Below, in pieces: positions 1 to 64,000 of a stretch of 64,000 nucleotides of DNA (positions are counted from its first letter, which is position 1; each line of letters starts with the position of its first letter). The DNA is taken from the IMG/VR virus record IMGVR_UViG_3300001486_000425; one strand, 5' to 3'. Source of the DNA: an uncultured virus (IMG/VR IMGVR_UViG_3300001486_000425). Taxonomy: Duplodnaviria; Heunggongvirae; Uroviricota; Caudoviricetes. The notes below the pieces were generated by a model. The model did not search any database and was not told the origin of the DNA. It worked only from the letters and a program-made list of their open reading frames with translations. The position numbers and the translations under genes are program-made.

Positions 1-281
1 AATTAGACCATTCAGATACTCAGAAAAACCTCCTTACCAGGAGAAAATGAGACGAGCCGATACAACTTTTAAAATCCCATAGAAAAACTCCCATACTATG
101 AGAATCAGTGATTGACACTATCCGACTTATTATAGGGATAGAAAAACTTCCTAAAAAAGGAAACATTTTGCTGAGTTAAAATATGAAACTCCGGCAAAGA
201 AAAACTTCCATCTATATGGAAACTATCCTCTGAGAATGTCGAAGATAATATCCGACATTGAAAAACCTATATCAAATTGCT
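1..281 (-). CRISPR. Type I-E-like CRISPR array with divergent repeats (5 repeat units, continues off the window edge)
   Basis: Repeats start on + at 22, 81, 140, 198, 259 (period 58-61 nt). On the minus strand four read stem-loop + GTTTTTCT (e.g. GTTTCCATATAGATGGAAGTTTTTCT); the fifth ends GTTTTTCA and overlaps the cas6 stop. Spacers are 31-34 nt. Directly downstream of cas6e. Confidence 0.88.
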
Positions 282-856
282 TTTAAAAGTAATAAACCTA
301 ATCCATAATTCTTAAACCTTCCAACACCATTTTCAATCATTTCTTGCGCTTGTTCAATATTATTAATTTGAATTTTACCTCTAAATGTAGAAGTAGGAAT
401 ATTTTTTACTTTATCTTTGTCAAATATAATATCTGTTTGTCTATATTCTGTACATTCCAATAAATCAATATTATATTTATTGAATTGACGTTGTAACCAT
501 AAATAACGGTCATTAATATCTTTTAAGAAATATCTCTTATCATCATGGGTTTTACATGGGAAGACCTGGAGATCAAATTGATATATTCCTGTATTTGTAA
601 TATCATTTTCAAATTCTTTAACTAATTCAAATCCATATTTTTCAATATTTGTTAAATTAAATTTATCTTTTGATTGAATATACATATAGATTTCATCATT
701 TCTAGAAATAATCTTATAAAGAATTTTACCTTCAGCTCTATGTGTATCTTGTTGTTCAGTTAACCATTTATGAACTGAATTAGAACTATTAATGTCTAAT
801 AGATCTGTGGCAGATAAAATAGATGGTCTAGTCATCTTAAGCACAGTCATGTACAT
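272..856 (-). CDS. cas6e: Cas6e (Cse3) crRNA-processing endoribonuclease
   Basis: C-terminal glycine-rich loop GVGRFKNYGLGLLLL; N-terminal MYMTVLK...VHKWL...YIQS pattern; last gene of the operon. Confidence 0.9.
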   Translation of the reverse strand: MYMTVLKMTRPSILSATDLLDINSSNSVHKWLTEQQDTHRAEGKILYKIISRNDEIYMYIQSKDKFNLTNIEKYGFELVKEFENDITNTGIYQFDLQVFPCKTHDDKRYFLKDINDRYLWLQRQFNKYNIDLLECTEYRQTDIIFDKDKVKNIPTSTFRGKIQINNIEQAQEMIENGVGRFKNYGLGLLLLKAI

Positions 857-1382
857 TCTTAAGTTCCTCCTTCTTAATTAACTTAAATTCTGTTACTATA
901 GGTTTATTAGGTACGCAACTTCTCTTTCCAATAAATAATGAATAAACTGGATTTTGAATTGCATCATATAATTCTTTTAATAGCTCATCAGAACCACCTA
1001 TAAAAATTTCATATTCTGCATCTTGTAAAAATTGAACTTTTTTACATAAAGAACCATCTCTATATTTACCTTCAACAGTTTGAAATGTATTTCGTTTATT
1101 AAATTTATTCATATAATTCTTTTGACTTTTAAGAGGTCTTATTGTTTGAAAATCATTTAAAATAATTGGTTCTTCAATAATAGAATACTTAACGTCAATA
1201 TTATTAAAAAGTTCTTTACTTCTAACATCATTTCTTTCATATCCTAAAGCAGAAGCTAACATACCAACTATAGCTTTTTTTGTTGGATATAATGAAGTAT
1301 TATAAGTTGTTCTTAAAGCAATAGAATCTGAGTCAGAAAAATATTGTAAGACTCCAGATAATGTTAACTTTAAATAATTCAT
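837..1382 (-). CDS. cas5e: Cas5e Cascade subunit (181 aa, no HNH fusion)
   Basis: LKLTLSGVLQYF...PTKKAIVGMLASALGYER and LFIGKRSCVP match Cas5e motifs. Confidence 0.93.
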   Translation of the reverse strand: MNYLKLTLSGVLQYFSDSDSIALRTTYNTSLYPTKKAIVGMLASALGYERNDVRSKELFNNIDVKYSIIEEPIILNDFQTIRPLKSQKNYMNKFNKRNTFQTVEGKYRDGSLCKKVQFLQDAEYEIFIGGSDELLKELYDAIQNPVYSLFIGKRSCVPNKPIVTEFKLIKKEELKNVHDCA

Positions 1383-1394
1383 TTATTATACCTC

Positions 1395-2624
1395 TTAGAT
1401 TAATGCAGAAACTGCCTTCTTTAATACCGTTTCAAGTTCATCAAGACTTGTAATCTGCTTAGCATCCTTAAATAATTTTGCAGCATCCTCAAAATCACTA
1501 CCAAACATTACAAATTGCTGAATCTTACCAGATCTAAATGTCTTATTATTTGCAAACTTACTAAGCTTTTCTACAGCTTGCTCTGAAATTGTTTTTTCAT
1601 TTGTTGCAGTAATTACCTTACTCCAATCAGGTTGTAAGTTAGAACCATCTTCAATAAGTTCAATAAGAATTGCAGTAGGCTCAACACAAGAAGCAGATCT
1701 ATTCTGAGTTGCTTCAGGTACCATTGCAATCATTGATTTAGTAAAATCAATAACAGAATTTACAAGAGTTTCTTTTGTATCTTTATTAGGCGAATATATT
1801 CTAGGATATACAAAAGTATTAAGATTTCTCTCAAATTCCTTAAGGTTAATATTTGCGTAAGAGTACATCAAATTAGAATATAATGAAAGACCTTGGTTAA
1901 TTGTTTCACCATTAGATTTTGCACTTTCTGTATTATTAAAATTATCATACGCACCAAAGAATGGATCTGAAGAATCAGCACCAGATCTACCTACAAATTT
2001 AACTGTAAAGAAGTCAGATTCAGGAAGATATGCATCTACTGAATAAGCTTGGCCCATCTGTAAAGCACCATCAACTGTACCAAGTACACCATCAGTTGCC
2101 ATTGTACCAAACAAAGACTTTGCAACTGAAAGATTTACATCATTAAGAGCAGCAGTCTTAGCAACCTTTTCAATATTTGTTTTATCAAGTTTCTTTACAC
2201 CATTTTCTTTTACAAAGTCAATAAAAGCAGCAATAAGAGCATCAATTTCTGCAGCATTTGTAGTAACTACAACTCGATTGATTTTCTTATCATAACGTCC
2301 CATAATAGTTTCCCATTGATTAGGATCTACACCAATAACTTCCTTAGAACAAATTGCCTTACCAATTGCATCTTTTTCGTCTGCAGTAATAGTCTTATCT
2401 GCAACCTTAACATCAAGACAATCTGAAATAAGCTTTTCAATCTGAGTTGTTCTAATCTCATCACAAGCCATCAATTCTCTAATTGCTCTCTTTTGACACT
2501 GTGATGAAAATCTAACTCTATTTACTCCACCAACTGTAATCTGCTTTGCTTCTCCATCTTCACCTCTATTAAAGGTACCAGGATTATAATGCTTAAGTAA
2601 ATGTACTGCTATAAAATTTCCCAT
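1395..2624 (-). CDS. cas7e: Cas7e (Cse4) Cascade backbone
   Basis: FNRGEDGEAKQITVGGVNRVRFSSQCQKRAIR, SLFGTM, VDGALQMGQAYSV, ESDFFTV. Confidence 0.95.
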   Translation of the reverse strand: MGNFIAVHLLKHYNPGTFNRGEDGEAKQITVGGVNRVRFSSQCQKRAIRELMACDEIRTTQIEKLISDCLDVKVADKTITADEKDAIGKAICSKEVIGVDPNQWETIMGRYDKKINRVVVTTNAAEIDALIAAFIDFVKENGVKKLDKTNIEKVAKTAALNDVNLSVAKSLFGTMATDGVLGTVDGALQMGQAYSVDAYLPESDFFTVKFVGRSGADSSDPFFGAYDNFNNTESAKSNGETINQGLSLYSNLMYSYANINLKEFERNLNTFVYPRIYSPNKDTKETLVNSVIDFTKSMIAMVPEATQNRSASCVEPTAILIELIEDGSNLQPDWSKVITATNEKTISEQAVEKLSKFANNKTFRSGKIQQFVMFGSDFEDAAKLFKDAKQITSLDELETVLKKAVSALI

Positions 2625-2644
2625 AATATTTTAATTTCCTTTCT

Positions 2645-3151
2645 TTACTCCTCAGTTTCAAAATCTGCTCTAGCAATTGCCATTGCCCATTTCATTTTTA
2701 CACTATTATTAGCATTCCAATATTTTAAATCTTTATATAACTTAATATAATCAAATTGTTCAAATGGTTGTAAGCAAGATATTGCTTTTCGTGCTAAAGT
2801 ATAAAATCTTTTTGCAAAATAACCATCATTATCATATCTAAGTTTCAAAAACTTTTCAATTTCTTCAGGTCTATGAACTCTTGCTAATACATCTTCAAAT
2901 CTAACATAAGTTGGTCTTTCTTGCCCAGGTCTAATAGAATTATAACAAAGACCAGCAATTAAAAATTCAATATTTTGATCAATTGGATTTTTATTTTGTG
3001 ATAACTTAGTATATGCAATTAATGCATCCATATCACAAGTTTGTAATGTTTGACCAAATGATCTTTTAATTGGATAATAACTTGATGAATTTGCATAACC
3101 AAGCATATTTGAGAAAAACTTTGTATCAAGATTCTCTGCCATTATTATCAT
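2645..3151 (-). CDS. cas11: Cas11 (Cse2) small subunit; true start probably MAENL at 3142
   Basis: Position between cas8e and cas7e; DYIKLYKDLKYWN...VKMKWA C-terminal pattern. Confidence 0.8.
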   Translation of the reverse strand: MIIMAENLDTKFFSNMLGYANSSSYYPIKRSFGQTLQTCDMDALIAYTKLSQNKNPIDQNIEFLIAGLCYNSIRPGQERPTYVRFEDVLARVHRPEEIEKFLKLRYDNDGYFAKRFYTLARKAISCLQPFEQFDYIKLYKDLKYWNANNSVKMKWAMAIARADFETEE

Positions 3152-4673
3152 TTCCTTCCTTTAATTTATTTAAACTTCCGCAAAATTTTCTATACGCTTC
3201 AGCATATTTAAGTGGATTATTTGTTACTGCTTCTAACTTTTTAACTACTTTCTTTGCATCATCTATAAATAATTTTGTTACTTCATCTATATAACCTTTT
3301 TTATTTATGTTTTCAATAAATGTTGTAAAGAAATAATTCTCAGCATTCTTTGCAAACAATAATTTTATATCTTCAAGACTTGATTTATTTATTCCAGAAT
3401 CATTAAAGATTGCAAATTTAGATTGTATTTTATTAAACATATTTTGGAATTCAACTGCAATTTCATGATTCTTTTCTTTTTGAAGTTTATTAAGAATGCC
3501 TTTCTCTACATTATACTTACCAAAAGATAATACATTAGATTTCATTCCATCATATTGTCTATAATAAATTATTGACTTTACATTATCATTTGCTTGAAAA
3601 TCACTTGAGAATAAATTACATATAAAACCTTCATTATTCTTTTGTGTAATTTCAATACAAAGATTTATAAGTTTTAATGTATTATTCCACTCTTTATAAC
3701 TCCAAGTACCAACTTCTGTTTTCTTATCTATAACATATTTCTTTATTGCCCAAGGATTTGTATATGCATAACTACTACTTATACTATTTCTTGTTTCTGC
3801 ATCAAATATATCATAATTCGTTTTTCCAGCACTAATAGATTTAGCAAGTAAAATATTTTTTACTTCCTTATCATACTGTATATAAATTGGATATGGAAAA
3901 TAAGTACACAGAAGAACATTTTTATAAATGTCACCTGTATCATAATCTAATAATTCATCAAAATTATTAAATTCCCAAATAGGTTTATCATAAATTGTAC
4001 CTTGTTCACTATCTCTTAAAGGTAAGCAATTTGCAATAATAGTTTCTTTAAGATTTTTACCATAATTTAATATAAACAATGTTGCATTTGCACTCATTGC
4101 TTTATATGGATATTGTGCTGCCATTGGAGATGTTCCAAGTGTTCTAAGGTACAACAAAATATATACTAATTCATCTGCTTCAGGCTTAAAATCAACTAAA
4201 TCTGTTTTTGAAGCTGAATTATGTTCAAATATAAGATTATTTCCGCCTGGAGCTAAAAGACTTGATTTTGAAATAAAACTTAAATCTTCTTTACTATCTT
4301 CTTTAATTTCATTCTTTAATCTAATATCTTGTAAAAATGGATATTTGTTGTCAAAAAGATTAAATCTCTTTTCCCATTTATCAAAATAATCATTAATAAC
4401 TTTAAGATCCCAACCTTTTTCAGTTAATTCTTTATTAAAATATTTATCTGCAGCCTTAAACTTATTCTTAGGCTTAAAATATGCAGACAATAAAAGAATA
4501 CAAAGAAACTGAATAACTGGTACATCATATAAACTTACAGTTGTACCATGAAATGTAGGTGTTTCAATATTCTTAATTTTTTCAGCGTCTTGAAATGCCT
4601 GTCTAACAGATATTTGCCTTACTTTTCCAGTATTATATTTAACAAATAACCAATCGTCATTTAATATATTCAT
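3126..4673 (-). CDS. cas8e: Cas8e (Cse1) large subunit
   Basis: MNILNDDWLFVK...ISVRQAF N-terminus; YFDKWEKRFNLFDNKYPFLQ motif. Confidence 0.92.
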   Translation of the reverse strand: MNILNDDWLFVKYNTGKVRQISVRQAFQDAEKIKNIETPTFHGTTVSLYDVPVIQFLCILLLSAYFKPKNKFKAADKYFNKELTEKGWDLKVINDYFDKWEKRFNLFDNKYPFLQDIRLKNEIKEDSKEDLSFISKSSLLAPGGNNLIFEHNSASKTDLVDFKPEADELVYILLYLRTLGTSPMAAQYPYKAMSANATLFILNYGKNLKETIIANCLPLRDSEQGTIYDKPIWEFNNFDELLDYDTGDIYKNVLLCTYFPYPIYIQYDKEVKNILLAKSISAGKTNYDIFDAETRNSISSSYAYTNPWAIKKYVIDKKTEVGTWSYKEWNNTLKLINLCIEITQKNNEGFICNLFSSDFQANDNVKSIIYYRQYDGMKSNVLSFGKYNVEKGILNKLQKEKNHEIAVEFQNMFNKIQSKFAIFNDSGINKSSLEDIKLLFAKNAENYFFTTFIENINKKGYIDEVTKLFIDDAKKVVKKLEAVTNNPLKYAEAYRKFCGSLNKLKEGNDNNGRES

Positions 4674-4701
4674 TAACTAATATTCTTTCCTTTCTTAAAA
4701 T

Positions 4702-4737
4702 AGTATAAATAAATAGGTTTTTATAAAATCCCATGTT
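4702..4737 (-). promoter_or_regulatory. Putative cas operon promoter (CTATTTATT-TATACT, 4716-4702) with a partial protospacer (4734-4721) and AAC PAM (4737-4735)
   Basis: Same motif as other intergenic promoters; 13/14 match to the 5' end of spacer 80-49. Confidence 0.7.
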
Positions 4738-4764
4738 TATAATACTAATAATAAGAAAAAATTT

Positions 4765-5424
4765 TTATTTATTCAAAGCAGGAGCTGAAGAAATTTCATT
4801 TGTATAAGCAGGAACTTTAAGAATTACATTTTTATCACTTATACTAATTGTATAATTCATATCATTTTTTGTAATAACAACATCTCTTTGCTTTTCATCA
4901 GAATCATAAGAGTTTGAAATTACAGAAAATCCAAGCTTCTGATACCTATTAAGCGCAGTTGAGAATAATTCCTTTGCATTACTTTCTTCATCAAATTTAA
5001 TAGATACTGTAGCGGTTGTCTTTGTTGAATAACTCATCTTACTTTCTTCAGAACCTAATGCAATATATACATCAACATATTCAATATACTGCTTACTATC
5101 TTTTATTTCAAATTCCCAATAAAAATCAGTTGTACTAATATCACTTATTTCTTCAGGCTGACAAACAAATCTATTCATATAATCTTGTCTAGACATATCA
5201 TTAGGAAAATATCCAGTCTTCCAAATATTATCAAATACCTGATTTGCAGATAATCCTTCAAGATTGATATATGTAGAATATTTTGTAATAGGTTTTGATG
5301 TTGTAGTTACAATTGCAGAAGTATTATCTGAAGTTACAGTTGTAGACTCATTTGTAGACTGCTTGCAACTTGTTAAAAATAACATAGTACTTGCTAAAAG
5401 TACTGCAATTATCTTATTTTTCAT
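4765..5424 (-). CDS. Putative lipoprotein
   Basis: Basic/hydrophobic signal peptide, lipobox LTSC, Ser/Thr-rich linker. Confidence 0.75.
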   Translation of the reverse strand: MKNKIIAVLLASTMLFLTSCKQSTNESTTVTSDNTSAIVTTTSKPITKYSTYINLEGLSANQVFDNIWKTGYFPNDMSRQDYMNRFVCQPEEISDISTTDFYWEFEIKDSKQYIEYVDVYIALGSEESKMSYSTKTTATVSIKFDEESNAKELFSTALNRYQKLGFSVISNSYDSDEKQRDVVITKNDMNYTISISDKNVILKVPAYTNEISSAPALNK

Positions 5425-5460
5425 ATTTTATTACCCTTTCGTATTTATAAAATATATTAT

Positions 5461-5489
5461 ATTTTATATAGAAAAGGTTTATTTGTAAA
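5461..5489 (-). promoter_or_regulatory. Sigma70/SigA-type promoter
   Basis: TTTACA-17 nt-TAAAAT upstream of the lipoprotein gene. Confidence 0.7.
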
Positions 5490-5499
5490 CTAAAAATAA

Positions 5500-5531
5500 A
5501 AATACCTAACCCTTTTTAGAGTTAGGTATTT
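5500..5531 (-). terminator. Intrinsic terminator
   Basis: AAATACCTAAC/GTTAGGTATTT inverted repeat followed by a T tract on the minus strand. Confidence 0.75.
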
Positions 5532-5573
5532 AAATTAAAATTGATAGACTTTATCTATCGGTTGTAAGCAAGA

Positions 5574-5879
5574 TTAGCTCTTCTTTGCAGTAGAAGCTTT
5601 CTGAATCGGCTTCTTAACTGAAGACTTCTTAGCAGCTTCCTTAGCTGGAACCTTCTTAACAGCCTCTGCCTTCTCAAGCTCCTTAACCTTAGCGAGTGCA
5701 GCCTTCTCAACAGCCTTAGTCTTCTTCAACTTATCTGTTGCCTTTGCAAGATCTGCCTTTGCCTTTGCGATTGCCTTGTCTGCAGCCTTTACGTCTGCTG
5801 ATGCCTTCTTAGCTGCAATCTTTGCCTTTGCAAGAGGCGAAATCTTCTTTACTGCCTTCTTTTCAGTATTCTCTGCCAT
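5574..5879 (-). CDS. Lys/Ala-rich histone H1-like basic protein
   Basis: KKAVKK/AKAK/EAAKK composition; RBS GAAAGGA before ATG at 5879. Confidence 0.65.
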   Translation of the reverse strand: MAENTEKKAVKKISPLAKAKIAAKKASADVKAADKAIAKAKADLAKATDKLKKTKAVEKAALAKVKELEKAEAVKKVPAKEAAKKSSVKKPIQKASTAKKS

Positions 5880-5924
5880 AGTTTTCAAATTCCTTTCTAT
5901 TTTCCGAACCATTTCTGGTTCTGT

Positions 5925-5939
5925 AATATAATTAAATAG
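5925..5939 (-). promoter_or_regulatory. Element-specific promoter motif (CTATTTAAT-TATATT)
   Basis: Recurrent intergenic motif ending in a -10-like hexamer. Confidence 0.65.
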
Positions 5940-5956
5940 CCTTTTAAAATTTAATA

Positions 5957-5987
5957 AAAAATAGGATCTAAAATAGACCCTATTTTT
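5957..5987. terminator. Intrinsic terminator (possibly bidirectional)
   Basis: AAAAATAGGATCTA-aaa-TAGACCCTATTTTT. Confidence 0.7.
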
Positions 5988-6000
5988 GGTTTTTTTAATT

Positions 6001-6029
6001 ATTATATCACTTTGATTTTTAATTGTAAA
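6001..6029 (-). promoter_or_regulatory. Sigma70/SigA-type promoter
   Basis: TTTACA-17 nt-TATAAT. Confidence 0.7.
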
Positions 6030-6037
6030 TAAGTTTT

Positions 6038-6532
6038 TTATTCGTCAGTTAAAATATATTTAGTTGCAAATCTTAATAGCATTCGTCTTAATCTTTGTGC
6101 GTCTGTTAGCCACCAACTTTTATAATAATAATTATTATATTTTGCACTTTTTTCACTTGCTAAAATTTGTTTTAATTCATATGAAAAATCAACATTCATT
6201 AAAATTCCTAGCATATCTAAAAATTCTTTTTGTAATTCTGGAATTTTTAATGCTTCTAAAAGTGTAGCATTATATACAGATGTATGTTCTTCTTCATATT
6301 CTTCTCCATAATATTCAAGAAGACCCTTTAACATAATTTCAATACCCATAGCTATTTCAACTAAACCAGTTCTAATATCACTTTGATCTGTTTTCTTATT
6401 ATCAAAAAATCTATCTATAAATATTTCACTTATTTCTAAATGATTTTTTGCTTGTTTAACTGAAGCTCTTCCTTCTTGAATACGTTGTGAATCTGTATAT
6501 CTTGAATAATTTTTAAATCTCCTTGGCCTCAT
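6038..6532 (-). CDS. HEPN-domain protein
   Basis: AKNHLEISE...AMGIEIMLKGLLEYYGEEYEEEHT resembles the HEPN A.EK.LKA.L...G....THDL pattern. Confidence 0.6.
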   Translation of the reverse strand: MRPRRFKNYSRYTDSQRIQEGRASVKQAKNHLEISEIFIDRFFDNKKTDQSDIRTGLVEIAMGIEIMLKGLLEYYGEEYEEEHTSVYNATLLEALKIPELQKEFLDMLGILMNVDFSYELKQILASEKSAKYNNYYYKSWWLTDAQRLRRMLLRFATKYILTDE

Positions 6533-6758
6533 AAATTATATCTCCATTTACATTTAACAATTCCGCATATCGTTCATCTGCAGCCATATAAAGATATACT
6601 GATTTATGATTTGTAATAAGTACATCATATAAATCTATATAAGTTGCCTGATAATGTGTATTAGGCTTTGTAAATACAAGCAATTCTGCTTTACCGTCAA
6701 TTTCACCTATCTTAACAACCTTAGTAATTTCTTTATATTTTTCAAAAATCTTATTCAT
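6513..6758 (-). CDS. Degenerate minimal nucleotidyltransferase (MNT)-like protein
   Basis: KYKEITKVVKIGE and terminal NGDIIYE resemble MNT; GS and DxD motifs absent; overlaps the HEPN gene. Confidence 0.5.
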   Translation of the reverse strand: MNKIFEKYKEITKVVKIGEIDGKAELLVFTKPNTHYQATYIDLYDVLITNHKSVYLYMAADERYAELLNVNGDIIYEAKEI

Positions 6759-6792
6759 TTTTATAAATTCCTTTCTTTAAATGAATAAATTT

Positions 6793-6821
6793 ATTATATT
6801 AAATTTTTTATGATTTGTAAA
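6793..6821 (-). promoter_or_regulatory. Sigma70/SigA-type promoter
   Basis: TTTACA-17 nt-TATAAT upstream of MNT-HEPN. Confidence 0.75.
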
Positions 6822-6837
6822 TAATAATTTAAATTTT

Positions 6838-9800
6838 TCAACCAATATATGTATTTATTTTCTTAATACTGTCAGGATTAATTGTTTTATAATTATCACA
6901 CATTGCAACTAAACCTTTAAGAAAAACTATAAAATCATTAGTTTGAATTGGTTTACCTTCTGACCACATTGTTTCAAGATAAAAATCATTATTTTCAAAA
7001 TCCATCTTAATACTAATTTGATCTAACCAACCATCAGATGAATCATGTACCCATAAAAAATTTACTCCATCATCTTTATAAGGTTTACCATAATTATCTT
7101 CTTTTGCCATTGTATAGAAAATATCTACAATATCCTCATAAAATCTTTTCATTTTAGACATAATTTTATCCTCACATATTGAATTCAATATACTCGTCAA
7201 TAATTTTTGCAATATCAGCTGAAGTAACTAAACGATTATAAGTACAGCCAGAACTTCCATCATGAGAAATATATACACTAAATTCGTTAGATCCATCTCG
7301 GTCAGATTTATAAATTTCAAATTCAATTTGAAGACCTTCTGCACCAGCTTTTAATTCTTTAATACCTTCAACATTTGATAACTTTTTCATAATTATTCTC
7401 CTTAATCTAATTCTATAATTCTATGATATACTTTCCTTATATTTTCTTTAAGAATATACTCTGTACCTACACCTTTTCTAAATAACTTCTTTAAAATATT
7501 TACTTCATTCTCAGAAAAATGTTCTGTTAAATAAAAAACAATATGTGCAGTTCCATATACATAAGTCTCTGTAATCTTTTCGTCTTCAAAATAAAGATCA
7601 ACTGATTTAATTTTTCTTAAAATGCTTGAATCAACATTTTCCAGATCAATAGAATCAGATGAAACTGTTTCATCATATCCACTACAATCTATCCCAAAAT
7701 GTTCTGCCATGTCTGCAGCTAAATCACAATTATCTGGCATTGAAAGATCATTATAAACTCTGCAATCTAATGAAAATTCATCTATTAATGTTGCCATAGT
7801 TAGTCTCCTTATTTATCTCAAATATCCAAATCTTGTGCAAATTTATCTATTTGCTTAAGATCATTGTCGCTAATTACATCTTCTCTAAGATCTATGTTCT
7901 CTTTTTGTAATAATTTTTTAAGATCTTCTACACCATCCCACTCAAAGCCATCAAGTAAAAGAGAATAAGCAATAAATTTATTACTAACAGAATTAGTTAC
8001 ATTTTTATCAATTAATTGTTGAATTTCTCCTTTAGAAAAACCTTTTTCACTAAGATCATCTCTAATAATTCTTTTAATTATTTTATTTTGTAACCACTCA
8101 TCAATATCTAAATTTTTATCTTTTACCCAACCTTCAGTAATTGCAACACTAACATAATCTTCAACATAATTCTCCCAAAGAATTTCCCAATCTAAAATTA
8201 ATGACATAATTATTCTCCTATTCTTTTATTTAAAGTGAGTTATTTCTTTCCAGCTTGTAATTTTAAAATATCTCTATTTAAAATCATAATTTTATGAATT
8301 TTTTCTCTATTAAGCTCTTCCCATTTTAAATGATTTCTCATATATTCATCTTCAGAATAATGTTCATTATAATATTTTCTTGCTTTTTCTCTAGCTTCTT
8401 TACATAAAAGACGTATTTCATCATCATTTAAAGTTACTAAAGTTAAATCATCAATTAATATTAAATCAAGTACCCATATTTCAATTTCTGTTAAATTTTT
8501 TTTTAATTGTGCTCGTTGATATATTAATTCTTCTAATTCCATAATTATTCTCCTTTATAAACCTAAAATTTCATCTAATTTTGTATAATCTTTACCTGCA
8601 AGACTATATCCATCTCTAAATGCATTAATATATAGTTCATCAGTTACATCTATTCCTGCATTAATACGAATTAAACAAAATAAATATTTAAGTTCAGGTA
8701 CGACATTCTTATATCTTGTATAAAATGCAGTTGCAGCGCCTAATAATTGAGATTGAGACATAGATGCATAAAAACCATCTGGACTTTCAGTATTTTCTAT
8801 TGCACCATAGCTAATAAGAATATCATCCATTTCAGGATCAAAATAATTTTTATATAAATATTCAATAAAATTTATTCTAATTTCTCTACTATTCATTATA
8901 GTACCTCAAAGATCATTTTCTACAATGTCTTCAGCACAAACTCTAATAGCTTCTGCATACTTTGCAATATCTCTTTCAGACATTTTATATAATTCAGTTA
9001 AAAACTCTTTTGCAGTCATTTTACTACCATAAATAATATTACCTGAATGTTCATGGCAAGCTGGACAACAACCATCTAAACATGTAATATCAATTACATC
9101 TCCCTCATAACCACAATCTGTACATTCCATCATTAATTTTAACATATATTAGTCTCCTTCATATACTGGATTTTTTATTATAATTGTGCATTCGTACCGA
9201 CATTTACCGTGATTTACTTCATGTGTTAAATCAAAATCTTTATAAATACATCCAAATGCTTGAAGTCTTTCTATTAAAGGGTTAATAAGAAAATTACAAA
9301 CAACTTCATCTTCATTTTCAAATAGTTGATTTTCTGTTTTATTAAAATATTCTTTTACTCTTACTGCAAGATCAGTACAAGCTTTTTCCCAGTTTTTATT
9401 AATAGATCTTATTGCAGGAGAGTCTTTGTCAATACGTTCAAATCCATATAAATTTATACGAAATATATAAGACCCATCTCTAAAAAATCCAGAAAGCTCT
9501 GTATTAGATGAATCTATCTCATAATATGCAAGCTTACCATTTTCATCTACATGCTTCTGCACTTTATAAATTGGAAAATCTACGTCTACTTTAATAGAAA
9601 AATAAGATGATTTTGTATAATTTTTAACATAATATTCTAATACTTCTTGCAACTGATAATCATCAAGTTTTTCAATTGAAGATTTTATTTTATCTTTATA
9701 TCTTTCTCTGTCTTCAAAAGTATATAAACTATTAAAAGCATCATCTAATTGTCTATTATAAATTGCTTGCATATTATATTGTTCTGCATCCAAAATATCA

Positions 9801-12316
9801 TCTCTAATTCTTTGTAATTTTTCAATATCCATACATTAATCTCCTACTATATAACTTATATCATTTAATACACATTCTAAAGTACAACCTGCTAATAATC
9901 CTTGTGTTGTAAATATATTTTCTAACTTTTTAATATTTTCTAATACAAGCTTTTCTTTTAAATCTGAATCTATTTGTTTATTATAACATGCAAAGTTAGT
10001 TATTATAGAATGCTGAATTTCTACTTCTAGATCATTGATTTCCTCAAAATCTCTTTTATTATTTATTGTTGTATATAATTCAGAAATAGGTAAAGTAAAG
10101 ATAGTGTCAATTGATACATCAATATCTGCATGATCATAAAATTCGCCTGCAATTTCAAGTTCTGAATTGATTAACTTTGCTTGAGTATTGTAAAATAATT
10201 TTATTTTATCTCCAGCTATTTTTGCATCCTTAAAATGAAACTTAAATTCTATTTTTACATCAGATAAGTATATAGTTTCATCTATTATTTTAGGAGTTAG
10301 CGTAGTATAATTTACTAACTTAAAACTATCTTTCATTATTTTTCTCCTTTAATATATTTTACCATTTCATCAAATTCTTCTCTAGTTGGATCAATATTAT
10401 ATTGATTATTCCAATCACAAACCCATTCAAGCATTCTAACTAAACAGTCTTTTGCTTCTTGCCTTGGATTATATTGATACATAAGTTTAGCCATAAGTTT
10501 AACATCTTTTAAAGTATTTCGACATTCAGCTAATCTTTCCCAACAATCATAATTTTTCTCTTTGAGCTCTGTTCTCCAGTCATCATTCCAATTATCAGAC
10601 ATAAAATACCTCTTTAATCAAGAATTGCAATACTTTGATAATTCTGCTCAATTGTATATTTAACTGCAATAAAGATTTCATCTAAATCAATAAATTGAGG
10701 ATTATTCATTATATCTTCAATATTATCAAAATGAACTTCTTTATCACAAATAACACCAACTACAGTTGTTCCTCTTATTACTTTAATTTTAGTGCTCATT
10801 CCAGAAATATTAAAATCATGATATACTGAACAAGTTGAATATATATTTGAATCAACCATTAAATGTTTTTGAGTTCTATTACCTTTTGCAGTATCTAAAT
10901 AAATACTAGATCTACGTCTTTCATAATGATCTTTATCTAAAAGATTATATATCTTACTAATAAACAAATCTCTTTCTTCAATATATTCTTTAACTCTTTT
11001 AGCAAATTCAGAAATAATTGCTACTTTTTCTTTAAGAAGCTTTAATCCTTCTTTATCTAAATTCTCTAATTCAAATACAGAATTCATACTTTCATCATAA
11101 TTTAATTTAATTGCCCAAACATTATGATGTTCACCAATTTTTATTTCTGGTTTATACTCAGCAAACTCTTTTTCAAAATCAACTTTATCTTCACAAAAAG
11201 GATCAATCAAAGCTGCGTATCTAGGAACTAAATATTTATTAAATAACTTTAAAGTTACAGTTCCAAATTCTTTCAACCAATCATAAAAATAATCTAATTC
11301 AAGATACCTTGCAATTGTTATACACGCAATTATTTGATCTTCGTCTGTCATTGAATCAAATTTAATCTTTTTATTTTTCTTTTGCGTATTAATGCATTTA
11401 GTAACTAATTCTTGATTTATAAACTTTTCAGCATGAATATTCTCATCTACATATTGATACATTAATATATCATTATCTGAAAATGTATTATAATAATCTT
11501 GAAAAGCTTTCATTTTCTCATTTAACATTTATATATTCTCCTTATTTTTGAGTATTTGCTATAATTTGGTCAATTACATGTTTACATTCTTCTTCAACTT
11601 CATCAGTTGTAACACATGTATTAATTTTTCTAGTCATTAATCTATCGTCTAATTCATTTAAACGTTCTTCAACAAATGCAGCACCATTATATTTTTTAAG
11701 TAATTCCCAATCATATCCATCTGCGTAATGATTATAATCAAAACCTAAATACCAAATATTTTTTTCAGCAATATCTAATTCTGGTAAAAAGTCACTGAAA
11801 GTTAATCCTTTATGACAATCAATATAAGGTATTTCATCATAAAAACGGCCATAATATGGATGACCTTTTGGTATACCAATATATCCAGACCTCCAACCGC
11901 CTTTCTTCATAAATACTACATAATATTCATAATCTCGATATACACCATAACGTTCAACCATAAAAATCTCCTTCATCTTCTTCGTTATCATTTAATCCTG
12001 GAAGTGTATAAAGATTATTAACACCTACTGCCATTATATCACTTTTTTCAGATAAGTACACCTTTCCTATCTTTAATCTTTTCTTATCAAAATCAATTTT
12101 ATTTATTGTACTATGAATTAAACCATCTTTATAAATAAAAATTGCATTCATATCTTTTTGTAAAACTATTTCATTTTTTACTATTGCAAAGGTATTATTG
12201 TCAGTAACTAAATATGTATAATATACTGAACATTTATTATTTTCTTTATCAAAATGTAATTGTAAAGGTTCATCATCTTCTATAAAATCTTCATAACCAA
12301 ACTTCAAGATAATCAT
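6838..12316 (-). other. Run of 13 small, mostly acidic hypothetical CDSs (6838-7212, 7172-7390, 7402-7797, 7818-8207, 8240-8542, 8555-8896, 8906-9145, 9149-9832, 9836-10336, 10336-10602, 10614-11528, 11542-11991, 11954-12316)
   Basis: Tightly tiled ORFs, most preceded by AGGAG/GAGG; 8906-9145 has CxxC..CxxC; 11542-11991 has a GYIGIP..HP..GLTF..WYLGFD motif common in phage proteins. Confidence 0.8.
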
Positions 12317-12340
12317 TTACTGACACCTCCTTATTTATTA

Positions 12341-12399
12341 AAAATAATACCTTAGCATTTTTGCTAAGGTATTGTTCACACTCCATTATAATTAAATAG
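12341..12399 (-). promoter_or_regulatory. Promoter-short leader-terminator unit
   Basis: CTATTTAAT-TATAAT, GGAGTGTGAAC, hairpin AATACCTTAGCA/TGCTAAGGTATT, T tract. Confidence 0.65.
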
Positions 12400-12403
12400 A
12401 CTT

Positions 12404-13549
12404 TTATATTTGCTTTTTTGGATGTATTGTATTCCAGACATATTTAAAGAATATATCTTTATTTAACATAATTTGATCATATACATCAACTTTAATTTCT
12501 TTTGGATCTCTTTTTGATGGTGGCCAATCAGAAATAATTACTTCCCATTCACATTTAGACCAATAATAATACATTAAAGTAGTATTAAATTTTTTACAAA
12601 ATTCATCATAATCTTTAATTTTTTTATCAAGCTTTTTTAGATCTTCCATTACACCATAATGATTAAAAATATTAAATTTTTTAATACTATTACCGTTAAG
12701 ATCTTCACAATATACATACCATTCTAATTTATCAAATTTAGACATATAAATTACCTCCTATTTATTTATAATACATTTTTATTATAATGTAAATAAATAA
12801 AAATTATCAACTGCATTCAATACATCTTTTGGATATTTTATACTATGTATAACTTCATCATAATCATAAGAATTAACTATTATATTAAGTCCATTTTCAT
12901 ATGTTAATAATACATAAGGTCCTTTAAATGTCATAGCAACATTTGGTTTATACATAGTTACTGTATTTGCTATTTTTGGATTTTTGTCTATTAAATCGAA
13001 AAATTGAGAAACAAATTTTATTTCATCATATTTATTAGACATAATAATCTCCTTAAAATTTTATTTTTATTGTTTAATTTCCATACTAACCCTCCATTTA
13101 CATAGAGACTAGTATCTTTATCGGTGTAGACTTGCCTGCGCCTGAATAACCTAAATTTTGTATTTTTTTACGTGCTTTTGAATTTGATCTCTAATAGACG
13201 AATTCTTATAATCGCTACTATTTTGATCATACCAAATGTAATCAAGTATTTTGTTTGAAATGTATAAATTATCATCAATCTTTGTATATACATCTCTTCC
13301 GCCAAAATTTAATATATCTTCGTCAAAACCATCAACTGTTAATAATATTCTTACACCAAAAGCACAAAGAGTATTTGCAAAACAATTATCATCTTTTTCA
13401 TTAAAATAACCTGAATTCGCTACTACCGGAGCAAATTCAGAATTTGATTGATTACTTTGAAGCCAAAATGCATCACCACTAAAAGGTATTACGTCTTTAT
13501 ACTTCATATATTGTTCAATTGTAAGTAATTCAGCTGAAATTATTTGCAT
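12404..13549 (-). other. Hypothetical CDSs 12404-12745 (YYWSKCEWE phage-type motif), 12782-13042, 13151-13549 (DUF6273-like)
   Basis: ORFs with RBS; LLTIEQY...FWLQS...GVR pattern in the last. Confidence 0.7.
13106..13172 (-). pseudogene. Remnant of a P-loop NTPase/kinase N-terminus
   Basis: A frame without a start codon reads RKKIQNLGYSGAGKSTPIKILVSM*. Confidence 0.45.
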
Positions 13550-13597
13550 AATATTATTCTCCTTTATATATTAAATAAATAATAATTAATTATCTCC

Positions 13598-14146
13598 TTA
13601 TGTATAATTAACTAAATGCTCATCTAACTTCTTTTGATCCACAATAAATGCATATTTTGCTATGCATACTGCGTCAGCTGTATCATTATCTTTTATTATT
13701 TCAGTACCTTTCTTTTTATGTTCTACTATAATATCTAAATCTACATTTGGATAATAAGTTTCAACATAATTAACTGCGTCATCTTTAGTAGCAGATCTTG
13801 AACCTAATACTTTAGATTTCCAAGATTGTACATGTACTTCACTTATAGAAATTTTATTTGAAAATTCATTTATAAGAGTTGCTTGTAAGAATGCCATACT
13901 TGTTATATTTGCCATTCTAGATAATCCTCTACTAAAGAATATTTGTTCAAATAAAAGATAATCTTTTTTATTTAACTTATACTTTTTAATATATTCTTTT
14001 ATCTGCTTTACTATCTTTTGTCTATGCTCCCAAGTATTTTTAGAATCAGAATAATTTAATCTACTCCATTCTAATAATTTACTATCTTGCATAACACAAA
14101 TACTATTCCTAGATTTGTTACCAAGATCTACTCCTATTACAATCAT
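13598..14146 (-). CDS. RuvC-like Holliday junction resolvase
   Basis: IVIGVDLG, LFEQ, WKSKVLG..ATKDD, DTADAVCIA. Confidence 0.85.
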   Translation of the reverse strand: MIVIGVDLGNKSRNSICVMQDSKLLEWSRLNYSDSKNTWEHRQKIVKQIKEYIKKYKLNKKDYLLFEQIFFSRGLSRMANITSMAFLQATLINEFSNKISISEVHVQSWKSKVLGSRSATKDDAVNYVETYYPNVDLDIIVEHKKKGTEIIKDNDTADAVCIAKYAFIVDQKKLDEHLVNYT

Positions 14147-14196
14147 ATTACATAATTTCCTTTCAATATTATTTATATTAAATAAATAATTCTTTA

Positions 14197-17030
14197 TTAT
14201 TTTCCTTTTGCAAGCTTCTTTGCTTCATTTTGAATATCCTCAATATATCTATCTTGTAATTTCTTTTGTACTTCGCATAATTCTTCTAATCTAAGTGCAT
14301 TATCAAAATTACAATCTACACAAACATGTCTTCCACTTCTACCAAGTAAATATATTTCAGAATTTGTCTTTTCGGTAAATGCAAGACAAGCGTCATCTAA
14401 ATATACTTGTTGACTAATTTCTAATTGAACATAATCTTCATCAGTTAATTTTAAATGTCCAACTCCAAAATCAATTCGATCATCCGCTAATTCAATATAT
14501 TCATAACCTTCAGATTTATAAAGAGTTAAACTTTGAATAAGATCATAAAATTCAGCAATAACTTCATCTAATTCGTTTAAATCGTCAAATTCAGATTCAA
14601 ATTCATCAACCATATATTCATGATATTTATCACTATTTTTAAGATCTAATGCACTTCTAAACATTTCTTCACCAAAATTAAAATCTAATTGTTCAAGATG
14701 CTTATACATATTATTCTCCTATTTTTTTAAATAAATAATCTAGAGGCTTCTTATGAAATTCCCAAATTGTAACACCAGTATAATCATTTGTATCAAACAT
14801 ATCAGTAGAAATTATTTCACCTTGATCATTTGGGTATCTTGTTAAACTAATAAAGAGTCTACCTGCATTATTACAAATAAATAATTCAGTATTATAATAC
14901 TCTATTTCATCTAAACTTTCACCATCGTCTTCAGACGTTATAACTTCTACAGGCACTTTAATTATAAAATCATCACCAAATTCTTTATCTACTATATAGT
15001 CACCAGTAAATTTAATAGTAACTATAGTGTCCCATATATCACCATAAAAAGAATATTCTAATACTTCTTTATAATTATTATTTAAATAATCACAAATTTT
15101 TTTAATATTCATTTATTTACTCCTTAATTGTCTTGATAATTATGAATTGTATCATATAAAACAGCAATTAATGCATAATATCTAACATCTTTTTCTGGAA
15201 GTCCAATTATAATAGAATCAACTAATCCACCAATTATACCTAAAAATGTAGTATTTCTATTAGCTTTACCCTCAAAATCATCAAAAACAACATCTACTAC
15301 ATTACCACTTAATCTATTATAATAATCACGAAATTCAGGATGAATATTTGCACAAATATCGGTTTTCTCTCCACTCCAATTTTGAACTTCTTCTATAATT
15401 TCCTCTCTAGTCATAATTTACTCCTTATCTAAAAGAATAACCTAATATAATATTTTGGTCATCGCTTGAAAGTTTTACAAATGCTTTAATTAAAATAATT
15501 GTATCTCTTTCATTATACCCTTGCCAAATTGAAATGTGTCTTACACCATTTTCATCAGGTTCTTTACTTATTTGCTCATTCTTTTCATCTATGGCTTTGC
15601 AAAGTTTATCAATTTCTTCATCTGTTAAATCAAGATATTTTGTATAACCTTCTTTTTTAATTCTATTTTGAATTATAGGTACCATAAAAAACTCAAAATC
15701 ATGATTGTATCTTCTATAAATATCAACAGTTTCTGCATTTGTATTTATCCAATTATTAAAAGCTCTTTGTTCAGCATCAAATCTATTAGACATATTATTT
15801 CTCCTTAATTACCACCATTCATAATAAACTACAATTTCGTCTTTCCAATTTGTTTCAGATAATACTCTTTCACATTGTTCTATTGTATTATCAATATCCA
15901 TTAAATAATAATAATCATAATCTGTGGAACCAAAGAAAAATCCAGATTGAGTAGGTAATATTTTTTTAGCTTTCTTTCCTACATAATTTGAAATTTGATC
16001 TTCATCTTCACCAAATAAATTTTCAGCTTCTTTATAAATTTCACGAATTGCTTTACAATCTGCAACTAATTTTTCTAAATCTGATTTTTTAAGCTTAAAA
16101 TCTATACAATTTCCATTTTCTGGATAACCACAATTTGTAACAAACCATTGTCTTATTTGATTTGCTTTTCTCCAATACGCAACTTCATAAAATGGTTTTT
16201 CTACATTCTTTTTCTCTTCATCAGTTAATTGTTCAAATTTTTTTAATCTTTTTTTATCCGCTCTATATAAATACATATCAAGTCCCATAATTAGTCTCCT
16301 TTTAATAACCATTCACCAAAATATTTCATTAAACTTTCTAATGCTTGTGAGTCTTGGCATCCAAAATCTCCAATAAAAAATCCAACATCATAATATATTT
16401 TAATAAAATAAATTGTGTCATTTAATCTTAATTCTTTAGTTTCAGGATTATAATCTACATATGTTACTGTTTTAGGAAGTATTTTATCAAAATATACAGT
16501 CAAAGGATCAGTACAAACTTCCTCATCCTTACAATAAACATCACATCCATTTATTGCAATCATTCTTGGAGTTACAATTAACTTATTATCTTCTACTCTA
16601 TAATCACAATTTACCCATTCAATTTTGTTATACTTATAATTTAATCTTCTTCTAGCCTCATTTATTAAGTCCCAAGTTGTCATTTTCATAATTTTTATTC
16701 TCCTTTTTATTTTTTTGTAATAAAAATGACTTAGTTTATTAAACTAAGCCATTGTGCAGATTCCACTCTATTATTTATTAAATAGCCTCTTAAATAATAA
16801 AAAATATTTTATTATACTATTTCTCTAGGATTAAAGAGGTCTTGTAATTGAGTTTTAATTGATTCAACATTATCTTTTTCTGTTAAAGTAAAACCAATAG
16901 TTACTCCATTAATAATCATGACTAATTGATTAGGATCAAATCTGTAATAATCAATAGAATCAAGTTTAATTACAGCATCTTGTATTGTAATATAACCACC
17001 TGAATAATTAAAATCGTATTCTTTTACCAT
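14197..17030 (-). other. Hypothetical CDSs 14197-14709, 14711-15112, 15124-15414, 15425-15793, 15809-16288, 16291-16689, 16812-17030
   Basis: Tiled ORFs with RBS; 15809 ORF has the MGLDMY...YWRKANQI...GFFFGSTDYD phage-type motif. Confidence 0.8.
16722..16785 (-). promoter_or_regulatory. Promoter-short leader-terminator unit
   Basis: CTATTTAAT-AAATAAT, AGAGTGGAATCTGCACA, hairpin ATGGCTTAGTTT/AAACTAAGTCAT, T tract. Confidence 0.6.
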
Positions 17031-17057
17031 ACTTATCCTCCATTATGTTATTTTTTC

Positions 17058-17522
17058 TTATACATATAAAGATGATACATGGAAGAAATGCATAGTATCT
17101 TCAGTTAATGCATTCTCAAATATTTGAATATAAGGTAATGTATCATCGATATAAATAAATCCACCATATTTATCATAAATATCTTGTAAATATTTAATTT
17201 TTTCTTCAACAGAATTAGCTCTCAATAGAGGAATTCCATTATAATATTTATTTAATTGTTTAATTTTTGTTTTTTCTTCAATATCCGTATGAATATGTGA
17301 TAATACAAATTTTGGATTAGATAAATCTTTTAATAGATTTATCATAAAACCAATTGGAGTAGTAATTAACCATAAACCTTGTTCATGCTTTATTCTGATT
17401 TCTTCATCATTATTACAAGCACCAACTCTTATATATTCAAATCGTGCTTCAAATAAAACACCATCATAGTCACAAACAACTGGCCACCCTTCAGCTATAC
17501 ATTTCTTTAAAAAATAATTCAT
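17058..17522 (-). CDS. HAD-superfamily phosphatase-like protein
   Basis: VVCDYDGVL (motif I) and YIDDT (motif IV). Confidence 0.65.
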   Translation of the reverse strand: MNYFLKKCIAEGWPVVCDYDGVLFEARFEYIRVGACNNDEEIRIKHEQGLWLITTPIGFMINLLKDLSNPKFVLSHIHTDIEEKTKIKQLNKYYNGIPLLRANSVEEKIKYLQDIYDKYGGFIYIDDTLPYIQIFENALTEDTMHFFHVSSLYV

Positions 17523-17728
17523 TATTACCCCTTTTTTAATGCATCCGCTTCAATATTTATACAAATAGATTTTTTACTAATATCCATATTAACATCTTTT
17601 ATTATACCTGTAGTTCCAGTATTACAAATATTAATAATTACATCGTCATTTGTATTTTTTAAAGCTTCTTTTAATTCTTTTACAGTACAATTTCCAAGAT
17701 TAATTGTTTTCTTCATATATATTACCTC

Positions 17729-18442
17729 TTAAAGATCAATTGAAGTATCTTTATAATCAATAATCATATCTAACAAATCTGCAGATATTTCATGACAAAT
17801 ACTAGATTCTGATGTAGATGCACAAATTAAAACTGCTTCACTAAACTGTTCCATATATCCTACACCAGTTACAAGTAATATATATTTAAGTATTCCAAGA
17901 TATGCTTTATACTTAGGTAATATTTTTGTTGTTAATCCTGGAATTCTAGTAGGTCCAGGCTGACCATAACAAATATTATCAAAATATAATCTATTGATTT
18001 CAAAGATCATATCTTTTAAATACATTTTAAATCCGACTAATTGTATTTCTGGAGTTATTATTGCAGGATCTAAATCATCTATTTCTTCATCAGATTGTCC
18101 ATTTTCATCTACAATATGTAACATACCTTGTTGTTCATAATTAAACTTTGGATCATAGAAAAGCTTAACATGTAAAAGAAAATGTTCTACCATATCACAG
18201 TAGACTAAATTTTCTTTCTTATGCATTTCATAATCATACCAATTTATAGGAACGCCACCAAGCTTTTCCTTAACATGATGAATAGTTAATCCTTCTTTTG
18301 ATCTATCAATATTTAGATTAAACTTTTCACATTCTCTATTAGTTACAAAATTCTCAGGTACAGGACCATACTTTTTCAACAAATGTTCAACATATTCTTC
18401 ATATGTCATATCAATAATATCTTTTAAAGTCAACATAGTCAT
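17729..18442 (-). CDS. HNH-like nuclease-fold protein (paralog of 51055-51963)
   Basis: GLTIHHVKE...NLVYCDMVEHFLLH. Confidence 0.55.
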   Translation of the reverse strand: MTMLTLKDIIDMTYEEYVEHLLKKYGPVPENFVTNRECEKFNLNIDRSKEGLTIHHVKEKLGGVPINWYDYEMHKKENLVYCDMVEHFLLHVKLFYDPKFNYEQQGMLHIVDENGQSDEEIDDLDPAIITPEIQLVGFKMYLKDMIFEINRLYFDNICYGQPGPTRIPGLTTKILPKYKAYLGILKYILLVTGVGYMEQFSEAVLICASTSESSICHEISADLLDMIIDYKDTSIDL

Positions 18443-18943
18443 TATTCCTTTTTACCATAGTTCTGTACATCAAAATTTGTATTTAAAAAATTTTCAGGAG
18501 CATTTAAATATTCATCAATAGAAATTTCTTCAATAGGCTTGATTAACTTATAATAAGTGTCAAAAAGCATTCTATTCTGTTCATCTGTAAGTTTTCTAAC
18601 ATCGCTTCTCATATAATACCTCCTATATAATAATTATATCATCAATTGTTATTTTATTTTCATCATTTTTATTTACAAAATCAACCATTTTATTTAATAC
18701 TATATCTTTATTTAATGAGTAATAAACATATATTCTATCTTCATTTGTCTTTCCTATATGTAACATTAAGTTACAATAATGTCTTGAAATTTTGCTTAAT
18801 GTAGTTGAATAATTTACATATACTGCTTTTGAAGTTTTATACTCAGCTTCTTTTGTTTCTTCGGCTTCTATTGTATAAAGTTTATATTGTTTATTATTTA
18901 AATCAACAACTCCTGCATATAGATTCATAATAGTTCTCCTTAT

Positions 18944-19528
18944 TTAGAATGTTTTAAATTGCTTATAATTTAGTACATTTCCTTCTTTATCAAATTCAAA
19001 CCATGAAAATTGATAGACACAAAAACAATTTGTATCATATAATTTAAATGTATTTGGTTTATGTAAATGACCAAATATAAATGTTTTTGGTTTAATCTTT
19101 TTAATATACTTAGTTATACCTTTAAGACCGCAATGAGCTTCATCTTTTTCATTATTAAAAGGTCCATCATGAGAAAATAAAATATCAGCTTTAGGCATTT
19201 TTCTATATTCATTTAAAGATTGATCTTGAGTATAACCATAATATTGCGATTCTTTATATTTATGAGAACCTTGCCATCCTGTAAAAGATGGATTTACATT
19301 ACATAATGTTGCATGAAAATTATGTGTTGATGTTGAATAAGGCATATCATGATTGCCTGCAATTCTAAATACTACTTTTCTATTTGCAATTAATTGTGCG
19401 CATCTAATATCTGTAGTGCTATGGTCACCTAATAAAATAACCATATCAAATTTAGGAATTTGATCTTTAATTTGCTCATAGATAGAATTTAAAATTCCAT
19501 GAGTATCTGCAATAACTAATGCTTTCAT
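18944..19528 (-). CDS. Calcineurin-like metallophosphoesterase
   Basis: DTHG, LGD, GNHD, SH, FGHLH motifs. Confidence 0.9.
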   Translation of the reverse strand: MKALVIADTHGILNSIYEQIKDQIPKFDMVILLGDHSTTDIRCAQLIANRKVVFRIAGNHDMPYSTSTHNFHATLCNVNPSFTGWQGSHKYKESQYYGYTQDQSLNEYRKMPKADILFSHDGPFNNEKDEAHCGLKGITKYIKKIKPKTFIFGHLHKPNTFKLYDTNCFCVYQFSWFEFDKEGNVLNYKQFKTF

Positions 19529-20076
19529 GATTCAGATTCCTTTATAAGTTTTTCTATTGTTTCAAGTATTTCTTCAAATGAATAACATCTAAAAATATTC
19601 TTTCCTTTTAATTTTTGATTCCAAGGTTTATCAAGCATAATATAATATTCAGATTCAGCATGCAAAATATTATCAGGATTATCATCAATAAATATAAATG
19701 CTCCCTTAATATTCTTTTTTCTACAAGAGCTATTCAATATAATCTGTTTATTAGGTAAATTAAGGTCCTTACTTAAAATACTTCTTTTATATGCTCGAAC
19801 ATCTTGATTCATACTATTAGAATTAATAAAAACTTTTACATCTTTATGTTTTTCTAACTTATAAATTTTTTTAGCGCCTTTATAATACTTTATATTTTTC
19901 CAAAGACCTGGGTCACTATAAATACTACATAGCTTTTCTCTCTCAGCTTTAGTTAAATCTTTATTCAAGCTAAGATTAAAATATACTAATTTATTAATGT
20001 CAACATTTGCAAGAGCGCATGCTTTTGCATTAAGTGGCCACATAGTATCGTCTAAATCAAAAATTATCTTTTTCAT
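19525..20076 (-). CDS. 5'(3')-deoxyribonucleotidase (NT5C-like HAD)
   Basis: IIFDLDDTM, IFIDDNPDN, DKPWNQ. Confidence 0.8.
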   Translation of the reverse strand: MKKIIFDLDDTMWPLNAKACALANVDINKLVYFNLSLNKDLTKAEREKLCSIYSDPGLWKNIKYYKGAKKIYKLEKHKDVKVFINSNSMNQDVRAYKRSILSKDLNLPNKQIILNSSCRKKNIKGAFIFIDDNPDNILHAESEYYIMLDKPWNQKLKGKNIFRCYSFEEILETIEKLIKESES

Positions 20077-20696
20077 ATAGGTTGTCTCATATAAAAATTA
20101 AATTCTTCAATATTCAAAAGTGCTACATCTACATCTGAATATTGTATTACTAACTTATTTATTATATCATTAAGTTCGTCATTTGTAAAATGCTTTGTCA
20201 TCATTTCAAATATTTCTTGGATATAAATAGAGTCTTTAAATTCACCAAAATGAATTTTATATAAACATGACTTATAAATATCTAAAAATATATTTGCGCA
20301 ATTATCATTTTTTATAATAAATATAAAAAATAATCCAGTAATTTCACTCTTATTAGTTAAAGTAACTAATTTTTCTTTAATTGCGTCCATCATTATAGTA
20401 TTAGTAAGATCTAATGATTCAAGATCTTCTATTACTATAAATTTAGGTTCAAATAATTGAGTATAGTCTTTATAACCTTTATCAACTATTTCATTTTCTC
20501 GTCTAATTGCTTCTTTTTCAAGTTCCTTTAAGTTATCAAATAAAACTGTTTGTTCTGTATATAACTTCTTTGAAGGTATTTTAAAATATTTAATTACTAA
20601 ATCTAATGAATTATCAACATTTGTTCCAGCAATAAATATATTACCTTTCTTCTTTTTCTCTTTCTTTCCTAATATTTTATCTATTATACTAGCCAT
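20073..20696 (-). CDS. Degenerate FtsK-core-like protein
   Basis: NIFIAGT (Walker A GKS lost), LEKEAIRR, PKFIVIEDL (Walker B-like). Confidence 0.45.
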   Translation of the reverse strand: MASIIDKILGKKEKKKKGNIFIAGTNVDNSLDLVIKYFKIPSKKLYTEQTVLFDNLKELEKEAIRRENEIVDKGYKDYTQLFEPKFIVIEDLESLDLTNTIMMDAIKEKLVTLTNKSEITGLFFIFIIKNDNCANIFLDIYKSCLYKIHFGEFKDSIYIQEIFEMMTKHFTNDELNDIINKLVIQYSDVDVALLNIEEFNFYMRQPI

Positions 20697-20699
20697 ACA

Positions 20700-23600
20700 C
20701 TATCCTTCTTCTTGAATTAATTCATCGATAGTATCTGTAATAATTTGTAATTGTGCTTGTACTGGCATTGAACAAAATGTCTCTATATATTCTAATGCAT
20801 CACTCATCTCAATTAAAAGATCCATAGTATTATCTACAATAGAAGAACAATCTTTTATGCATAAATCATCATCAGAAATATCAAATCTACCTACTAGTTT
20901 ATCATTATACATAAAAAATGCAAGCTGTATAACTCGATCTTTCCCTAAATCCCATATATACATAATACTATCATCAAATATATTTGTGATAATAGTAGTT
21001 GGCTTTGCCTCTTCAATTCTTTCTTCTATTGCAATTAGATCTATCATGTCTATTCCCTCTCATATTTCTTAAAAAAATTATATTACTAATTATATTTTTT
21101 GTAAATTAATTTTTAAAAGTTAAGAATTTTTTATAATTATAAGTTCATCTTCTAATTTTTTAGACGGAATAATTAAAGCTTCAGCACCATAACAACAATT
21201 TTTTAATAGATTTGGACAATCACATAATCTATAATTGTCAATATATTCTTTATCTGCTTCATAGAATATATTAAATGTATTAAGTACTCCTTGAATTTGT
21301 TCTTCTGTTAAATTTAATCTTTTAATTCTTGATCTAATAAATGCTTCTGGATTTTTATCTGCTGAATCTATATAGTATGAGCCATTATTTATCTGTTGAG
21401 TAATGACTATATTATCAAAGTCTAATTTTTCAAAGTTAATCCAGTCTCCATTTTCTTCCATCATATTTTCAAGTAATTGATTTATATATAATGACTTATG
21501 AATAACAATTGAAACATCAAAACTACAATATAATACAGAATTATTAAAACATTTTGCTAATCCAATAGAGATTGGATCATTATCATCAATTCTAATAAGA
21601 GTATTTATATTATCACCTTGTAATAATGTTCCTTTAAAAGTAATTTGATCATCTCCATTTTCAACTTCTTTTAAATCAAATTGATATGTAAATTCACCAT
21701 TATAAGAAGATACTTTGCAAGTTCTAAAATCGTCCACAGTAAATTTACGTGCAAGTAATTTTTCTAAAGTAATAGTTTCTTCAGTTTCTTCATCTTCATT
21801 ATATAATTCTAAGTTCATTATTTTATCTTTAGTATGAACACCTTCAATTAAATTATAAAAATCAGAATATTGAAGCATAAATTCTTTACATTCTTCATAT
21901 ATCTTATTATTTATAACTTCTGATTCATCTTTAATAAATCTTTTAAAATTGCCATTATTATCCACATATAACATTAAAACTTTATAACAAGTTAATGTTT
22001 TACCATTTTCATATTCATTTATAACTGCTGTATTACCAAAATTTTTATAAGGATCAAATTTTGCGGTTAAATTATAAGTATTTTTTAATTTACCTAATCC
22101 CATTAGTTTCCCTCCTAAATGTCAATTAAAAAGAGGTGCATTAGAGCACCTCCTTTTATTATTTTAATTTTTTTGTTATTGATCTTAATTCTAGTTTTGT
22201 TTTTCCAATGCATTCGTCAAAATAAACATTATTTTCTATTTGTTTAAATTGAACAAGTGTTTTAAATATATTTAATAATTCATTACGTTTTCGCGATAAA
22301 CTGTCATCGTCCATATTACCATAAAATCCAATCTATATCATAATATCTTTTATATTTAGAACCTTTTAAAATCTCATAGTTCTCTTCGTCAAACTTATTA
22401 GTTCTTCTAAATCTCCTAGCTGCATCCTGTCTATAAGGCTTAATTCTTGGCCCATATCTATATACTTTAAATACAGGCTTTTCAATTACATCTACTAATT
22501 TACGAGCCTTATATGCAGGAATAACCTTTCTTATTGTTTTTGTTGCATCTCTTCCAGTTCTGAAGTATTCATCAAAATCATATACTGTATATTCTTTAAT
22601 GCGTTCAGGAACCATATAATATTCATATCTATGATGTTCTTCAGTTCTTCTAACACCATATCCGCCTTTATACCATGAATATTCATTATTATCATGTCTT
22701 CTAGCTCTTTCTAATTTCTTATGTCTAGTTTCAATTCTTCTAATTCTATGACGTGCCTTAATTTTTCTATCCATAAAATCTTTTGCTTTAGACATAATAC
22801 TCACCTCTTGTTTATTTGTATAATTATATTATAATATAATTTTTTAATTTTTAAACCAAATTACTTAATCTTTATTGAATCTCATTCTTAATTTTAAAGG
22901 AGTTGAAATTGTAATTTGATTTGGTTGTCGATGCTCTTTATTTGCCCAAATAAGTTCATTTAATTCAAGTCTTGCTTTTTTAATCCAAGGTTTAATATCT
23001 GCATCATATGGGCAATTATCATCAGTAGTCCCATCTAAATGATAGTGATATTCTTTATCATTATAATAAATTGTAATTATTACAGGAATATCTAAACTAG
23101 CGTCGATACGAGCATCAACAGTTACATGATTATCTTCATAAACTATCATACTTTCCTCCATTCGCTAAATTTAGTTATTTCTATTACAATTTATATAAGA
23201 AATATAAATTTTTAATCATCATTAAGTTCTCCTCTCAATTTTCCTTACAGGTGTTATAATATTATAATTAAATAGTCTAAGGTCAATTATTAAAATTTAT
23301 TATAGAATATTCGAGTTTAGCACCTATTTTAGGTCCATTTTCTTGTTGTATATATAAAATATAAGCGCCAAACATTTCTTTATTCATAATATAATCAATT
23401 TTTATAACTGGATATTTCATCAAAAAGTCATTTATTAACTCAACTAATTTATTAGGACTTTCTGCTTCCAAATATGTAAGTTTAGTAAACTCATCCGTTG
23501 GCATATCATTTCCCTCCATTATATTGTAATTTATCTTACTATATTTGTAAAATTAATTTCTCCAAACAACATCTCTAACTTGACCATCACTGTATAAGAT

Positions 23601-24459
23601 CTTTTCAAGATAGTCACCAACCATTCTATCTACTTCTACTAATTCACCTTGTCTCCATCTAGTTAATGTATCTTCTTTAATTCGTCTTGCTTCTTCAGTA
23701 TAAAAACTATATGGTCCCCATTTTCTTTCAGATTTATAAATTTGTTTATCTAAGAATCGAATAATAATATCTTCACTTAAAGGTTTACCTATAAATTGAG
23801 TCCAATCATACATATCATTATACTTTTCTTTTTCAATTTCTTGAAGCTCTTTTATTCTTTTAAATTCTGCATCTGTAAATGATCTATATGGCTCTGAAAA
23901 ACTAAATGTATCAAATTGATATGTTCTAAGGTCGTAATTTCCTTTACCGTGTCTATTTTCCCAATCATTTGTTAATTCTTTTGCTTTTTCAATTAATTCT
24001 CTATCATCAGTTATTTCAGGATAACCTCGTTTACTAATGATTTCTTGATCACGTATTTCTGTCATTTTCCTGCTCTCCTTTTTTATTTATTACTTGCTTA
24101 ATATAATTTAAAAATGCATAATTATTTCCATCCATATAATATCCAGGTTCTAATTCGCCTTTATACCATAACATTGTTTTTTCAGTTAATTCTTTATCAT
24201 CACAAGGTCTATTATTTAAAATATCTTCAATTTGCTGTATTACTTCATTATTAATAAGATGCTCTTCTACTAATGCTAAAAATACATTTGGCCCACACAA
24301 TGAAAGCATTGGATATTTAGACGCATTTTCTATTTCTTCATCTGAATAGACAGGCTTTCCAGTTGCTGAATATACATAATTTTTAGTATATAAGCTTGGC
24401 ATATCTGGAAATGCATCTTTAAACATTTTAAACTCAATTGGTTTCATATCTCTACTCAT
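20700..24459 (-). other. Hypothetical CDSs 20700-21047, 21120-22103, 22316-22804 (Arg/Lys-rich), 22865-23161, 23283-23519, 23553-24065, 24049-24459
   Basis: ORFs with RBS; TTTACA-17-TAYAAT promoters at 21077-21105 and 23523-23551; CTATTT-type promoter at 23261-23275; hairpin terminator near 22128-22158. Confidence 0.75.
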
Positions 24460-24531
24460 ATTTTCCTCCTAAATATAAAAATAGCTCAAATATGTCTGAG
24501 CTATAATTAAAAAATAAATTATAAAATTAGT

Positions 24532-25044
24532 TTAATTTATAATCTTTTCCATTACCCAATGACTTTTAAATTCATCATCCATATGCATATATACTCCAAC
24601 TTGAATATCTAATACATTAGTAGGATCATCTTTATCAATTAAGTGTAATACGTGACCTTCATTTACATTATACTTTACACCATTTATATCAATTTCATAC
24701 ATTGCTTCTTCACCACGATGAAGATTTTTTACTGTTCTAGGACCATCTGGACCTTCAACAATATCTCCAACTTCAATATCATTTGACATTTTATATCGTG
24801 TATTTAAAGGCAAATCTTTTCTATCTTCAGCTTCAGTAATACTAAAAGCAAGTAATTTTTGATTATTTTCAGAAATTTGATCCATAAAAAAATAATTATT
24901 CAGAAATATATGCCAAAAATCTAAATAATCTTTAATATTTACTCTAATTGGTTTATGATTATAATTCTTAAATAAACAAAGTTTAAATGTATTATCTACA
25001 TACATAAAACTTTTATCTGAAAATGTTATCTTGTACTCCACCAT
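24532..25044 (-). CDS. Stand-alone partial Hint-domain (intein middle fragment) protein
   Basis: KMSNDIEVGDIVEGPDGPRTVKNLHRGEEAMYEI...VNEGHVLHL matches the intein N-terminal region including the block B His; no N-terminal Cys and no C-terminal HN. Confidence 0.8.
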   Translation of the reverse strand: MVEYKITFSDKSFMYVDNTFKLCLFKNYNHKPIRVNIKDYLDFWHIFLNNYFFMDQISENNQKLLAFSITEAEDRKDLPLNTRYKMSNDIEVGDIVEGPDGPRTVKNLHRGEEAMYEIDINGVKYNVNEGHVLHLIDKDDPTNVLDIQVGVYMHMDDEFKSHWVMEKIIN

Positions 25045-26279
25045 CTTAATTCTTCCTTTGTCTTAGGTATTTTAAGTTTTGTTGATTTACTTAACTTTTT
25101 AAGAGCTCTTTTTACAGTTGATTCAATACATTGTTTTGTTACTCCAAACATTTCACCAATTTCAACATATGTTTTAGGATTATCATCATCCCAGCCGTAT
25201 CTAAGCTTAACCATTATTCTTTCTCTTTTATTAAGTTTTTGGTTCATAACTTCTTCAATTTGATCTCTAAGTACTAATCTATCTGTATAACTCTCTGGTG
25301 ATTCTGTTTCTTTATCCTCAAGAAATTCATATAGATTATCATCTTCATTTTCACCAGTAGGTGTATCAATAGAAATAAGTTCAGTTTGATATATAAATAA
25401 GAACTTTTTTGCTTGTGCTGCAGTAAGAGGAGGTTTTACACCATCTCTTCTTTTAACATTTTTATTAAGATCATTCTTGTTACAATAATCTGCGATTTCT
25501 TCAAATGTTGGTTCTTTACCTGTTTTATTCATTAAAGCGGATTTTGCTTTAAGAACTGCAAGTGCTTGTTCAGTTGTATGTATCGGTATTCTAATTGTTT
25601 TACCATTATTTGCAATTGCAGTCTTAATACCATTAATAATCCACCAAACTGCATATGTAGCGAATCTAAATCCCATGGTATAATCAAATTTATCTAATGC
25701 AATAAGTAAACCAGTATTACCTTCTTGAATAATATCCATTATACTTAACTTTAATGACTTATTTGCGTATTTTCTAGCACAAAATAATACAAGTCTTAAA
25801 TTTCTTTCAATTAATTCTTGCTTTGCACTTTCATCACCATTATGATATTTCTTAAAAAGTTCTACTTCTTCTTCTTTAGTAAGATTTTTTCTTTTAATTG
25901 CAGAAACATCACCTATATATAAATTAAGAATATAATCACTAGAAGTATTAATTTCAGTATAGTTTGATGCCTTATCTTCTTCTTCAATTTCTTTTTCAAT
26001 TTCCTCTACTTCTTCTAAAGTAGTCATTTCAGAAGTATCATATTCAGCATCTTCTTCTTCAATAGTTTGATCTTCTTTATTTTCATTAAACTTTGCAAAA
26101 GCGTCAGTCTTTGGTATATTAGTTACTTTAATATTATTATCTATTAACCAATCAATAGACTCTACAAGATAATTTGTAGTTCTAAAATCCTTATTTCTAA
26201 AAATAATATTTTTTAGTTCAGGAAAATCAATTTTCTGAACATTAAGATTTTTTAATTTACGTTCCAACTTCTTATTCAT
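25026..26279 (-). CDS. RpoD/SigA-like sigma70 factor
   Basis: LIERNLRLV, DIIQEGNTGL, FDYTMGFRFATYAVWWI, TIRIPIH; region 4 HTH. Confidence 0.93.
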   Translation of the reverse strand: MNKKLERKLKNLNVQKIDFPELKNIIFRNKDFRTTNYLVESIDWLIDNNIKVTNIPKTDAFAKFNENKEDQTIEEEDAEYDTSEMTTLEEVEEIEKEIEEEDKASNYTEINTSSDYILNLYIGDVSAIKRKNLTKEEEVELFKKYHNGDESAKQELIERNLRLVLFCARKYANKSLKLSIMDIIQEGNTGLLIALDKFDYTMGFRFATYAVWWIINGIKTAIANNGKTIRIPIHTTEQALAVLKAKSALMNKTGKEPTFEEIADYCNKNDLNKNVKRRDGVKPPLTAAQAKKFLFIYQTELISIDTPTGENEDDNLYEFLEDKETESPESYTDRLVLRDQIEEVMNQKLNKRERIMVKLRYGWDDDNPKTYVEIGEMFGVTKQCIESTVKRALKKLSKSTKLKIPKTKEELRWWSTR

Positions 26280-26281
26280 AT

Positions 26282-27532
26282 TTAAAATATATAATCCTTT
26301 TTATAATTATCATCTGAAAAATCACAAAATGAATTAGATGTAAAATACGCTTTCAATAAATTACCAACACTACCTCTTTTTAGCTTTGCACAAGCTCTTT
26401 TTTCCATTTGTTGAACAGCTTGATGTTTTACTCCAAATTCTTGCGCAAGATCAGTTAATGTTCTAAAATTATGTTCTGGATTTAATCCATATCTTTGTCT
26501 AATAATATAACATTCTTTTTTATTCAATATAGTAGGTAAAAGTTTATTAATTTTTTCAAGCAAATCATCTCTTTCAATTTCAGTATTTGGAGAATATTCA
26601 GTAGATGGAATAAAATCTCCAAGATCAGAATCTTTATCTTCTCCAATTTGAGTATTTAATGAAATTATTTTAGAATTAATTAGATCTCTTGCAAAATTTA
26701 TATAATCTTCATTTATATTTAGTCTATAACAAATCTTATAACCGCGCGTAGCTAAAATTTTTACAATTTCTGCATTTGTTGGAGATTGTCCTTTTTCTTT
26801 TTCAAATTTATTTATTACGTAGTTAACATTTTTAATTAAATCTACAACCCAACTAGGATATTTAATTGTTCTACCTTCAGTTGCAATTATTCTTAAAATT
26901 TTACTTCTTATCCATTTTTCAGCATAAGTACTAAATTTAAGATTTCTAGATAAATCAAAACGCTTTAATGCTTCAAGAAGTCCCATATTTCCTTCTTGAA
27001 TTAAATCATCTAGAGCAAGACTACAATCGTATCTGTCATTATAGTATTTAGCAATTTTTACTACTAAAAGTAAATTGTGGTAAATAAGCTCATCACGAGC
27101 TTCTAAATCACCACTTTGTGCTTTTCTAATATATTCATATTCAGTTTCTTTATCTAATACCGAAGTATCAAGTACATCAAGATCTCTAAAATATTGTACT
27201 ATTGCACGTGGTATTGAATTTAAAGTAATCTTTTCAATTTCTTCTAATTCTTCTTTATCTACCTCAGTTTCTTCTTCAATAATTGAATCGTCTATATCAT
27301 CTTCTAGCTCAAGTATTTCATCAAATACGTTTGGTTTTGCTTTTGTTTTTGTTTCTTCTATTATTTTTATATTTTTATTTTTTAAATAATCAATAGCAGC
27401 ATTTAGTATTGATTCTTTATTTGCATACTTTTTATTAGTCGCTAACAAAGATTTCAATTCTTTTATATGAATTTCTTTCTTTGGTAAAGACTTAAGTATG
27501 TTATCAAGTCTAGTCTGTAAATCCTTTGACAT
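26282..27532 (-). CDS. RpoD/SigA-like sigma70 factor (second copy)
   Basis: NLLLVVKIAK, DLIQEGNMGLLEALKRFD, KFSTYAEKWIR; region 4 HTH. Confidence 0.93.
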   Translation of the reverse strand: MSKDLQTRLDNILKSLPKKEIHIKELKSLLATNKKYANKESILNAAIDYLKNKNIKIIEETKTKAKPNVFDEILELEDDIDDSIIEEETEVDKEELEEIEKITLNSIPRAIVQYFRDLDVLDTSVLDKETEYEYIRKAQSGDLEARDELIYHNLLLVVKIAKYYNDRYDCSLALDDLIQEGNMGLLEALKRFDLSRNLKFSTYAEKWIRSKILRIIATEGRTIKYPSWVVDLIKNVNYVINKFEKEKGQSPTNAEIVKILATRGYKICYRLNINEDYINFARDLINSKIISLNTQIGEDKDSDLGDFIPSTEYSPNTEIERDDLLEKINKLLPTILNKKECYIIRQRYGLNPEHNFRTLTDLAQEFGVKHQAVQQMEKRACAKLKRGSVGNLLKAYFTSNSFCDFSDDNYKKDYIF

Positions 27533-27548
27533 GTTTCCTTTCTCTTCC

Positions 27549-28319
27549 TTACATCAACAATTTATACAAGTTAGAGCCCATATAATGTCTAAGTTCTTCA
27601 ATCATTTCTTCTGGAACTCCATAATATGCTTCAGCCAAAGCACCTGTACAACAAGCAATAGTATCACTATCTCCTCCAATAGAGATTGCATTTCTTATTG
27701 CGTCTTCAAAATCTGTACTTTCAATAAATGCAGCAACTGCTTCAGGTAATGTTCCCTGGCAAGAAGCATCAAATTTATATGTAGGCCGAATAATATTAAG
27801 ATCCGGAATTATATATCCATACTTCTTAATATGTTCAGCAACCTTATTTTTATCTTTTGTAGTTCTAGCAATATAAATAGCACCTGCAAATGCCTTTGCA
27901 GCTTTAATTGCTTCAGGATGATTATGAGATACTGCAGTTATAAGTTCTGCATAATGTTCAATATCATTAAGATTATCTAACTCAAATCCAAGAGAAGATA
28001 TTCTCATTATTGCACCATTACCATAACTATTATAAGGTGCAGGATGATCTGACTGCAACCATTTATAAAATTCAGATCCGTATCCAGCTCCAGGATAATT
28101 TTTTCCATAAGACTGCATTATTGCAATAACAAATTCCTTAGCTTCATTATCTGTAAGCTGAAGAGATTTAATACTTCTAATAGCATCCTGTACAGCTAAT
28201 GACATAATAGTATCATCAGTAGGTCTACATCCATCATCAAAAAAATCAAATGACTTAGATTTTCTATTTGACTGCTCAAATCTACTTCCAACTACGTCTC
28301 CAATTACAGCTCCAATCAT
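27549..28319 (-). CDS. ADP-ribosylglycohydrolase (DraG/ARH family)
   Basis: GAVIGDVVGS, TDDT, SYGNGAIMR, SHNHP, GGDSDT. Confidence 0.93.
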   Translation of the reverse strand: MIGAVIGDVVGSRFEQSNRKSKSFDFFDDGCRPTDDTIMSLAVQDAIRSIKSLQLTDNEAKEFVIAIMQSYGKNYPGAGYGSEFYKWLQSDHPAPYNSYGNGAIMRISSLGFELDNLNDIEHYAELITAVSHNHPEAIKAAKAFAGAIYIARTTKDKNKVAEHIKKYGYIIPDLNIIRPTYKFDASCQGTLPEAVAAFIESTDFEDAIRNAISIGGDSDTIACCTGALAEAYYGVPEEMIEELRHYMGSNLYKLLM

Positions 28320-28373
28320 TATAATATCTCCTTATTTATTACTTTTAGATTACACTTTTATATATCTATTCAT

Positions 28374-28402
28374 ATTATATATCAATCTTTCAAAGTAGTA
28401 AA
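28374..28402 (-). promoter_or_regulatory. Sigma70/SigA-type promoter of the ARH-sigma-sigma-Hint cluster
   Basis: TTTACT-17 nt-TATAAT. Confidence 0.65.
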
Positions 28403-28419
28403 TAATTTTTATTATAAAT

Positions 28420-29493
28420 TTATAATTGAGATAGATTGTAATTTTTGTAATGATCATCTGAAGTAACTTCTTTGATAATCTTTATTTCTTTTGGAATATT
28501 GATTATTTCATCTTCATTTGTAAGTTCTATTTCTAAAATTGCTTTGTTTTTCCAAAATGGATAAATATCAATTTCTAAGTAACAATTATCGTATGTCATA
28601 CAATATCTTGTTTTTCTTATTTGGTGCTTTGTTGTATCAGCACTCATTAAATAATTGATATATTCATTTATTGAAAGTCTTTTTTCTACTTCTACACGTT
28701 TAGTAGCAGAAACTTTTCTTTTTGTTGTTTTTGTATAAATGTAATTACCATTTATACCTCTTTGTCTAATTCTAACTTCCTCATTAGGATCATCACTAAT
28801 TAAATAAGTTTGAATAATATCAACTTTTTCAACATTTGGTAATGATTCTAACCATTCAATATTTGGATATTTAATTAAGAATTTTCTTTCAATTTCATAA
28901 GGTTCAGGTTCACCAAGGAAAGAAGTAATTTCTTTCATGAGCCGCTTAATCTTATCATCAAAATTAGTACTATTATCAATAACTCTAAAATGTGGATGTC
29001 CTGTCCAAGCTGCTATTCCTTTATCATCCATTATAATTGCTTCGTCAACTGTTTCTCTTCTTGCAGAATTATTTGCAGTCGTATAAAAAGCTTTTGCGCC
29101 TTTTGCAGCAGTAACTAAATGAAATACAGCATCGTAATTGTCCCGTAATTCTATTTCATTTGTATGCAATGCTTTACAAATTTCATTAAATTCTTTTTTA
29201 GTTGTATAAATTTTGCTATCTAAAGCACCTCGGTCTAATATAATAACTACTTTTTCATCTAAACTTTCAGCAATTCTTTCATACATTTTTTCTTTGTATA
29301 ATTGATATTCTAATAAATTTTTTTGAAAATTAGGTAATGTGTGAACAATACCACTAGTAATAAATTCAGTTGCAGATTCTGTAATAAAAAATACTCTGTA
29401 ACCTAATTGACTAAGTTCTTCTTGAATTCTACTCATGGCAGTTGATTTACCTGCGCATGGACCTCCAGTTATTACAATTTTTTGTGCTTTCAT
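28420..29493 (-). CDS. AAA_28-type P-loop NTPase fused to a CYTH domain
   Basis: ITGGPCAGKST, LDRG; EIERKFL, VRIR, EIDIY, LEIEL. Confidence 0.88.
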   Translation of the reverse strand: MKAQKIVITGGPCAGKSTAMSRIQEELSQLGYRVFFITESATEFITSGIVHTLPNFQKNLLEYQLYKEKMYERIAESLDEKVVIILDRGALDSKIYTTKKEFNEICKALHTNEIELRDNYDAVFHLVTAAKGAKAFYTTANNSARRETVDEAIIMDDKGIAAWTGHPHFRVIDNSTNFDDKIKRLMKEITSFLGEPEPYEIERKFLIKYPNIEWLESLPNVEKVDIIQTYLISDDPNEEVRIRQRGINGNYIYTKTTKRKVSATKRVEVEKRLSINEYINYLMSADTTKHQIRKTRYCMTYDNCYLEIDIYPFWKNKAILEIELTNEDEIINIPKEIKIIKEVTSDDHYKNYNLSQL

Positions 29494-29507
29494 TTATACA
29501 TCCTTTC

Positions 29508-30275
29508 TTACTTTATAATAGAATCGTGCATTACAACAGGAGTATTTTTTTCCATACATCCTGTACCACCAGCAATAAGTATTGAAACAGACGGAATAGT
29601 TTCTAATAATTCATCATTTACATTTTGATCATTTAAATACCAACCAATAGGAGCGATAGTTTGTCTTATTGGATGAATAGTTAAACCTAATGGAATAATA
29701 TTCCAAAATTTATCATCGTCTGCATTTAATGATGCTTTTGTTGGAATAGGTGCTCGCTTTTTACATTCAACTACAATATATCCAGCATCAATATCAGTTT
29801 TTACATAGAAATATGAATAATGAATTGATTTATCACTCATTTCAGTAACAAAATCTTTCTTATCAACTTCTTTTCCTTTTCTATCATAACTAAGATATAT
29901 GTATCTACTATCATAAAAGATAACGTCTGTTCCAAGTCTATTTGATGCAATATCCCAAACCCAATCATCAAATGGAGCTTTTCTTAAGAATAAAACTCTA
30001 GTCAATACTGCTAATAATCCAATAATAGCAGCAAGAATGAGCATTCCACCAAAAATATATTTTCTATAAAAACTTGTAGCAGTAATAAATTTAAATACAG
30101 GTACTTTAGTTAATATAAATGCAATAATTCCCATTACTAATGCAAATATTGATAAAAATCTACAAATTTTAAAGAATTTAAAACAGTTTTGATGTCTTGG
30201 TTGTATACCTTTTAATACTTGCTCTTGATCTTTTGAGTCGGCAATATTTTCATCTAATCGTTTTCCGTTAGCCAT
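29508..30275 (-). CDS. N-terminal fragment of an FtsK/TcpA-like membrane ATPase ending in a 16-aa split-intein N-fragment
   Basis: Two TM helices, IPLG, SILIAGGTG (first half of Walker A), then CMEKNTPVVMHDSIIK* (intein block A, 29558-29511). Confidence 0.8.
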   Translation of the reverse strand: MANGKRLDENIADSKDQEQVLKGIQPRHQNCFKFFKICRFLSIFALVMGIIAFILTKVPVFKFITATSFYRKYIFGGMLILAAIIGLLAVLTRVLFLRKAPFDDWVWDIASNRLGTDVIFYDSRYIYLSYDRKGKEVDKKDFVTEMSDKSIHYSYFYVKTDIDAGYIVVECKKRAPIPTKASLNADDDKFWNIIPLGLTIHPIRQTIAPIGWYLNDQNVNDELLETIPSVSILIAGGTGCMEKNTPVVMHDSIIK

Positions 30276-30290
30276 GTATATATTACCTCC

Positions 30291-30632
30291 TTAAATATAA
30301 ATATCGAATGGTACATTCGATTTAAAAGGTTCTCGCCAATTAATATCTGCTGTACCATACCAATGTATTGAATCATCTTCAAAAACTTCTATTTTACTAC
30401 TTTCAATATGATTGAATTCTATTGCAAATATTGATGCAATTGGATCTTCTATCACATAATTTTTCTGTGGTATACAGAAATTACAAGTAAAGTTTAATTC
30501 AGATATTTCAAAATCAATATTATTATTTTTTACAATAAGATTTATAGAACAAATATAACCTAAATCTTGCTTTTTAAGATCTACATCTTTTTGAGCAATA
30601 TAGTATTCTATGCCTCCTACTATACATTTCAT
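30291..30632 (-). CDS. Hypothetical protein
   Basis: ORF with RBS, coupled to the sortase stop codon. Confidence 0.7.
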   Translation of the reverse strand: MKCIVGGIEYYIAQKDVDLKKQDLGYICSINLIVKNNNIDFEISELNFTCNFCIPQKNYVIEDPIASIFAIEFNHIESSKIEVFEDDSIHWYGTADINWREPFKSNVPFDIYI

Positions 30633-31483
30633 TATTCTACTCCTTGTTTTTGATAATCTTCTATCTTAGGTGTACCTAACTGTCTTGCAATAACTACTAA
30701 TCTACCATCTTCATGTGTATATTCACAAGTTACTAATGTTAAGAACTTATCCATATGAATAGTAGGATCATATTTTGTTGCAATCATAGAACTATTTTTT
30801 ACTTTATATCCGAATCTTACTCTTTGACCTGCGCCTGGCATATATGTATAACTTTCCCAGTTAAAAGGTCTCTTTGCATTTGGACAAGTAAATACTGAAA
30901 TTATTTCGTAATATCTAATTTCATCTTTTAAATACACTAAAATAAGAGGATGCTCTTTTACAAATGACGCTTTTTCATATCTATTAAGCTTACCAAACAT
31001 TTCACCAGATTTCATATTATGTCCATAAATAATAATATTATCACTATCTGTTGTACAATTTTCAGACATGAATAAACATCCATTTTTATTCTTCTTCTTA
31101 TAAAAGTCATGAGTTAAATAAGTATATTCTCCCATTCTATCATTACTAGATGATACAACTGGATATTCAAGATTAATTCCTTCCATACTTAACCAAAATA
31201 CATAATCTTTATTTATATTATGCATCTTATTATACTTATCTAGTAATTGTTGTTTAGTATCATTAGATAAAGGCGCATTTGGATCTGCAGGAACTGTAGG
31301 AGTTTCCTTATTTTCATCATCATTATAAAATTCGTCAGTTACTTTTTTGTACGCATTATTATTTGCAGCAGCATCCCAATAATATTTGGCAAGTGTTGAC
31401 ACTGCAAAATAACCAACAGCAATACCAATTAAAATTACAATTACTGCAACAATTGTACCTTCCTTATTTCTTAAAAATCTCAT
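30632..31483 (-). CDS. srtB: Class B sortase
   Basis: N-terminal TM; IIYGHNM, FLTLVTCEY, GRLVVIAR. Confidence 0.9.
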   Translation of the reverse strand: MRFLRNKEGTIVAVIVILIGIAVGYFAVSTLAKYYWDAAANNNAYKKVTDEFYNDDENKETPTVPADPNAPLSNDTKQQLLDKYNKMHNINKDYVFWLSMEGINLEYPVVSSSNDRMGEYTYLTHDFYKKKNKNGCLFMSENCTTDSDNIIIYGHNMKSGEMFGKLNRYEKASFVKEHPLILVYLKDEIRYYEIISVFTCPNAKRPFNWESYTYMPGAGQRVRFGYKVKNSSMIATKYDPTIHMDKFLTLVTCEYTHEDGRLVVIARQLGTPKIEDYQKQGVE

Positions 31484-31487
31484 TTTT

Positions 31488-32278
31488 TTAATTTACCTTC
31501 TTTCTCACATCTTCTACAATATAATATAAATTATTATTTAAATTTTTAATAGTTATAGTAATTTCTGCGTTATTCTTTTTTATAAATGGTAATACAAATC
31601 TATGTAATGCTTCTCCATGAGTTGTTGCCATTTTACCTGCTGTTTCTGGATAACATTTTCCAGGTAATTTATGACAATATTTCTCAAATTGTTCATATAA
31701 AGTCATTTGTATTACTTCCTTACAAATTCAGCATCTTGTTTTACATTTTCTTCTAAAGCATCTATATCTTTATATAATACAATTGTATCACCATTGTAAA
31801 ATCCTTTTGAGAAACCAGTATCAGATCCAAAGAACATATGTTTGTTCATAATTTCATCCAAAGGCATATTTTCAAATATTCCACCAACTTTTTGCTTTGC
31901 CCAAGTTGCTATTTCTAAATATGAATTATTTTCAGGATAAAAATACCAAGAGTTTTCTCTATCTCCTCCAACAACTTCAACATTTTCAATATTAGGTTCA
32001 ATTTCTTTTAATCCTAAATTAATTTTATTTAAGTATTCAAATGCTTGAGAACTAATATATGCATTTGATTCTTTTAAATATCTCAAATCTTTAAGAATTC
32101 TACAAATATCATGTGTATATTTAATATTTGATTTTAATGCTTGCCAAGATTCAAACCATTTTAACCCTCTTTGTTTAATTGAATTTGAATCTGTTGTAGT
32201 AAACTTAAAAACTAATGCTGGATTTGCATTCAAAAATTCAGAAACACTAATCCAAAACTCTTCATTTAGATCTACCAT
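31488..32278 (-). other. Hypothetical CDSs 31488-31706 and 31712-32278
   Basis: Tiled ORFs between the VirB4-like gene and the sortase. Confidence 0.7.
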
Positions 32279-32297
32279 TTTTCATCTTCTCCTTTAA

Positions 32298-33473
32298 TTA
32301 TTCTTCTTCATCAATATCTTCTCTATCTACTAAATTACCATTTTCATCTATACGTTTCTTTGTAAGTGGATTTGATGAAATTAATTTTTCATCATAATTT
32401 GATTTAATATGTATAACACCATTTCTATTTTTTCTATCTATAAAGAAACATACACCTTTAGGTAACTGTGTAATTGCGGTTACTATATTATCTTCATCAA
32501 TAGACTGAGACGCATCAAGCGCACCAGTATTAAATAATTCTAAAAATTGTCGCGCTTCTTCAATTGAAGATTTAAATATAAATTTTGAAGTAATATAATT
32601 TGCAATATTTTTAGGAAATTGTGAAATACCTTGAGACGCAAGTACAGTTGCAGTATTTAATGCACGACCTAATGTTAAAAATTTATTAATAACACTTGCC
32701 ATTTGCCTATTATTAAATAATATATGCGCCTCATCACAAATTAATACTTTAGGTGTTTTTTCATTATCTTGTAATATATCTAATAATTTTGATGCAATAA
32801 TATAAATAATTGTAGAAGTAAATCTATCATTTGCATCATAATCTTCAACACGTTTACTACAATCAGGTAATTCCATACCATGTAATGTAATTATAATAGA
32901 CTTATCTTTTGATAATACAAGTGGTTTAGCCTCTGTATCATATGTAAATAAAAGTTTACCATATTTATTATCTGCATATAATAAAAGTTTTTGACCCATT
33001 GTTCTTGATTCAACATCTGATTTACTTAAAAGATAATTTCCAAAATCTAATAAATCTATATGTTCATTACGCTTATTTTTAATTACAAAGTCTTTTACTT
33101 TTGGAATAAGTGCATCTTCATCTGCTTTATCTAATTTACCTAATAATAATTGAATAATTGATGTTATTGTTGCTGAGTCTGGATATTCAAAAGAACCATC
33201 TGGTTTTTCTTTCTTTAAAAATTCAAATGGATTTAATGCACCAGGTCTAATATAGTTAACATCTACAACTTCAATATTAGGATTAATATTATAAATTGCT
33301 CCTAAGTCATTTTTAGGATCAATTGCAATAACTCTTTGTCCCATTCCTAATGCATTTGCAGCAATATTTACTAAAAAGAATGTTTTACCTGAACCAGGAG
33401 ATCCTAAAATAATTGTTCCAGGTGCGTCATTTTTTAATTGTGCAGTAGTAGGTAGCCATTTAATTGTACTCAT
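32298..33473 (-). CDS. VirB4/TcpF/ConE-like conjugation ATPase (ATPase domain only)
   Basis: ILGSPGSGKT, AIDPKND, LNPF, ICDEAH, GRALN...LASQ. Confidence 0.8.
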   Translation of the reverse strand: MSTIKWLPTTAQLKNDAPGTIILGSPGSGKTFFLVNIAANALGMGQRVIAIDPKNDLGAIYNINPNIEVVDVNYIRPGALNPFEFLKKEKPDGSFEYPDSATITSIIQLLLGKLDKADEDALIPKVKDFVIKNKRNEHIDLLDFGNYLLSKSDVESRTMGQKLLLYADNKYGKLLFTYDTEAKPLVLSKDKSIIITLHGMELPDCSKRVEDYDANDRFTSTIIYIIASKLLDILQDNEKTPKVLICDEAHILFNNRQMASVINKFLTLGRALNTATVLASQGISQFPKNIANYITSKFIFKSSIEEARQFLELFNTGALDASQSIDEDNIVTAITQLPKGVCFFIDRKNRNGVIHIKSNYDEKLISSNPLTKKRIDENGNLVDREDIDEEE

Positions 33474-33682
33474 TTTACAAATCTCCTTTCTCAGTTATTG
33501 TTAATCGTATGTACTATCATTTTTAGAATGATCGATTAATTTAATTGAACCATCTGGATAACGTAACGCATAGCATTGTTCACCATTTTCTCCAGTAATC
33601 AATACTATTTCTCCATCAGATGATTTATCTTTATCAGAAATATTCTGAATATCAATATCTATATTTGCCATTATTTATCTCC

Positions 33683-34849
33683 TTATTTCAATTGTGATAA
33701 CAAGATATTACTTGCTTTAGTATAAATTTCATTATATTCTTCTCTACTTAATGTTCCTTTTACAAAATAAAAACCATCATAAACATTTAAAGTTTGAACA
33801 TTAAGATCTTTTAATAATTTCAACATTAATATATGTAAATTTGATTCATAAATAAAAATATCAGCCTTATAAAATTTATTAAGACCTAATACTTTATGCA
33901 TTGAATTGCGAATTGTATCTAATATATTCCAGATTGGTCTCTGAAGTCTTTCCTCAAGCCAAATATAAGAATTATATTGTTCTCTATCTGTTTTATTAAA
34001 AATATACTTCCATGACTTCTGAGAATTATATTGTAAACATCTATATTTAAGAGAACTTTCTCGCATATAAATAGGCATCAAAATTTTCTTAAATATACTA
34101 CGTAATTCATCATTCCATTCTAAATCAAAATTGCATTCTTTAAAAATTACTTCATACATATCCATATCTAAAGGTGCACAATAACCATGACCTAAAGCAT
34201 ATGACAATCTGTAAATACTTGCATTTGTATCATATTCAATTATATCAGATTCAGTTTTAAAATAGTTTTTTAAAATCTTAATTCTAGTATTATTTGGATC
34301 ATGACTCTGATTTCTAGTTGAACATAAATTACTTACAAGTCGCTTTTTATCTTGATTCAAATATTTCAATGGTATTACATTATTATTAACTTTATCAAGT
34401 AATTTAATGTAATAAACATTTTCTTTTTTAAGTATATCTATTTTATTTTGAGATTTTTTATCAATTATAAGTTTATCTTCTAAATTAGTTGGATTTTTAA
34501 TAAAATTCATATATTCATGATATAAGTTAATTAAGTTATCAATATCATTTAAAAGATCTGCTCCAACTTCAGATTTAATATATTCATTAATTTTATCATT
34601 ATTTACTTCATATATGTTAGATAACCAATTATTTTTTGTATGTTTATTATAAATTCTTACAGAACCAATTATTTTAATATATCCTAGCTCTTTTGCTTTA
34701 CTAAAATGTCTTGCAACTGTTCTATGTGAAATATCTAAAAATGAAGCAAAAGTTAATTGATTCAAAATTATATTTTCTTCTGTACAGGATACGCTATACG
34801 CAAGAATCAATTGTAATACGTTAATAAATTTACTAGGTTTTGTTTTCAT
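33683..34849 (-). CDS. HTH plus A-family polymerase-palm-like protein (possible replication protein)
   Basis: N-terminal HTH (QLTFASFLDISHRTVARHFSKAKELGYI); IIEYDTNAS, FIYES and NVYDGF resemble palm motifs. Confidence 0.5.
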   Translation of the reverse strand: MKTKPSKFINVLQLILAYSVSCTEENIILNQLTFASFLDISHRTVARHFSKAKELGYIKIIGSVRIYNKHTKNNWLSNIYEVNNDKINEYIKSEVGADLLNDIDNLINLYHEYMNFIKNPTNLEDKLIIDKKSQNKIDILKKENVYYIKLLDKVNNNVIPLKYLNQDKKRLVSNLCSTRNQSHDPNNTRIKILKNYFKTESDIIEYDTNASIYRLSYALGHGYCAPLDMDMYEVIFKECNFDLEWNDELRSIFKKILMPIYMRESSLKYRCLQYNSQKSWKYIFNKTDREQYNSYIWLEERLQRPIWNILDTIRNSMHKVLGLNKFYKADIFIYESNLHILMLKLLKDLNVQTLNVYDGFYFVKGTLSREEYNEIYTKASNILLSQLK

Positions 34850-34859
34850 ATAACGTATC

Positions 34860-35035
34860 CTCCTTTCAATAAATTTTTGCAGTAATGTATAATAATAATT
34901 ATTATTATTATTTAATTATTATTATTATTTATATAATATTGTGTCTCTACTTGTATCTATATATATCAAATAAGTATGACAATTCTCCACGTAATACAAA
35001 ATTATTACATTTGTATTACGTTAATTATGGAAAAT
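34860..35035. other. AT-rich non-coding region with (TAT/AAT)n tracts and a 12-bp inverted repeat; possible origin
   Basis: ACGTAATACAAA (34989-35000) and TTTGTATTACGT (35010-35021); near-pure A/T tract at about 34888-34940. Confidence 0.4.
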
Positions 35036-35040
35036 ATAAA

Positions 35041-35485
35041 TTATAATTCTTCAAATTTTTGATCTTTTCTGCTATCTATTTCTGCGTGTTGACCATCAAA
35101 ATCAATAACTGTTTTAGAGTTTGTATTATCTAACTCTATATTACCTTCAAGAATTATATCTTCTTTCTCTTGAGGTTGACTATCTAAATAACCTAATTTA
35201 TTTAGACCTCTTTGTTTAAAATATGTATCGACAATCCAACTTTGATTCTCAAAATAATATTGTACACGTGCAATTTCACCTTGCATTTTAGTGATACCAG
35301 CACCTTTATGAGAACCATCAATTGTTGTACCAAGCGTAGAACCTAATGCCATTTGTGAAGGAATATTTTCCAGTCTTCCACAAACTACTTGGTTGGTTCT
35401 ATACTCTAGCACCGCAATTATGTGTAAAAATTGCATTTTTAGTGCTAGAATATAGACCATCACCTCTCTTTCTTATTTTTCTCAT
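35041..35485 (-). CDS. Split-intein C-fragment plus C-terminal fragment of an FtsK/TcpA-like ATPase, interrupted by a 16-nt gap (35386-35401)
   Basis: GGAGG RBS; ATG at 35485 gives MRKIRKRGDGLYSSTKNAIFTHN|CGARV*; a shifted frame continues VCGRLENIPSQMALG...KGAG. Confidence 0.72.
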
Positions 35486-35727
35486 AAATTACCTCCATAA
35501 TTTTCTTTCAATATTACCATTTATACTCCTCATCATTAGGATTCTTTGACAGTATTTAGTATGTTTCTCTCATTTCAGATTGTTCTAGTTTAGGTAAATT
35601 TAGAGGTTTAGATATATTTAATTTATAATTTATAAATAATATACCAATTATACTTGCTATTAAAATAATAGTACAAATTATAATAGAAATTATTATCACT
35701 TTTGTATTAAATGATTTATTTTTCATA

Positions 35728-36126
35728 TTAAAAATCCCTAACTGTACCCATTAATTCACTAGAACCAACACGCTTCTTATCTTTTGCTAGTTCAACATAC
35801 TTTGAAAGCATATTTTTAACATTTTTAGCATTAGGAATGTTTTTTAATTCCAAATAAGGAGTGCTTTGATCTGCAGCTCTTAATTTAACTGTACCAAGTT
35901 TAAACATTCTTTGAATTACATTTCTAGTTAAAGTAATGTCTAATACCCTATATAATAATATTTCTTCTTGTTTTTGTACTAATAATCCAGAGTCAATTAA
36001 GAGTTTATCTTCAGTAAGACTATATGTAGTAAAAGTCCATGGAAGTCCAAATAGTGCCCAGCGTTTCTTTTCTGACCACTTTACCTCTTCTTCAGATTCG
36101 TAAATTTTACTCATAATTTCCTCCAA
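35728..36126 (-). CDS. Bacterial PH-domain protein
   Basis: YSLTEDKLLIDSGLL...LYRVLDI...QRMFKLGTV. Confidence 0.8.
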   Translation of the reverse strand: MEEIMSKIYESEEEVKWSEKKRWALFGLPWTFTTYSLTEDKLLIDSGLLVQKQEEILLYRVLDITLTRNVIQRMFKLGTVKLRAADQSTPYLELKNIPNAKNVKNMLSKYVELAKDKKRVGSSELMGTVRDF

Positions 36127-36450
36127 TTATTTACACCAATCATTACACCATTTATTTATTTCTTTAGAAGACTCTAATTTTACATAAATAAATTCTGGTA
36201 ACTTATAAGTATGATATGTACTTATAATTTTTTTAACTTTTTCAAGATCTGTACATAGTATAGTCATTTCATACTCATTCATAGTATCTACAGATCCTTC
36301 CCATTCAAATGTACTAATTACCTCAGTTATATGAACTGATACAGCTGCGTGAGAATTTACAAGCGCCTTTGAAATAAACAACGCACGTTCCTGATCCTCT
36401 ACAGAAGTTCTAACCATATACAGAGGGTTACTTTGTTTAATTTTTGCCAT
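36127..36450 (-). CDS. cutA: CutA-like divalent cation tolerance protein
   Basis: ALVNSHAAVSV...STFEWEG...E...HTYKLPEF...W. Confidence 0.75.
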   Translation of the reverse strand: MAKIKQSNPLYMVRTSVEDQERALFISKALVNSHAAVSVHITEVISTFEWEGSVDTMNEYEMTILCTDLEKVKKIISTYHTYKLPEFIYVKLESSKEINKWCNDWCK

Positions 36451-36472
36451 ATAATTTCCTCACACTTCAATT

Positions 36473-36524
36473 AAAAAGGCCTTTAACAAAAATTAAAGAC
36501 CTTATATTTATTATATATAAATAG
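36473..36524 (-). promoter_or_regulatory. Promoter-short leader-terminator unit
   Basis: CTATTTATA-TATAAT, then hairpin AGGTCTTTAA/TTAAAGGCCT and TTTT. Confidence 0.55.
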
Positions 36525-36528
36525 CTTA

Positions 36529-36777
36529 TCAATCTTTTGAAAACTTCTGCTTGAGTGTATGTCGCATCATATTATTAACTTTAATAGGCTGATCAAGTAT
36601 CTCAATTGAATACCTGTATACACCGCATTTTGGGCACTTCCTTCTTCTAATAACCAGCTGATCTGGGTTAGTAACTTGTGCAATTCCATTTGAAATATAC
36701 TTTAAATAATTTGTTACTAATTCACCATCATATGTATTAGTTACACCCATGTGCTCGTTACAATCAGGACATTTCAT
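36529..36777 (-). CDS. NrdR-like N-terminal zinc-ribbon protein (no ATP cone)
   Basis: MKCPDC...IRRRKCPKCG...SIE; own promoter TTTACA-17-TATAAT at 36812-36840. Confidence 0.65.
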   Translation of the reverse strand: MKCPDCNEHMGVTNTYDGELVTNYLKYISNGIAQVTNPDQLVIRRRKCPKCGVYRYSIEILDQPIKVNNMMRHTLKQKFSKD

Positions 36778-36910
36778 GACATTACTCCTTTCTAATATAA
36801 TACTTAATTGTATTATATAATGCTCTTTTTTACTTGTAAACTAAAAATTATTATAATTTTATAACTATTTTTGTACAAATAAGCTAGCCACGAATGACTA
36901 GCTTATCTTT

Positions 36911-37138
36911 TTAAATATAACCTAATACTCCACACTCAGTAAATACTACACCATCAGTCAATCCATAAGCAACTTTACCTGCAGAATTAACAAGTACAAT
37001 ATAATCTACATCATCTTTAGTATAGTATTCATTTGATACAAAATCTCCTGTCTCTTGAATAAAATCAAATCCAGGTACAGGATAATTTATTGCATTAAAA
37101 ATCGGTTTAATTTTCTCATAAAGTTCATCAATAGTCAT
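36911..37138 (-). CDS. Small acidic hypothetical protein (probable paralog of 38984-39313)
   Basis: PGFDFIQETGDFVSN vs PVLDYIEDGNYFISN. Confidence 0.65.
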   Translation of the reverse strand: MTIDELYEKIKPIFNAINYPVPGFDFIQETGDFVSNEYYTKDDVDYIVLVNSAGKVAYGLTDGVVFTECGVLGYI

Positions 37139-37182
37139 TAGATTAATTTCCTTTCTACTGTTATAGTATAATTAAATAGCCT

Positions 37183-38901
37183 TTAGTCTAAATTATATCT
37201 AAAATAAAGTTTATTCTTTTCATTTTTATCTCTATTATATAATCTTGTTATATACTGTAATCTTCTTCCATCCATATCATTACCATTTGCGTCTTCTGAG
37301 AACGTATAGAATTGGAATGTATATGTATATCCATCTGCATCAAGTATTACATTTGTCATAACTGCAACATCAGAACCAAAATTATACTCTGGAATTAATG
37401 CTTTTAAGTCATCTAATACTTTTATTGGATCCCAAACAGCTCTATCTTCCTTAACTTGAGCTTTCTTTTCAAAATAGAAGCTCTTCTGTTGTAAGAATGA
37501 TAAATCTATTCTTCCACCACCTGCAATACTAGATAATACTCTCTTTTTGAATGCTTTATCTTTTGAATGATCAATAATAACTTCAATTGCTTCATCAAAA
37601 TCCATAATTCTATCATAATAATCTTTCAAATTATGAGTTGCAATGAATTTTGCAAGAGATTTAATATCTTTAGCAGGAAAATCATAGAATTCATGATATG
37701 TTTTAAGCATATTTAAGATATTCTGTCTTAATTGTTCAGGCTCTAATACATCAAGAAACATTTCATAACAAATATATTTAGGAGCATCAATAGCCTTTGC
37801 TTTGATTGCTTTTTTAAATTTAGTAAATACATCTAAATTTAATGCATCATCAAAATTTATTGGATCTACAACAGCTCCAAGACCATTTTCAACTACATCT
37901 TTATATATACTATGTCTTACATTCTTAAGTACAGCATAGTCATACCATTGACGTAAATCTCTTAAAACTAAATTCTTTAATTTATCATATTGTTCTTCCC
38001 AATATTCAGGTTCTTCAATTTTCCAGTTTGCCCAATTATAAAAAGCATCAACTGTTGCATCAGTTAATATTTCATGAACAGGTCTAGGTACATAAGAAGA
38101 AGCTGTTATTGAATTTGGTATACCTTGAACCATAGGTAATACAGCTTTTAATACTTCTTCTCTAGATTTCTTTTCACGAGGAGTACCCCAGATTTGATCA
38201 CATAAAGAATTAATCCAATGTTTTGCTTCTGCTTTTTTCTGATCATACATATTTCTAGAAGCTGCAATCTTTGCTTCTTTTGCTTTCTTTTCAGCTTCAA
38301 CTTGAGCTTCTTCTACTCTGTATTCAGCTTCTGTTGCTTCTTTATACTCATCTGTATGATAATAATCAATAGCTAATCTATTACCAGTTTGTTTCAAATA
38401 CATTGTCATTAATATATTTGAAGTATCTTTTCTAGACTTACCATAATAAATTTCTACTTTCATAAAAGTAGGTACAATTGTAATTTGTGATTTGCAATAA
38501 TAAGGTTGAGATAATTTAAGTGTATTATTAATGAACTTTTCAGTTTTCTTATCATTCCAATACTCTTTATTTTCTGAGAAAATTTGAACAATCTTTCCTT
38601 TATACTTTTCAAGTGTTGCTAAATCTGCGTTAATATCTGCATTTATAACAGATCCACCTGCATAATGAATATATTTACAATATTGTTTTTTCTTTTCATT
38701 ATAATAAGTAATAAGCTTTGCAGTAACATCATTATTATTATCATCTTTAAATACTAATATTTCTTTTGTAATAAGTTCATCAATTTGATCTGGTGTTAAA
38801 TTAATGCCTTGATCTTTTAATCCAAGATTTTGCCATTTATGGTCATAATAATATGAATAATATTTTCCATATTGGCCTGTTTTAATTGTTCCTAATGACA
38901 T
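37183..38901 (-). CDS. Hypothetical protein (paralog of 39442-40938)
   Basis: Shared LAKF, AG(G)GR, and G.RL....YN...L.F.Y blocks. Confidence 0.75.
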   Translation of the reverse strand: MSLGTIKTGQYGKYYSYYYDHKWQNLGLKDQGINLTPDQIDELITKEILVFKDDNNNDVTAKLITYYNEKKKQYCKYIHYAGGSVINADINADLATLEKYKGKIVQIFSENKEYWNDKKTEKFINNTLKLSQPYYCKSQITIVPTFMKVEIYYGKSRKDTSNILMTMYLKQTGNRLAIDYYHTDEYKEATEAEYRVEEAQVEAEKKAKEAKIAASRNMYDQKKAEAKHWINSLCDQIWGTPREKKSREEVLKAVLPMVQGIPNSITASSYVPRPVHEILTDATVDAFYNWANWKIEEPEYWEEQYDKLKNLVLRDLRQWYDYAVLKNVRHSIYKDVVENGLGAVVDPINFDDALNLDVFTKFKKAIKAKAIDAPKYICYEMFLDVLEPEQLRQNILNMLKTYHEFYDFPAKDIKSLAKFIATHNLKDYYDRIMDFDEAIEVIIDHSKDKAFKKRVLSSIAGGGRIDLSFLQQKSFYFEKKAQVKEDRAVWDPIKVLDDLKALIPEYNFGSDVAVMTNVILDADGYTYTFQFYTFSEDANGNDMDGRRLQYITRLYNRDKNEKNKLYFRYNLD

Positions 38902-38922
38902 TTCTATTCTCCTTTCTTAAAT

Positions 38923-38979
38923 TAAAAATGACCAGTTTTGTAACCGGTCATTTCCATACATGTCTATTAAATTAAATAG
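38923..38979 (-). promoter_or_regulatory. Promoter-short leader-terminator unit
   Basis: CTATTTAAT-TTAATA, GACATGTATGGAA, hairpin ATGACCGGTT/AACTGGTCAT and TTTT. Confidence 0.55.
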
Positions 38980-38983
38980 TCTT

Positions 38984-39313
38984 TTATAAAGTCCATTCTC
39001 CATTCTGATAAAGAATATAACCAACATTTGTAAAATGCTGCCAATTATTGTTTTCGTCAAATGTACCAAAACTAAATACTCCTGCAAAATCATTTTCATT
39101 ACGAGTTGAAGGAGTAATATCAAGTCTTGTATAATACTTTACACCTTCAAATTCATTATCTGGAGCATTAGAAATAAAATAATTTCCATCTTCTATATAA
39201 TCAAGTACAGGTAGTGTAAAACCACCGGTCATAAGAATTGCTCCTGCAACATCAAAGTATCTATCAGTATTAATTAGACTCTTATAATAATCAATTCTCT
39301 TAGCGTCTGTCAT
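38984..39313 (-). CDS. Small acidic hypothetical protein
   Basis: ORF with RBS GAAAGGA. Confidence 0.7.
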   Translation of the reverse strand: MTDAKRIDYYKSLINTDRYFDVAGAILMTGGFTLPVLDYIEDGNYFISNAPDNEFEGVKYYTRLDITPSTRNENDFAGVFSFGTFDENNNWQHFTNVGYILYQNGEWTL

Positions 39314-39441
39314 TTTTCAAATTCCTTTCTCTTTCTAAATTTAAAGAAAAAAAGCTTAATTATTTACAAATAAATGCAATAATTAAGCTTTTCTTATAAT
39401 CTTTATAATACATTTATTTTGAAAAGTAAATAAATTTTTAA

Positions 39442-40938
39442 TTATTTATCAATGCATTCAACTTTTATATATTTTAAGAATAAGACATCATTATATTTTT
39501 CATTATACATTTCAACTAAATCTGCTAATCTAGCACCAGTAGTTTTTTCTGCATCTTTTCTTTCATATGAAATTGCATCAATTATAATTGTATTATCTTC
39601 ACTATTTCCAGTAATAGTTCCAATTTCAGTACGATGTTTATGTTCTAAATTAAATGCAGGTACTAAATCTAACAATCTCATGATAAGTAAATCATTAAAT
39701 TCTGCAGTTGATTCTTCTTTTATCCATTTACCTTCAGAATTTTGTTTATTTGCTACTGATTTTCTAATCTTTGCAACAAATAAATATCTATGAGTTATAT
39801 CAGATAAATTATCAGCACTATTACTATGATTTCTAAAATATCTTCCACCAGCTTCAGTTTCTTTTACTTTACTTGTAAAAATACTTTTAGTTAAAGAATT
39901 ATCAATTAAGAATTTTGCAAGTCTAGTTGCATTTTGCTCATTTATATGTCTATATTCGTAATAAAGTTTAAGTAATTGATTAATACTTTTTGCTAATAAT
40001 TCAAGATCTGTAATATTTTTAAAAGATTCATCTATAATATTATCATATGTTTTTGACTGACCAATAATTAATTTTTGAACACAATCAAAACTACCAAGAT
40101 CAATACTACTGTCAATTTCAATATTTTTTACATATTCATCAATACCAACTTTTTTAACTTGAGCTTTTATATGCGCGCGTACAGATGCTTCTTTAAATGC
40201 ATGATTTGATCTTTTTAATGATACCATAAATACACGTTTAAATAATTCAATATCTTTTTCAGATGAATGATTTATTGTAATAATACTATCAATCATATCA
40301 GTAAAATCAATTTTAACAAATTTTGTAACATCATTAACAGTAATTGCATTATTGATTTCTAATGTATCTTTTGTATATTGACTATAATCTTCAAATATCT
40401 TTTTCATTCTATTTATATAATTTTTCCAGCTTAAATTAGATACTGCTTGATATACTCTATCTTTTATTTCTGTTACAAATTTATTACATTCTTCTAAAGC
40501 ATTTTTATATGCTATATATTCAGGAGAAGTATCTCCAACTTCAATTTTATATTTAGCACAAGCAATATCAAATGAATCTTTATCTGTACTTTCAAATACT
40601 GCATGACCTCTATTATCTTTTTCAATAGGAAGATAATAAAATGCTAAACATTTATTTCCAATAATAAGATCATTTCCATTATGAATAAATATAGAAGTTA
40701 ATCTAGAATTTTGTTCATATTCAAATACAGTTACAGTCCAAAAATTAAAATTTTTTGCTAATGTAATATTTAAATACTTATTTTCGTGTTCTGGTTTATA
40801 TAAATCATATTTTACATATCTACCAACATTTCTAAAATTTGCATGATTTAAAGTATTTTCTATTCCATTTTTAATAGTTTCTTTTGCAAATTTTAATTTT
40901 CCCCATTCAAACTCTAATCTTTCTTCACGAGGATCCAT
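39442..40938 (-). CDS. Hypothetical protein
   Basis: 498-aa ORF with RBS; C-terminal similarity to 37183-38901. Confidence 0.75.
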   Translation of the reverse strand: MDPREERLEFEWGKLKFAKETIKNGIENTLNHANFRNVGRYVKYDLYKPEHENKYLNITLAKNFNFWTVTVFEYEQNSRLTSIFIHNGNDLIIGNKCLAFYYLPIEKDNRGHAVFESTDKDSFDIACAKYKIEVGDTSPEYIAYKNALEECNKFVTEIKDRVYQAVSNLSWKNYINRMKKIFEDYSQYTKDTLEINNAITVNDVTKFVKIDFTDMIDSIITINHSSEKDIELFKRVFMVSLKRSNHAFKEASVRAHIKAQVKKVGIDEYVKNIEIDSSIDLGSFDCVQKLIIGQSKTYDNIIDESFKNITDLELLAKSINQLLKLYYEYRHINEQNATRLAKFLIDNSLTKSIFTSKVKETEAGGRYFRNHSNSADNLSDITHRYLFVAKIRKSVANKQNSEGKWIKEESTAEFNDLLIMRLLDLVPAFNLEHKHRTEIGTITGNSEDNTIIIDAISYERKDAEKTTGARLADLVEMYNEKYNDVLFLKYIKVECIDK

Positions 40939-40949
40939 TTTAATTCTCC

Positions 40950-41593
40950 TTATAACATACTCTTATTTATAAATAAAGATACCATTTTTCCTTCTTTTGC
41001 TGCAGGTACCCATTCTTCTTCATATTCTTTTTCATCAATTTCTTCTAAATGAAGTTCTTCACAATCATTTTGTTCAAGTAACTCTTGAATTTCATAATAT
41101 TTTTCTAATTCACTTTGGTGTACTTCAGTTAAATCATCATCTGATTGTATAAGAATAATTTCAGCTATATTATCACAAATTTCACGATCAATATTTGCTG
41201 CATAACATAATTTTCCTAAATAATATTTCATACTAAAAATCTCCTTTATTCAAAATTTTTAATTTGTATTGGTTTTTCAAGTAATTCAACTTGACGTTTT
41301 GCAAGTTCTAAATGTTTAAGTCTTTCATGATCAACTATAGTAAAAATTTCATCTTTATTTGTACTATATACAACTCTTGCTTTTATACTATACATTTCCA
41401 TATCATTTAATTTATCTATTTTATTTTTATCAATATATATAAAAGGATATAAGTTGTTATTATAAAATAGATCTAAATAACTAGTAGGTATTTCTAATAA
41501 ATATTTTCCATCTTCTTCTTCACATTTTTTAGAAAATACAGTATAATTAAATATTAAATTCTCAATAATTCCACAATATACTATTACAGACAT
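40950..41593 (-). other. Hypothetical CDSs 40950-41231 and 41246-41593
   Basis: ORFs with AGGAG RBS. Confidence 0.75.
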
Positions 41594-41618
41594 ATTATTT
41601 ATTCTCCTTTTTTATATA

Positions 41619-41680
41619 AAAAATATACCTTACCCAAAAGAGTAAGGTATTTTATCTCATCCACTATTATATTTAAATAG
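41619..41680 (-). promoter_or_regulatory. Promoter-short leader-terminator unit
   Basis: CTATTTAAA-TATAAT, AGTGGATGAGATAAA, hairpin ATACCTTACTC/GGGTAAGGTAT and T tract. Confidence 0.65.
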
Positions 41681-41684
41681 CCTA

Positions 41685-43964
41685 TTAAATATGATTATCT
41701 GCGAATTCTTCAAATTCTTCTAAAGGCATAGGTTTTGCAAAATAATAACCTTGGAATAATACACTTCCCATATCAATTAGGTCACTATATTGTTTTAATG
41801 TTTCTACACCTTCAGTAAGAGTTGTAAGATGTAAATCATTTGAAAGATTTATTACATTTTTAACAATTGTTTTTGATCTTTCATTTTCATCTTTAGATAA
41901 GAAGTTCATATCAATCTTTAATACATCGACTGGAAGATCTTTTAATAAATTCAATGATGAGAATCCACTGCCAAAATCATCCATTTCTACTATAAATCCT
42001 TTTTCTCTTAAAGTGTTAAATATTTTTAACTTTTCTTCTTGATCTGTCATCATAGCAGTTTCAGTGATTTCTATTCTTAATTTTTTAGACTCAATTTCAA
42101 ATTCTTCTACTAAATCTGTAATAACTTGAATAACATCTAAGAAATAGAAATCTTTTGGTGAAATATTGATTGATAAAAATAAATTTGGATATTTTGTTTT
42201 CCAAGACTGAAGTATTTCACATACATGTCTCCATATATGTTTATCTACTTCAGCAATCATACCATTTTTCTCAAATATAGGAATAAATTTTCCAGGAGGC
42301 ATAAAACCAAGCTCTGGATGAATCCATCTTGCTAAAGCTTCTGCACCTACAACTTTTCCATATACGTCAGTAATTGGTTGCAAGTATGGTATAATTTGAT
42401 CCTCATTTAATGCCTTTGATAATCCAATTGCAAGTTGTTGTTCTTCTAAGATATTTTGACGTAATTTTTCATCATAAAATTTTATTGTTGTTTTATAATT
42501 TTCTGTAATTATCAATACTGCAAGATGTGCTCTATCAAACATTACAGATGGATCTAATTTTTTATCTAAGATCTTATAAACTCCAATATGAATACACAAT
42601 TGATGTTCAGTATATTTATTTGCTTTAATTTTAAAATTAGAGAACATATTCATGAATAGTTTATCATTATACATTTCAGTAGGCATAAATATACCAAATG
42701 TATCTCCAACTAATCTTGCAATAATAACATCTTCGCCTTTAATTTTATCTTTTAATATATTTGCAATCTTAATTAAGGCTCTATCACCAAATTTAGTACC
42801 AAATATATCATTTATAATTTTAAAGTTTTTAACATTAAGATATATTGCACAATAGTCTTTATCTTTATTTACAGCAATTATTTCTCGCATTAGTTTATAA
42901 AGAGTTGTTACATTATAAAGACCTGTAAGTCTATCATGCATAGACTCGTATAATTCTTTATCAACTGCTTTTTTACGTTCAGTATTATCTTCAATAACCA
43001 AGAATGAACCTTCTAATTTATCAATTGAGTTAACTGATTTCTTTTCTAATGTAAAATATCTATCAGTTTCTTTAACATAAATTTTTTCTGTCCATTCTTC
43101 ACCTTTATTTGAAAGATCTCCAAACATTTCAAATAAATTATCTTTTAATTTTGTTACATCTCCTCTAGTATTTAATAATTTATGCGCATTTTCATTTGCC
43201 CAAATACATTTATTATAATCATCAAATACTAAAATAGCATCATTTAAGTTAGATGTAACATTCATAAGTAATGTATCTAATAATTTCATTGGTTTATATT
43301 TAATAGCAAAGAAATAAATACAAACACCTGTTATTGCATGTGCAATAACTGCACCATCAATACTAGATTTTAAAATAATAAATATAGCTTGTGATATACC
43401 ACCGACTATTAATGTTATTAGTATAACCCAATATTTTTCTTTATATAATCTTGATGATTTTATTACACCTAATGTAAAGATTAATAATACTGCAAAAAAT
43501 AATCCATAATTGATAATTCTATGTATAGTTAATCCTATTAATGGAGTTGCTTTATAATATACACTATTATCTATTATTATTTCATTTAATTTTATAATGT
43601 GTTTTGTAAATAATCCAATATTTAATTGTAATATATCTAATCCACCTATAATATATAACTTAATAGGTTTACCATGCTTTTTCTTTTTATCAATATCTTG
43701 ACAATAACAATTTGTAAATGCTATTAAAGATATTAATGTAAGAGTCATTCCGTTATAATAAAAATAATATCCAACAAGCGATAATGTCCTATTCGTTGAT
43801 ATATTAACTATAAAATTCGCAGCACAAATAATTGCAATTGATAAATTAAAATAAATAATATATTTTGAACTAGGTTTTTTAGCTTGACGTGCTTTATATA
43901 CACAAACAAGCTGTATTATTGTACAAATTATAAATAATAAAGTATAAATATTACGAATACCCAT
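41685..43964 (-). CDS. Multi-TM sensor-PAS-degenerate GGDEF-EAL c-di-GMP phosphodiesterase
   Basis: N-terminal TM helices; HDRLTGLYN; VGDTF replaces GGDEF; AEALARW, EITE, MDDFGSGFSS, EGVE, FQGYYF. Confidence 0.9.
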   Translation of the reverse strand: MGIRNIYTLLFIICTIIQLVCVYKARQAKKPSSKYIIYFNLSIAIICAANFIVNISTNRTLSLVGYYFYYNGMTLTLISLIAFTNCYCQDIDKKKKHGKPIKLYIIGGLDILQLNIGLFTKHIIKLNEIIIDNSVYYKATPLIGLTIHRIINYGLFFAVLLIFTLGVIKSSRLYKEKYWVILITLIVGGISQAIFIILKSSIDGAVIAHAITGVCIYFFAIKYKPMKLLDTLLMNVTSNLNDAILVFDDYNKCIWANENAHKLLNTRGDVTKLKDNLFEMFGDLSNKGEEWTEKIYVKETDRYFTLEKKSVNSIDKLEGSFLVIEDNTERKKAVDKELYESMHDRLTGLYNVTTLYKLMREIIAVNKDKDYCAIYLNVKNFKIINDIFGTKFGDRALIKIANILKDKIKGEDVIIARLVGDTFGIFMPTEMYNDKLFMNMFSNFKIKANKYTEHQLCIHIGVYKILDKKLDPSVMFDRAHLAVLIITENYKTTIKFYDEKLRQNILEEQQLAIGLSKALNEDQIIPYLQPITDVYGKVVGAEALARWIHPELGFMPPGKFIPIFEKNGMIAEVDKHIWRHVCEILQSWKTKYPNLFLSINISPKDFYFLDVIQVITDLVEEFEIESKKLRIEITETAMMTDQEEKLKIFNTLREKGFIVEMDDFGSGFSSLNLLKDLPVDVLKIDMNFLSKDENERSKTIVKNVINLSNDLHLTTLTEGVETLKQYSDLIDMGSVLFQGYYFAKPMPLEEFEEFADNHI

Positions 43965-43977
43965 ATATTATACCTCC

Positions 43978-45411
43978 TTATCTATAACTTCCATGTTGCA
44001 TTTTAAACTTAGTCTTATTCTCGTACATATGTTTATCAGCACGCTTAAAGACAAGTTCTGCAGTATTATCATCAGATGAAAGCTCAGCCATACCACAAGA
44101 TGCAGATAATTTTTCCCAAGGTATATCAGACTCTTTATTATAAGAAACTTCAAATGCTTTTTCAAGCTCTTCAAATTTTTGTTGTCTATCTATATAATCT
44201 TGATTTTCAACAATTATTACAAATTCGTCACCACCAATTCTATAAACTGGTGAATGTTTAAAAACTTTACAAATTAATTGACAACAACCTTGTAAATAAT
44301 AATCTCCAGCTTTATGACCAAACTTATCATTCATTGCTTTAAGATCATTAATATCTATCATAACAATTGCATAATCATGTGGATTATTATTTAAATCTAG
44401 CATCTTTTGCATATACGCTGCTTTATTTCCTACATGAGTTAATGCATCTTTATAAGAAACAATATTTAAATGGTTAATCTGGCTATCTTTTTGAGAAATA
44501 CTACTAGACATTTCATTAATATCCTTTAAATAGTCAACAATTTTTAATTGATTTGCTCTAATATTATTATAAATCTCACCAATTTCATCATCACGATCCA
44601 TATTGAGACTTATAACATTTGCATCAATAGAATTTAATCCAGCTGGATTAAATAATTTAATTGCATCTGCAATTTCTTTAAGTGGTTTAATAAGATTTTT
44701 TGAAATAATAAATAAACCAACAATAATTACAATAATTGTTGTAGTAACTACTACAACTACATTAATAATTAATGAACGAATTTTCGCATTTGCAATATTA
44801 GAATAATCTACATCACAACCAACTATACAAACGCAATTTCCATTACTATCATAAACAGGCGCAAAGTCAGAAACTAACCAACCCCAAGTATCACTATATG
44901 AAATATCTGGATCAATTTTTGTAAGATCTTTACCTAAATATACATCTTCTCTATCTTCCCATCGACCAGCTGCCTCATATAATGTTTGTTTAGAATCATC
45001 AATCATATACATATCTTGTACAGCATTTTCATCACCATGTGCTACAATATATACATATTTGACTTCATCCATATTATTAATATATTTAGTTAATGCATTA
45101 CGAATATTACAATATTCTTCCCACATACCTTTTGATTCAAGATAATCTTGAATTAATTGTTCATTTTTTTCTTTAGTTGCTTTTGTATGTATTGCTTGAT
45201 ATTCATCGGATTCAAGTAATACTCTTAATTTTCCTAAATAATCACCATCAAGTGTAGAGGCAAAATTAGTAGCATTTTCAGAAGTAATATTTTTATAAAG
45301 TCTATCTATTTGTCTAGCATTTGTCATATATGATGAGACAATTGCACCAATAGAAATAGCCAAAACTATACTAATTACAAAAACATATAGCTTACGTTTT
45401 ATGCTTTTCAT
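43978..45411 (-). CDS. Membrane diguanylate cyclase (sensor-HAMP-GGDEF)
   Basis: Two TMs, RDDEIGE, DALTHVGN, NDKFGHKAGD, RIGGDEF intact. Confidence 0.92.
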   Translation of the reverse strand: MKSIKRKLYVFVISIVLAISIGAIVSSYMTNARQIDRLYKNITSENATNFASTLDGDYLGKLRVLLESDEYQAIHTKATKEKNEQLIQDYLESKGMWEEYCNIRNALTKYINNMDEVKYVYIVAHGDENAVQDMYMIDDSKQTLYEAAGRWEDREDVYLGKDLTKIDPDISYSDTWGWLVSDFAPVYDSNGNCVCIVGCDVDYSNIANAKIRSLIINVVVVVTTTIIVIIVGLFIISKNLIKPLKEIADAIKLFNPAGLNSIDANVISLNMDRDDEIGEIYNNIRANQLKIVDYLKDINEMSSSISQKDSQINHLNIVSYKDALTHVGNKAAYMQKMLDLNNNPHDYAIVMIDINDLKAMNDKFGHKAGDYYLQGCCQLICKVFKHSPVYRIGGDEFVIIVENQDYIDRQQKFEELEKAFEVSYNKESDIPWEKLSASCGMAELSSDDNTAELVFKRADKHMYENKTKFKMQHGSYR

Positions 45412-45456
45412 AATTTACCTCCTTATTTTAATATTATAAATAAATTTTTTCAAAAG

Positions 45457-47727
45457 TTAACTAATTTTTAAACAAAAATCTTCAAAATCATATGTACTTA
45501 ATGGTTTATTGAAGAAATAACCTTGGAATAATTGACATCCAAAACCTTTTAACATATCATATTGATCTTCAGTTTCTACACCTTCAATTAAAGGTGTAAT
45601 TTGTAAATCTCTAGCTAATCTGACTATATTTTTAATAATAATATTAGCACGTTTACTATCTTTTGACAAGAATTGCATGTCAATTTTAAGTACATCTACA
45701 GGCATATCCTTTAAAAGATTAAGTGAAGAATATCCTGAGCCAAAGTCATCCATTTCAACAATAAATCCTATTGCTTTTAATTCTTTAAGAATTACCATTT
45801 TTTCTTCAACATTAGACATCATCGTTGATTCTGTAATTTCGATTCTAAGTTTTCTAGGATCCAAATTATATTGATTTATTAAACCCTTTAATTCACTTAA
45901 TACATCAATAAAATAAAAGTCAATAGGAGAAATGTTAATTGATAAGAATAAATATTTAAAATTTGTATCTTTCCATTTATATAATGTTTCACAAGCGCAT
46001 TTCCAAATATACTTATCAATATCTGCAATAAGACCATTCTTTTCGAATATAGTTACAAAGTCACTCGGATTAAGTAAACCATATTCAGGATGTACCCATC
46101 TTACTAATGCTTCAGCTCCAACTATTGTATAATTATTATCTACAATAGGTTGATAGAATGGCTGAATCTCATTTTTAGTAATAGCTTCATATATTTCATT
46201 TGTATATTTTTGTTCTTTTACTACATCATTTCTTAAATTATCATCGTAATGTTTAATATCTGTTTTATAATTACTATTAATTGAAGAAACTGCTAAGTGA
46301 GCTCTATCAAACATAGTTGCAATATCAACAAACTTATCTGTAATTTCATATACACCAATATGTACTGAAATTCTATGCTTAATATTTTTGCCTTCAATTG
46401 AAAAATCTGCTAATTCATTTAAGAATGCAGCTTCATTATAATTTGATTGTTTTATAAAAATACCAAAAGTATCTCCAACAAGTCTACCAGTAGTTGCAAT
46501 ATTTTTAAATTTTTCTTGTAACCATTGACCAAATTGTTTTAAGACCATATCTCCAAAACGTCTACCAAATATATCATTTACAACTTTAAAGTTTTTAATA
46601 TTTATATAAATAATGCTATAATTATCACTTGTAGTATTAAGTGCATTTTCAATATAGTTATAAAGATATGCCATATTATATAATCCAGTTAATTCATCAT
46701 GCGTAGCATCATATCTTTCTTTTTCAACTGTTTTGAATCTTTCAGTATCATCTTTTATTACAACATAATAACCATCTAATAATTTATTATTTGTTTTTAC
46801 AGCTCTTTTTTCTATAATAAAATGTTTATCTGGAGTATTTACAACTGAAGTCCATTTATCACTTTTATCTGCAATAGCACCAAATGTGTCTATAAATGCT
46901 TGTTTAACTGCTTTTAAATTATGTTTAATTCCTAATAAAGCATAACCATTTTCATTTACATATATACATTTATCTGTATTATCAAATATAAAAACTGAAT
47001 CATCCATATCTGAAATAATTGATGATAATAACGTATCAAGTAATTTTAAAGGCTGATATAAAATAGATAAATAAAATACAATAACACCAAATAAACTATG
47101 TACTATAATTGATCTATCAATTGGAATTTTTGAATAGATAAATATTCCTTGTGCTATTCCAGCTAGTATTAAAATTGACAAAATAGTTAAATATTTTTCT
47201 TTATATAATTTTGCAGCTTTTACACTACATACAATATAAGTAATAAGAATACATCCATACATAATATATGTTAATGCTCTATGTAAAATTAAACCAAAAG
47301 AAGACATATCCATATAGAATATCTCTTTGTTGTCTAATATTACCTTTTGCACTGAAAAAATATGATGTATAAATATACCTAAAACTAATTGAAATATATC
47401 AAATATTCCAATAATATAAATTAAATAAAATTTATTATGTTTTCTTTCTGGTTCAACACCTTTACAATATATTACAGTAAAATACGCTAATGCAATTAAA
47501 ATTAATGTCATTCCAATATATGACATATAATATCCAACTGTTGCTGAAGCCTCATTACTTGCTCTTAATATAATTAAATTACCAATAATTGGTAACATAA
47601 TTGAAATATTTAACCATCCAGTATATTTACCTATATTTTTCTTAGATCTAAAAGATAATATTGAACATGTAATTTGTATTAATAATAAAAATATAAACAA
47701 GATACTATATTTATCTTGCATGTTCAT
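45457..47727 (-). CDS. Multi-TM sensor-PAS-degenerate GGDEF-EAL phosphodiesterase (paralog of 41685-43964)
   Basis: VGDTF, AEALVRW, MDDFGSGYSS, EGVE, FQGYFF. Confidence 0.9.
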   Translation of the reverse strand: MNMQDKYSILFIFLLLIQITCSILSFRSKKNIGKYTGWLNISIMLPIIGNLIILRASNEASATVGYYMSYIGMTLILIALAYFTVIYCKGVEPERKHNKFYLIYIIGIFDIFQLVLGIFIHHIFSVQKVILDNKEIFYMDMSSFGLILHRALTYIMYGCILITYIVCSVKAAKLYKEKYLTILSILILAGIAQGIFIYSKIPIDRSIIVHSLFGVIVFYLSILYQPLKLLDTLLSSIISDMDDSVFIFDNTDKCIYVNENGYALLGIKHNLKAVKQAFIDTFGAIADKSDKWTSVVNTPDKHFIIEKRAVKTNNKLLDGYYVVIKDDTERFKTVEKERYDATHDELTGLYNMAYLYNYIENALNTTSDNYSIIYINIKNFKVVNDIFGRRFGDMVLKQFGQWLQEKFKNIATTGRLVGDTFGIFIKQSNYNEAAFLNELADFSIEGKNIKHRISVHIGVYEITDKFVDIATMFDRAHLAVSSINSNYKTDIKHYDDNLRNDVVKEQKYTNEIYEAITKNEIQPFYQPIVDNNYTIVGAEALVRWVHPEYGLLNPSDFVTIFEKNGLIADIDKYIWKCACETLYKWKDTNFKYLFLSINISPIDFYFIDVLSELKGLINQYNLDPRKLRIEITESTMMSNVEEKMVILKELKAIGFIVEMDDFGSGYSSLNLLKDMPVDVLKIDMQFLSKDSKRANIIIKNIVRLARDLQITPLIEGVETEDQYDMLKGFGCQLFQGYFFNKPLSTYDFEDFCLKIS

Positions 47728-47761
47728 ATATCATCTCTCCTCTACAATTTTATAGTATTTT

Positions 47762-48154
47762 TTAATTTCCTTCCATCTTTTTCATAAATTTTAAAAATGA
47801 TTTCCAGTTTATTGGATAATCATTACTTCCATAATAATGCAATAATCCGTCCATACAAATTATATCAACCGACCATTGTTCTCCATCTAATGCTTCATCA
47901 TCATAATATAAATCTGTCCAATTTTTGATATATTTATATAATTCGTCTTTAAATTTTTCAAATTCTTCTTTAGTCATCAATTGTTCAATTTCAGGATTCT
48001 TTTTTGATTTTGTAAAATTCGTTTTAATAATTTTATCATTTTCTACTTTAATTTTAAGATATTTATAGCCTCGACAATAATTGCCACAACAAAATTCAAA
48101 ATCAACCATGCTATTTAATAATTCTTTTGACAACACAATTATTACCCTCCTCAC
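47762..48154 (-). CDS. Hypothetical protein
   Basis: LDGEQWS...GSNDYP motif; start uncertain (probably 48109). Confidence 0.65.
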   Translation of the reverse strand: MRRVIIVLSKELLNSMVDFEFCCGNYCRGYKYLKIKVENDKIIKTNFTKSKKNPEIEQLMTKEEFEKFKDELYKYIKNWTDLYYDDEALDGEQWSVDIICMDGLLHYYGSNDYPINWKSFLKFMKKMEGN

Positions 48155-48254
48155 ATTATAAATTTATAAACTAAAACTATATAAATTAAATAGCTCTTTA
48201 AAAAGAAAAAGAGGCCTTTTTCAAGACCTCTTTTGTAAACTTTTTGTAACAATT

Positions 48255-49220
48255 TTATGCTTTCTTAACCATTACTTTTCTACCAGAATTTGATTTACTA
48301 AAATATTTTCTATAATATTTTACTTTGAAATATTTAGCTTTAACTGTCTTTATTGAAGATCCTTTTAATGAACCTTTAACTCCAGCTTTAGTTAATTTAA
48401 TTGTATTAGGAAGATTTAAAGTAGTTAATTTTTTACATCCACTAAATGTACTAGAACCAATTTTACTTAATTTCTTTGAAGTAATCTTAAATGCAGTTAA
48501 TCTATCACAACCTTTAAAAGCGCATTTACCAATAGTATTAAGACCAGCACCACCAATAACTCTTGTTAATCCAGCTGAACTAAAAATAGAATCATCATCC
48601 CAATATTTTATATCAGCAAAAGCATAATCTCCAATAGAAGTAACATTCTTAGGAATATTTACAGATTTTAACCAATATACATTCTCAAATGCATGTGCGC
48701 CAATTGTTTTTAATGATGTAGGTAATTTAAGAGTTGGTATACAATCTCCTTCAAATGCATAACTTCCAATAGCAGTAACTCCATTAGGAATAACCAATGT
48801 TGAACTTTGTATTAAACTACTTTGGAATGCATGAGCTCTAATTGTTTTTAATGTTGTTACTTTAGAAAATGTAACATCTATACCTACATATCCACCTAAA
48901 CCAGCAAATGCATAAGTACCAATAGATGTAATACCATTTTGAATTACAATATGTAAAATATTTTTATCATATTTATCCCAAGGCGCATTTTCATAAGAAT
49001 AATCATACATTGCACCTTTACCTGAAATTATAAGTTTATTTCCTTCAATTTTCCAATTAAGATTTTTACCACATCTACCTAATGCAGTAACTGTTGCATT
49101 TTCAATTTTAATATTAGAATTATCTAATTCTGCAGCATAAGCTGTTACTACTGGCATAGACACAACTGCCATTATAGCAGATAATAAACAAGTAAATATT
49201 TTTGTTTTTATATTTGACAT
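48255..49220 (-). CDS. Secreted BspA-type leucine-rich repeat protein
   Basis: Signal peptide; repeated IPNGVTAIGSYAF / LPTSLKTIGAHAF / IPKNVTSIGDYAF. Confidence 0.9.
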   Translation of the reverse strand: MSNIKTKIFTCLLSAIMAVVSMPVVTAYAAELDNSNIKIENATVTALGRCGKNLNWKIEGNKLIISGKGAMYDYSYENAPWDKYDKNILHIVIQNGITSIGTYAFAGLGGYVGIDVTFSKVTTLKTIRAHAFQSSLIQSSTLVIPNGVTAIGSYAFEGDCIPTLKLPTSLKTIGAHAFENVYWLKSVNIPKNVTSIGDYAFADIKYWDDDSIFSSAGLTRVIGGAGLNTIGKCAFKGCDRLTAFKITSKKLSKIGSSTFSGCKKLTTLNLPNTIKLTKAGVKGSLKGSSIKTVKAKYFKVKYYRKYFSKSNSGRKVMVKKA

Positions 49221-49259
49221 ACTTTTTCTCCTTTTTATTAATATTTATAGTTTTTAAAA

Positions 49260-50942
49260 TTAAGCATTTGAAACATCTGAAATTAATTTAATAATATATA
49301 ATTCAGCTTCTTGAAAATATATCATTGCATCTCCATCTTGAAATGCTTTATAAAATTTTTCTTTTATTTGTATATTATCATATACAGCATCTGTATATCT
49401 TTCTTTTTCTTTTATACAAAAAGATTTTAATTCATTTAACACTGTTAAATCAATATTACCTGATAGACCTTCATTATCAAATTTTTGATAATTTTGTAAT
49501 ACTGAACAAAGTTTTTCTAAACAATCTATTCTATATACACAATAATTTATCATTGCACCAGTATCAGGTAAATGTTGTAAACTAGGAGATTTATAATAAT
49601 TTAATGAATCCTTAGTTACTGCTAATTGTTCATAAAACCATGGAAAAATTTCTTCTACTCTTCTCATTTTATGTTCTCCTTTAGTTTGCAGCTATAATAT
49701 TAAACGCATCTTTCTTTGCATTTACTAAATAGAAATCAGGACATTCAAGTTTATAATCTCTTTGACCTATTTGTCTCCAAGCAAGACCAGCTGCTTCAGA
49801 TTGTCTATTATCTAATGAAGGAAGTTCTTTAATTTGTTGTAAAATAAGTCTTCCATCTTCTTGATCGTAATCAACACCAAAAGATCCTTCTCTTTCAATC
49901 TTTAATAATGTGCTAAAATCATTTGCGTCAAGAATATCACTTATAAAATGAGGATCTGAATCAAGTAAATCAGAAACTTTCTTTGTTTCATATTTTGTAA
50001 ATCTAACTCTATTAAACTTAGAAACACCTTTCTTCATCATATTCATCCAAATAAATGCAGGAATAGTATATGTACTTCTATTATTATCTTCTTTAAATGT
50101 TAATCTTGCAGGTACATTATCTGTACAAAGTTTAATAATTCCAAGCTTCTTTAAACCAACATGTTTAATAGGAACTTCAATATCAAATTCAACATTATAA
50201 CCAAAAGGCTTTACAGATACTTTAATATATTCATTAGCAAATGTTTCGTCTTTAACAATAAAATCTCTATAATCTAAATCTGTACCATTATCCTGAGCAC
50301 TTTGTTTTGCTGCATATAATGCACTATAAGATCTAATCTTTTGAGTTTTACCATCTCGAGTAGCAGTATGATTTACTAATAATGCAAAAAATAAGTCATT
50401 TGCACTCATTATATACTCTTTTCTTGCAGCTTGAATTGAATCCCAGAATGTAAGAACTGCAAGCATATTCCAAAAATCTTTAGTATCGACAGTTCCATCA
50501 AATATTGCATCAATTGGTTCACTAACATATCTATCAAAATTATCTACTAATTTTTGAAGCTTCCAGTTAGCTAATTCTGGATCTTTTGCGTATATGTTAT
50601 AAACTGTATCATTATTAGTATCACCACACATTACTCTTGTTAAAATAACTTTGTCTAAATTGTTGCTTCTAAGCATTTTTCAAATCTCCTTCACAGCTTC
50701 CATTTTTTCTTAAATTCTTCCTTCGTCATTTTACCTTCAACAACTTTATCTAAGTCAGCATTCTGTTCATCTTCTAACTTTTCTTTTTTAATTTGTTCAG
50801 GCGTCTTATTTTTCTTAGCAAGTTCTCGCTGTCTTACTCGTTCTAACCTATCAGCATCCATTACAAAAGCCTGTACTTCATCAATAACTGGATCAGGTTT
50901 CTTTTCTGGTTTCTCCGCAGGTCTATTCATTTTAATTTTCAT
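49260..50942 (-). other. Hypothetical CDSs 49260-49667, 49681-50676, 50691-50942
   Basis: Tiled ORFs with RBS. Confidence 0.75.
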
Positions 50943-50983
50943 TTTTCAATATTCCTTTCAATAGTATGTATTATGCATTTTAA

Positions 50984-51050
50984 TAAAAAATAGCTTACCC
51001 GTTACCAGATAAGCCATTATTCACATCCACTATATATTATATTTAAATAG
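50984..51050 (-). promoter_or_regulatory. Promoter-short leader-terminator unit
   Basis: CTATTTAAA-TATAAT, AGTGGATGTGAATAA, hairpin TGGCTTATCTG/CGGGTAAGCTA and T tract. Confidence 0.65.
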
Positions 51051-51054
51051 CCTT

Positions 51055-51963
51055 TTATTTTGATAGGTTATTTTTGAATATATCTTGTATAATTATATCT
51101 TCATCAGATATTGGATATTCATTTAAAAAATTAGTTACTTCTGTAAATTTATTTACTACTTTACTACAAAACTGATTAGACCTACTACTAAAAAGTATAG
51201 ATTTAATAAAATCAGCTTTAAAACCTAAAGATATAAATCTAAACATTAAACTAATCAATAAACAAATATAATCTTCAAATTCATCTTGAATATTTATTAT
51301 CATATTTGCAGTCCAATCTTCAGGAAGTGTCTCATATTCATAATAATCATTTATCTTTGAAATAAGAGTCTTCACTCCGTACTGATAATATCTAAACAAT
51401 TCATTCTGATGATAATCTTCTGCAATTCTAATATGCAATAATAAATGTTCAATTTTATCGCAATAAACTAATCTATTTGCTTTCTGACATTCAAAAGGTA
51501 CATTTCTTTCTTTACATTTTTCAGGACTACTTAAAAATAAATATTGATTTTCATCTATATGATGAATTTCAAGTCCTTCATCAGTTCTAGTATTAAAAAT
51601 ACCATTTGAATTATAATTTTCATCAAAATAATCATATGGTACTGGACCATACTTATTCAGCAAATAATTTACTAATTTATCATAACTACTAAATGGACTC
51701 TCTACATTATCATTATCAAGATACATAATAATAGAATAAAGTTTATCTGAATAAAATAACATTTCGTCTAATTTTTGCATATCTTCAGGTACTTCATCTT
51801 GATGAGATATATCCCATTCATGTCTCATTCTAGAATTTTCAAAATACCACTTCTTAATCTTCCAATCCCATTTAGCTCCAAGATCTTTGGCTTCTTCTTT
51901 ATCTTTATACTTTACATCTGCATAAAAACGATTTGCAGTATCAAATCTTTCAAATTTATACAT
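51055..51963 (-). CDS. DUF5710-like N-terminus plus HNH-like domain
   Basis: VKYKDKEEAKDLGAKWDWKIKKWY; GLEIHHIDE...RLVYCDKIEHLLLH. Confidence 0.6.
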   Translation of the reverse strand: MYKFERFDTANRFYADVKYKDKEEAKDLGAKWDWKIKKWYFENSRMRHEWDISHQDEVPEDMQKLDEMLFYSDKLYSIIMYLDNDNVESPFSSYDKLVNYLLNKYGPVPYDYFDENYNSNGIFNTRTDEGLEIHHIDENQYLFLSSPEKCKERNVPFECQKANRLVYCDKIEHLLLHIRIAEDYHQNELFRYYQYGVKTLISKINDYYEYETLPEDWTANMIINIQDEFEDYICLLISLMFRFISLGFKADFIKSILFSSRSNQFCSKVVNKFTEVTNFLNEYPISDEDIIIQDIFKNNLSK

Positions 51964-52410
51964 AAATTACTCCTCACCAAAGAAAATGGTATATCTCATT
52001 ATATTCATAACAAAGTATTGTAATTACGCGCTTAATATCTAATTTAGAAGCATCTTTAAATGCATTATATAAATCATAAAATAGTATTTTACAACAAAAT
52101 TTAACTACATCAACTTCATCTATTAAATTTTCATTATTTAATTTTTCTTTTATTATTCTTTCTAAATCAAAAATTTCTAAATTAAAATTACGCGAATACT
52201 CATTATACATTTCTTCAAAATTTTCTATATTGTGCACATATATATTATATATTTTATCAAAACTTAATTTACCATGTGCCCAAATACGTAATGTTCTTAC
52301 AAAAACAACACATTTTTTTATATCTTCATCTGTAAGATAAAAATTATGTGTTTTAAAACTATCTATAATGTTTTCAGTTGTAGTTTTAAGATCATCCATA
52401 TATTACTGTC

Positions 52411-52932
52411 TCAAATATAAATTCTGCAAACAAAACCAATAATAAGTGCTATAATTATACAGGCCCAAGTAAATCCTACACTCAACATAGAACCACTTTC
52501 AATCTTTGCCAACCTAATCTTTTTAATAAAAAAGAATGGAATTCCCTTTGGATTAAATGCGTCCAAAAATAAATGACTCAAACATCCAATAAAAAAACCA
52601 ATCATAGGAGGAAAGAAAAAATAACATAATACCAATCCAGCAATATAAGTAATTGGATCATGCAAAATTCCTCTATGATTAGAACCAATCTTTCCCATCT
52701 TTTTATTTATTGCGCCAATAACTGTAGAAACAGGTGCTGCAAGCTGTCCCATAAAACTAGACGGATTATCTATATCAGGAAATATTCCACCAACTAATCC
52801 GCCAAGTACCAATAATGTTGCTGTTTCTGGAGAACTAGTTACATGAGGTAATATAGTAGCAATATTTCCCATATTTATTGCAACCATTGCACCAACAGTT
52901 GCACCGTACATAAAATGACAATTTCCGTTCAT
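52411..52932 (-). CDS. YdjM-like membrane-bound metal-dependent hydrolase
   Basis: H, FPDID, HRGILH, SHLFLD..N..GIP and TM segments; promoter TTTACA-17-TATAAT at 53120-53148. Confidence 0.85.
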   Translation of the reverse strand: MNGNCHFMYGATVGAMVAINMGNIATILPHVTSSPETATLLVLGGLVGGIFPDIDNPSSFMGQLAAPVSTVIGAINKKMGKIGSNHRGILHDPITYIAGLVLCYFFFPPMIGFFIGCLSHLFLDAFNPKGIPFFFIKKIRLAKIESGSMLSVGFTWACIIIALIIGFVCRIYI

Positions 52933-53392
52933 TATTATTCCTTTACGTATTTATTTAAGTCTTGATTTTAATCAGTCAGAATATAATATTCTTAAGACTC
53001 TACATTAAAATAAGAATACTTAACCAAATAAGGACTCTGAGTATTTAATAATAAAGATACTATGTCTGCGATTAAATATACTATAATCATTTTTGCTCCT
53101 TAAATTAGATATTTATATTATTATAACTAATTTATTAGATAGTGTAAATACTTTTTATATAAGATTTAATTTAACTGCAAATTTATCTATATCAGCAGGA
53201 AAGTCTATTCTTTTTGAAATGTCTATTTCATATGAAACAAATAACTTGCGGTTATTATAATTATAGAAATCATTGTTCTGACAAATGCCAGTTCCTTTCA
53301 AAAAAAAAGAAATAAACTTATCCTTTTCTATCGAATAACTAGTTTTTAAGTCAGTATTATTTAATATGTTAACATTTATATTATTATTAACT

Positions 53393-54148
53393 TTATGCTT
53401 CTTTTATCTTATCAAAATGAATCTCTTTACAATGATTATTTATATTATTATATCGTTTAATTGCTTCTTTAAGATTAAAATTAGTATTTTCAAAAGTTAT
53501 ATCTTTGATGTCTCCTATATAGTTTCCTCTTTCATTATAGAAGCCAACTCCTATAACAAAATTCCACTCATTTATATGTTCATCAGCATCACTATTAGAC
53601 TCATCGTATAAAGTAAATCTACCATGAAATCCTTCTTCATCTAATTCAATATTAGCAAAACCATCAATAATATCTGGAATATTGTTTCTACTAGTAGTAT
53701 ACGTATTTATAAAGCACCAATACAATAATTCTCTAGTAGCACCAGTTTCAATATTTTTCACTAATACTGGAACTAACATATGCCATTTAACATTCCAAAC
53801 TGAATTTGGATTTGTAAGTTTATTTTGCCATTCTTTTTCTTCTTTTTCTTTCTTAAGTCGTTTTTCTCTCAGTTCTTCAGTCTCTTTAATTACTGCAAAC
53901 TGAAGCTGTTCTTTACTTGAATTAGATTCTTCATACTTAGTAAGTAATTTTAGCAAATACTCACTAACTGATTCGGCTACATGAATTTCAAATGGTATGT
54001 CAAATATATGAAATTTATCAGAATCAAATTTGACACTAGCTTCATCCTGTCTATGAGACTCTAACCATTTTCTATCTTCATCAGAAAAGACATAACCAGT
54101 ACGTCTTTCTAAATCAGATATAGTCTGATTTCCTAAATAAATTGCCAT
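53393..54148 (-). CDS. Hypothetical protein
   Basis: 251-aa ORF with GGGAG RBS. Confidence 0.75.
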   Translation of the reverse strand: MAIYLGNQTISDLERRTGYVFSDEDRKWLESHRQDEASVKFDSDKFHIFDIPFEIHVAESVSEYLLKLLTKYEESNSSKEQLQFAVIKETEELREKRLKKEKEEKEWQNKLTNPNSVWNVKWHMLVPVLVKNIETGATRELLYWCFINTYTTSRNNIPDIIDGFANIELDEEGFHGRFTLYDESNSDADEHINEWNFVIGVGFYNERGNYIGDIKDITFENTNFNLKEAIKRYNNINNHCKEIHFDKIKEA

Positions 54149-54308
54149 AACTATTCTCCCTTTATATTTTTAATAAAATCTTCTTTTGACCAATATATTA
54201 TTCTTTTTTCATCAAATAATGGAACTAGCGCGTCAACATGTTCTTCTAACAAATTTTAAAGTGATCTACCAAATATTCTAAAATATTCATATTTTCTCCT
54301 TTTAAAAT

Positions 54309-54340
54309 AAATGACCTGTCATAAAGACAAGTCATTTTTT
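54309..54340. terminator. Intrinsic terminator
   Basis: AAATGACCTGTC-ataaa-GACAAGTCATTT. Confidence 0.7.
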
Positions 54341-54603
54341 TAATTATGAAGATACTCGTATACTTCAAGTGCAGTCATAGTTTTCTCTTCGCCATTAACT
54401 CGAACTTTGATCTGTTCATCCTTGTCAAACTCACGACCTGTAATCCAGATCTTACCAGTCCAGTCCGAAGGTTGAAAATCATTTATATCGTTCAGGCCAA
54501 TTTTTTGCATTTTCTTATTTCTAGCATACATGACGGCGCGAGAAATTCTTAAAATTTCTGCAGCCTCAGCTACTGAATTTGCAACTGCGCAAACTCCGTT
54601 CAT
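54340..54603 (-). CDS. Small putative HTH-like DNA-binding protein
   Basis: SVAEAAEILRISRAVMY; no obvious RBS. Confidence 0.5.
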   Translation of the reverse strand: MNGVCAVANSVAEAAEILRISRAVMYARNKKMQKIGLNDINDFQPSDWTGKIWITGREFDKDEQIKVRVNGEEKTMTALEVYEYLHN

Positions 54604-54639
54604 ATTTTTAAATGCATAAAACTCGGTTTGCTTTATTCA

Positions 54640-54955
54640 GCTAAATATCAATGAGAGCTACGCTAACTTTATTATTATGTTCAATCCACTTGTGTACTTA
54701 GGCCAGGCCTAAATACAATGAAAAATAATGTTACTTTAGTTAATAATCTAACGCAAAGTAACTGAATTGTGGGAAATTAATCCTTTTTTCTTGTTACTCT
54801 TCATTGACATTTGGCATCACCACCTTTCTTTGGCATATATTTCTATTTATAATAGAGCCATGCACTATATACAGTACTTTTTATCTTTATATAAAAAGTG
54901 GCTCAGTGAGAAAGCACTGTTATCTCCTTGGATCGCGACTCCGAGGCTACCCACT
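54640..54955 (-). ncRNA. Putative structured RNA or long leader
   Basis: Starts after a CTATTT-type promoter variant (54956-54970); at least six stem-loops; locally higher GC. Confidence 0.45.
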
Positions 54956-55172
54956 AATATAATTAAATATACTTTAATTCTTTTTCATGATTTGTTTTAT
55001 TTATTTAATTCTTCTTTGTAATTGCATTATTTCATTATAGGTTTCTTCTCCTAATAAATCCATAACTGCATTACCGTGTTCTGGTGATTCTTTACAAATT
55101 TGTCAAATTTTTTTAGCGACATCAATTAAAATTGGTTTTACAATCATTATCCATCTTTATTCCTCCATAAAA

Positions 55173-55914
55173 TTATCTATTAAATTTTTCTTTTAATATT
55201 TCTTGTTTTATTTTAATAAATTCATCTCTATGTATAAAAGCAAGTTCTGCTTTAGCAAGTTTCTCTACTTCTTTATTTATTTCATCTTCAGACATAAAGT
55301 CTTCTGTGCAGTATTTAGCTTTGCACTTAGGACAACAATAGCGTATTCCATCTGTTCCCTTTGTTCTATGCAAATTATAGTAATGTTGTGCATCTAGTAA
55401 TACACGTGTTTCTGTTAAAAGAATTCCACATTTAGGACAATTAGGCATACAATTTCCTCCTTATATTATTTATATTATTAAATATACTTTAAAAAAAATT
55501 AGTTATAAATTTATAAAAAAGTTATTTACAAATATAGTATTATGAAAATTATTGTTCTGTAAAACTCGAAAATAATAATCTAAATACATTAGCAAATACA
55601 GATAAAAAAATGGAAAAGATTATAATATCTATTTTGAAATAAAAAACAGTAGATTTAAAATCTACTGTTTATTTTTAATAATTAATTTTATCTGGATCTT
55701 GTCGACCTATTTTTTCAATAATTCGACTTTCTCTAATATGTTTATAGAGACCTCTTCCTTCTTTTTCTGCGATTAAAATATCATAAGATGGTTCTTCACT
55801 TTGTTCAAAAGTACCATAAGCATCTACAATTTCTACAAAACCTTGTAATTCATCTGTAGGTCCAAATTTAAATCTTACAATATCAAATCTTTCATATTTT
55901 GGTTGTCCTATCAT
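55173..55914 (-). other. Hypothetical CDSs 55173-55448 (CxxC..CxxC zinc ribbon) and 55675-55914; perfect hairpin terminator at about 55644-55670
   Basis: ORFs with RBS; AAACAGTAGATTT-a-AAATCTACTGTTT. Confidence 0.7.
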
Positions 55915-55932
55915 ATAATTTTCCTTTCATAA

Positions 55933-57057
55933 TTAAAATTTTTCTTTTATACTTATTTTAAATAAATTACCTTTATTTATATATAATGCGTCTTTAAACA
56001 TTGAAAGTGATTCATCAGAATTTGATTTAAAATCTTTTATTGGCATACAACTAATAATTTTTTCTCGTTCTTCTAAAGAATATGCGTTAAAAAAGATATG
56101 AGCGTCTGTAAAAGATACCATTATAGATACTAAATTATCTATAAGTGTTAATATTTTTCGTGAAAATATAAATAATTCTTCATATTTATCTAAATATTGC
56201 AAATCTCTGTCTGGATTAAAATTTCTTGCTTTATCTTCATTTGCTATATAAATAACCCATATTGCACCATTATGAGATATAGTTATCCGATTTTCAATAT
56301 TATTAGGATTAACATTTAAAAATTTAGCAAGTACATTAATTGATTTTATATCATTATTTATCCAAAGTGTAAGACTACGCGAACTAAATGATATATATAA
56401 TGGTGTTTGAATACAAAGTTCTGCGTATTGTTTTTGGAGTATTGAAACTTGATCAAATACTTGATTTACTTTTTCTACTGTTATATTCATTTATGTACCT
56501 TCTTACTTTTCATCTATACACAATATAAATGAGTAACCTTTATAGTTATAGTCAACTTTTAATAACTCAGCAAAATCTTCTACTGTTTTAAATTCACCTA
56601 CATCTTTAGGCATATTATCAATAATTTTCAATTTTTCTTCATTAGAATAAGATACAAAATAAACTGTAATTCCAGATGCAGAAATCCATATACTATCTAT
56701 ACAATCTACAAGAGTTTTTATTTTCCGTGTAAATAAAAATAATTCCTCAAGCTGTTCTAGATATTTTAAATCTCTATTTGGATTAAAAAAATTTGCTTTA
56801 TTTTCATCTGATAAATGCATATGCCATCTTGCTCCATTATGGTATATTAAATCTTTGTCATTAATATTATTAGAATCAACTTCTAAAAATTTTGCTAAAG
56901 CGTCTACTAACTCTTTTGTATCATGTACCCAAATTGTAAGATCAAAAGAATTAAATATTACAAATAATGGAGTTTGCTTTTGAATATCTTCAATTTGTTT
57001 TTTACATATAACTAATTGATCTAATACTTGTATTATTTTTTCTTTTGAAATATTCAT
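55933..57057 (-). repeat. Tandem paralogous CDSs 55933-56490 and 56503-57057
   Basis: Shared QTPL, LAKFL.V..NNI, HNGA.W, FNP.RDL.YL...EELF.F.RKI.TL. Confidence 0.9.
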
Positions 57058-57471
57058 TTTTAATCTTTTACCTCTAATAATCTTGGATTATAAATATAAA
57101 AATATTCATTACCAAAAGTAGATTCCATAGGTACAAAATAAGCGCTAATTACTACATATTTATTTTCAGCATAACATAATTCTTGAGCAATTTTTGTATC
57201 ATATACAGTCATATCTGCATTTAAAGAACCATTATAAATATATTGATTTTCTCCATCTGTTAATGTAAATTCATCATGATTTTTACCTTTATAATAATCA
57301 GTATTGCCAATATTAACTACTTTTAAAGTTTTAATTTCTCTTTCAACTTCTACATTTTTACCATTTTTAAGTCTAAATGATTTCATATAATTTCTCCTAT
57401 TATCCAAATTTAAAAGTTTTATAGCATTTATCGACTAAGTTTCGTATAAATCTATATAAAATTATATAAAT

Positions 57472-58788
57472 TTATATATTCTCTTTTATAAGAAGTTTGT
57501 TGTTTAAGTCTCCTCCAGAAAATCTGGATAACCTTATTCTTACAGGCGTATCGACTTCGCCTCTACTGTATAATCCCGCAAGAGATACAACATTACTTTT
57601 TCTTAAGATATTTAATGCTCCATTAACATCGGCATTAAGTATTCTACCATCATCAGTTCTATAAAGCCCTCGACTAATTCTCTTACCTGTGAAATTACCT
57701 TGCTTCGGGTTAAGCGGATTCCAGACGGGAATATCATCTTTACCCCAGAAGTTAGCTTTTGATGTGTAGCTTTCTTCCTGCTCTATATAAGTAATTCCAT
57801 AGATATTACATAAATATCTTAACCGGTTCTTGAATTTACCATAAGGCAACATTACAAACTGCTGGTTATTGACTTTACCTAGTTTAGTAGAATTCTGGAA
57901 TCCATCATTATAACCAACTACTATATTACTAATTTGATGGGCAATACAATATTGAATAATGTATTTTGCAGAACAGTAAATATAATTCTGAACTCTTCTA
58001 TCTCGCTTAGTTGATAACCTATATTGTTTTGCAGTATATGACTTAATCTTTTGATGATCTTTAATACTTGATAGTCTGGATAACTGCTTATTGTACCATT
58101 GATTTATTGATTTAATTTTTCTACCATCAATTATAAAAGATTGACCTTCAGATGTTGCACATGTTGCAAAATTATCTACTCCAAAATCAATGCCTAATGC
58201 TTTTGCAGAGTCTAATTGAGATTTCTTAATATCCTCATCATTAAATATATATCTAACTTCAAAGTGCTTACCTTTATATTTAGGTATAATCTGTATCTGA
58301 TGTAATTTCTTAGCCTTAAGATATTCCGGAAGATTAAGCATAATTTTCAGGTTAGGGTAATCTTCTTTAAGTGATCTTGATACAGGTATCTGAAATTTCC
58401 CATCTTTAATGTAACTTCCAGTTACATGGACAAATACTATTGGATATAAAGCATCTTTAGGCAAATAATGAGGTAATTTTACTTTCCAATTAGAGTATAT
58501 GCCTTGCTTTGTTTTCTTCAGAAGTGCAAAGAAGCTTTTGAAAGATTGGTCAGCTGCTCGCATAGATTGCTGAGAAATATTCGAACCTAATCTAATATAA
58601 TTAACTGAAGTTCTCATCTGGTAGAAGTTAGCTTCGTATCTGAGATATGAGCCTTCAGCAAAATAATGCTGACGAATATTATAGATTGACTCGTTATAAA
58701 CATTTTTACTTAAATGACACATCTCTCGCAAATATTCGTATTCTTCTGCAGATAATCCCTTAAGATTAACTTTCCAAGTTTTCAGCAC
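57472..58788 (-). mobile_element. tnpB: Solo TnpB (IS200/IS605-family OrfB, IS1341-like), no adjacent TnpA
   Basis: GTG start with GGAGG RBS; SKNVYN, ALGIDFGVDN, KSINQWYNK, QEESYTSK, NADVNGALNI; higher GC than flanks. Confidence 0.9.
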
Positions 58789-58936
58789 TCCCTACACCTC
58801 CTTTCTGTATTAGTATATAAGGTTATAATAAATAGAATTGTATCATATTATTTATTATAAGTAAATTATGTTATAATCGTTATGCTATTTGTGGGATTTG
58901 TAATAGTATTTAATTATCTTATATAAATCTTATATT

Positions 58937-61900
58937 TTATTCTTTTCTTGCGATTTTCTTATGTTTTTCAAAATCTGGATCTTCTGGCGAAATTAATTTA
59001 ATCCAAAACATAGTTGCTTTATCCCAAGATACATCTAAATTATATTCATCTTTTATATATTCATTTATTTTTTCTTGATATTCTTTTGAAACATATACAG
59101 TCATTGTGTCTCTTAAACCAGTATAATCTTTTAATCTAGCATATACATACTCACCATTATTGAAACTGTCTATAGATAACATAAATGCTGCAGTTTTAAG
59201 TAATGTATTATTTATCTTATCAATATCACGTTGTTCAAATATATATTTAATATAACCACGATCCACTGCGTACATATTTTTTCTCCTTTTTATAAATTAG
59301 TAGCTTTTAACAAAAATAACGTTCAACTTTATCTATATATGAATTATTAAAGTCTGCTTTAACTATATAATTATTTAAACATTCATCAAAGCTATCTATA
59401 TCAAATACATCATATAAATCACTAAAATCTAAATCATTATCTTCGTCAATATCAGGTTCAGTATTAAAAACAAATTCTATATATTTATTACCATTTGTAT
59501 CTTCTTTTAGACTGTTAATATTTATTTCTGATTGACCAGCTATTTCAAGTGAATGTCTAAAATAACTAGCATAATCTGCACTACATAATATAAAATTTTC
59601 TATACTAGATTTATAATTTTTATAAAATATTTTTACATCTTTTAATATTTCTTCGTCACTAATATCTTCTGATTTACCTTTAAAATAAAATTTTAATGAT
59701 AACATATAATTCTCCTTTTTATAAAAGTGAAGATAAATATTTACTATATTCTAGCCAATCTTTATTATCTTCCATAAGTATTACTACTTTATTAAGTGCC
59801 TTTTTAAGATCTCTTAAATTATCTACAACTCGATCAAATGTTATACCTTCATCTTCATTTTTATATACAATATTAAATTTAGTATAATCATATATTGTTT
59901 TCCATGTATCTGAAATTTTTGGTCCATGCTCTATCATAAAATAAGCATTTGATTTACGAATAAATAAACAATTATTATCTTTATAAGTGCTAAATTCTTT
60001 TATTTGTGTAAGAAAATTAATACATTTTTTTAATTCAAGCTCCGTAGTATCAGTGTCTAGTACAGTAAATAATTCATTTATACAGTTAATTACTTTATTT
60101 AATAATTTATTAGAATAACATAATTTACCATTTTCATCTTGTACATTTTTTCTTTCATTAATAAAATCTAATAATTTATCTAAATAAAATTTTAATGACG
60201 CTGAAATATTTCTTTTATCTTCTGCCCAAGTTCCATGATCTTTTTCTATTTGTATATTTAATGTAACAAATGATAAAAATATTCCATTTTCATTAGTATA
60301 TTTTGAGTTAAAAATTATACCAATATGATTTTCATTTATATAAATTCTAGTATTTTCTTCTTCTGCATCTATTGTATAATTTTTTAATATTTCAACAAAT
60401 TTATCATAATTAACATTATTTAATGCGCAATACTCTTTTAAATCCATGCTATATTTCCTTTCATAAATATTTTATATACCAGAGTTACCACGTTAATCCC
60501 TATGAATTCCCTATATATAATATTATAAATTATTAAGATTTATCTAAAATATTATGAAATTTATTAAATAATTTTTCAATATTTATGCCTTCTGTACCAC
60601 CTGATATATATTTACCTTTCCAATATATATCAGCTAGATTATTTAATGGATGATAACAAAATTCACCATTTACATTATTTAAACTAAAATTACAATAATA
60701 CCAACCATGCCCTCTATAACTACCTTCTTCTACATCTACAGAAAATTCAAGTTTAAATAATTTAATAAAATCATCAAGCATACTATCTTCTAATTCAATA
60801 TTTGCTCTTCCTGTTTGTTTTGTATATTCTTTTGTTTGATTACATTTTTCATTAAGTAAATTTAATAAATCTGTATTCATTTTATTTTACCTCATATTTT
60901 AATATTATAAAAAATGACCTAGCTATTTGCTAAGTCATTATTTTATTTACATACTATTAAAATAAATAACCTTTTATCTTACATAATAAATTTCAGGTAT
61001 TATGTCTTCATTTATCGCTCTCTCTATTCCGCATAAAATTACTTTATGCTCTATATTTATTTTAATTAATTCTAATCTCATTCTTAAATCATGTCTTGTT
61101 AAATATTGGTCGAAATGTTTAATAGTGAGAGTTTCACCTTTTATAGAAATATCTTCATCTAAAAATTTACCAAATTTTTTATTTAATTCAATTATAAATT
61201 CATTATCTTCTCTTAAATCTGCCCAATTATAAAGATATTCTTGATAAGTTTTACCAAAAACTGTACATTCATTAGAATTCCAATTATTATCAAATTTATT
61301 TTCTATTTCTCTTAGCCATCTGCTTTCACAATATTCAATTAAATTATTTTTATAATCTCTAAAAGTTAAAGTATACATATCTAAATCAAAACCTTCTATA
61401 TAAGGTAATTTTGCAAATTCTAAAATAGTCATAATTATTCTCCTTTTTAATATAATTCTAAAAATTTTTCTAAATTAAGGATCTAAATCTGAGAAAAATA
61501 CTTTAGCAGTAATTTCATGCTCTACTTTATAATCTTCAGCTATGTCATTTAACATATCATTAATTACTTCTGCAAGTTCACCATTTTTTAGTTCTTCCGC
61601 AGCATGAGTATTAAGTATTGTATCTATAGACTTATATTTATTATCTTTTACAGAATAATCTGAATCATCCAATATATTTTCTAATACATAGTCTACATAT
61701 TTACGCATATTATCTTTATTAATATCTATATTATCAATACGTTTTAATTCTTCAATAATTTTATCTGCAGTTTCTTCTATTATATAATATACAGCATCAT
61801 GTACAATATAATATCCATCATCTATTTCTTCTTCAACTTCACGACGTACATTATACATAGTATCTTTGAAAGTGTCATCAATATAACTATCATCTAATTC

Positions 61901-64000
61901 TATACCTTGTCCTGAAGTCTCTGATATTTCAATATTACCTTCAAATATAATATATTTAGCACCATCTTCTGCCGCCTTTGTATATTCATAAGTAAAATCA
62001 TCTTCATCCATAGTAAGAGTGCCTTCAAATGTGCATGGCATTGGATCATGATAACCAAAACTTGTGCATGTACCAGATATTTCAATTGTTATATCACCAT
62101 CATGATCTACATCGTCTACGTCTACTTCAAAATCACTATATCCTTCAGGACATCCAATAGAGTTACGACCAATATTAATATCATTTATTGATATGTCATA
62201 AATATCATCACTATCTATTATCATTTTCATATCTATTAACTTTCCTTATTACTTCTTACCTATAAACATAGGTTCAGGCATCTTAATTTTATCTGGTATA
62301 TCTTCTCTAGAACCATTCCAATCCCAATCAAATGCAGCTACTGATTCATATATAATTCCTTTTGTTTCATCAACATAAACAAGAGTATCTCCAGAAGTAA
62401 CTGTCATTTTTGTATTATTATCTCCACAGAATATTTTTGTATCTGGATTATTAGTTCCTTGTATTATAATTGTGCCATATACATATTCTGAAAATGCCAT
62501 AAGCGTTTGTTTTTCCATAATTATTTCTCCTTTTTATTATAGTCCTGGAAATTTTTCATTCATAATATCATCCATAGCTGTATCTTCACAATCTTTACAT
62601 ACACGTCTATATCCAACATCTATTATGTTTTGATAACCAACTTCTTTTTTACAATATGAACAAAAATTAGCTTGATGTGCTGCTTTATATAAAATAGTTT
62701 TAAATCCTTCAGTTATATCAAATCTATCTATTGTTCCACCTTCAATAATATCACCATTTTCTTCAGTCGCTACAGATACAAATACAGTATTAAAATCAAA
62801 TTCTACACTCATATAAAAATATAATTGTTTCGTTATATTATTTTCTGTATAAGTCATTTCAGGCAATCGAGCAACAATATAAAAACTTATAGATGAATAA
62901 GTATAAACATCTGCACCAAAAGCAAAAGCTTCTGCAAAAAATGGTTCAAGTGTTTTTTCATTTGGATGACCTTTAATATAATCATCTATTTCATCTATAG
63001 TTATCTTTTTTACAGTTAAACCAGCTACTTTCATATTTACTCCTTAATTATACCAACCAGGTTGTTCATATTTTCTTTTCATTTCAGGTAAACAATCTTT
63101 ACAACATCTACCAGCAAAAGAAAATAATGATTGTTCAATATAAGGTGTTTCTTTACCACAAATTGGACAAATATTCATTGCTTCTTTTGCAACACTTATT
63201 ACTGTATTTAATGATAAATTTTCTTTTTGAATTTCAGTAATTTTTTTACCTGCATAAATTTCATCTTGATATGTCATTGCATCATAAATAATTACATGAT
63301 TATTATCATATACAGAAATATATAATCCAATAATATTCTCACCTAAATTTTCCATTTTATAAATAATTTCAATATCTGGAGGATTTAAATTAGTATCTTG
63401 TAATAAGAAACACGCGCCATTCTCTGAAGCTTCTTTATATAAATTTATTTCAGTAAATTTTTTATTACTATCAAATAATCTAGGAATTTTACATGCTTCT
63501 TCATAAGTAATTATTTTTGACATATAAATTCTCCTTTATTATATAATTTTAATTACTTTTGTCGTACATAAAAAGGCGTCTAAATCTTCATCATATCCAA
63601 ATATTTGAAACCAATTAGTCTTTTCAATAATATAATCGCAATATTCTTTGCATGTCATAGGTTTAGTATTTCTAAATTTTCCTAAACGTTCACCACCATG
63701 GAAAAGACCAGATAAATCTTGGTCAGTTATAAAATTAGTAAATTTAATTTCTTCACCAACCCAAATTTTTAATAATTTATTATATGCTTCATCTTCAGTT
63801 AATTTATTAACTTCTTCAGTTGACTTATTATAAAGATCTTCTTCAGTTATTTCATTTAATTTCATGCCTTCATTAATAAGCATATTTTGTAATTTTTCTT
63901 TGCCTATAATTTTCCAATCTGGATTTTCTATATCACCAGGAAAAGTTGTGTCTGATTCAAATATATATTTTGTTTGATCATTATTTTTTATTTCATTATT
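58937..64000 (-). other. Run of hypothetical CDSs (58937-59275, 59307-59705, 59719-60447, 60533-60880, 60974-61432, 61475-62230, 62249-62518, 62537-63034, 63044-63523, 63539->64000)
   Basis: Tiled ORFs with RBS; 62537 and 63044 share a C-terminal CxxC...R.CKDC zinc ribbon; the last frame stays open to the window edge. Confidence 0.8.
60909..60969 (-). promoter_or_regulatory. Promoter-short leader-terminator unit (variant)
   Basis: TTATTTATT-TTAATA, GTATGTAAAT..., hairpin ATGACTTAGC/GCTAGGTCAT and TTTT. Confidence 0.5.

Follow-up and report, generated by a model that had tools for sequence, protein, structure and literature searches.

In Salmonella enterica, expression of the type I-E system is described as being held down by CreR, a crRNA-like RNA with degenerate repeats whose guide pairs through 15 consecutive nucleotides, beside an AAG PAM, with a site upstream of casA and represses 8.6-fold (Liu et al., bioRxiv 10.1101/2023.03.10.532045). 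According to the same preprint, CreR is encoded by a stand-alone two-repeat unit, represses without cleavage and competes with ordinary crRNAs. Regulatory mini-arrays, as reported, show mismatches at sixth positions and stems of variable sequence; the described cases come from loci of bacteria or archaea, or else from phages hijacking the host's Cas. Such phages carry look-alike RNAs that redirect the host's own Cas proteins (bioRxiv 10.1101/2024.10.29.618823): in the account given there, Cracr arrays, with several guides and degenerate repeats, use host Cas proteins against a host promoter by parking type I-E Cascade on the casA promoter. Huge phages have been described with CRISPR-Cas systems of their own that lack Cas1, combine compact arrays with an intact effector and are suspected of being aimed at the host or at rival phages (Al-Shayeb et al. 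2020, PMC7162821). The phage locus described below is alike in all these respects. It also combines type I-E Cascade and a Cas2-Cas3 fusion, and has dispersed arrays with diversified repeats, two features that, along with self-regulation, were not found in the sections of that article available to us. The mini-array literature, as far as it was accessible, yielded no example in which a phage controls a Cascade that it encodes itself. The mechanism proposed here is a known one, that of CreR, placed in this case within a CRISPR-Cas system that belongs to the phage and within an array of several guides.

The window, the whole 64,000-nucleotide stretch that was analysed, is part of a complete 467-kb (467,383-bp) giant phage genome from ruminant guts, which encodes a divergent type I-E Cascade operon and a Cas2-Cas3 fusion in the absence of Cas1. 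The five type I-E Cascade genes form a single operon on the minus strand: cas8e (Cse1; 3126..4673, 515 aa; Pfam PF09481, E 2.8e-23), cse2/cas11 (2645..3151, 168 aa; PF09485, E 1.3e-4, its 22.8 bits falling slightly below the 24.6-bit cut-off), cas7e (1395..2624, 409 aa; PF09344, E 3.1e-42), cas5e (837..1382, 181 aa; PF09704, E 1.2e-20) and cas6e (272..856, 194 aa; PF08798, E 2e-18). NCBIfam equivalog scores lie under the cut-off for all five proteins, cas8e included, so the system is a divergent I-E variant. Cas3 is present: a gene 3' of the array, just beyond the window start, encodes a 903-aa product with Cas2 (PF09707), Cas3 HD, DEAD helicase and Cas3 C-terminal domains (Pfam), a fusion atypical for type I-E. 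No match to Cas1 (PF01867) was found in the complete phage genome, in a search whose control was positive in 7 of 14 genomes. The Cas1-Cas2 adaptation module and identical-repeat arrays of type I-E systems are thus missing; all the phage repeats differ. Upstream of the cas8e start (4673) lies a 91-bp gap, bordered on its far side by an unnamed 219-aa ORF (5424-4765).

Directly 3' of cas6e and on the same strand as the operon is a cas-adjacent array (array F; 1..266, minus strand) of five guides (S1-S5) and six degenerate repeats, which extends about 40 nt beyond the window start, with cas2-cas3 coming next. Each of its repeats consists of a different hairpin and the handle GTTTTTCT/A. The fourth guide, S4 (also F4; 49..80, minus strand), is the candidate autoregulatory crRNA. 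Upstream of it is a repeat (81..109, minus strand) with the hairpin TCTCAT-AGT-ATGGGA and the 8-nt handle GTTTTTCT (88-81); downstream is another (22..48, minus strand) with the hairpin CTCCT-GGTA-AGGAG and the handle. S4 is therefore, like CreR, a degenerate unit of the cas locus with hairpin and GTTTTTCT on both sides, but one lying inside a five-guide array. Genome-wide, about 23 fixed guides are spread over at least 10 scattered mini-arrays; one of these arrays (J; 13081..13150, minus strand) is a separate, intergenic one-guide unit made of the handle GTTATTCA, a 32-nt guide and a degenerate repeat.

Read on the minus strand from 80 to 49, immediately 3' of its handle, S4 has the sequence ATGGGATTTTAAAAGTTGTATCGGCTCGTCTC. 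The site ATGGGATTTTATAA (4721..4734, minus strand), which lies on the non-template strand inside the 91-bp gap, 48-61 nt ahead of the cas8e ATG, is identical to spacer positions 1-11, 13 and 14 and mismatched at position 12; past position 14 only 2 of 18 positions pair. Position 12 is one of the bases, every sixth along the guide, that type I-E Cascade flips out. On the non-target strand the site is preceded by a PAM-like AAC (4735..4737, minus strand). The preliminary description had reported this match and its AAC flank (4737-4721) and had proposed that Cascade regulates itself through it, naming spacer/promoter covariation in related genomes and a chance calculation for the 91-bp intergenic region as checks. 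Re-reading of the sequence and a genome scan bore out the match.

A second copy of this arrangement was found in a related locus, L003, whose Cas7 is 85% identical to that of the window phage. JGI metagenome contigs had yielded six loci, among which L003 alone lies at a useful distance and L002 is the same phage; searches of IMG/VR (Cas7 protein and alignment), GTDB genomes (alignment) and INPHARED (tblastn) returned no close relatives. The L003 ortholog of S4 (x3; 25/32 identical) begins ATGGGACTTTAAAAAC... at L003:12325, and the site upstream of L003's cas8e, at L003:4595, reads ATGGGACTTTACAG after AAT, with positions 1-11 and 13 pairing. The sole seed difference between the two phages is at position 7, T in the window and C in L003, and it is present in both the spacer and the promoter site. 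On the sequences compared, a single pair of lineages thus shows a single compensatory change, the kind of covariation that had been sought; we estimate the chance of such a matched change at about 1 in 40. Among 11 parsed L003 guides, the S4 ortholog has the best seed match in the 15-kb locus. Background divergence is considerable: 4-fold degenerate sites of the cas genes are 61% identical (350/576). Against this, the 13-nt block formed by AA and the 11-mer differs at one position (binomial P 0.014); elsewhere in the gap the alignment is poor. No comparable self-match was found in the active-array relatives L004, L005 and L006. Logan contigs from four ruminant-gut runs, aligned to L003:4400-12800, came from strains 95-99% like L003 and gave no usable covariation; among the differences listed (up to L003:6718), those in the promoter gap are at 4570 and 4617, both outside the target (4592-4607).

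The likeness to CreR (Liu et al., bioRxiv 10.1101/2023.03.10.532045), as that RNA is described in the preprint, extends to the degenerate repeats, to complementarity that is partial and only PAM-proximal, to the location upstream of the first Cascade gene and, on two lineages, to conservation or covariation of seed and target among relatives. The regulatory mini-arrays reported so far likewise combine a conserved seed, sixth-position mismatches and stem-loops of variable sequence with a target in the cas promoter region beside a PAM (at S4, a predicted promoter and a PAM-like flank). There are also differences: 15 consecutive nucleotides pair in CreR and 11 plus 2 in S4; the flank is AAG in CreR and AAC or AAT in the phages; about 140 bp separate the CreR site from the start codon, against 48-61 nt for the S4 site; and every repeat of the phage system is degenerate, unlike those of CreR's system. 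CreR belongs to a bacterium and S4 to a 467-kb phage without Cas1. S4 is the fourth of five guides, and its L003 ortholog one of about ten after cas2-3. This placement in a multi-guide array, and not in a two-repeat mini-array in the cas intergenic gap, counts against the CreR reading. In organization the S4 array resembles the Cracrs (bioRxiv 10.1101/2024.10.29.618823), from which it differs, by the available account of these, in matching the promoter region of the phage's own cas8e.

The match in L003 and the covariation at position 7, which are the decisive evidence, and the CreR-like design lend support to Cascade autoregulation, and S4 is probably a CreR-type guide through which the phage's type I-E system represses its own Cascade. 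Because S4 is of the same sense as the mRNA, the template strand of the DNA is its one possible pairing partner, just as in repression by Cascade. S4-loaded Cascade would read AAC or AAT as a PAM, form a short template-strand R-loop and then stall, as positions 15-32 do not pair; this partial R-loop would not license cutting by Cas2-3. The footprint of about 32 bp on or beside the promoter would reduce Cascade gene transcription. Should the array be co-transcribed with these genes, the output of S4 would drop as well, closing a negative feedback loop from which Cas2-3, with its own promoter, would be exempt. S4 would have to share Cascade with the remaining guides, in a competition like that described for CreR.

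The other spacers had also been suggested to be short-seed regulators, a view that the data do not support: their self-matches are no more frequent than chance would give, and in conserved guides the substitutions fall mostly on sixth positions, from one end to the other. Counting seed length without every sixth base (effective length), 20 guides gave only 2 matches of 14 in their own genome, those of S4 at the promoter and of B3 inside an ORF, and about 2.5 were expected (scaled from shuffles). The guides common to the window phage and L003 are conserved at all 32 nucleotides except every sixth, which points to full-length targets elsewhere. S4 itself could be such a guide, directed mainly at a perfect match in a sibling phage or host, with the identity at the promoter a by-product (for example, if the target is the corresponding region in a related phage) and any binding at home incidental. 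Consistent with this, S4's PAM-distal changes fall at 3 of 4 sixth positions and at 3 of 17 others, and the 14/17 identity at the latter (P 0.05 versus neutral) may hint at another, full-length target. Cas2-3 appears intact by Pfam, and huge-phage spacers have been reported, in the part of the article consulted, to match other phages and hosts (PMC7162821). Exact-pattern searches, however, yielded no full-length S4 match in IMG/VR, in one genome each of 185,579 prokaryote species (GTDB), in INPHARED phages or in the promoters of L003, L004, L006 and L007, and interference alone leaves the joint change of the seed and the phage's own promoter unexplained. As an account of the promoter match, it is unlikely.

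How often such a match arises by chance was assessed in two ways. Over both strands of the 467,383 bp, the promoter site of S4 is the single best seed match (effective length 14) of the five cas-adjacent spacers; S4 has a second match, of 13, elsewhere in the genome, after TGA. Shuffled sets of five spacers gave 0.63 matches of at least 14 per genome, with one or more in 166 of 400 sets, so a match of this length somewhere in the genome is ordinary and its location is the unusual part. In 20,000 rounds of shuffling all 23 guides, scored on both strands of the 125 nt made up of the gap and its margins, a best seed of 14 was attained in 0.18% of the rounds and one of 13 in 0.76%, which supplies the chance calculation for the intergenic region: P about 0.002. 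These figures bear on the idea that ATGGGAYTTTA, upstream of cas8e, is an element bound by a protein factor or part of the promoter, that the S4 seed is conserved separately and that the shared T/C is luck. Seeds of 13-14 do appear by chance in this AT-rich genome, as with B3; the match was first picked out post hoc, and just one compensatory change speaks for covariation. Against this stand the low joint probability of place (about 0.002) and matched change (about 1/40) and the fact that the same pairing is independently the top match in L003. Moreover, just 4 copies of the 11-mer, one of them the spacer itself, are present in 934,766 positions, and it is therefore no common promoter element. 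We regard coincidence as quite improbable.

The promoter itself is known from prediction. The preliminary description had placed the target over the -35 position of the cas8e promoter. The site does lie near a conserved promoter-like block, CTATTTATTTATACTAT (4700..4716, minus strand; CTATTTATTATTACTAT in L003), in which TATACT/TACTAT is the -10 candidate, but in L003 it is 11 nt farther from the block, and the overlap with a -35 element of this predicted promoter does not hold for both phages. The full block motif occurs once in the phage genome. The shorter CTATTTATT was considered as a general phage promoter motif and discarded, its 14 plus-strand and 11 minus-strand matches being mostly intragenic. 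A consensus scan predicted an alternative sigma-70-like promoter, TTGAAT-17-TATTAT (4748..4776, minus strand), which would put the S4 target just downstream of the transcription start; no counterpart was found in L003. There, 20 nt separate the S4-type site from the end of an intrinsic terminator upstream, so that the cas promoter should lie between terminator and cas8e, at or beside the site. This position at the upstream edge of the gap, immediately after a terminator in L003, and the variable spacing to the conserved block would also suit Cascade-S4 binding for a purpose other than cas repression, such as insulation from read-through of the upstream gene, infection timing or marking of the locus. 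Such a role is very unlikely; the CreR, Cracr and mini-array reports, in the portions available, offered no precedent for it, and Cascade bound beside a promoter would be expected to repress.

In E. coli the last base of the repeat derives from the PAM. The corresponding base is T or C in the active arrays of distant relatives, which fits a PAM ending in C or T, such as the AAC and AAT seen here would represent. Attempts to derive the PAM from protospacers gave no usable alignments: the best blastn-short hit of 74 spacers of L003-L006 against the phage genome and the loci was 24/32 with a broken seed and was rejected, and no protospacers were found for the whole L005 and L004 arrays in INPHARED or for 2 of 63 active-relative spacers (L005) in IMG/VR.

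The degenerate repeats are not without order. A hairpin of 4-7 bp stands immediately 5' of the handle in 33 of 33 repeats examined (window phage and L003), with 21 different stems among them and a closing pair that is, for example, C-G in 26 and T-A in 7. The hairpins seem to be kept by compensatory changes, which indicates that crRNA processing is probably maintained. Handle and hairpin match the repeats beside homologous phage cas genes (L004, L005, L006). Distant relatives retain uniform-repeat arrays, and L005 retains Cas1; the upstream gene of L006 was ruled out as Cas1. Two elements counted as guides, C1 and E1, may instead be internal promoters, both beginning with TTGAC and giving scanner -35/-10 pairs that reach into the next repeat loop; the sixth-position statistics were computed also without them.

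A broader history can be proposed tentatively, at slightly less than even chances. In this ruminant-gut giant-phage lineage, a type I-E system would have become a hard-wired guide set: Cas1 was lost, the roughly 23 guides came to sit, singly as genes of their own or in short arrays, at no fewer than 10 intergenic locations, each repeat turned into a different hairpin through compensatory changes, the guides, handed down like genes, evolved under Cascade's 5+1 pairing rule (positions 6, 12, 18, 24 and 30 free, the rest constrained), and S4 was kept as a Cascade brake co-evolving with its promoter. The repeat diversification would also block recombination between copies. Autorepression by S4 would carry the CreR-type circuit, demonstrated in bacteria and archaea, over to viral CRISPR-Cas and would mean that it outlives the loss of adaptation. 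Fixed, dispersed guides with substitutions at flipped-out sixth positions, and repeats retaining just hairpin and handle, would amount to a natural experiment on which parts of a crRNA are important in vivo. Minimal, non-repetitive repeat variants, apparently accepted by one Cas6e/Cascade, would be useful for stable multiplex arrays. The Cas7 relatives number 63, at 48-98% identity, with P0001-P0020 (ENA/Logan) at 82-98%, and on contigs of up to 532 kb, and roughly 20 related contigs exist in public assemblies.

The window corresponds to positions 182,179-246,178, read on the reverse strand, in a virus record of 467,383 bp that has direct terminal repeats and is rated complete; the GC content is 22-29%. 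On the minus strand, a 219-aa ORF (5424-4765) is followed by a 91-bp gap and then by cas8e (4673-3126), cse2 (3151-2645), cas7e (2624-1395), cas5e (1382-837) and cas6e (856-272). All five cas genes are known to Pfam, with Cse2 just below the cut-off in the profile search. Every score against the NCBIfam I-E equivalogs is below cut-off, and the operon is thus a divergent I-E variant. An array of five guides of about 32 nt (S1-S5) starts directly after cas6e and extends past the window start, each guide preceded by a short hairpin and an 8-nt handle, GTTTTTCT (GTTTTTCA for the first guide). About 50 nt beyond this array begins a 903-aa Cas2-Cas3 fusion with a Cas2 of the I-E kind and Cas3 HD, helicase and Cas3 C-terminal domains. 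It has a strong predicted sigma-70-like promoter of its own, TTTACA-17-TATAAT (11/12 matches), overlapping the last and most degenerate repeat. That repeat (L002:9658-9686, just past the window start) provides the -35 TTTACA; the same overlap precedes cas2-cas3 in L003, a locus of a relative, as TTTACT...TATAAT. No PF01867 (Cas1) match was found in the complete phage genome, in a search whose control was detected in 7/14 reference genomes. Cas1-less systems with compact arrays are reported as common in huge phages (PMC7162821).

In the phage genome, about 23 guides are distributed over at least ten arrays, each with one to five guides; all the arrays are intergenic and on one strand, that of the genes. 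They map at approximately 18.3, 20.3, 22.1, 35.9, 37.4, 38.8, 233.0, 245.9-246.2, 249.0 and 433.0 kb in the genome; the 233.0-kb array is window 13150-13081 and the 245.9-246.2-kb array is the cas-adjacent one. In the remaining mini-arrays (at least nine, with one to four guides each, in L008-L010 and at L002:12440-12510 and window 13081-13150), each repeat has its own hairpin and a handle GTT[A/T]TTC. A 4-7-bp hairpin immediately before the handle is kept in 33/33 repeats examined from the phage and L003; among these are 21 distinct stems, which show double changes. A C-G pair closes the stem in 26 repeats and a T-A pair in 7; the fifth pair is A-T in 18, G-C in 5 and T-A in 4. The strict handle motif occurs at 88 plus-strand sites, 14 of them with such a hairpin, and these lie within arrays in 14/14 cases. 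C1 (L008:3886-3917) and E1 (L009:1544-1575), each first in its array, are 24/32 identical, start with TTGAC and are without an upstream hairpin. A promoter scanner places -35/-10 pairs extending from both into the loop of the following repeat, and they may be internal array promoters rather than guides.

The guide S4 (80-49, minus strand) is identical to the minus strand at 4734-4721, in the gap upstream of cas8e, at positions 1-11, 13 and 14; position 12 is mismatched and the site is preceded by AAC, exactly as stated in the preliminary description. Effective seeds were scored by ignoring every sixth base, which type I-E Cascade flips out. A match of this grade somewhere in the genome is no more than chance: sets of five shuffled spacers gave a mean of 0.63 matches with an effective seed of at least 14 per genome, and one or more in 166/400 sets. 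A second S4 seed match, of 13 nt, occurs elsewhere in the genome, preceded by TGA. Though ordinary genome-wide, the match exceeds chance in the gap. In the calculation that the preliminary description had proposed for this region, all 23 guides were shuffled 20,000 times and compared with both strands of a 125-nt region made up of the gap and its margins; a best seed of 14 was reached in 0.18% of trials and one of 13 in 0.76%. Before S4, the hairpin 3' arm ATGGGA has the same sequence as the guide's first six bases, giving TATGGGAGTTTT versus TATGGGATTTT (window 81-94 and 70-80, minus), possibly through a small duplication; the repetition is absent in L003.

Relatives of Cas7 number 63 (48-98% identity, contigs up to 532 kb), and the DNA comparison covers six loci. 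L002 is the same phage as the window. L004, L006 and L005, with Cas7 69%, 66% and 62% identical to that of the window, have ordinary arrays of uniform 29-nt repeats ending in GTTATTC plus T or C (22, 15 and 26 parsed spacers, respectively); Cas1 is present in L005. L003 is similar to the window (Cas7 85%, Cas8e 70% identical), with one guide after cas6e and about ten in an array after cas2-3, their hairpins all different. Between its cas8e and cse2 lies an additional 87-aa ORF without Pfam match (L003:6213-6476), absent from the window and omitted in a contig of run X20 (joint 6191-6494). Directly 3' of the L003 array, a SIR2-family protein (Pfam E 1.7e-50) is encoded at L003:12881-13660, where the window's phage has a lipoprotein-like ORF.

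The S4 ortholog at L003:12325, ATGGGACTTTAAAAACTTTATCGACTCGTAGC, is found in conserved order before the S5 ortholog, with one additional guide between. Upstream of cas8e, L003 reads AAT ATGGGACTTTACAG (4592-4608), and guide and promoter pair at positions 1-11 and 13, the best seed match of the 11 parsed L003 guides against their own 15-kb locus. The sole seed difference from the window is position 7, where guide and promoter of L003 both carry C and those of the window both carry T. The chance of this change being matched in the guide is estimated at about 1/40 (position 1/11 x lineage 1/2 x base about 1/2). L003 and the window's phage are distant from one another: of the four-fold degenerate sites in the six cas genes, 350/576 (61%) are identical. 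The two gaps can be aligned in three places only: the seed-site block, a block resembling a promoter (window CTATTTATTTATACTAT, L003 CTATTTATTATTACTAT), from which an 11-nt insertion separates the seed-site block in L003, and the ribosome-binding region. The AA plus 11-mer shows one change in 13 positions, below neutral expectation (P = 0.014). The covariation of spacer and promoter that had been suggested as a check is therefore found, as a matched T-to-C change in one lineage pair; it is a single compensatory event, which makes good, not overwhelming, evidence.

From the placement of the match and the position-7 covariation, the proposal that this Cascade autoregulates, with S4 as the repressing guide, emerges as the best explanation, and we consider it likely. 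The mechanism itself is known; its setting and architecture here are new. Degenerate mini-CRISPRs (CreR) with partial complementarity are reported to repress cas promoters of types I-B, I-E and V-A; in the Salmonella I-E case, 15 consecutive nt beside AAG give 8.6-fold repression from a site about 140 bp upstream of casA (10.1101/2023.03.10.532045). Shmakov et al. describe, for the same class, mismatches at sixth positions and stems whose sequence varies but whose structure does not (PMC10120712), and CreR-like RNAs borne by phages are reported to silence host systems (10.1101/2024.10.29.618823). No report of a phage controlling its own Cascade in this manner was found in the literature library searched. 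S4 is in the sense of the cas mRNA and can therefore pair with DNA of the template strand only. By analogy with CreR, Cascade-S4 would recognize AAC/AAT and form a 14-nt R-loop unable to extend, so that Cas2-3 would not be licensed to cut. A footprint of about 32 bp, over or abutting the promoter, would lower transcription of the Cascade operon. Since the array lies 3' of cas6e on the same strand, S4 probably decreases its own production as well; Cas2-3 would stay outside the feedback loop because of its own predicted promoter.

The site had been described as covering the -35 position. With the -10 in the conserved block (TATACT/TACTAT), this would be correct for the window but not for L003, where the seed would lie about 11 nt further upstream. 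A terminator in L003 ends 20 nt upstream of the site, so that the cas promoter would begin at about the site. The scanner also predicts TTGAAT-17-TATTAT in the window (4776-4748), which would put the site just downstream of the transcription start; it has no counterpart in L003. Between arrays D and E, at L009:813-979 (genome approximately 36.6-36.8 kb), lies DNA similar to phage and bacterial genes for RpoD/FliA-type sigma factors. The phage probably has a sigma factor gene of its own, which would be in keeping with promoters of a non-standard kind.

The further suggestion that the other spacers are short-seed regulatory guides was not borne out. Scanning 20 guides against the phage genome gave 2 matches that reach 14, one of S4 at the promoter and one of the guide B3 inside an ORF, with about 2.5 expected from shuffles, which agrees with the other guides not being regulators of this kind. 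Orthologs of three guides are present in L003 (S4/x3, S5/x6 and E3/x10, with 25/32, 24/32 and 27/32 identical positions), and two pairs, S5/D4 and C1/E1, are paralogous inside the phage. Across these five pairs, differences are concentrated at every sixth position, changed in 17/25 cases against 20/135 for the others (Fisher, P = 1.6e-7); the figures are 13/20 and 16/108 without C1/E1 (P = 9e-6) and 8/15 and 12/81 in the orthologs only (P = 0.0024). Change is rarer at non-sixth positions than at neutral sites (12/81 versus 39%, P = 1.5e-6). Although a period of three is also present, odd multiples of three being changed in 7/25, sixth positions exceed these other third-codon positions (17/25 versus 7/25, P = 0.005). 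Read from sequence, the pattern says that the guides are inherited, processed and selected for whole-length pairing in type I-E geometry, which argues against short-seed regulation.

The actual targets of the guides were not found in sequence searches. S5 (from window 21 to beyond the window start), D4 (L009:259-290) and x6 (L003:12454-12485) read in frame 1 as EYLNGLIHQV, KYLKGLIQRV and EYLNSLIHQV, with mostly synonymous differences, and a fourth variant, EYLNGLIQKV, occurs in a contig of run X7. Because it reads in frame, the family would seem to follow several versions of a single protein-coding target. Two adjacent spacers in the active array of the distant relative L004 (4620-4745) are variants of each other (25/32 identical by eye). 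Spacers are thus acquired repeatedly in this family from one and the same site in diverged targets, and the paralogous guides of the window's phage may have arisen in this way.

Follow-up and report, generated by a model that had tools for sequence, protein, structure and literature searches.

A leaderless phage CRISPR array of unlike repeats that probably encodes a fixed set of guides

Directly behind cas6e in the genome of an uncultured virus of the Caudoviricetes lies a row of hairpins that all differ in sequence, each followed by a short handle, and the question raised by this locus is whether it is a decayed CRISPR array or still a source of crRNAs. The first-pass annotation had favoured an old array that is no longer extended by Cas1–Cas2 and is retained for Cas6 processing, that is, a fixed guide set. 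The window, the whole stretch of 64,000 nucleotides that was analysed (G+C 27%), is the reverse strand of bases 182179–246178 of a virus record of 467,383 bp, which has direct terminal repeats and is rated complete. The features discussed below are collected in Table 1.

The array contains five guide units of 58–61 nt each on the minus strand of the window, directly after cas6e, with handle-to-handle steps of 61, 58, 59, 59 and 61 nt. It continues past the window edge, the remainder of spacer S5, repeat R5 and the terminal GTTTACAT occupying genome bases 246179–246218. The four stems, loops and handles originally reported are exactly as given, and the proposed minus-strand orientation holds: the U·G pair of R3 would become A/C if the opposite strand were read, and the cas genes and every model hit point the same way. 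The absence of a leader is likewise confirmed, the first handle starting 5 nt after the cas6e stop codon. Two claims stand only in part. No two repeats are identical, as stated, but two C-G pairs and a flanking T are common to them; the handle, described as invariant, is GTTTTTCT in the four internal copies of the array, but GTTATTCY alternates are found elsewhere in the genome. The annotation had not included the part of the array past the window edge, the hairpin-less first unit, a spacer that looks self-regulating, the presence of a Cas2–Cas3 fusion or the about ten other loci of this kind in the genome. The first unit opens with the handle-only element R0, whose fold reaches −0.5 kcal/mol; the homologous element in L006, one of the related loci described below, retains a hairpin. 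The spacers are mutually unrelated (mean 9.1/32 identical).

Table 1. Features of the array, the adjoining cas genes and related elements (window coordinates)
Feature	Position	Strand	Description
Spacer S5	1..21 (first 21 nt)	−	last 11 nt beyond the window edge; paralogue C4, orthologue L6b4
R5	17–40 nt beyond window base 1		hairpin CTCCAA-GTAA-TTGGAG, then terminal deviant GTTTACAT
R4	22..43	−	hairpin CTCCT-GGTA-AGGAG + GTTTTTCT; covariance model 26.7 bits, E 1.8e-4, outside training set
Spacer S4	49..80	−	candidate self-regulating guide; orthologue of L006 guide L6b2
R3	81..103	−	hairpin TCTCAT-AGT-ATGGGA, one U·G pair, + GTTTTTCT; unreported by the model at E ≤ 1
Spacer S3	108..139	−	
R2	140..162	−	hairpin TTCCT-TTTTT-AGGAA + GTTTTTCT; model 15.5 bits, E 0.28
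Spacer S2	166..197	−	
R1	198..221	−	hairpin TTCCAT-ATAG-ATGGAA + GTTTTTCT; model 34.1 bits, in training set
Spacer S1	227..258	−	32 nt; L006 orthologue not detected
R0	259..266	−	handle-only GTTTTTCA at 266–259, 5 nt past the cas6e stop, no upstream hairpin
cas6e	272..856	−	194 aa; Pfam PF08798, E 2e-18; stop codon at 272–274
cas5e	837..1382	−	181 aa; Pfam/NCBIfam profile matches
cas7e	1395..2624	−	409 aa; Pfam/NCBIfam profile matches
cas11/cse2	2645..3151	−	168 aa; weak PF09485 match, 22.8 bits (cut-off 24.6), and operon position
cas8e/cse1	3126..4673	−	515 aa; Pfam/NCBIfam profile matches
S4 partial target	4721..4737	−	AAC + ATGGGATTTTATAA, 48–61 nt upstream of the cas8e start codon
Sigma-70-like promoter	4748..4776	−	TTGAAT-17-TATTAT, just upstream of the S4 target; 9/12, consensus match only
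Unit J	13084..13150	−	handle-only GTTATTCA, 32-nt spacer, hairpin CTCTAT-GTAA-ATGGAG, degenerate GGTTAGTA; 19.6 bits, E 0.02

Three further observations concern single elements of the array. The terminal GTTTACAT (L003:913–941, outside the window next to its base 1) contains the −35 box of an 11/12 sigma-70-like promoter, TTTACA-17-TATAAT, before cas2-3, and in our own reading L006 keeps TTTACT-17-TATAAT at about 5665–5700; a −35 box in this place would account for a terminal handle that is both deviant and conserved. Spacer S2 and a spacer from another locus, E1 (genome 432994–433025), contain a similar internal inverted repeat (GAGTTT...AAACTC, then AG), though not in the same register, and a hairpin-like motif may be common to their targets. 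In S2, a contig from a close relative, sequenced at low depth, differs at two positions, including seed position 5; this may be error.

The genes are arranged in the order cas8e-cas11-cas7-cas5-cas6e, followed by the array and then by a cas2-cas3 fusion. Against the Pfam type I-E families, four of the five Cascade proteins score above the cut-off and Cse2 slightly below, and all NCBIfam I-E equivalogs are below their cut-offs (Cas6e against TIGR01907, 41.9 bits for a cut-off of 45.2), which marks the system as a divergent type I-E member. Cas6e aligns to solved Cas6e/Cse3 chains across its C-terminal glycine-rich part; among 45 Cas6e homologues the glycine-rich C-terminal loop is conserved and His29, which we take to be the catalytic histidine, is invariant. 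The fusion protein (903 aa) starts 53 bases past the array, outside the window, and comprises a type I-E Cas2 domain (PF09707), an HD domain (Cas3_HD, 1.1e-24) and a helicase (cas3_core, 5.2e-50). Cas2 is found solely as this domain at the N-terminus of Cas3, and the complete genome has no Cas1 match to PF01867, TIGR03638 or TIGR00287. The Cascade genes and the Cas3 HD and helicase domains of a type I-E system are therefore present, and the Cas1–Cas2 adaptation module is absent. Compared with L006, the six cas genes have dN/dS values of 0.08–0.20 (0.19 for Cas2–Cas3), with 44–66% of synonymous sites differing, which is near saturation.

Two candidates concerning adaptation were rejected. The 266-aa gene after cas2-3 is not a hidden Cas1, being lipoprotein-like and having a homologue upstream of cas8e in L006 (40% identical; L006:3–776), and the Cas2 domain is not a degenerate mark of lost adaptation, being full-length and conserved. 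Lipoprotein-like genes, with a signal peptide containing Cys, are present on both flanks of the cas locus (window 4765–5424, minus strand, and L003:3780–4580).

The arrangement exceeds what chance would give: GTTTTTCT occurs 16 times on the array strand of the 467,383 bp against about 11 expected, and four of the 16 copies are those of the array, at 58–59-nt steps. When the stem pairs were tabulated by script (loop lengths differ between repeats), all 28 of the 28 pairs in R1–R5 were standard, and four of the six pair positions had changes on both sides, U-A/C-G at pair positions 1 and 2 and A-U/U-A at positions 5 and 6. At the family level, 66/66 cells pair in 11 repeat variants, four of six pairs are double-changed, and none of 500 shuffles reached as high a value. 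Among 142 cells in an alignment of 26 model hits, pairing holds in 97.9% and double changes occur in 15; this alignment was fitted to the model, and two of its rows are probably noise. These compensatory stem changes support the original proposal that hairpin and handle are under selection. In comparison with a standard CRISPR array, near-identical repeats and a leader are absent, and a regular 58–61-nt period and unique spacers are present. The structure and handle of a putative Cas6e substrate are present, the hairpin running directly into the 8-nt handle, and cleavage would be predicted at the 3′ base of the stem. As had been expected, the array escapes repeat-based tools: TRF returned no rows and Rfam no matches, both serving as proxies for CRISPR finders. 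A terminator scan flags R4 and R5, and plain intrinsic terminators were considered and rejected in view of the 59–61-nt period, of a handle lying past the T run and of the model hits.

Fifty-one Cas6e homologues were found in the protein collection, 50 of them at 50–98% identity and some on contigs of 350–530 kb. The relatives compared at the locus level are six metagenome loci; viral_contigs and genome_contigs contained none. The four relatives whose sequence extends far enough share this gene order, and in each the array lies between cas6e and cas2-3. In two of them, L007 (Cas6e 61% identical) and L009 (52%), the array is uniform, with about 20 and 15 repeats, respectively, and a strict 61-nt period. 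The repeat is 28–29 nt long and consists of GTTTTCTCTGCGTAAGCGGAG or GTTTACTCTGCRTATGCAGAG followed by GTTATTCY, and a conserved leader of ~80 nt follows cas6e, where the studied array has none. Since these uniform, leader-bearing arrays occupy the same place, the studied array is the derived, leaderless form. Compensatory stem changes are already present in the trailer-end repeats of L007. In L006 (Cas6e 75%), two unlike repeats and one spacer follow cas6e, and a second array of about ten unlike repeats lies right after cas2-3; homology of S1–S5 to the single cas6e-adjacent spacer of L006 was not significant and was rejected. In L008 (56%), one solitary repeat follows cas6e and Cas3 starts at the HD domain, without a Cas2 domain (L008:768–1115), which looks like a further step of reduction. 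The proposal that the array is no longer extended agrees with all of this: the complete genome has no Cas1, the array has no leader, and no two repeats are identical genome-wide. Four sequencing runs yielded DNA contigs from a close relative, all short and of low depth, together with two unrelated pieces from the RNA runs, and none of this material bore on transcription or processing.

Two peculiarities of L006 are recorded here in their own right. Before its S5 orthologue there is a 12-nt tandem duplication of GGAG and the handle GTTATTCA (L006:8669–8692), which brings that unit to 70 nt. Its post-cas3 array is followed by a SIR2-family gene (L006:9116–9895; E 1.7e-50) that has no counterpart at this place in the studied genome.

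A covariance model trained on the repeats of the relatives together with R1 and R5 was run over the whole genome, an extension that the first-pass annotation had suggested, and it located about ten further loci of the same kind. The best 24 hits (E up to 1.6) are all on the coding strand, below which noise appears on both strands; this bias mainly reflects co-orientation with transcription, because 562 of the 569 ORFs of at least 80 aa genome-wide lie on the same strand, the minus strand of the window. Model and script scans together gave 12 loci, all intergenic, with roughly 23 guide units of 57–63 nt, plus one of 48 nt; three hairpins outside the array are imperfect or missing. Six of the 12 loci start 1–10 nt past an upstream stop codon, and six (the studied array, F, I, J, K and E) open with a hairpin-less handle. 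Every locus closes with a hairpin followed by a degenerate handle. Locus K lies directly after cas2-3, and unit J carries a single guide between two genes, beginning 1 nt past the upstream stop codon. What persists at these loci, handle, guide and hairpin, is the content of a mature type I-E crRNA, and the accessible text on CreR describes the same conservation rule of an upstream handle and a downstream hairpin (10.1101/2023.03.10.532045). Boxes resembling −10 elements are found just upstream of several loci. The solitary units H and G and the hit at genome 94096 may well be terminators.

Eight of the 12 repeat loci lie between 18 kb and 55 kb of the genome. At genome 54644–54656, at the end of the ORF upstream of the solitary repeat G, 13 letters equal the start of spacer C4 with an ATT flank, a match that is by estimate not significant alone.

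Three guides of this genome have orthologues in L006, namely D3 (27/32 identical to L6b8), S4 (25/32, 78%, to L6b2) and S5 (24/32, 75%, to L6b4), against a background spacer identity of 9.3 ± 3.3 of 32. For S1–S3, three of the five spacers of the array, no L006 orthologue was detectable. Paralogous guides also exist within the genome (S5/C4, 23/32; D1/F1, 24/32). Over these five pairs, the differences fall on every sixth position (17/25 differ, against 0–28% in the other five registers), and comparison of sixth positions with odd multiples of three (P = 0.005) argues against a plain codon-wobble pattern, with the reservation that S5 is a member of two of the five pairs, which are thus not fully independent. 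According to the accessible text of PMC10120712, Cascade reads its guide in a 5+1 manner in which every sixth position is unread. Conserved guides, changes at sixth positions and saturated synonymous sites in the cas genes together indicate that the guides are kept by selection at the positions read by Cascade. The notion of a fixed guide set is thereby strengthened, S4 and S5 being orthologous in a phage at near-saturated cas divergence.

For one of the spacers a candidate target was found in the phage's own genome. The first 14 nt of S4 match window 4734–4721 at 13 positions, with a mismatch at position 12 and an AAC flank, inside the 91-nt intergenic region upstream of cas8e. Across the whole genome, none of the five spacers has a better seed match. 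Ten of the 39,979 mock spacers did equally well in that region, none of 40,000 shuffles of S4 did so, and after correction for five spacers P is about 1e-3. ATGGGATTTTA has three occurrences in the genome. In L006 the orthologous guide is ATGGGACTTTA, and AAT followed by ATGGGACTTTA stands at the homologous site, which precedes cas8e by 64 nt: guide and promoter site are both ATGGGAC... there and both ATGGGAT... here, within flanks that are barely alignable. The same letter has changed in guide and site, so that guide and target covary. In E. coli, the last letter of the repeat comes from the PAM; if the same holds here, the C/T with which repeats of the uniform arrays end agrees with the AAY flank. 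S4 thus has the sequence hallmark of CreR-type RNAs, a match that is confined to the seed and lies in the effector-operon promoter beside a putative PAM, and it appears to be a guide that turns down the CRISPR genes of the phage itself. Conservation of S4 extends over its whole length, more than self-repression through 14 nt would explain.

The other target searches were negative. With blastn, the whole array gave chance AT-rich matches only against phages and plasmids. Searches of the large collections covered the S5, C4 and D3 guides: the first 24 nt of S5 had no match in viral_contigs or genome_contigs, the first 24 nt of C4 had none, and the D3 and S5 guide-family patterns with N at the sixth positions had none either. 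A near-full guide match was found neither in the phage's own genome nor in the available DNA of the relatives compared, and S4 alone has a seed match at a meaningful place.

Taken together, these results probably describe a true crRNA-coding array, belonging to a Cas1-less system of type I-E-like build that the phage itself carries, with fixed guides among which S4 would be self-regulating. Having ceased to grow, such an array would have been worn down to the parts of the mature crRNA, the 8-nt 5′ handle, the 32-nt guide and the Cas6e hairpin. Its transcription would accompany or closely follow that of the cas operon, Cas6e would cut each hairpin at its 3′ base, and Cascade would load the resulting RNAs of ~59–61 nt; with no hairpin upstream of it, the first guide would owe its 5′ end either to trimming or to a transcription start close by. 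S4 would pair through its first 14 nt with the site beside AAC at the cas8e promoter and, the match being only partial, would repress its own cas operon without Cas3 recruitment, like the CreR/CreA RNAs. The remaining guides, here and in the about ten cassettes, would be inherited and conserved, and their targets would most likely be conserved host or rival-phage sequences, cut or silenced with Cas2–3. Some observations run against this explanation: units are 58–61 nt long rather than the strict 61 nt of the relatives, the closing pair varies (U-A or C-G), and S4 is the only guide with a target, itself a 14-nt seed match.

If the array were instead a dead relic, decaying neutrally since the loss of acquisition and without working guides, the missing leader and Cas1, the hairpin-less first unit, the degenerate last handle, the drift of unit lengths between 58 and 61 nt and the failure to find protospacers would all be natural, and L008, down to one solitary repeat and without a Cas2 domain, would be a case further along. 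Neutral decay, however, would break stems, yet double changes have left all 28 pairs intact; the sequence of all four internal handles is the same, purifying selection acts on the cas genes, and S4 and S5 retain 78% and 75% identity with L006, changing at sixth positions, over a distance at which 44–66% of synonymous cas sites differ. We therefore regard a relic as quite improbable. A purely regulatory set, in which all guides act through short matches to phage or host promoters, as in a multiplexed CreR/crlRNA, and never by cleavage, would fit the S4 promoter match and the lack of any near-full self-match in the genome, and the accessible text of PMC10120712 and 10.1101/2023.03.10.532045 describes degenerate mini-arrays of like build as regulators. 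It is nevertheless unlikely, though less so than a relic, given that no guide but S4 has its seed match in a meaningful location, that the guides are conserved over all 32 nt, well beyond the seed, and that selection (dN/dS 0.19) maintains a Cas2–Cas3 whose HD and helicase domains are intact. The least probable reading, and a very improbable one, takes the units as decoy or hijacking RNAs directed against a host type I-E system (Racr/Cracr-like) and not as guides serving the Cascade that the phage encodes. Hijacking of host Cas proteins by phage crlRNA arrays of up to three spacers is described in 10.1101/2024.10.29.618823, but here the cognate cas operon adjoins the array, the repeats belong to the family found in the arrays of this phage clade, and S4 both matches and covaries with the cas8e promoter of the phage itself. 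The guides may have such a role in addition.

Among known systems, the canonical type I-E of E. coli and Thermus thermophilus (Cascade, Cas6e) has the same five Cascade families in the same order, a Cas3 with HD and helicase domains and a repeat made of a hairpin and an 8-nt handle; the 61-nt period of the relatives and the sixth-position pattern, which fits 5+1 reading, belong to the same likeness. Unlike it, the phage has no Cas1, a fused Cas2–Cas3, an array placed between cas6e and cas3 that is leaderless and built of non-identical repeats, and guides spread over about ten loci. In type I-F systems, Cas2 is fused to the N-terminus of Cas3 as it is here, but the Cas2 domain of the phage is of the I-E family PF09707. 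CRISPR-associated transposons carry fixed guides between divergent repeats, as this array does, but no transposase context was seen.

The regulatory mini-arrays of the CreR/CreA type repress cas promoters (Shmakov et al. 2023, PMC10120712; 10.1101/2023.03.10.532045). As they are described in the accessible portions of these sources, their degenerate repeats keep the 5′ handle and the 3′ hairpin, their stem-loops persist while the letters vary, and a seed of 10–15 nt matches the cas8/casA promoter beside a PAM, with a mismatch at a sixth position; in all this they resemble the phage array and S4. According to the available text of PMC10120712, they are one-spacer elements beside a normal cellular array, at least three repeats occurring in 12 cases, whereas S4 is one of five guides in the only cas-adjacent array of a phage whose genome has no normal array. 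Phage crlRNA (Cracr) arrays, viral mini-arrays and solitary repeat units are similarly short, leaderless and multiplexed (10.1101/2024.10.29.618823; PMC11656645). The same sources, so far as accessible, have Cracr arrays using host Cas proteins and copying host repeats; this phage has its own Cascade and Cas2–3, and, unlike those of Cracr arrays as described there, its guides are conserved between phage lineages.

Cas1-less CRISPR systems of jumbo phages are known from the accessible text of PMC11656645 and PMC13037316, and they share with the present case a phage of more than 200 kb, an effector module, short arrays and the lack of Cas1. In those same texts, as available, heterogeneous repeats, dispersed cassettes, a self-targeting guide and orthologous guides are not mentioned for jumbo phages. 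The accessible parts of the literature, leaving aside supplements that may list one, contain no phage with its own type I-E system in which all arrays have heterogeneous repeats, and, again apart from supplements, no such arrays over about ten loci, no lineage-orthologous guides and no embedded CreR-like guide. A natural set of different hairpins, if they are indeed accepted by one Cas6e, would be a ready-made design for non-repetitive multiplex guide arrays, and sixth-position differences between orthologous guides are a purely comparative signature of Cascade use that could be applied to other genomes. Jumbo-phage CRISPR-Cas systems without adaptation genes were reportedly described by Al-Shayeb et al. 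in 2020.

In broader terms, the array is what remains when acquisition stops but use continues: only the letters of the mature crRNA survive, and stem letters can vary so long as both partners change together. Repeat-based finders would probably overlook such arrays, and the guide sets of phages and mobile elements may therefore be widely under-counted. The S4 case, as far as sequence can tell, would extend CreR-type self-repression to a phage-borne system. It is possible, and we propose it tentatively, that this phage clade has turned adaptive immunity into an inherited, hard-wired RNA-guided toolkit, in which S4 throttles the phage's own Cascade and the rest are directed at conserved sequences of hosts or rivals. 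Repeat heterogeneity may then be favoured, because identical repeats would let recombination delete irreplaceable guides. If this is true, about two dozen guides would be carried in intergenic cassettes of phage operons, inherited vertically and retained over the time in which synonymous sites saturate, with only the unread sixth positions and the paired letters of the stems left to drift.

Follow-up and report, generated by a model that had tools for sequence, protein, structure and literature searches.

A candidate translational bypass in a fractured FtsK/SpoIIIE-type ATPase gene of a giant rumen phage and its interrupted relatives

Described bypassing systems and comparison with the phage locus

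To our knowledge, natural bypassing is known in very few systems, namely T4 gene 60 and its homologs, a Streptomyces phage terminase and the mitochondria of one yeast. The inserts in Magnusiomyces capitatus mitochondria are roughly 27-55 nt in length. The origin of translational bypassing is still debated. Low-level, short tRNA hops over stops were reportedly obtained by Weiss et al. in 1987 in E. coli reporters, using artificial constructs.

The locus analyzed here lies in a window of 64,000 nucleotides of DNA from an uncultured virus of the Caudoviricetes (IMG/VR record IMGVR_UViG_3300001486_000425). On its minus strand, positions 35485-35041 probably form one cistron that is read by translational bypassing (peptidyl-tRNA hopping). 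If true, this would be a rare natural case of bypassing, in a gene of a giant rumen phage (megaphage). In the literature search, none of the papers found linked bypassing or hopping to megaphages, jumbo phages, rumen phages or this gene family. Conservation of the gap in related elements had been suggested as a check in the initial annotation, and of 25 related loci, 16 have the same gene interrupted; the break lies at either of two sites, which are four codons apart. Two loci are redundant, since L006 duplicates the window at 100% identity and L012 and L003 are one and the same contig; without L006 and L012, 14 of 23 loci are interrupted. Twelve gap types were distinguished, with lengths of 4, 6, 6, 8, 9, 10, 12, 14, 14, 15, 16 and 38 nt. 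Hops of a few nucleotides between matched codons flanking a stop would be common to this family and the reporters of Weiss et al.; in contrast to those constructs, most members of the present gene family carry the arrangement naturally, and it is conserved.

T4 gene 60 and MobA share with this family the matched or wobble-matched take-off and landing codons and the stop (or rare) codon in the A site (bioRxiv 10.1101/2022.08.31.505936). Further likenesses are two neighbouring take-off codons within a family, a scanned part of the gap that is free of premature landing triplets, and a location in a phage gene that a homing endonuclease element has invaded, with foreign DNA in a conserved coding stretch and an unchanged protein. 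The hairpin of L022, which contains the take-off codon and UAG, resembles the take-off stem-loop outlined there for gene 60. The differences from that description are considerable. The interrupted gene is a piece of an FtsK-type ATPase behind an intein tail, compared to a topoisomerase large-subunit gene, and a single homologous cassette of ~50 nt contrasts with 12 unlike types of 4-38 nt. The short gaps lack a significant stem-loop, and no Shine-Dalgarno-like element was seen in the gaps. The endonuclease is of a different family (phrog_3339/DUF7487), with no copy beside the window's gene, and bypassing is here a prediction. A homologous T4 gene 60/MobA cassette was rejected on account of the other gene, the dissimilar gaps and the phrog_3339/DUF7487 neighbour.

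For the terminase of Streptomyces phage phiHau3, the report describes 10-nt inserts that are bypassed at the rare sense codon UUA, with a proposed regulatory role, and a junction peptide seen by mass spectrometry in E. coli (PMC10732093). Both cases have short inserts in a phage ATPase-type gene, a slow A-site codon, a landing codon and a conserved protein that is restored (PMC10732093). The trigger there is UUA, whereas here it is always a stop codon, and the hop is here a prediction (PMC10732093). The mitochondria of M. capitatus resemble the phage family in their many different inserts and in the tolerance of wobble or larger mismatches (cited in PMC10732093 and bioRxiv 10.1101/2022.08.31.505936). 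The inserts there are also richer in G+C than the AT-rich genome, and the G+C content of the phage gaps is 33-57%, compared to 27% for the genome. In contrast, the system described there is mitochondrial, with longer inserts spread over many genes, and here two codons of one gene are affected.

Fractured genes have been described in which the intein is split and a free-standing homing endonuclease gene lies between the two halves (PMC2677866). The present gene is similar to these in that the extein gene is split at the intein and an endonuclease gene lies directly ahead of the C-intein piece in 8 of 25 loci. It differs from the cases outlined there by a very short C-terminal tail of 15-37 residues, a Hint core that is a third, separate ORF in genome G000, and a coding gap in the C-extein; splicing is putative.

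The 16-nt gap and the layout of the gene

On the minus strand, the site reads AGA GTA (35404-35402) TAG (35401-35399) AACCAACCAA (35398-35389) GTA (35388-35386) GTT TGT GGA AGA. The letters, including the recurrence of GTA after 16 nt, exactly matched those of the initial annotation when re-read. A Shine-Dalgarno sequence GGAGG (35492..35496) is located 6 nt 5′ of the ATG of the upstream ORF, and a GGAGG-type RBS with an ATG also precedes the N-terminal ORF in the interrupted relatives. From the ATG at 35485, frame 0 encodes 28 residues ending in ...THNCGARV before the stop codon. Codons 1-23 (35417..35485; M...AIFTHN) were missed in the first reading of the sequence and represent a predicted block G-like intein C-terminal tail ending in His-Asn. 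They are followed by CGARV (codons 24-28, 35402..35416), the first five C-extein residues, of which C24 aligns with the +1 extein Cys.

The last sense codon, GTA at 35404-35402, is the candidate take-off codon, and the TAG (35399..35401) lies immediately 3′ of it. TAG is the rarest stop in the window's genome, where it terminates 26 of 643 ORFs. The coding gap (35386..35401) consists of TAG, AACCAACCAA and the landing GTA. Its length of 16 nt places the downstream part in the +1 frame, and the distance from the F codon to the C codon is 46 nt in the window versus 30 nt in intact loci. No GTN triplet was found inside the window's gap ahead of the landing GTA. The resumed frame (35041..35385; VCGRLE...KFEEL) was assigned by homolog comparison to the C-terminal region of an FtsK/SpoIIIE-type ATPase; 113 codons remain from the second GTA, and the stop is at 35043-35041. 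The frame displaced by one base reads ...VVCGRLENIPSQMALG... up to this same stop.

The 16-nt gap is genuine. In a 5265-nt DNA contig of run X2, from a different sample, the gap sequence is identical with 0 differences. The 8855-nt DNA contig of run X3, from a different study, carries SNPs at 35423 and 35440, and 35386-35404 is free of them. From RNA library X8, into which carry-over of DNA is possible, a 240-nt contig spans 35212-35451 with 0 differences and 0 gaps. The coverage of RNA run X12 is limited to 35464-35887, and the gap site is outside of it. No joints or indels were reported in the matching contigs of the runs. An assembly error, which had been listed as an alternative, is contradicted because the gap recurs unchanged in the DNA contigs of two other samples and in an RNA-library contig.

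Judged from its homologs, the gene is the last piece of a fractured FtsK/SpoIIIE-type ATPase behind an intein tail. A scan of 16 homologs identified the Pfam domain FtsK_SpoIIIE in 10 (E 1e-12 to 1e-22). No more than ~10 residues separate the end of this domain from the matched region in P0182, P0184 and P0186, which are contiguous, and in P0168, which matches the FtsK structure 2iuu at 1.6e-9, an intein is found between the two. A likeness to FtsK/TcpA/Orf21-type ATPases, suggested in the initial annotation, holds at the superfamily level, with FtsK_SpoIIIE directly ahead in the full-length homologs; the window ORF itself is only a C-terminal piece, with no Pfam hit and no P-loop. The short protein gave nothing in Pfam, PHROGs or NCBIfam and no usable match in the ESM Atlas, and the short family (A2), searched as a profile against the PDB, returned only a chance-level match (E 0.41). 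The AlphaFold2 model of the intact homolog P0003 (44 sequences) was poor, with a pLDDT of 52 and a pTM of 0.27.

The tail aligns with the C-terminal end of the Hint/intein domain in longer homologs, where ...IFTHN or ...IYTHN precedes C. The N and C of this His-Asn-Cys junction are invariant in 44 intact sequences. Matches to the Hint domain are weak (Pfam Intein_splicing 1e-4, below its cutoff; PDB intein matches 3e-4 to 1e-3), as are the PDB profile matches to the gp41-1 and DnaB inteins. Partner N-exteins were located in G000, where the exon 151406-151456 reads IIQNN followed by PLSLDTLVEVKN, and in G002, where the ORF 97063-97461 ends in IIQNN followed by PLSIDTLVEVKD. The first intein residue in the partner genes is Pro, not Cys or Ser. 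The C-terminal HN before C and the partner N-extein point to a split intein in a fractured gene, with putative splicing. In the window's phage, the ATPase is present in at least four scattered pieces, one of which contains three group II introns; the function of the whole ATPase is not assured.

Codons, spacing and selection in the interrupted family

A stop codon opens all 12 gap types, right behind the last sense codon (TAG in 8, TGA in 3 and TAA in 1); stop triplets represent ~7.9% of the window's triplets. The take-off codons of the family encode Val, Ile, Met or Asn. The landing codon is identical to the take-off codon in 5 of 12 types, more often than by chance (binomial P 1e-5 at p = 0.028 per pair), and is read by the same tRNA in 7 of 12. 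With G·U allowed, 10 of 12 landing codons, read by eye, are able to pair at all three positions. A cognate landing codon is absent in 5 of 12 types, two of which have a mismatch in the middle position (ATT to AGC and ATG to ACG). No premature cognate triplet was found before the landing codon across the gaps, except for ATC inside the L022 hairpin. The site-1 gaps are positioned precisely between HN and C. Some gaps are seemingly related, the window's to that of L007 and the three containing GGCC to one another, and the 12 types are thus not 12 independent events. The matched 3-nt repeats could be duplications formed as the insertions arose.

Removal of the gap and the landing codon restores the 30-nt spacing found in 9 of 9 intact loci. 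Exactly two residues separate R from (C/A)GR in all 49 intact protein clusters and in the 9 intact loci. This spacing favors the proposal of the initial annotation that a GTA-to-GTA bypass would give ...ARVVCGR..., without a gap relative to intact relatives.

All interrupted loci keep the ATG and RBS as well as the full C part of 113-115 codons, and no second lesion was found in any of the 16. The pN/pS ratio of the N-terminal ORF was 0.23 in frame 0 compared to 1.07 and 0.99 in the shifted frames (7 interrupted loci, pS up to 0.8). Selection downstream of the gap, which the initial annotation had proposed to examine, was assessed over the 11 codons past the landing codon, where pN/pS was 0.29 for interrupted and 0.27 for intact loci. 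Both flanks of the gap are under purifying selection (pN/pS 0.23-0.29). Furthermore, the frame-0 SNPs of the diverged strain are synonymous (codon 21 in the X3 strain; the P0002 variant, its codons read by eye).

The 38-nt gap of L022 is predicted to form a hairpin enclosing AUU-UAG, with an MFE of -17.4 kcal/mol and a z of -2.13. Local RNA structure was not significant at the window's gap (z -0.38) and four other short gaps, with z between -0.63 and +0.72 overall, and no Shine-Dalgarno-like element was found inside the short gaps. Any bypass may therefore be inefficient.

About 70 of 120 protein clusters are interrupted. Among the database entries, 71 of 120 clusters were not called as an intact protein; the start lies at the internal Met in 47 and at the gap in 8, and the remaining 16 are mis-called in other ways. 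Gene callers thus truncate or mis-frame most family members, and similar cases in metagenomes have probably been overlooked. A tblastn search of GenBank phages with P0003 gave no match. Split tblastn hits among G000, G001 and G002 yielded 32 candidates for other bypass-like gaps, and none of the 13 inspected had the design of a stop plus matched codons. The candidates were accounted for by antisense ORFs spanning gene junctions, by endonuclease pseudogenes and tRNA regions, and by a single 5-nt deletion and a single poly-A frameshift.

The proposed hop, its origin and alternative readings

In the preferred reading, ribosomes would start at the ATG at 35485, decode 28 codons and pause with peptidyl-tRNA-Val on GUA (35404-35402) and UAG in the A site. 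The peptidyl-tRNA would un-pair, the mRNA would slide by 16 nt, and re-pairing would occur at GUA (35388-35386), from where decoding would pick up again at GUU. The predicted product, ...CGARV-VCGRLE..., corresponds to that of the uninterrupted homologs and joins the intein tail (...THN before C) to the C-terminal ATPase piece. A gap present in DNA and in an RNA-library contig, a landing codon that permits re-pairing and a stop in the A site after take-off are the features of the site that bear on such a hop. The analysis shows the gap in DNA and in an RNA-library contig, the pattern across the family and the selection on the flanks; the hop itself and its efficiency are inferred. The exactly restored spacing and the equal constraint on the two flanks speak indirectly for a single polypeptide across the gap.

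The window's gap is located five codons inside the C-extein, beside the intein insertion (homing) site. Directly upstream of the gene, a homing endonuclease gene (phrog_3339/DUF7487, E down to 5e-46) was found in 8 of 25 loci. The intein tail ahead of the gaps and the adjoining endonuclease gene in these loci place the gaps at the intein homing site. The endonuclease gene is adjacent in 7 of 16 interrupted and 1 of 9 intact loci, counts that are too small to claim an association. The window's gene has no adjoining copy, the nearest being ~41 kb away. A recombination junction was identified at the gap region of L014, which is L010-like upstream and L013-like downstream.

It is conceivable, and we put it forward tentatively, that hopping is a general rescue device of this gene family. 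Recurrent small insertions at the homing site would spoil the target of the endonuclease, and only hoppable ones, with a stop codon first and a re-pairing codon last, would survive. The link of the gaps to endonuclease immunity is inferential. The result would be an allelic series of gaps of 4-38 nt in three frame classes, mostly without an obvious RNA stimulator. As a natural series at one site, with Val, Ile, Met and Asn take-offs, TAG, TGA and TAA stops and intact alleles as controls, it would bear directly on the minimum requirement for a ribosome hop, on the tolerance of landing mismatches and on whether bypass gaps are a by-product of homing endonuclease versus target conflict.

A rather unlikely alternative is the production of two polypeptides without a covalent join, the first stopping at TAG (intein tail plus CGARV) and the C part being translated on its own, either after re-initiation close to the gap or from an out-of-frame start further upstream. 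Among the landing codons, ATT, a rare start codon, occurs four times; GTA, AGC, ACG and GTC, however, are not start codons, and no RBS precedes the landing codons. A stop right behind the last codon would also suit termination followed by re-initiation, but the matched codons would be left unexplained. The ATPase is already split elsewhere, and split phage genes can work in pieces, as in the MobA and MobE cases (bioRxiv 10.1101/2022.08.31.505936). A C-extein severed from the ...HN tail, however, could not be spliced, which matters most for the site-1 gaps between HN and C. Selective constraint on the 11 codons from the gap to the first Met is as strong as that in intact genes, and initiation at that Met is therefore excluded.

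It is unlikely that the gene is dead, with the gap as a scar of endonuclease cutting or a random insertion and a non-functional piece whose decay is yet to come. The locus is crowded with selfish elements, and in G000 the ATPase is broken into many pieces. On the tree, interrupted alleles are mixed with intact ones, and many interruptions could thus be recent. However, interruption affects 14-16 of 23-25 loci and ~70 of 120 protein clusters in the samples covered. All interrupted loci examined are broken at the same two codons, and every gap has the stop first, for which the chance, from the triplet counts, is ~0.079^7 for the 7 frame-shifting types alone. The absence of a second lesion in 16 loci, the low pN/pS on both sides among interrupted alleles at a pS of 0.5-0.8 and the synonymous frame-0 SNPs of the diverged strain also argue against a dead gene. 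The private inactivating insertion considered in the initial annotation is disfavored by the 16 of 25 interrupted loci and the purifying selection on the flanks.

A +1 frameshift of the shifty-stop kind at GTA-TAG, which would give ...ARV-RTNQV-VCGR... with five extra residues, is very improbable. As in prfB, +1 shifts are known to be stimulated by a stop in the A site; the 16 nt correspond to +1 mod 3, and the frame is open when read in this way. However, tRNA-Val on GUA would need to re-pair with UAU, and the would-be residues of the gap are not conserved between relatives. The frameshift had been offered as an alternative earlier, but its five added residues occur in no homolog: a sense-codon insertion at the gap site was found in 0 of 49 intact protein clusters and 0 of 9 intact loci. 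The gaps of the relatives are 0, +1 or +2 mod 3, some with in-frame stops, so the mechanism they share cannot be a frameshift of constant size. Since the lengths span all three classes and the gap of L007 holds both TGA and TAA in frame, no single frameshift or stop reassignment explains all loci. No evidence was found for an artefact of sequencing or assembly, or for RNA-level loss of the 16 nt, and either has a negligible probability given the same sequence in two further DNA runs (one belonging to a different study), the RNA-library contig that keeps the gap, the lack of a homopolymer at the gap permitting transcriptional slippage and the lack of an Rfam match at the gathering threshold in the window.

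Stop-codon reassignment (code 15 or code 4) was rejected, since the standard code fits, no tRNA with a CUA anticodon was found in G000, G001 or G002, and the window's gap shifts the frame. ORFs of at least 100 aa in code 11 cover 86-94% of these three genomes. A code with TAG read as Q would fit the database proteins P0011, P0014, P0020, P0042 and P0043, which have Q at the gap. It was rejected for G000, G001 and G002. In L016/L017, TAG terminates the gene itself, and a call with TAG as Q runs past the normal C-terminus. G001 has a tRNA with the anticodon UUA, which might read the in-frame TAG of G001.

The gap in its genome and in independent assemblies

A Shine-Dalgarno sequence GGAGG (35496-35492, minus strand) is located six bases ahead of the ATG at 35485. 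The frame 0 ORF starting there comprises 28 residues, ending ...FTHNCGARV, and is then closed by a stop. The 16-nt gap with matched flanking codons described in the initial annotation proved exact: the minus strand reads AGA GTA (GTA at 35404-35402), TAG (35401-35399), AACCAACCAA (35398-35389) and GTA (35388-35386), followed by GTT TGT GGA AGA. A second frame, displaced by one base, is already open ahead of the gap, continues to the stop at 35043-35041 (minus strand) and encodes ...VVCGRLENIPSQMALG....

The window is the reverse strand of 182179-246178 in a complete virus record of 467,383 bp with direct terminal repeats (G000). With a G+C content of 27% and 56 tRNA genes in this record, the virus is therefore a megaphage. 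All runs holding the stretch are gut or rumen metagenomes from sheep, goats and cattle.

Logan contigs from four runs were compared with 34700-36100, and no indels or joints were reported in them over this range. A DNA contig of 5265 nt from another sample (run X2) covers the gap site with no differences. A DNA contig of 8855 nt from another study (X3) covers the whole range with SNPs at 35423 and 35440 and none in 35386-35404. At 35423 the SNP falls on the third position of codon 21 in frame 0 (ACA to ACG), where it is synonymous, but it would change a residue in the shifted frame. A 240-nt RNA-library contig from the same sample as the probable source (X8) spans 35212-35451 with no differences and no gaps; coverage in a second RNA run (X12) stops short of the gap site. 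The 16-nt gap is no artefact and is kept in RNA, though the X8 contig may derive from DNA. The assembly error considered earlier was thus not borne out by these three contigs; since the data are contigs, a rare gapless variant may still exist.

An ATPase piece behind an intein tail

The frameshift read-through (P0001), used as a protein query, matched 123 proteins at E ≤0.01, none with a Pfam domain; a full HMM search matched 102 proteins at E ≤1e-3. FtsK_SpoIIIE was identified in 10 of 16 proteins scanned from the HMM matches (1e-12 to 1e-22). It ends about 10 residues or less from the region matching the window's family in P0182, P0184 and P0186, which are contiguous homologs. An intein lies between the two in P0168, which matches FtsK structures (1.6e-9) and whose inserted domain matches the gp41-1 and DnaB inteins (3e-4 to 1e-3); LAGLIDADG or Hom_end domains lie in between in two scanned homologs. 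In alignment A3, whose profile matches the gp41-1 intein (6.9e-4), the longer homologs carry a domain of ~130 residues in front, ending ...IFTHN and followed by C. P0127 is without that domain, so that ...QLGRTAGIH...TQR...VIQNN runs straight into CQQRFVCGRLG; its Pfam FtsK_SpoIIIE match is near threshold (7.4e-5).

This domain layout and the FtsK and intein matches identify residues 1-23 of the window's protein as a short C-terminal intein tail ending His-Asn, with C24 as the first C-extein residue, and the remainder as the C-terminal part of an ATPase of FtsK/SpoIIIE type. The likeness to Tn916 Orf21/TcpA-type ATPases proposed in the initial annotation holds at the FtsK/SpoIIIE-type level. 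A complete AAA_10-type ATPase (Pfam 1.2e-36) is encoded at 32298-33473 (minus strand), 1.6 kb downstream of the interrupted gene; this separate ATPase does not supply the N-terminal part that the fractured FtsK-type one lacks.

Other pieces were located elsewhere in G000. A Hint core forms a separate ORF (140108-140485), and the preceding extein piece begins at 149244 and includes short exons at 150160-150204, 150762-150785 and 151406-151456; the third of these ends IIQNN|PLSLDTLVEVKN. Between the exons lie three ORF-less group II introns of ~637, 557 and 620 nt (G000:C1:149523-151405; locus L072 724-2606), which break ~100 nt of coding sequence. Each matches Rfam D1-D4 and D5/D6, all above gathering (RF02004 92.8, 51.9 and 91.0 bits; RF00029 50.5, 55.8 and 46.5 bits). 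A homing endonuclease gene follows 3′ of this piece (151567-152811). The G000 intein thus appears to be in three pieces, ~12 residues (PLSLDTLVEVKN), the stand-alone Hint core ORF and the ...FTHN tail (35417-35485); a natural three-piece split intein, if true, would be unusual. Its first residue is Pro, in which it resembles inteins without an N-terminal nucleophile (class 3, Trp/Cys/Thr motif).

In G002, one of two complete related megaphage genomes, the same extein piece is without introns and has endonuclease genes on its flanks. The start of one endonuclease ORF there (G002:C1:96157-97062) resembles the start of the next ATPase piece (97063-97461), MGWFD... versus MGWML..., which suggests insertion with a duplicated gene start, splitting the ATPase at a further point. 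In the other genome, G001, the N-extein piece (C1:180441-180037, complement) diverges from that of G002 after ...VLPG and ends ...CDLLSIEKIDLMIV versus IIQNN|PLSIDTLVEVKD, which could reflect a further small lesion or a recoding site.

Interruptions and constraint in related loci

The 120 clusters listed from the P0001 search were sorted by N-terminus: 49 were intact (...FTHNC..R..[C/A]GR...), 47 started at an internal Met (MMALG/MALG) and 8 at the residue adjoining the gap, and 16 had shifted-frame N-termini, Q called at an in-frame TAG, or were fragments. At the DNA level, 25 loci were compared, of which 3 are viral, 21 are metagenomic and one comes from a MAG with the label Bacilli. Measured from the F codon of FTHN to the C/A codon of [C/A]GR, the spacing is 30 nt in 9 loci and longer in 16, by 4, 6, 8, 9, 10, 12, 14, 15, 16 or 38 nt (alignment A4). 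Leaving out L006 (100% copy of the window) and L012 (the contig of L003), 14 of 23 loci are interrupted. Related elements, which the initial annotation had proposed to check, are thus interrupted as well; their gaps and the window's make up 12 distinct types, placed at two sites. Nine types lie at the window's site, after the codon following AR and five codons into the extein; three lie at site 1, after the Asn codon of THN, the exact intein/extein junction.

A stop immediately follows the last sense codon in all 12 types (TAG 8, TGA 3, TAA 1). Stop triplets make up ~7.9% of window triplets (10,075 of 128,000 positions, both strands), and the seven frame-shifting types could each run to any later stop, yet all halt at once. 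The last sense codon equals the landing codon in five types: the window has GTA/GTA, and L009, L013, L020 and L022 have ATT/ATT (binomial probability of at least five among 12, 1e-5; p = 0.028 per pair). Two more would land with the same tRNA (GTT/GTA in L007, ATT/ATC in L004). With codons read by eye, three further types pair at all positions with one G·U (ATT>GTC, AAT>AGC, AAC>AGC) and in two the middle position is mismatched (ATT>AGC, ATG>ACG). Ahead of the landing codon, the 12 types contain no cognate triplet except ATC in the hairpin of the 38-nt gap.

Deleting gap and landing codon restores the exact intact-gene spacing in every case, and no intact gene has extra sense codons at the gap site. 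Gap lengths span all three classes mod 3, and the L007 gap holds both TGA and TAA in frame; one single frameshift or stop reassignment cannot account for all gaps. The gaps of the window and L007 are alike (…CCAA…AAGTA, 16 versus 15 nt; A4), which points to a common origin, in which case the frame class changed while stop and landing codon were kept.

The interrupted genes are under selection. In 16 of 16 interrupted loci the ORF 5′ of the gap keeps its ATG and a GGAGG-type RBS, and the part 3′ of it is complete (113-115 codons) with no other lesions. For seven interrupted loci with alignable N-termini, pN/pS of the 5′ ORF was 0.23 in its own frame versus 1.07 and 0.99 in the shifted frames (pS up to 0.8). 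Past the gap, where the initial annotation had proposed to look for selection, constraint was confirmed: over the 11 codons from the landing codon to the first Met, pN/pS was 0.29 (12 gap types) versus 0.27 (8 intact loci). That Met is therefore not where translation of the 3′ part begins. Intact and interrupted alleles are intermixed in its tree.

These phages use the standard genetic code. Under code 11, stop-to-stop ORFs of ≥100 aa in G000 sum to 437.7 kb of 467.4 kb and end with TAA (501), TGA (116) or TAG (26). The in-frame TAG gaps of L003 and L004 belong to G001 and G002, where code 11 coverage is 86%. A TAG=Q code was rejected since no CUA-anticodon tRNA was found in the three genomes, TAG-as-sense gains no more coverage than TGA-as-sense in G001 and G002, and the gene itself terminates with TAG in L016/L017. 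The TAG=Q database protein extends past the C-terminus of its family. A UUA-anticodon tRNA of ochre-suppressor type in G001 (C1:114279-114350, complement) might read that genome's 6-nt TAG gap. The main stop codon of G001 is TAA despite this tRNA, and in G002 two tRNA-like genes show unusual anticodon loops.

Proposed bypassing, its rivals and homing endonucleases

Bypassing by peptidyl-tRNA re-pairing is the best-supported account of the gaps. In the window, with UAG in the A site, tRNA-Val on GUA would move to the next GUA, 16 nt on, and re-pair. The 38-nt gap of L022 folds into a hairpin holding AUU-UAG (MFE -17.4 kcal/mol, z -2.13; 5 of 200 shuffles fold as well); no significant RNA structure was found at the short gaps folded, including that of the window. 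The efficiency of bypassing may be low or dependent on the nascent peptide. Less supported is the production of two polypeptides instead of one, which leaves the matched codons and the site 1 gaps at HN|C unexplained. A dead gene, likewise less supported, would not explain why every gap opens with a stop, why the gaps fall at two fixed sites, why other lesions are lacking or why the gene is under selective constraint. A +1 frameshift at the window's gap is also less supported, as it would add five residues where homologs tolerate none and leaves the relatives' gaps unexplained.

The closest systems described in the sources consulted are T4 gene 60/MobA, the phiHau3 terminase inserts (PMC10732093) and the yeast mitochondrial inserts. 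In the literature searched, nothing was found on bypassing in megaphages or in this gene family; no GenBank phage was found to encode a counterpart of the window's protein. Bypassing here, if true, would add an independent case that extends across a gene family and comprises many short gap alleles. A screen of the three megaphage genomes (13 of 32 candidates inspected) found no other genes with this gap design.

In 8 of 25 loci the gene is immediately preceded by an ORF of 287-432 aa matching phrog_3339 "homing endonuclease" (2e-29 to 5e-46), phrog_559 HNH and Pfam DUF7487. Seven of these loci are interrupted; the exception, L015, is intact with an additional HNH gene downstream. By tblastn the endonuclease family occurs at 5 places in G000 and at 10 or more in both G001 and G002, the copy nearest the window's gene being ~41 kb off. 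L014 matches L010 at 97-99% in the upstream region and 5′ ORF, and L013 at 98-99% in the 3′ part and downstream, while the upstream regions of L013 and L014 are unalignable; the gap region is thus a recombination junction. The T4 bypass insert is described as shielding the MobA-bearing genome from nicking and as allowing foreign DNA in a conserved coding stretch with the protein unaltered (Manning and Atkins preprint, bioRxiv 10.1101/2022.08.31.505936). Similar protection may apply to the megaphage gaps, where the association is numerically weak.

In G000 the tRNA-Val(UAC) (C1:278966-279052), which would be the take-off tRNA at the window's gap, has 87 nt and a long variable arm; tRNA-Val has 75-76 nt in G001 and G002. 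The neighbouring tRNA-like gene (278224-278294) was called with a two-base anticodon. A tie between either gene and bypassing is pure speculation.

Two adjoining genes of 416-417 aa at 25026-27532 (minus strand) match phage RNA polymerase sigma factor families (phrog_351, E 1e-55 to 1e-61). Three adjoining large genes at 41685-47727 (minus strand) have GGDEF and/or EAL and a 7TM sensor domain; the megaphage therefore encodes cyclic-di-GMP turnover proteins.
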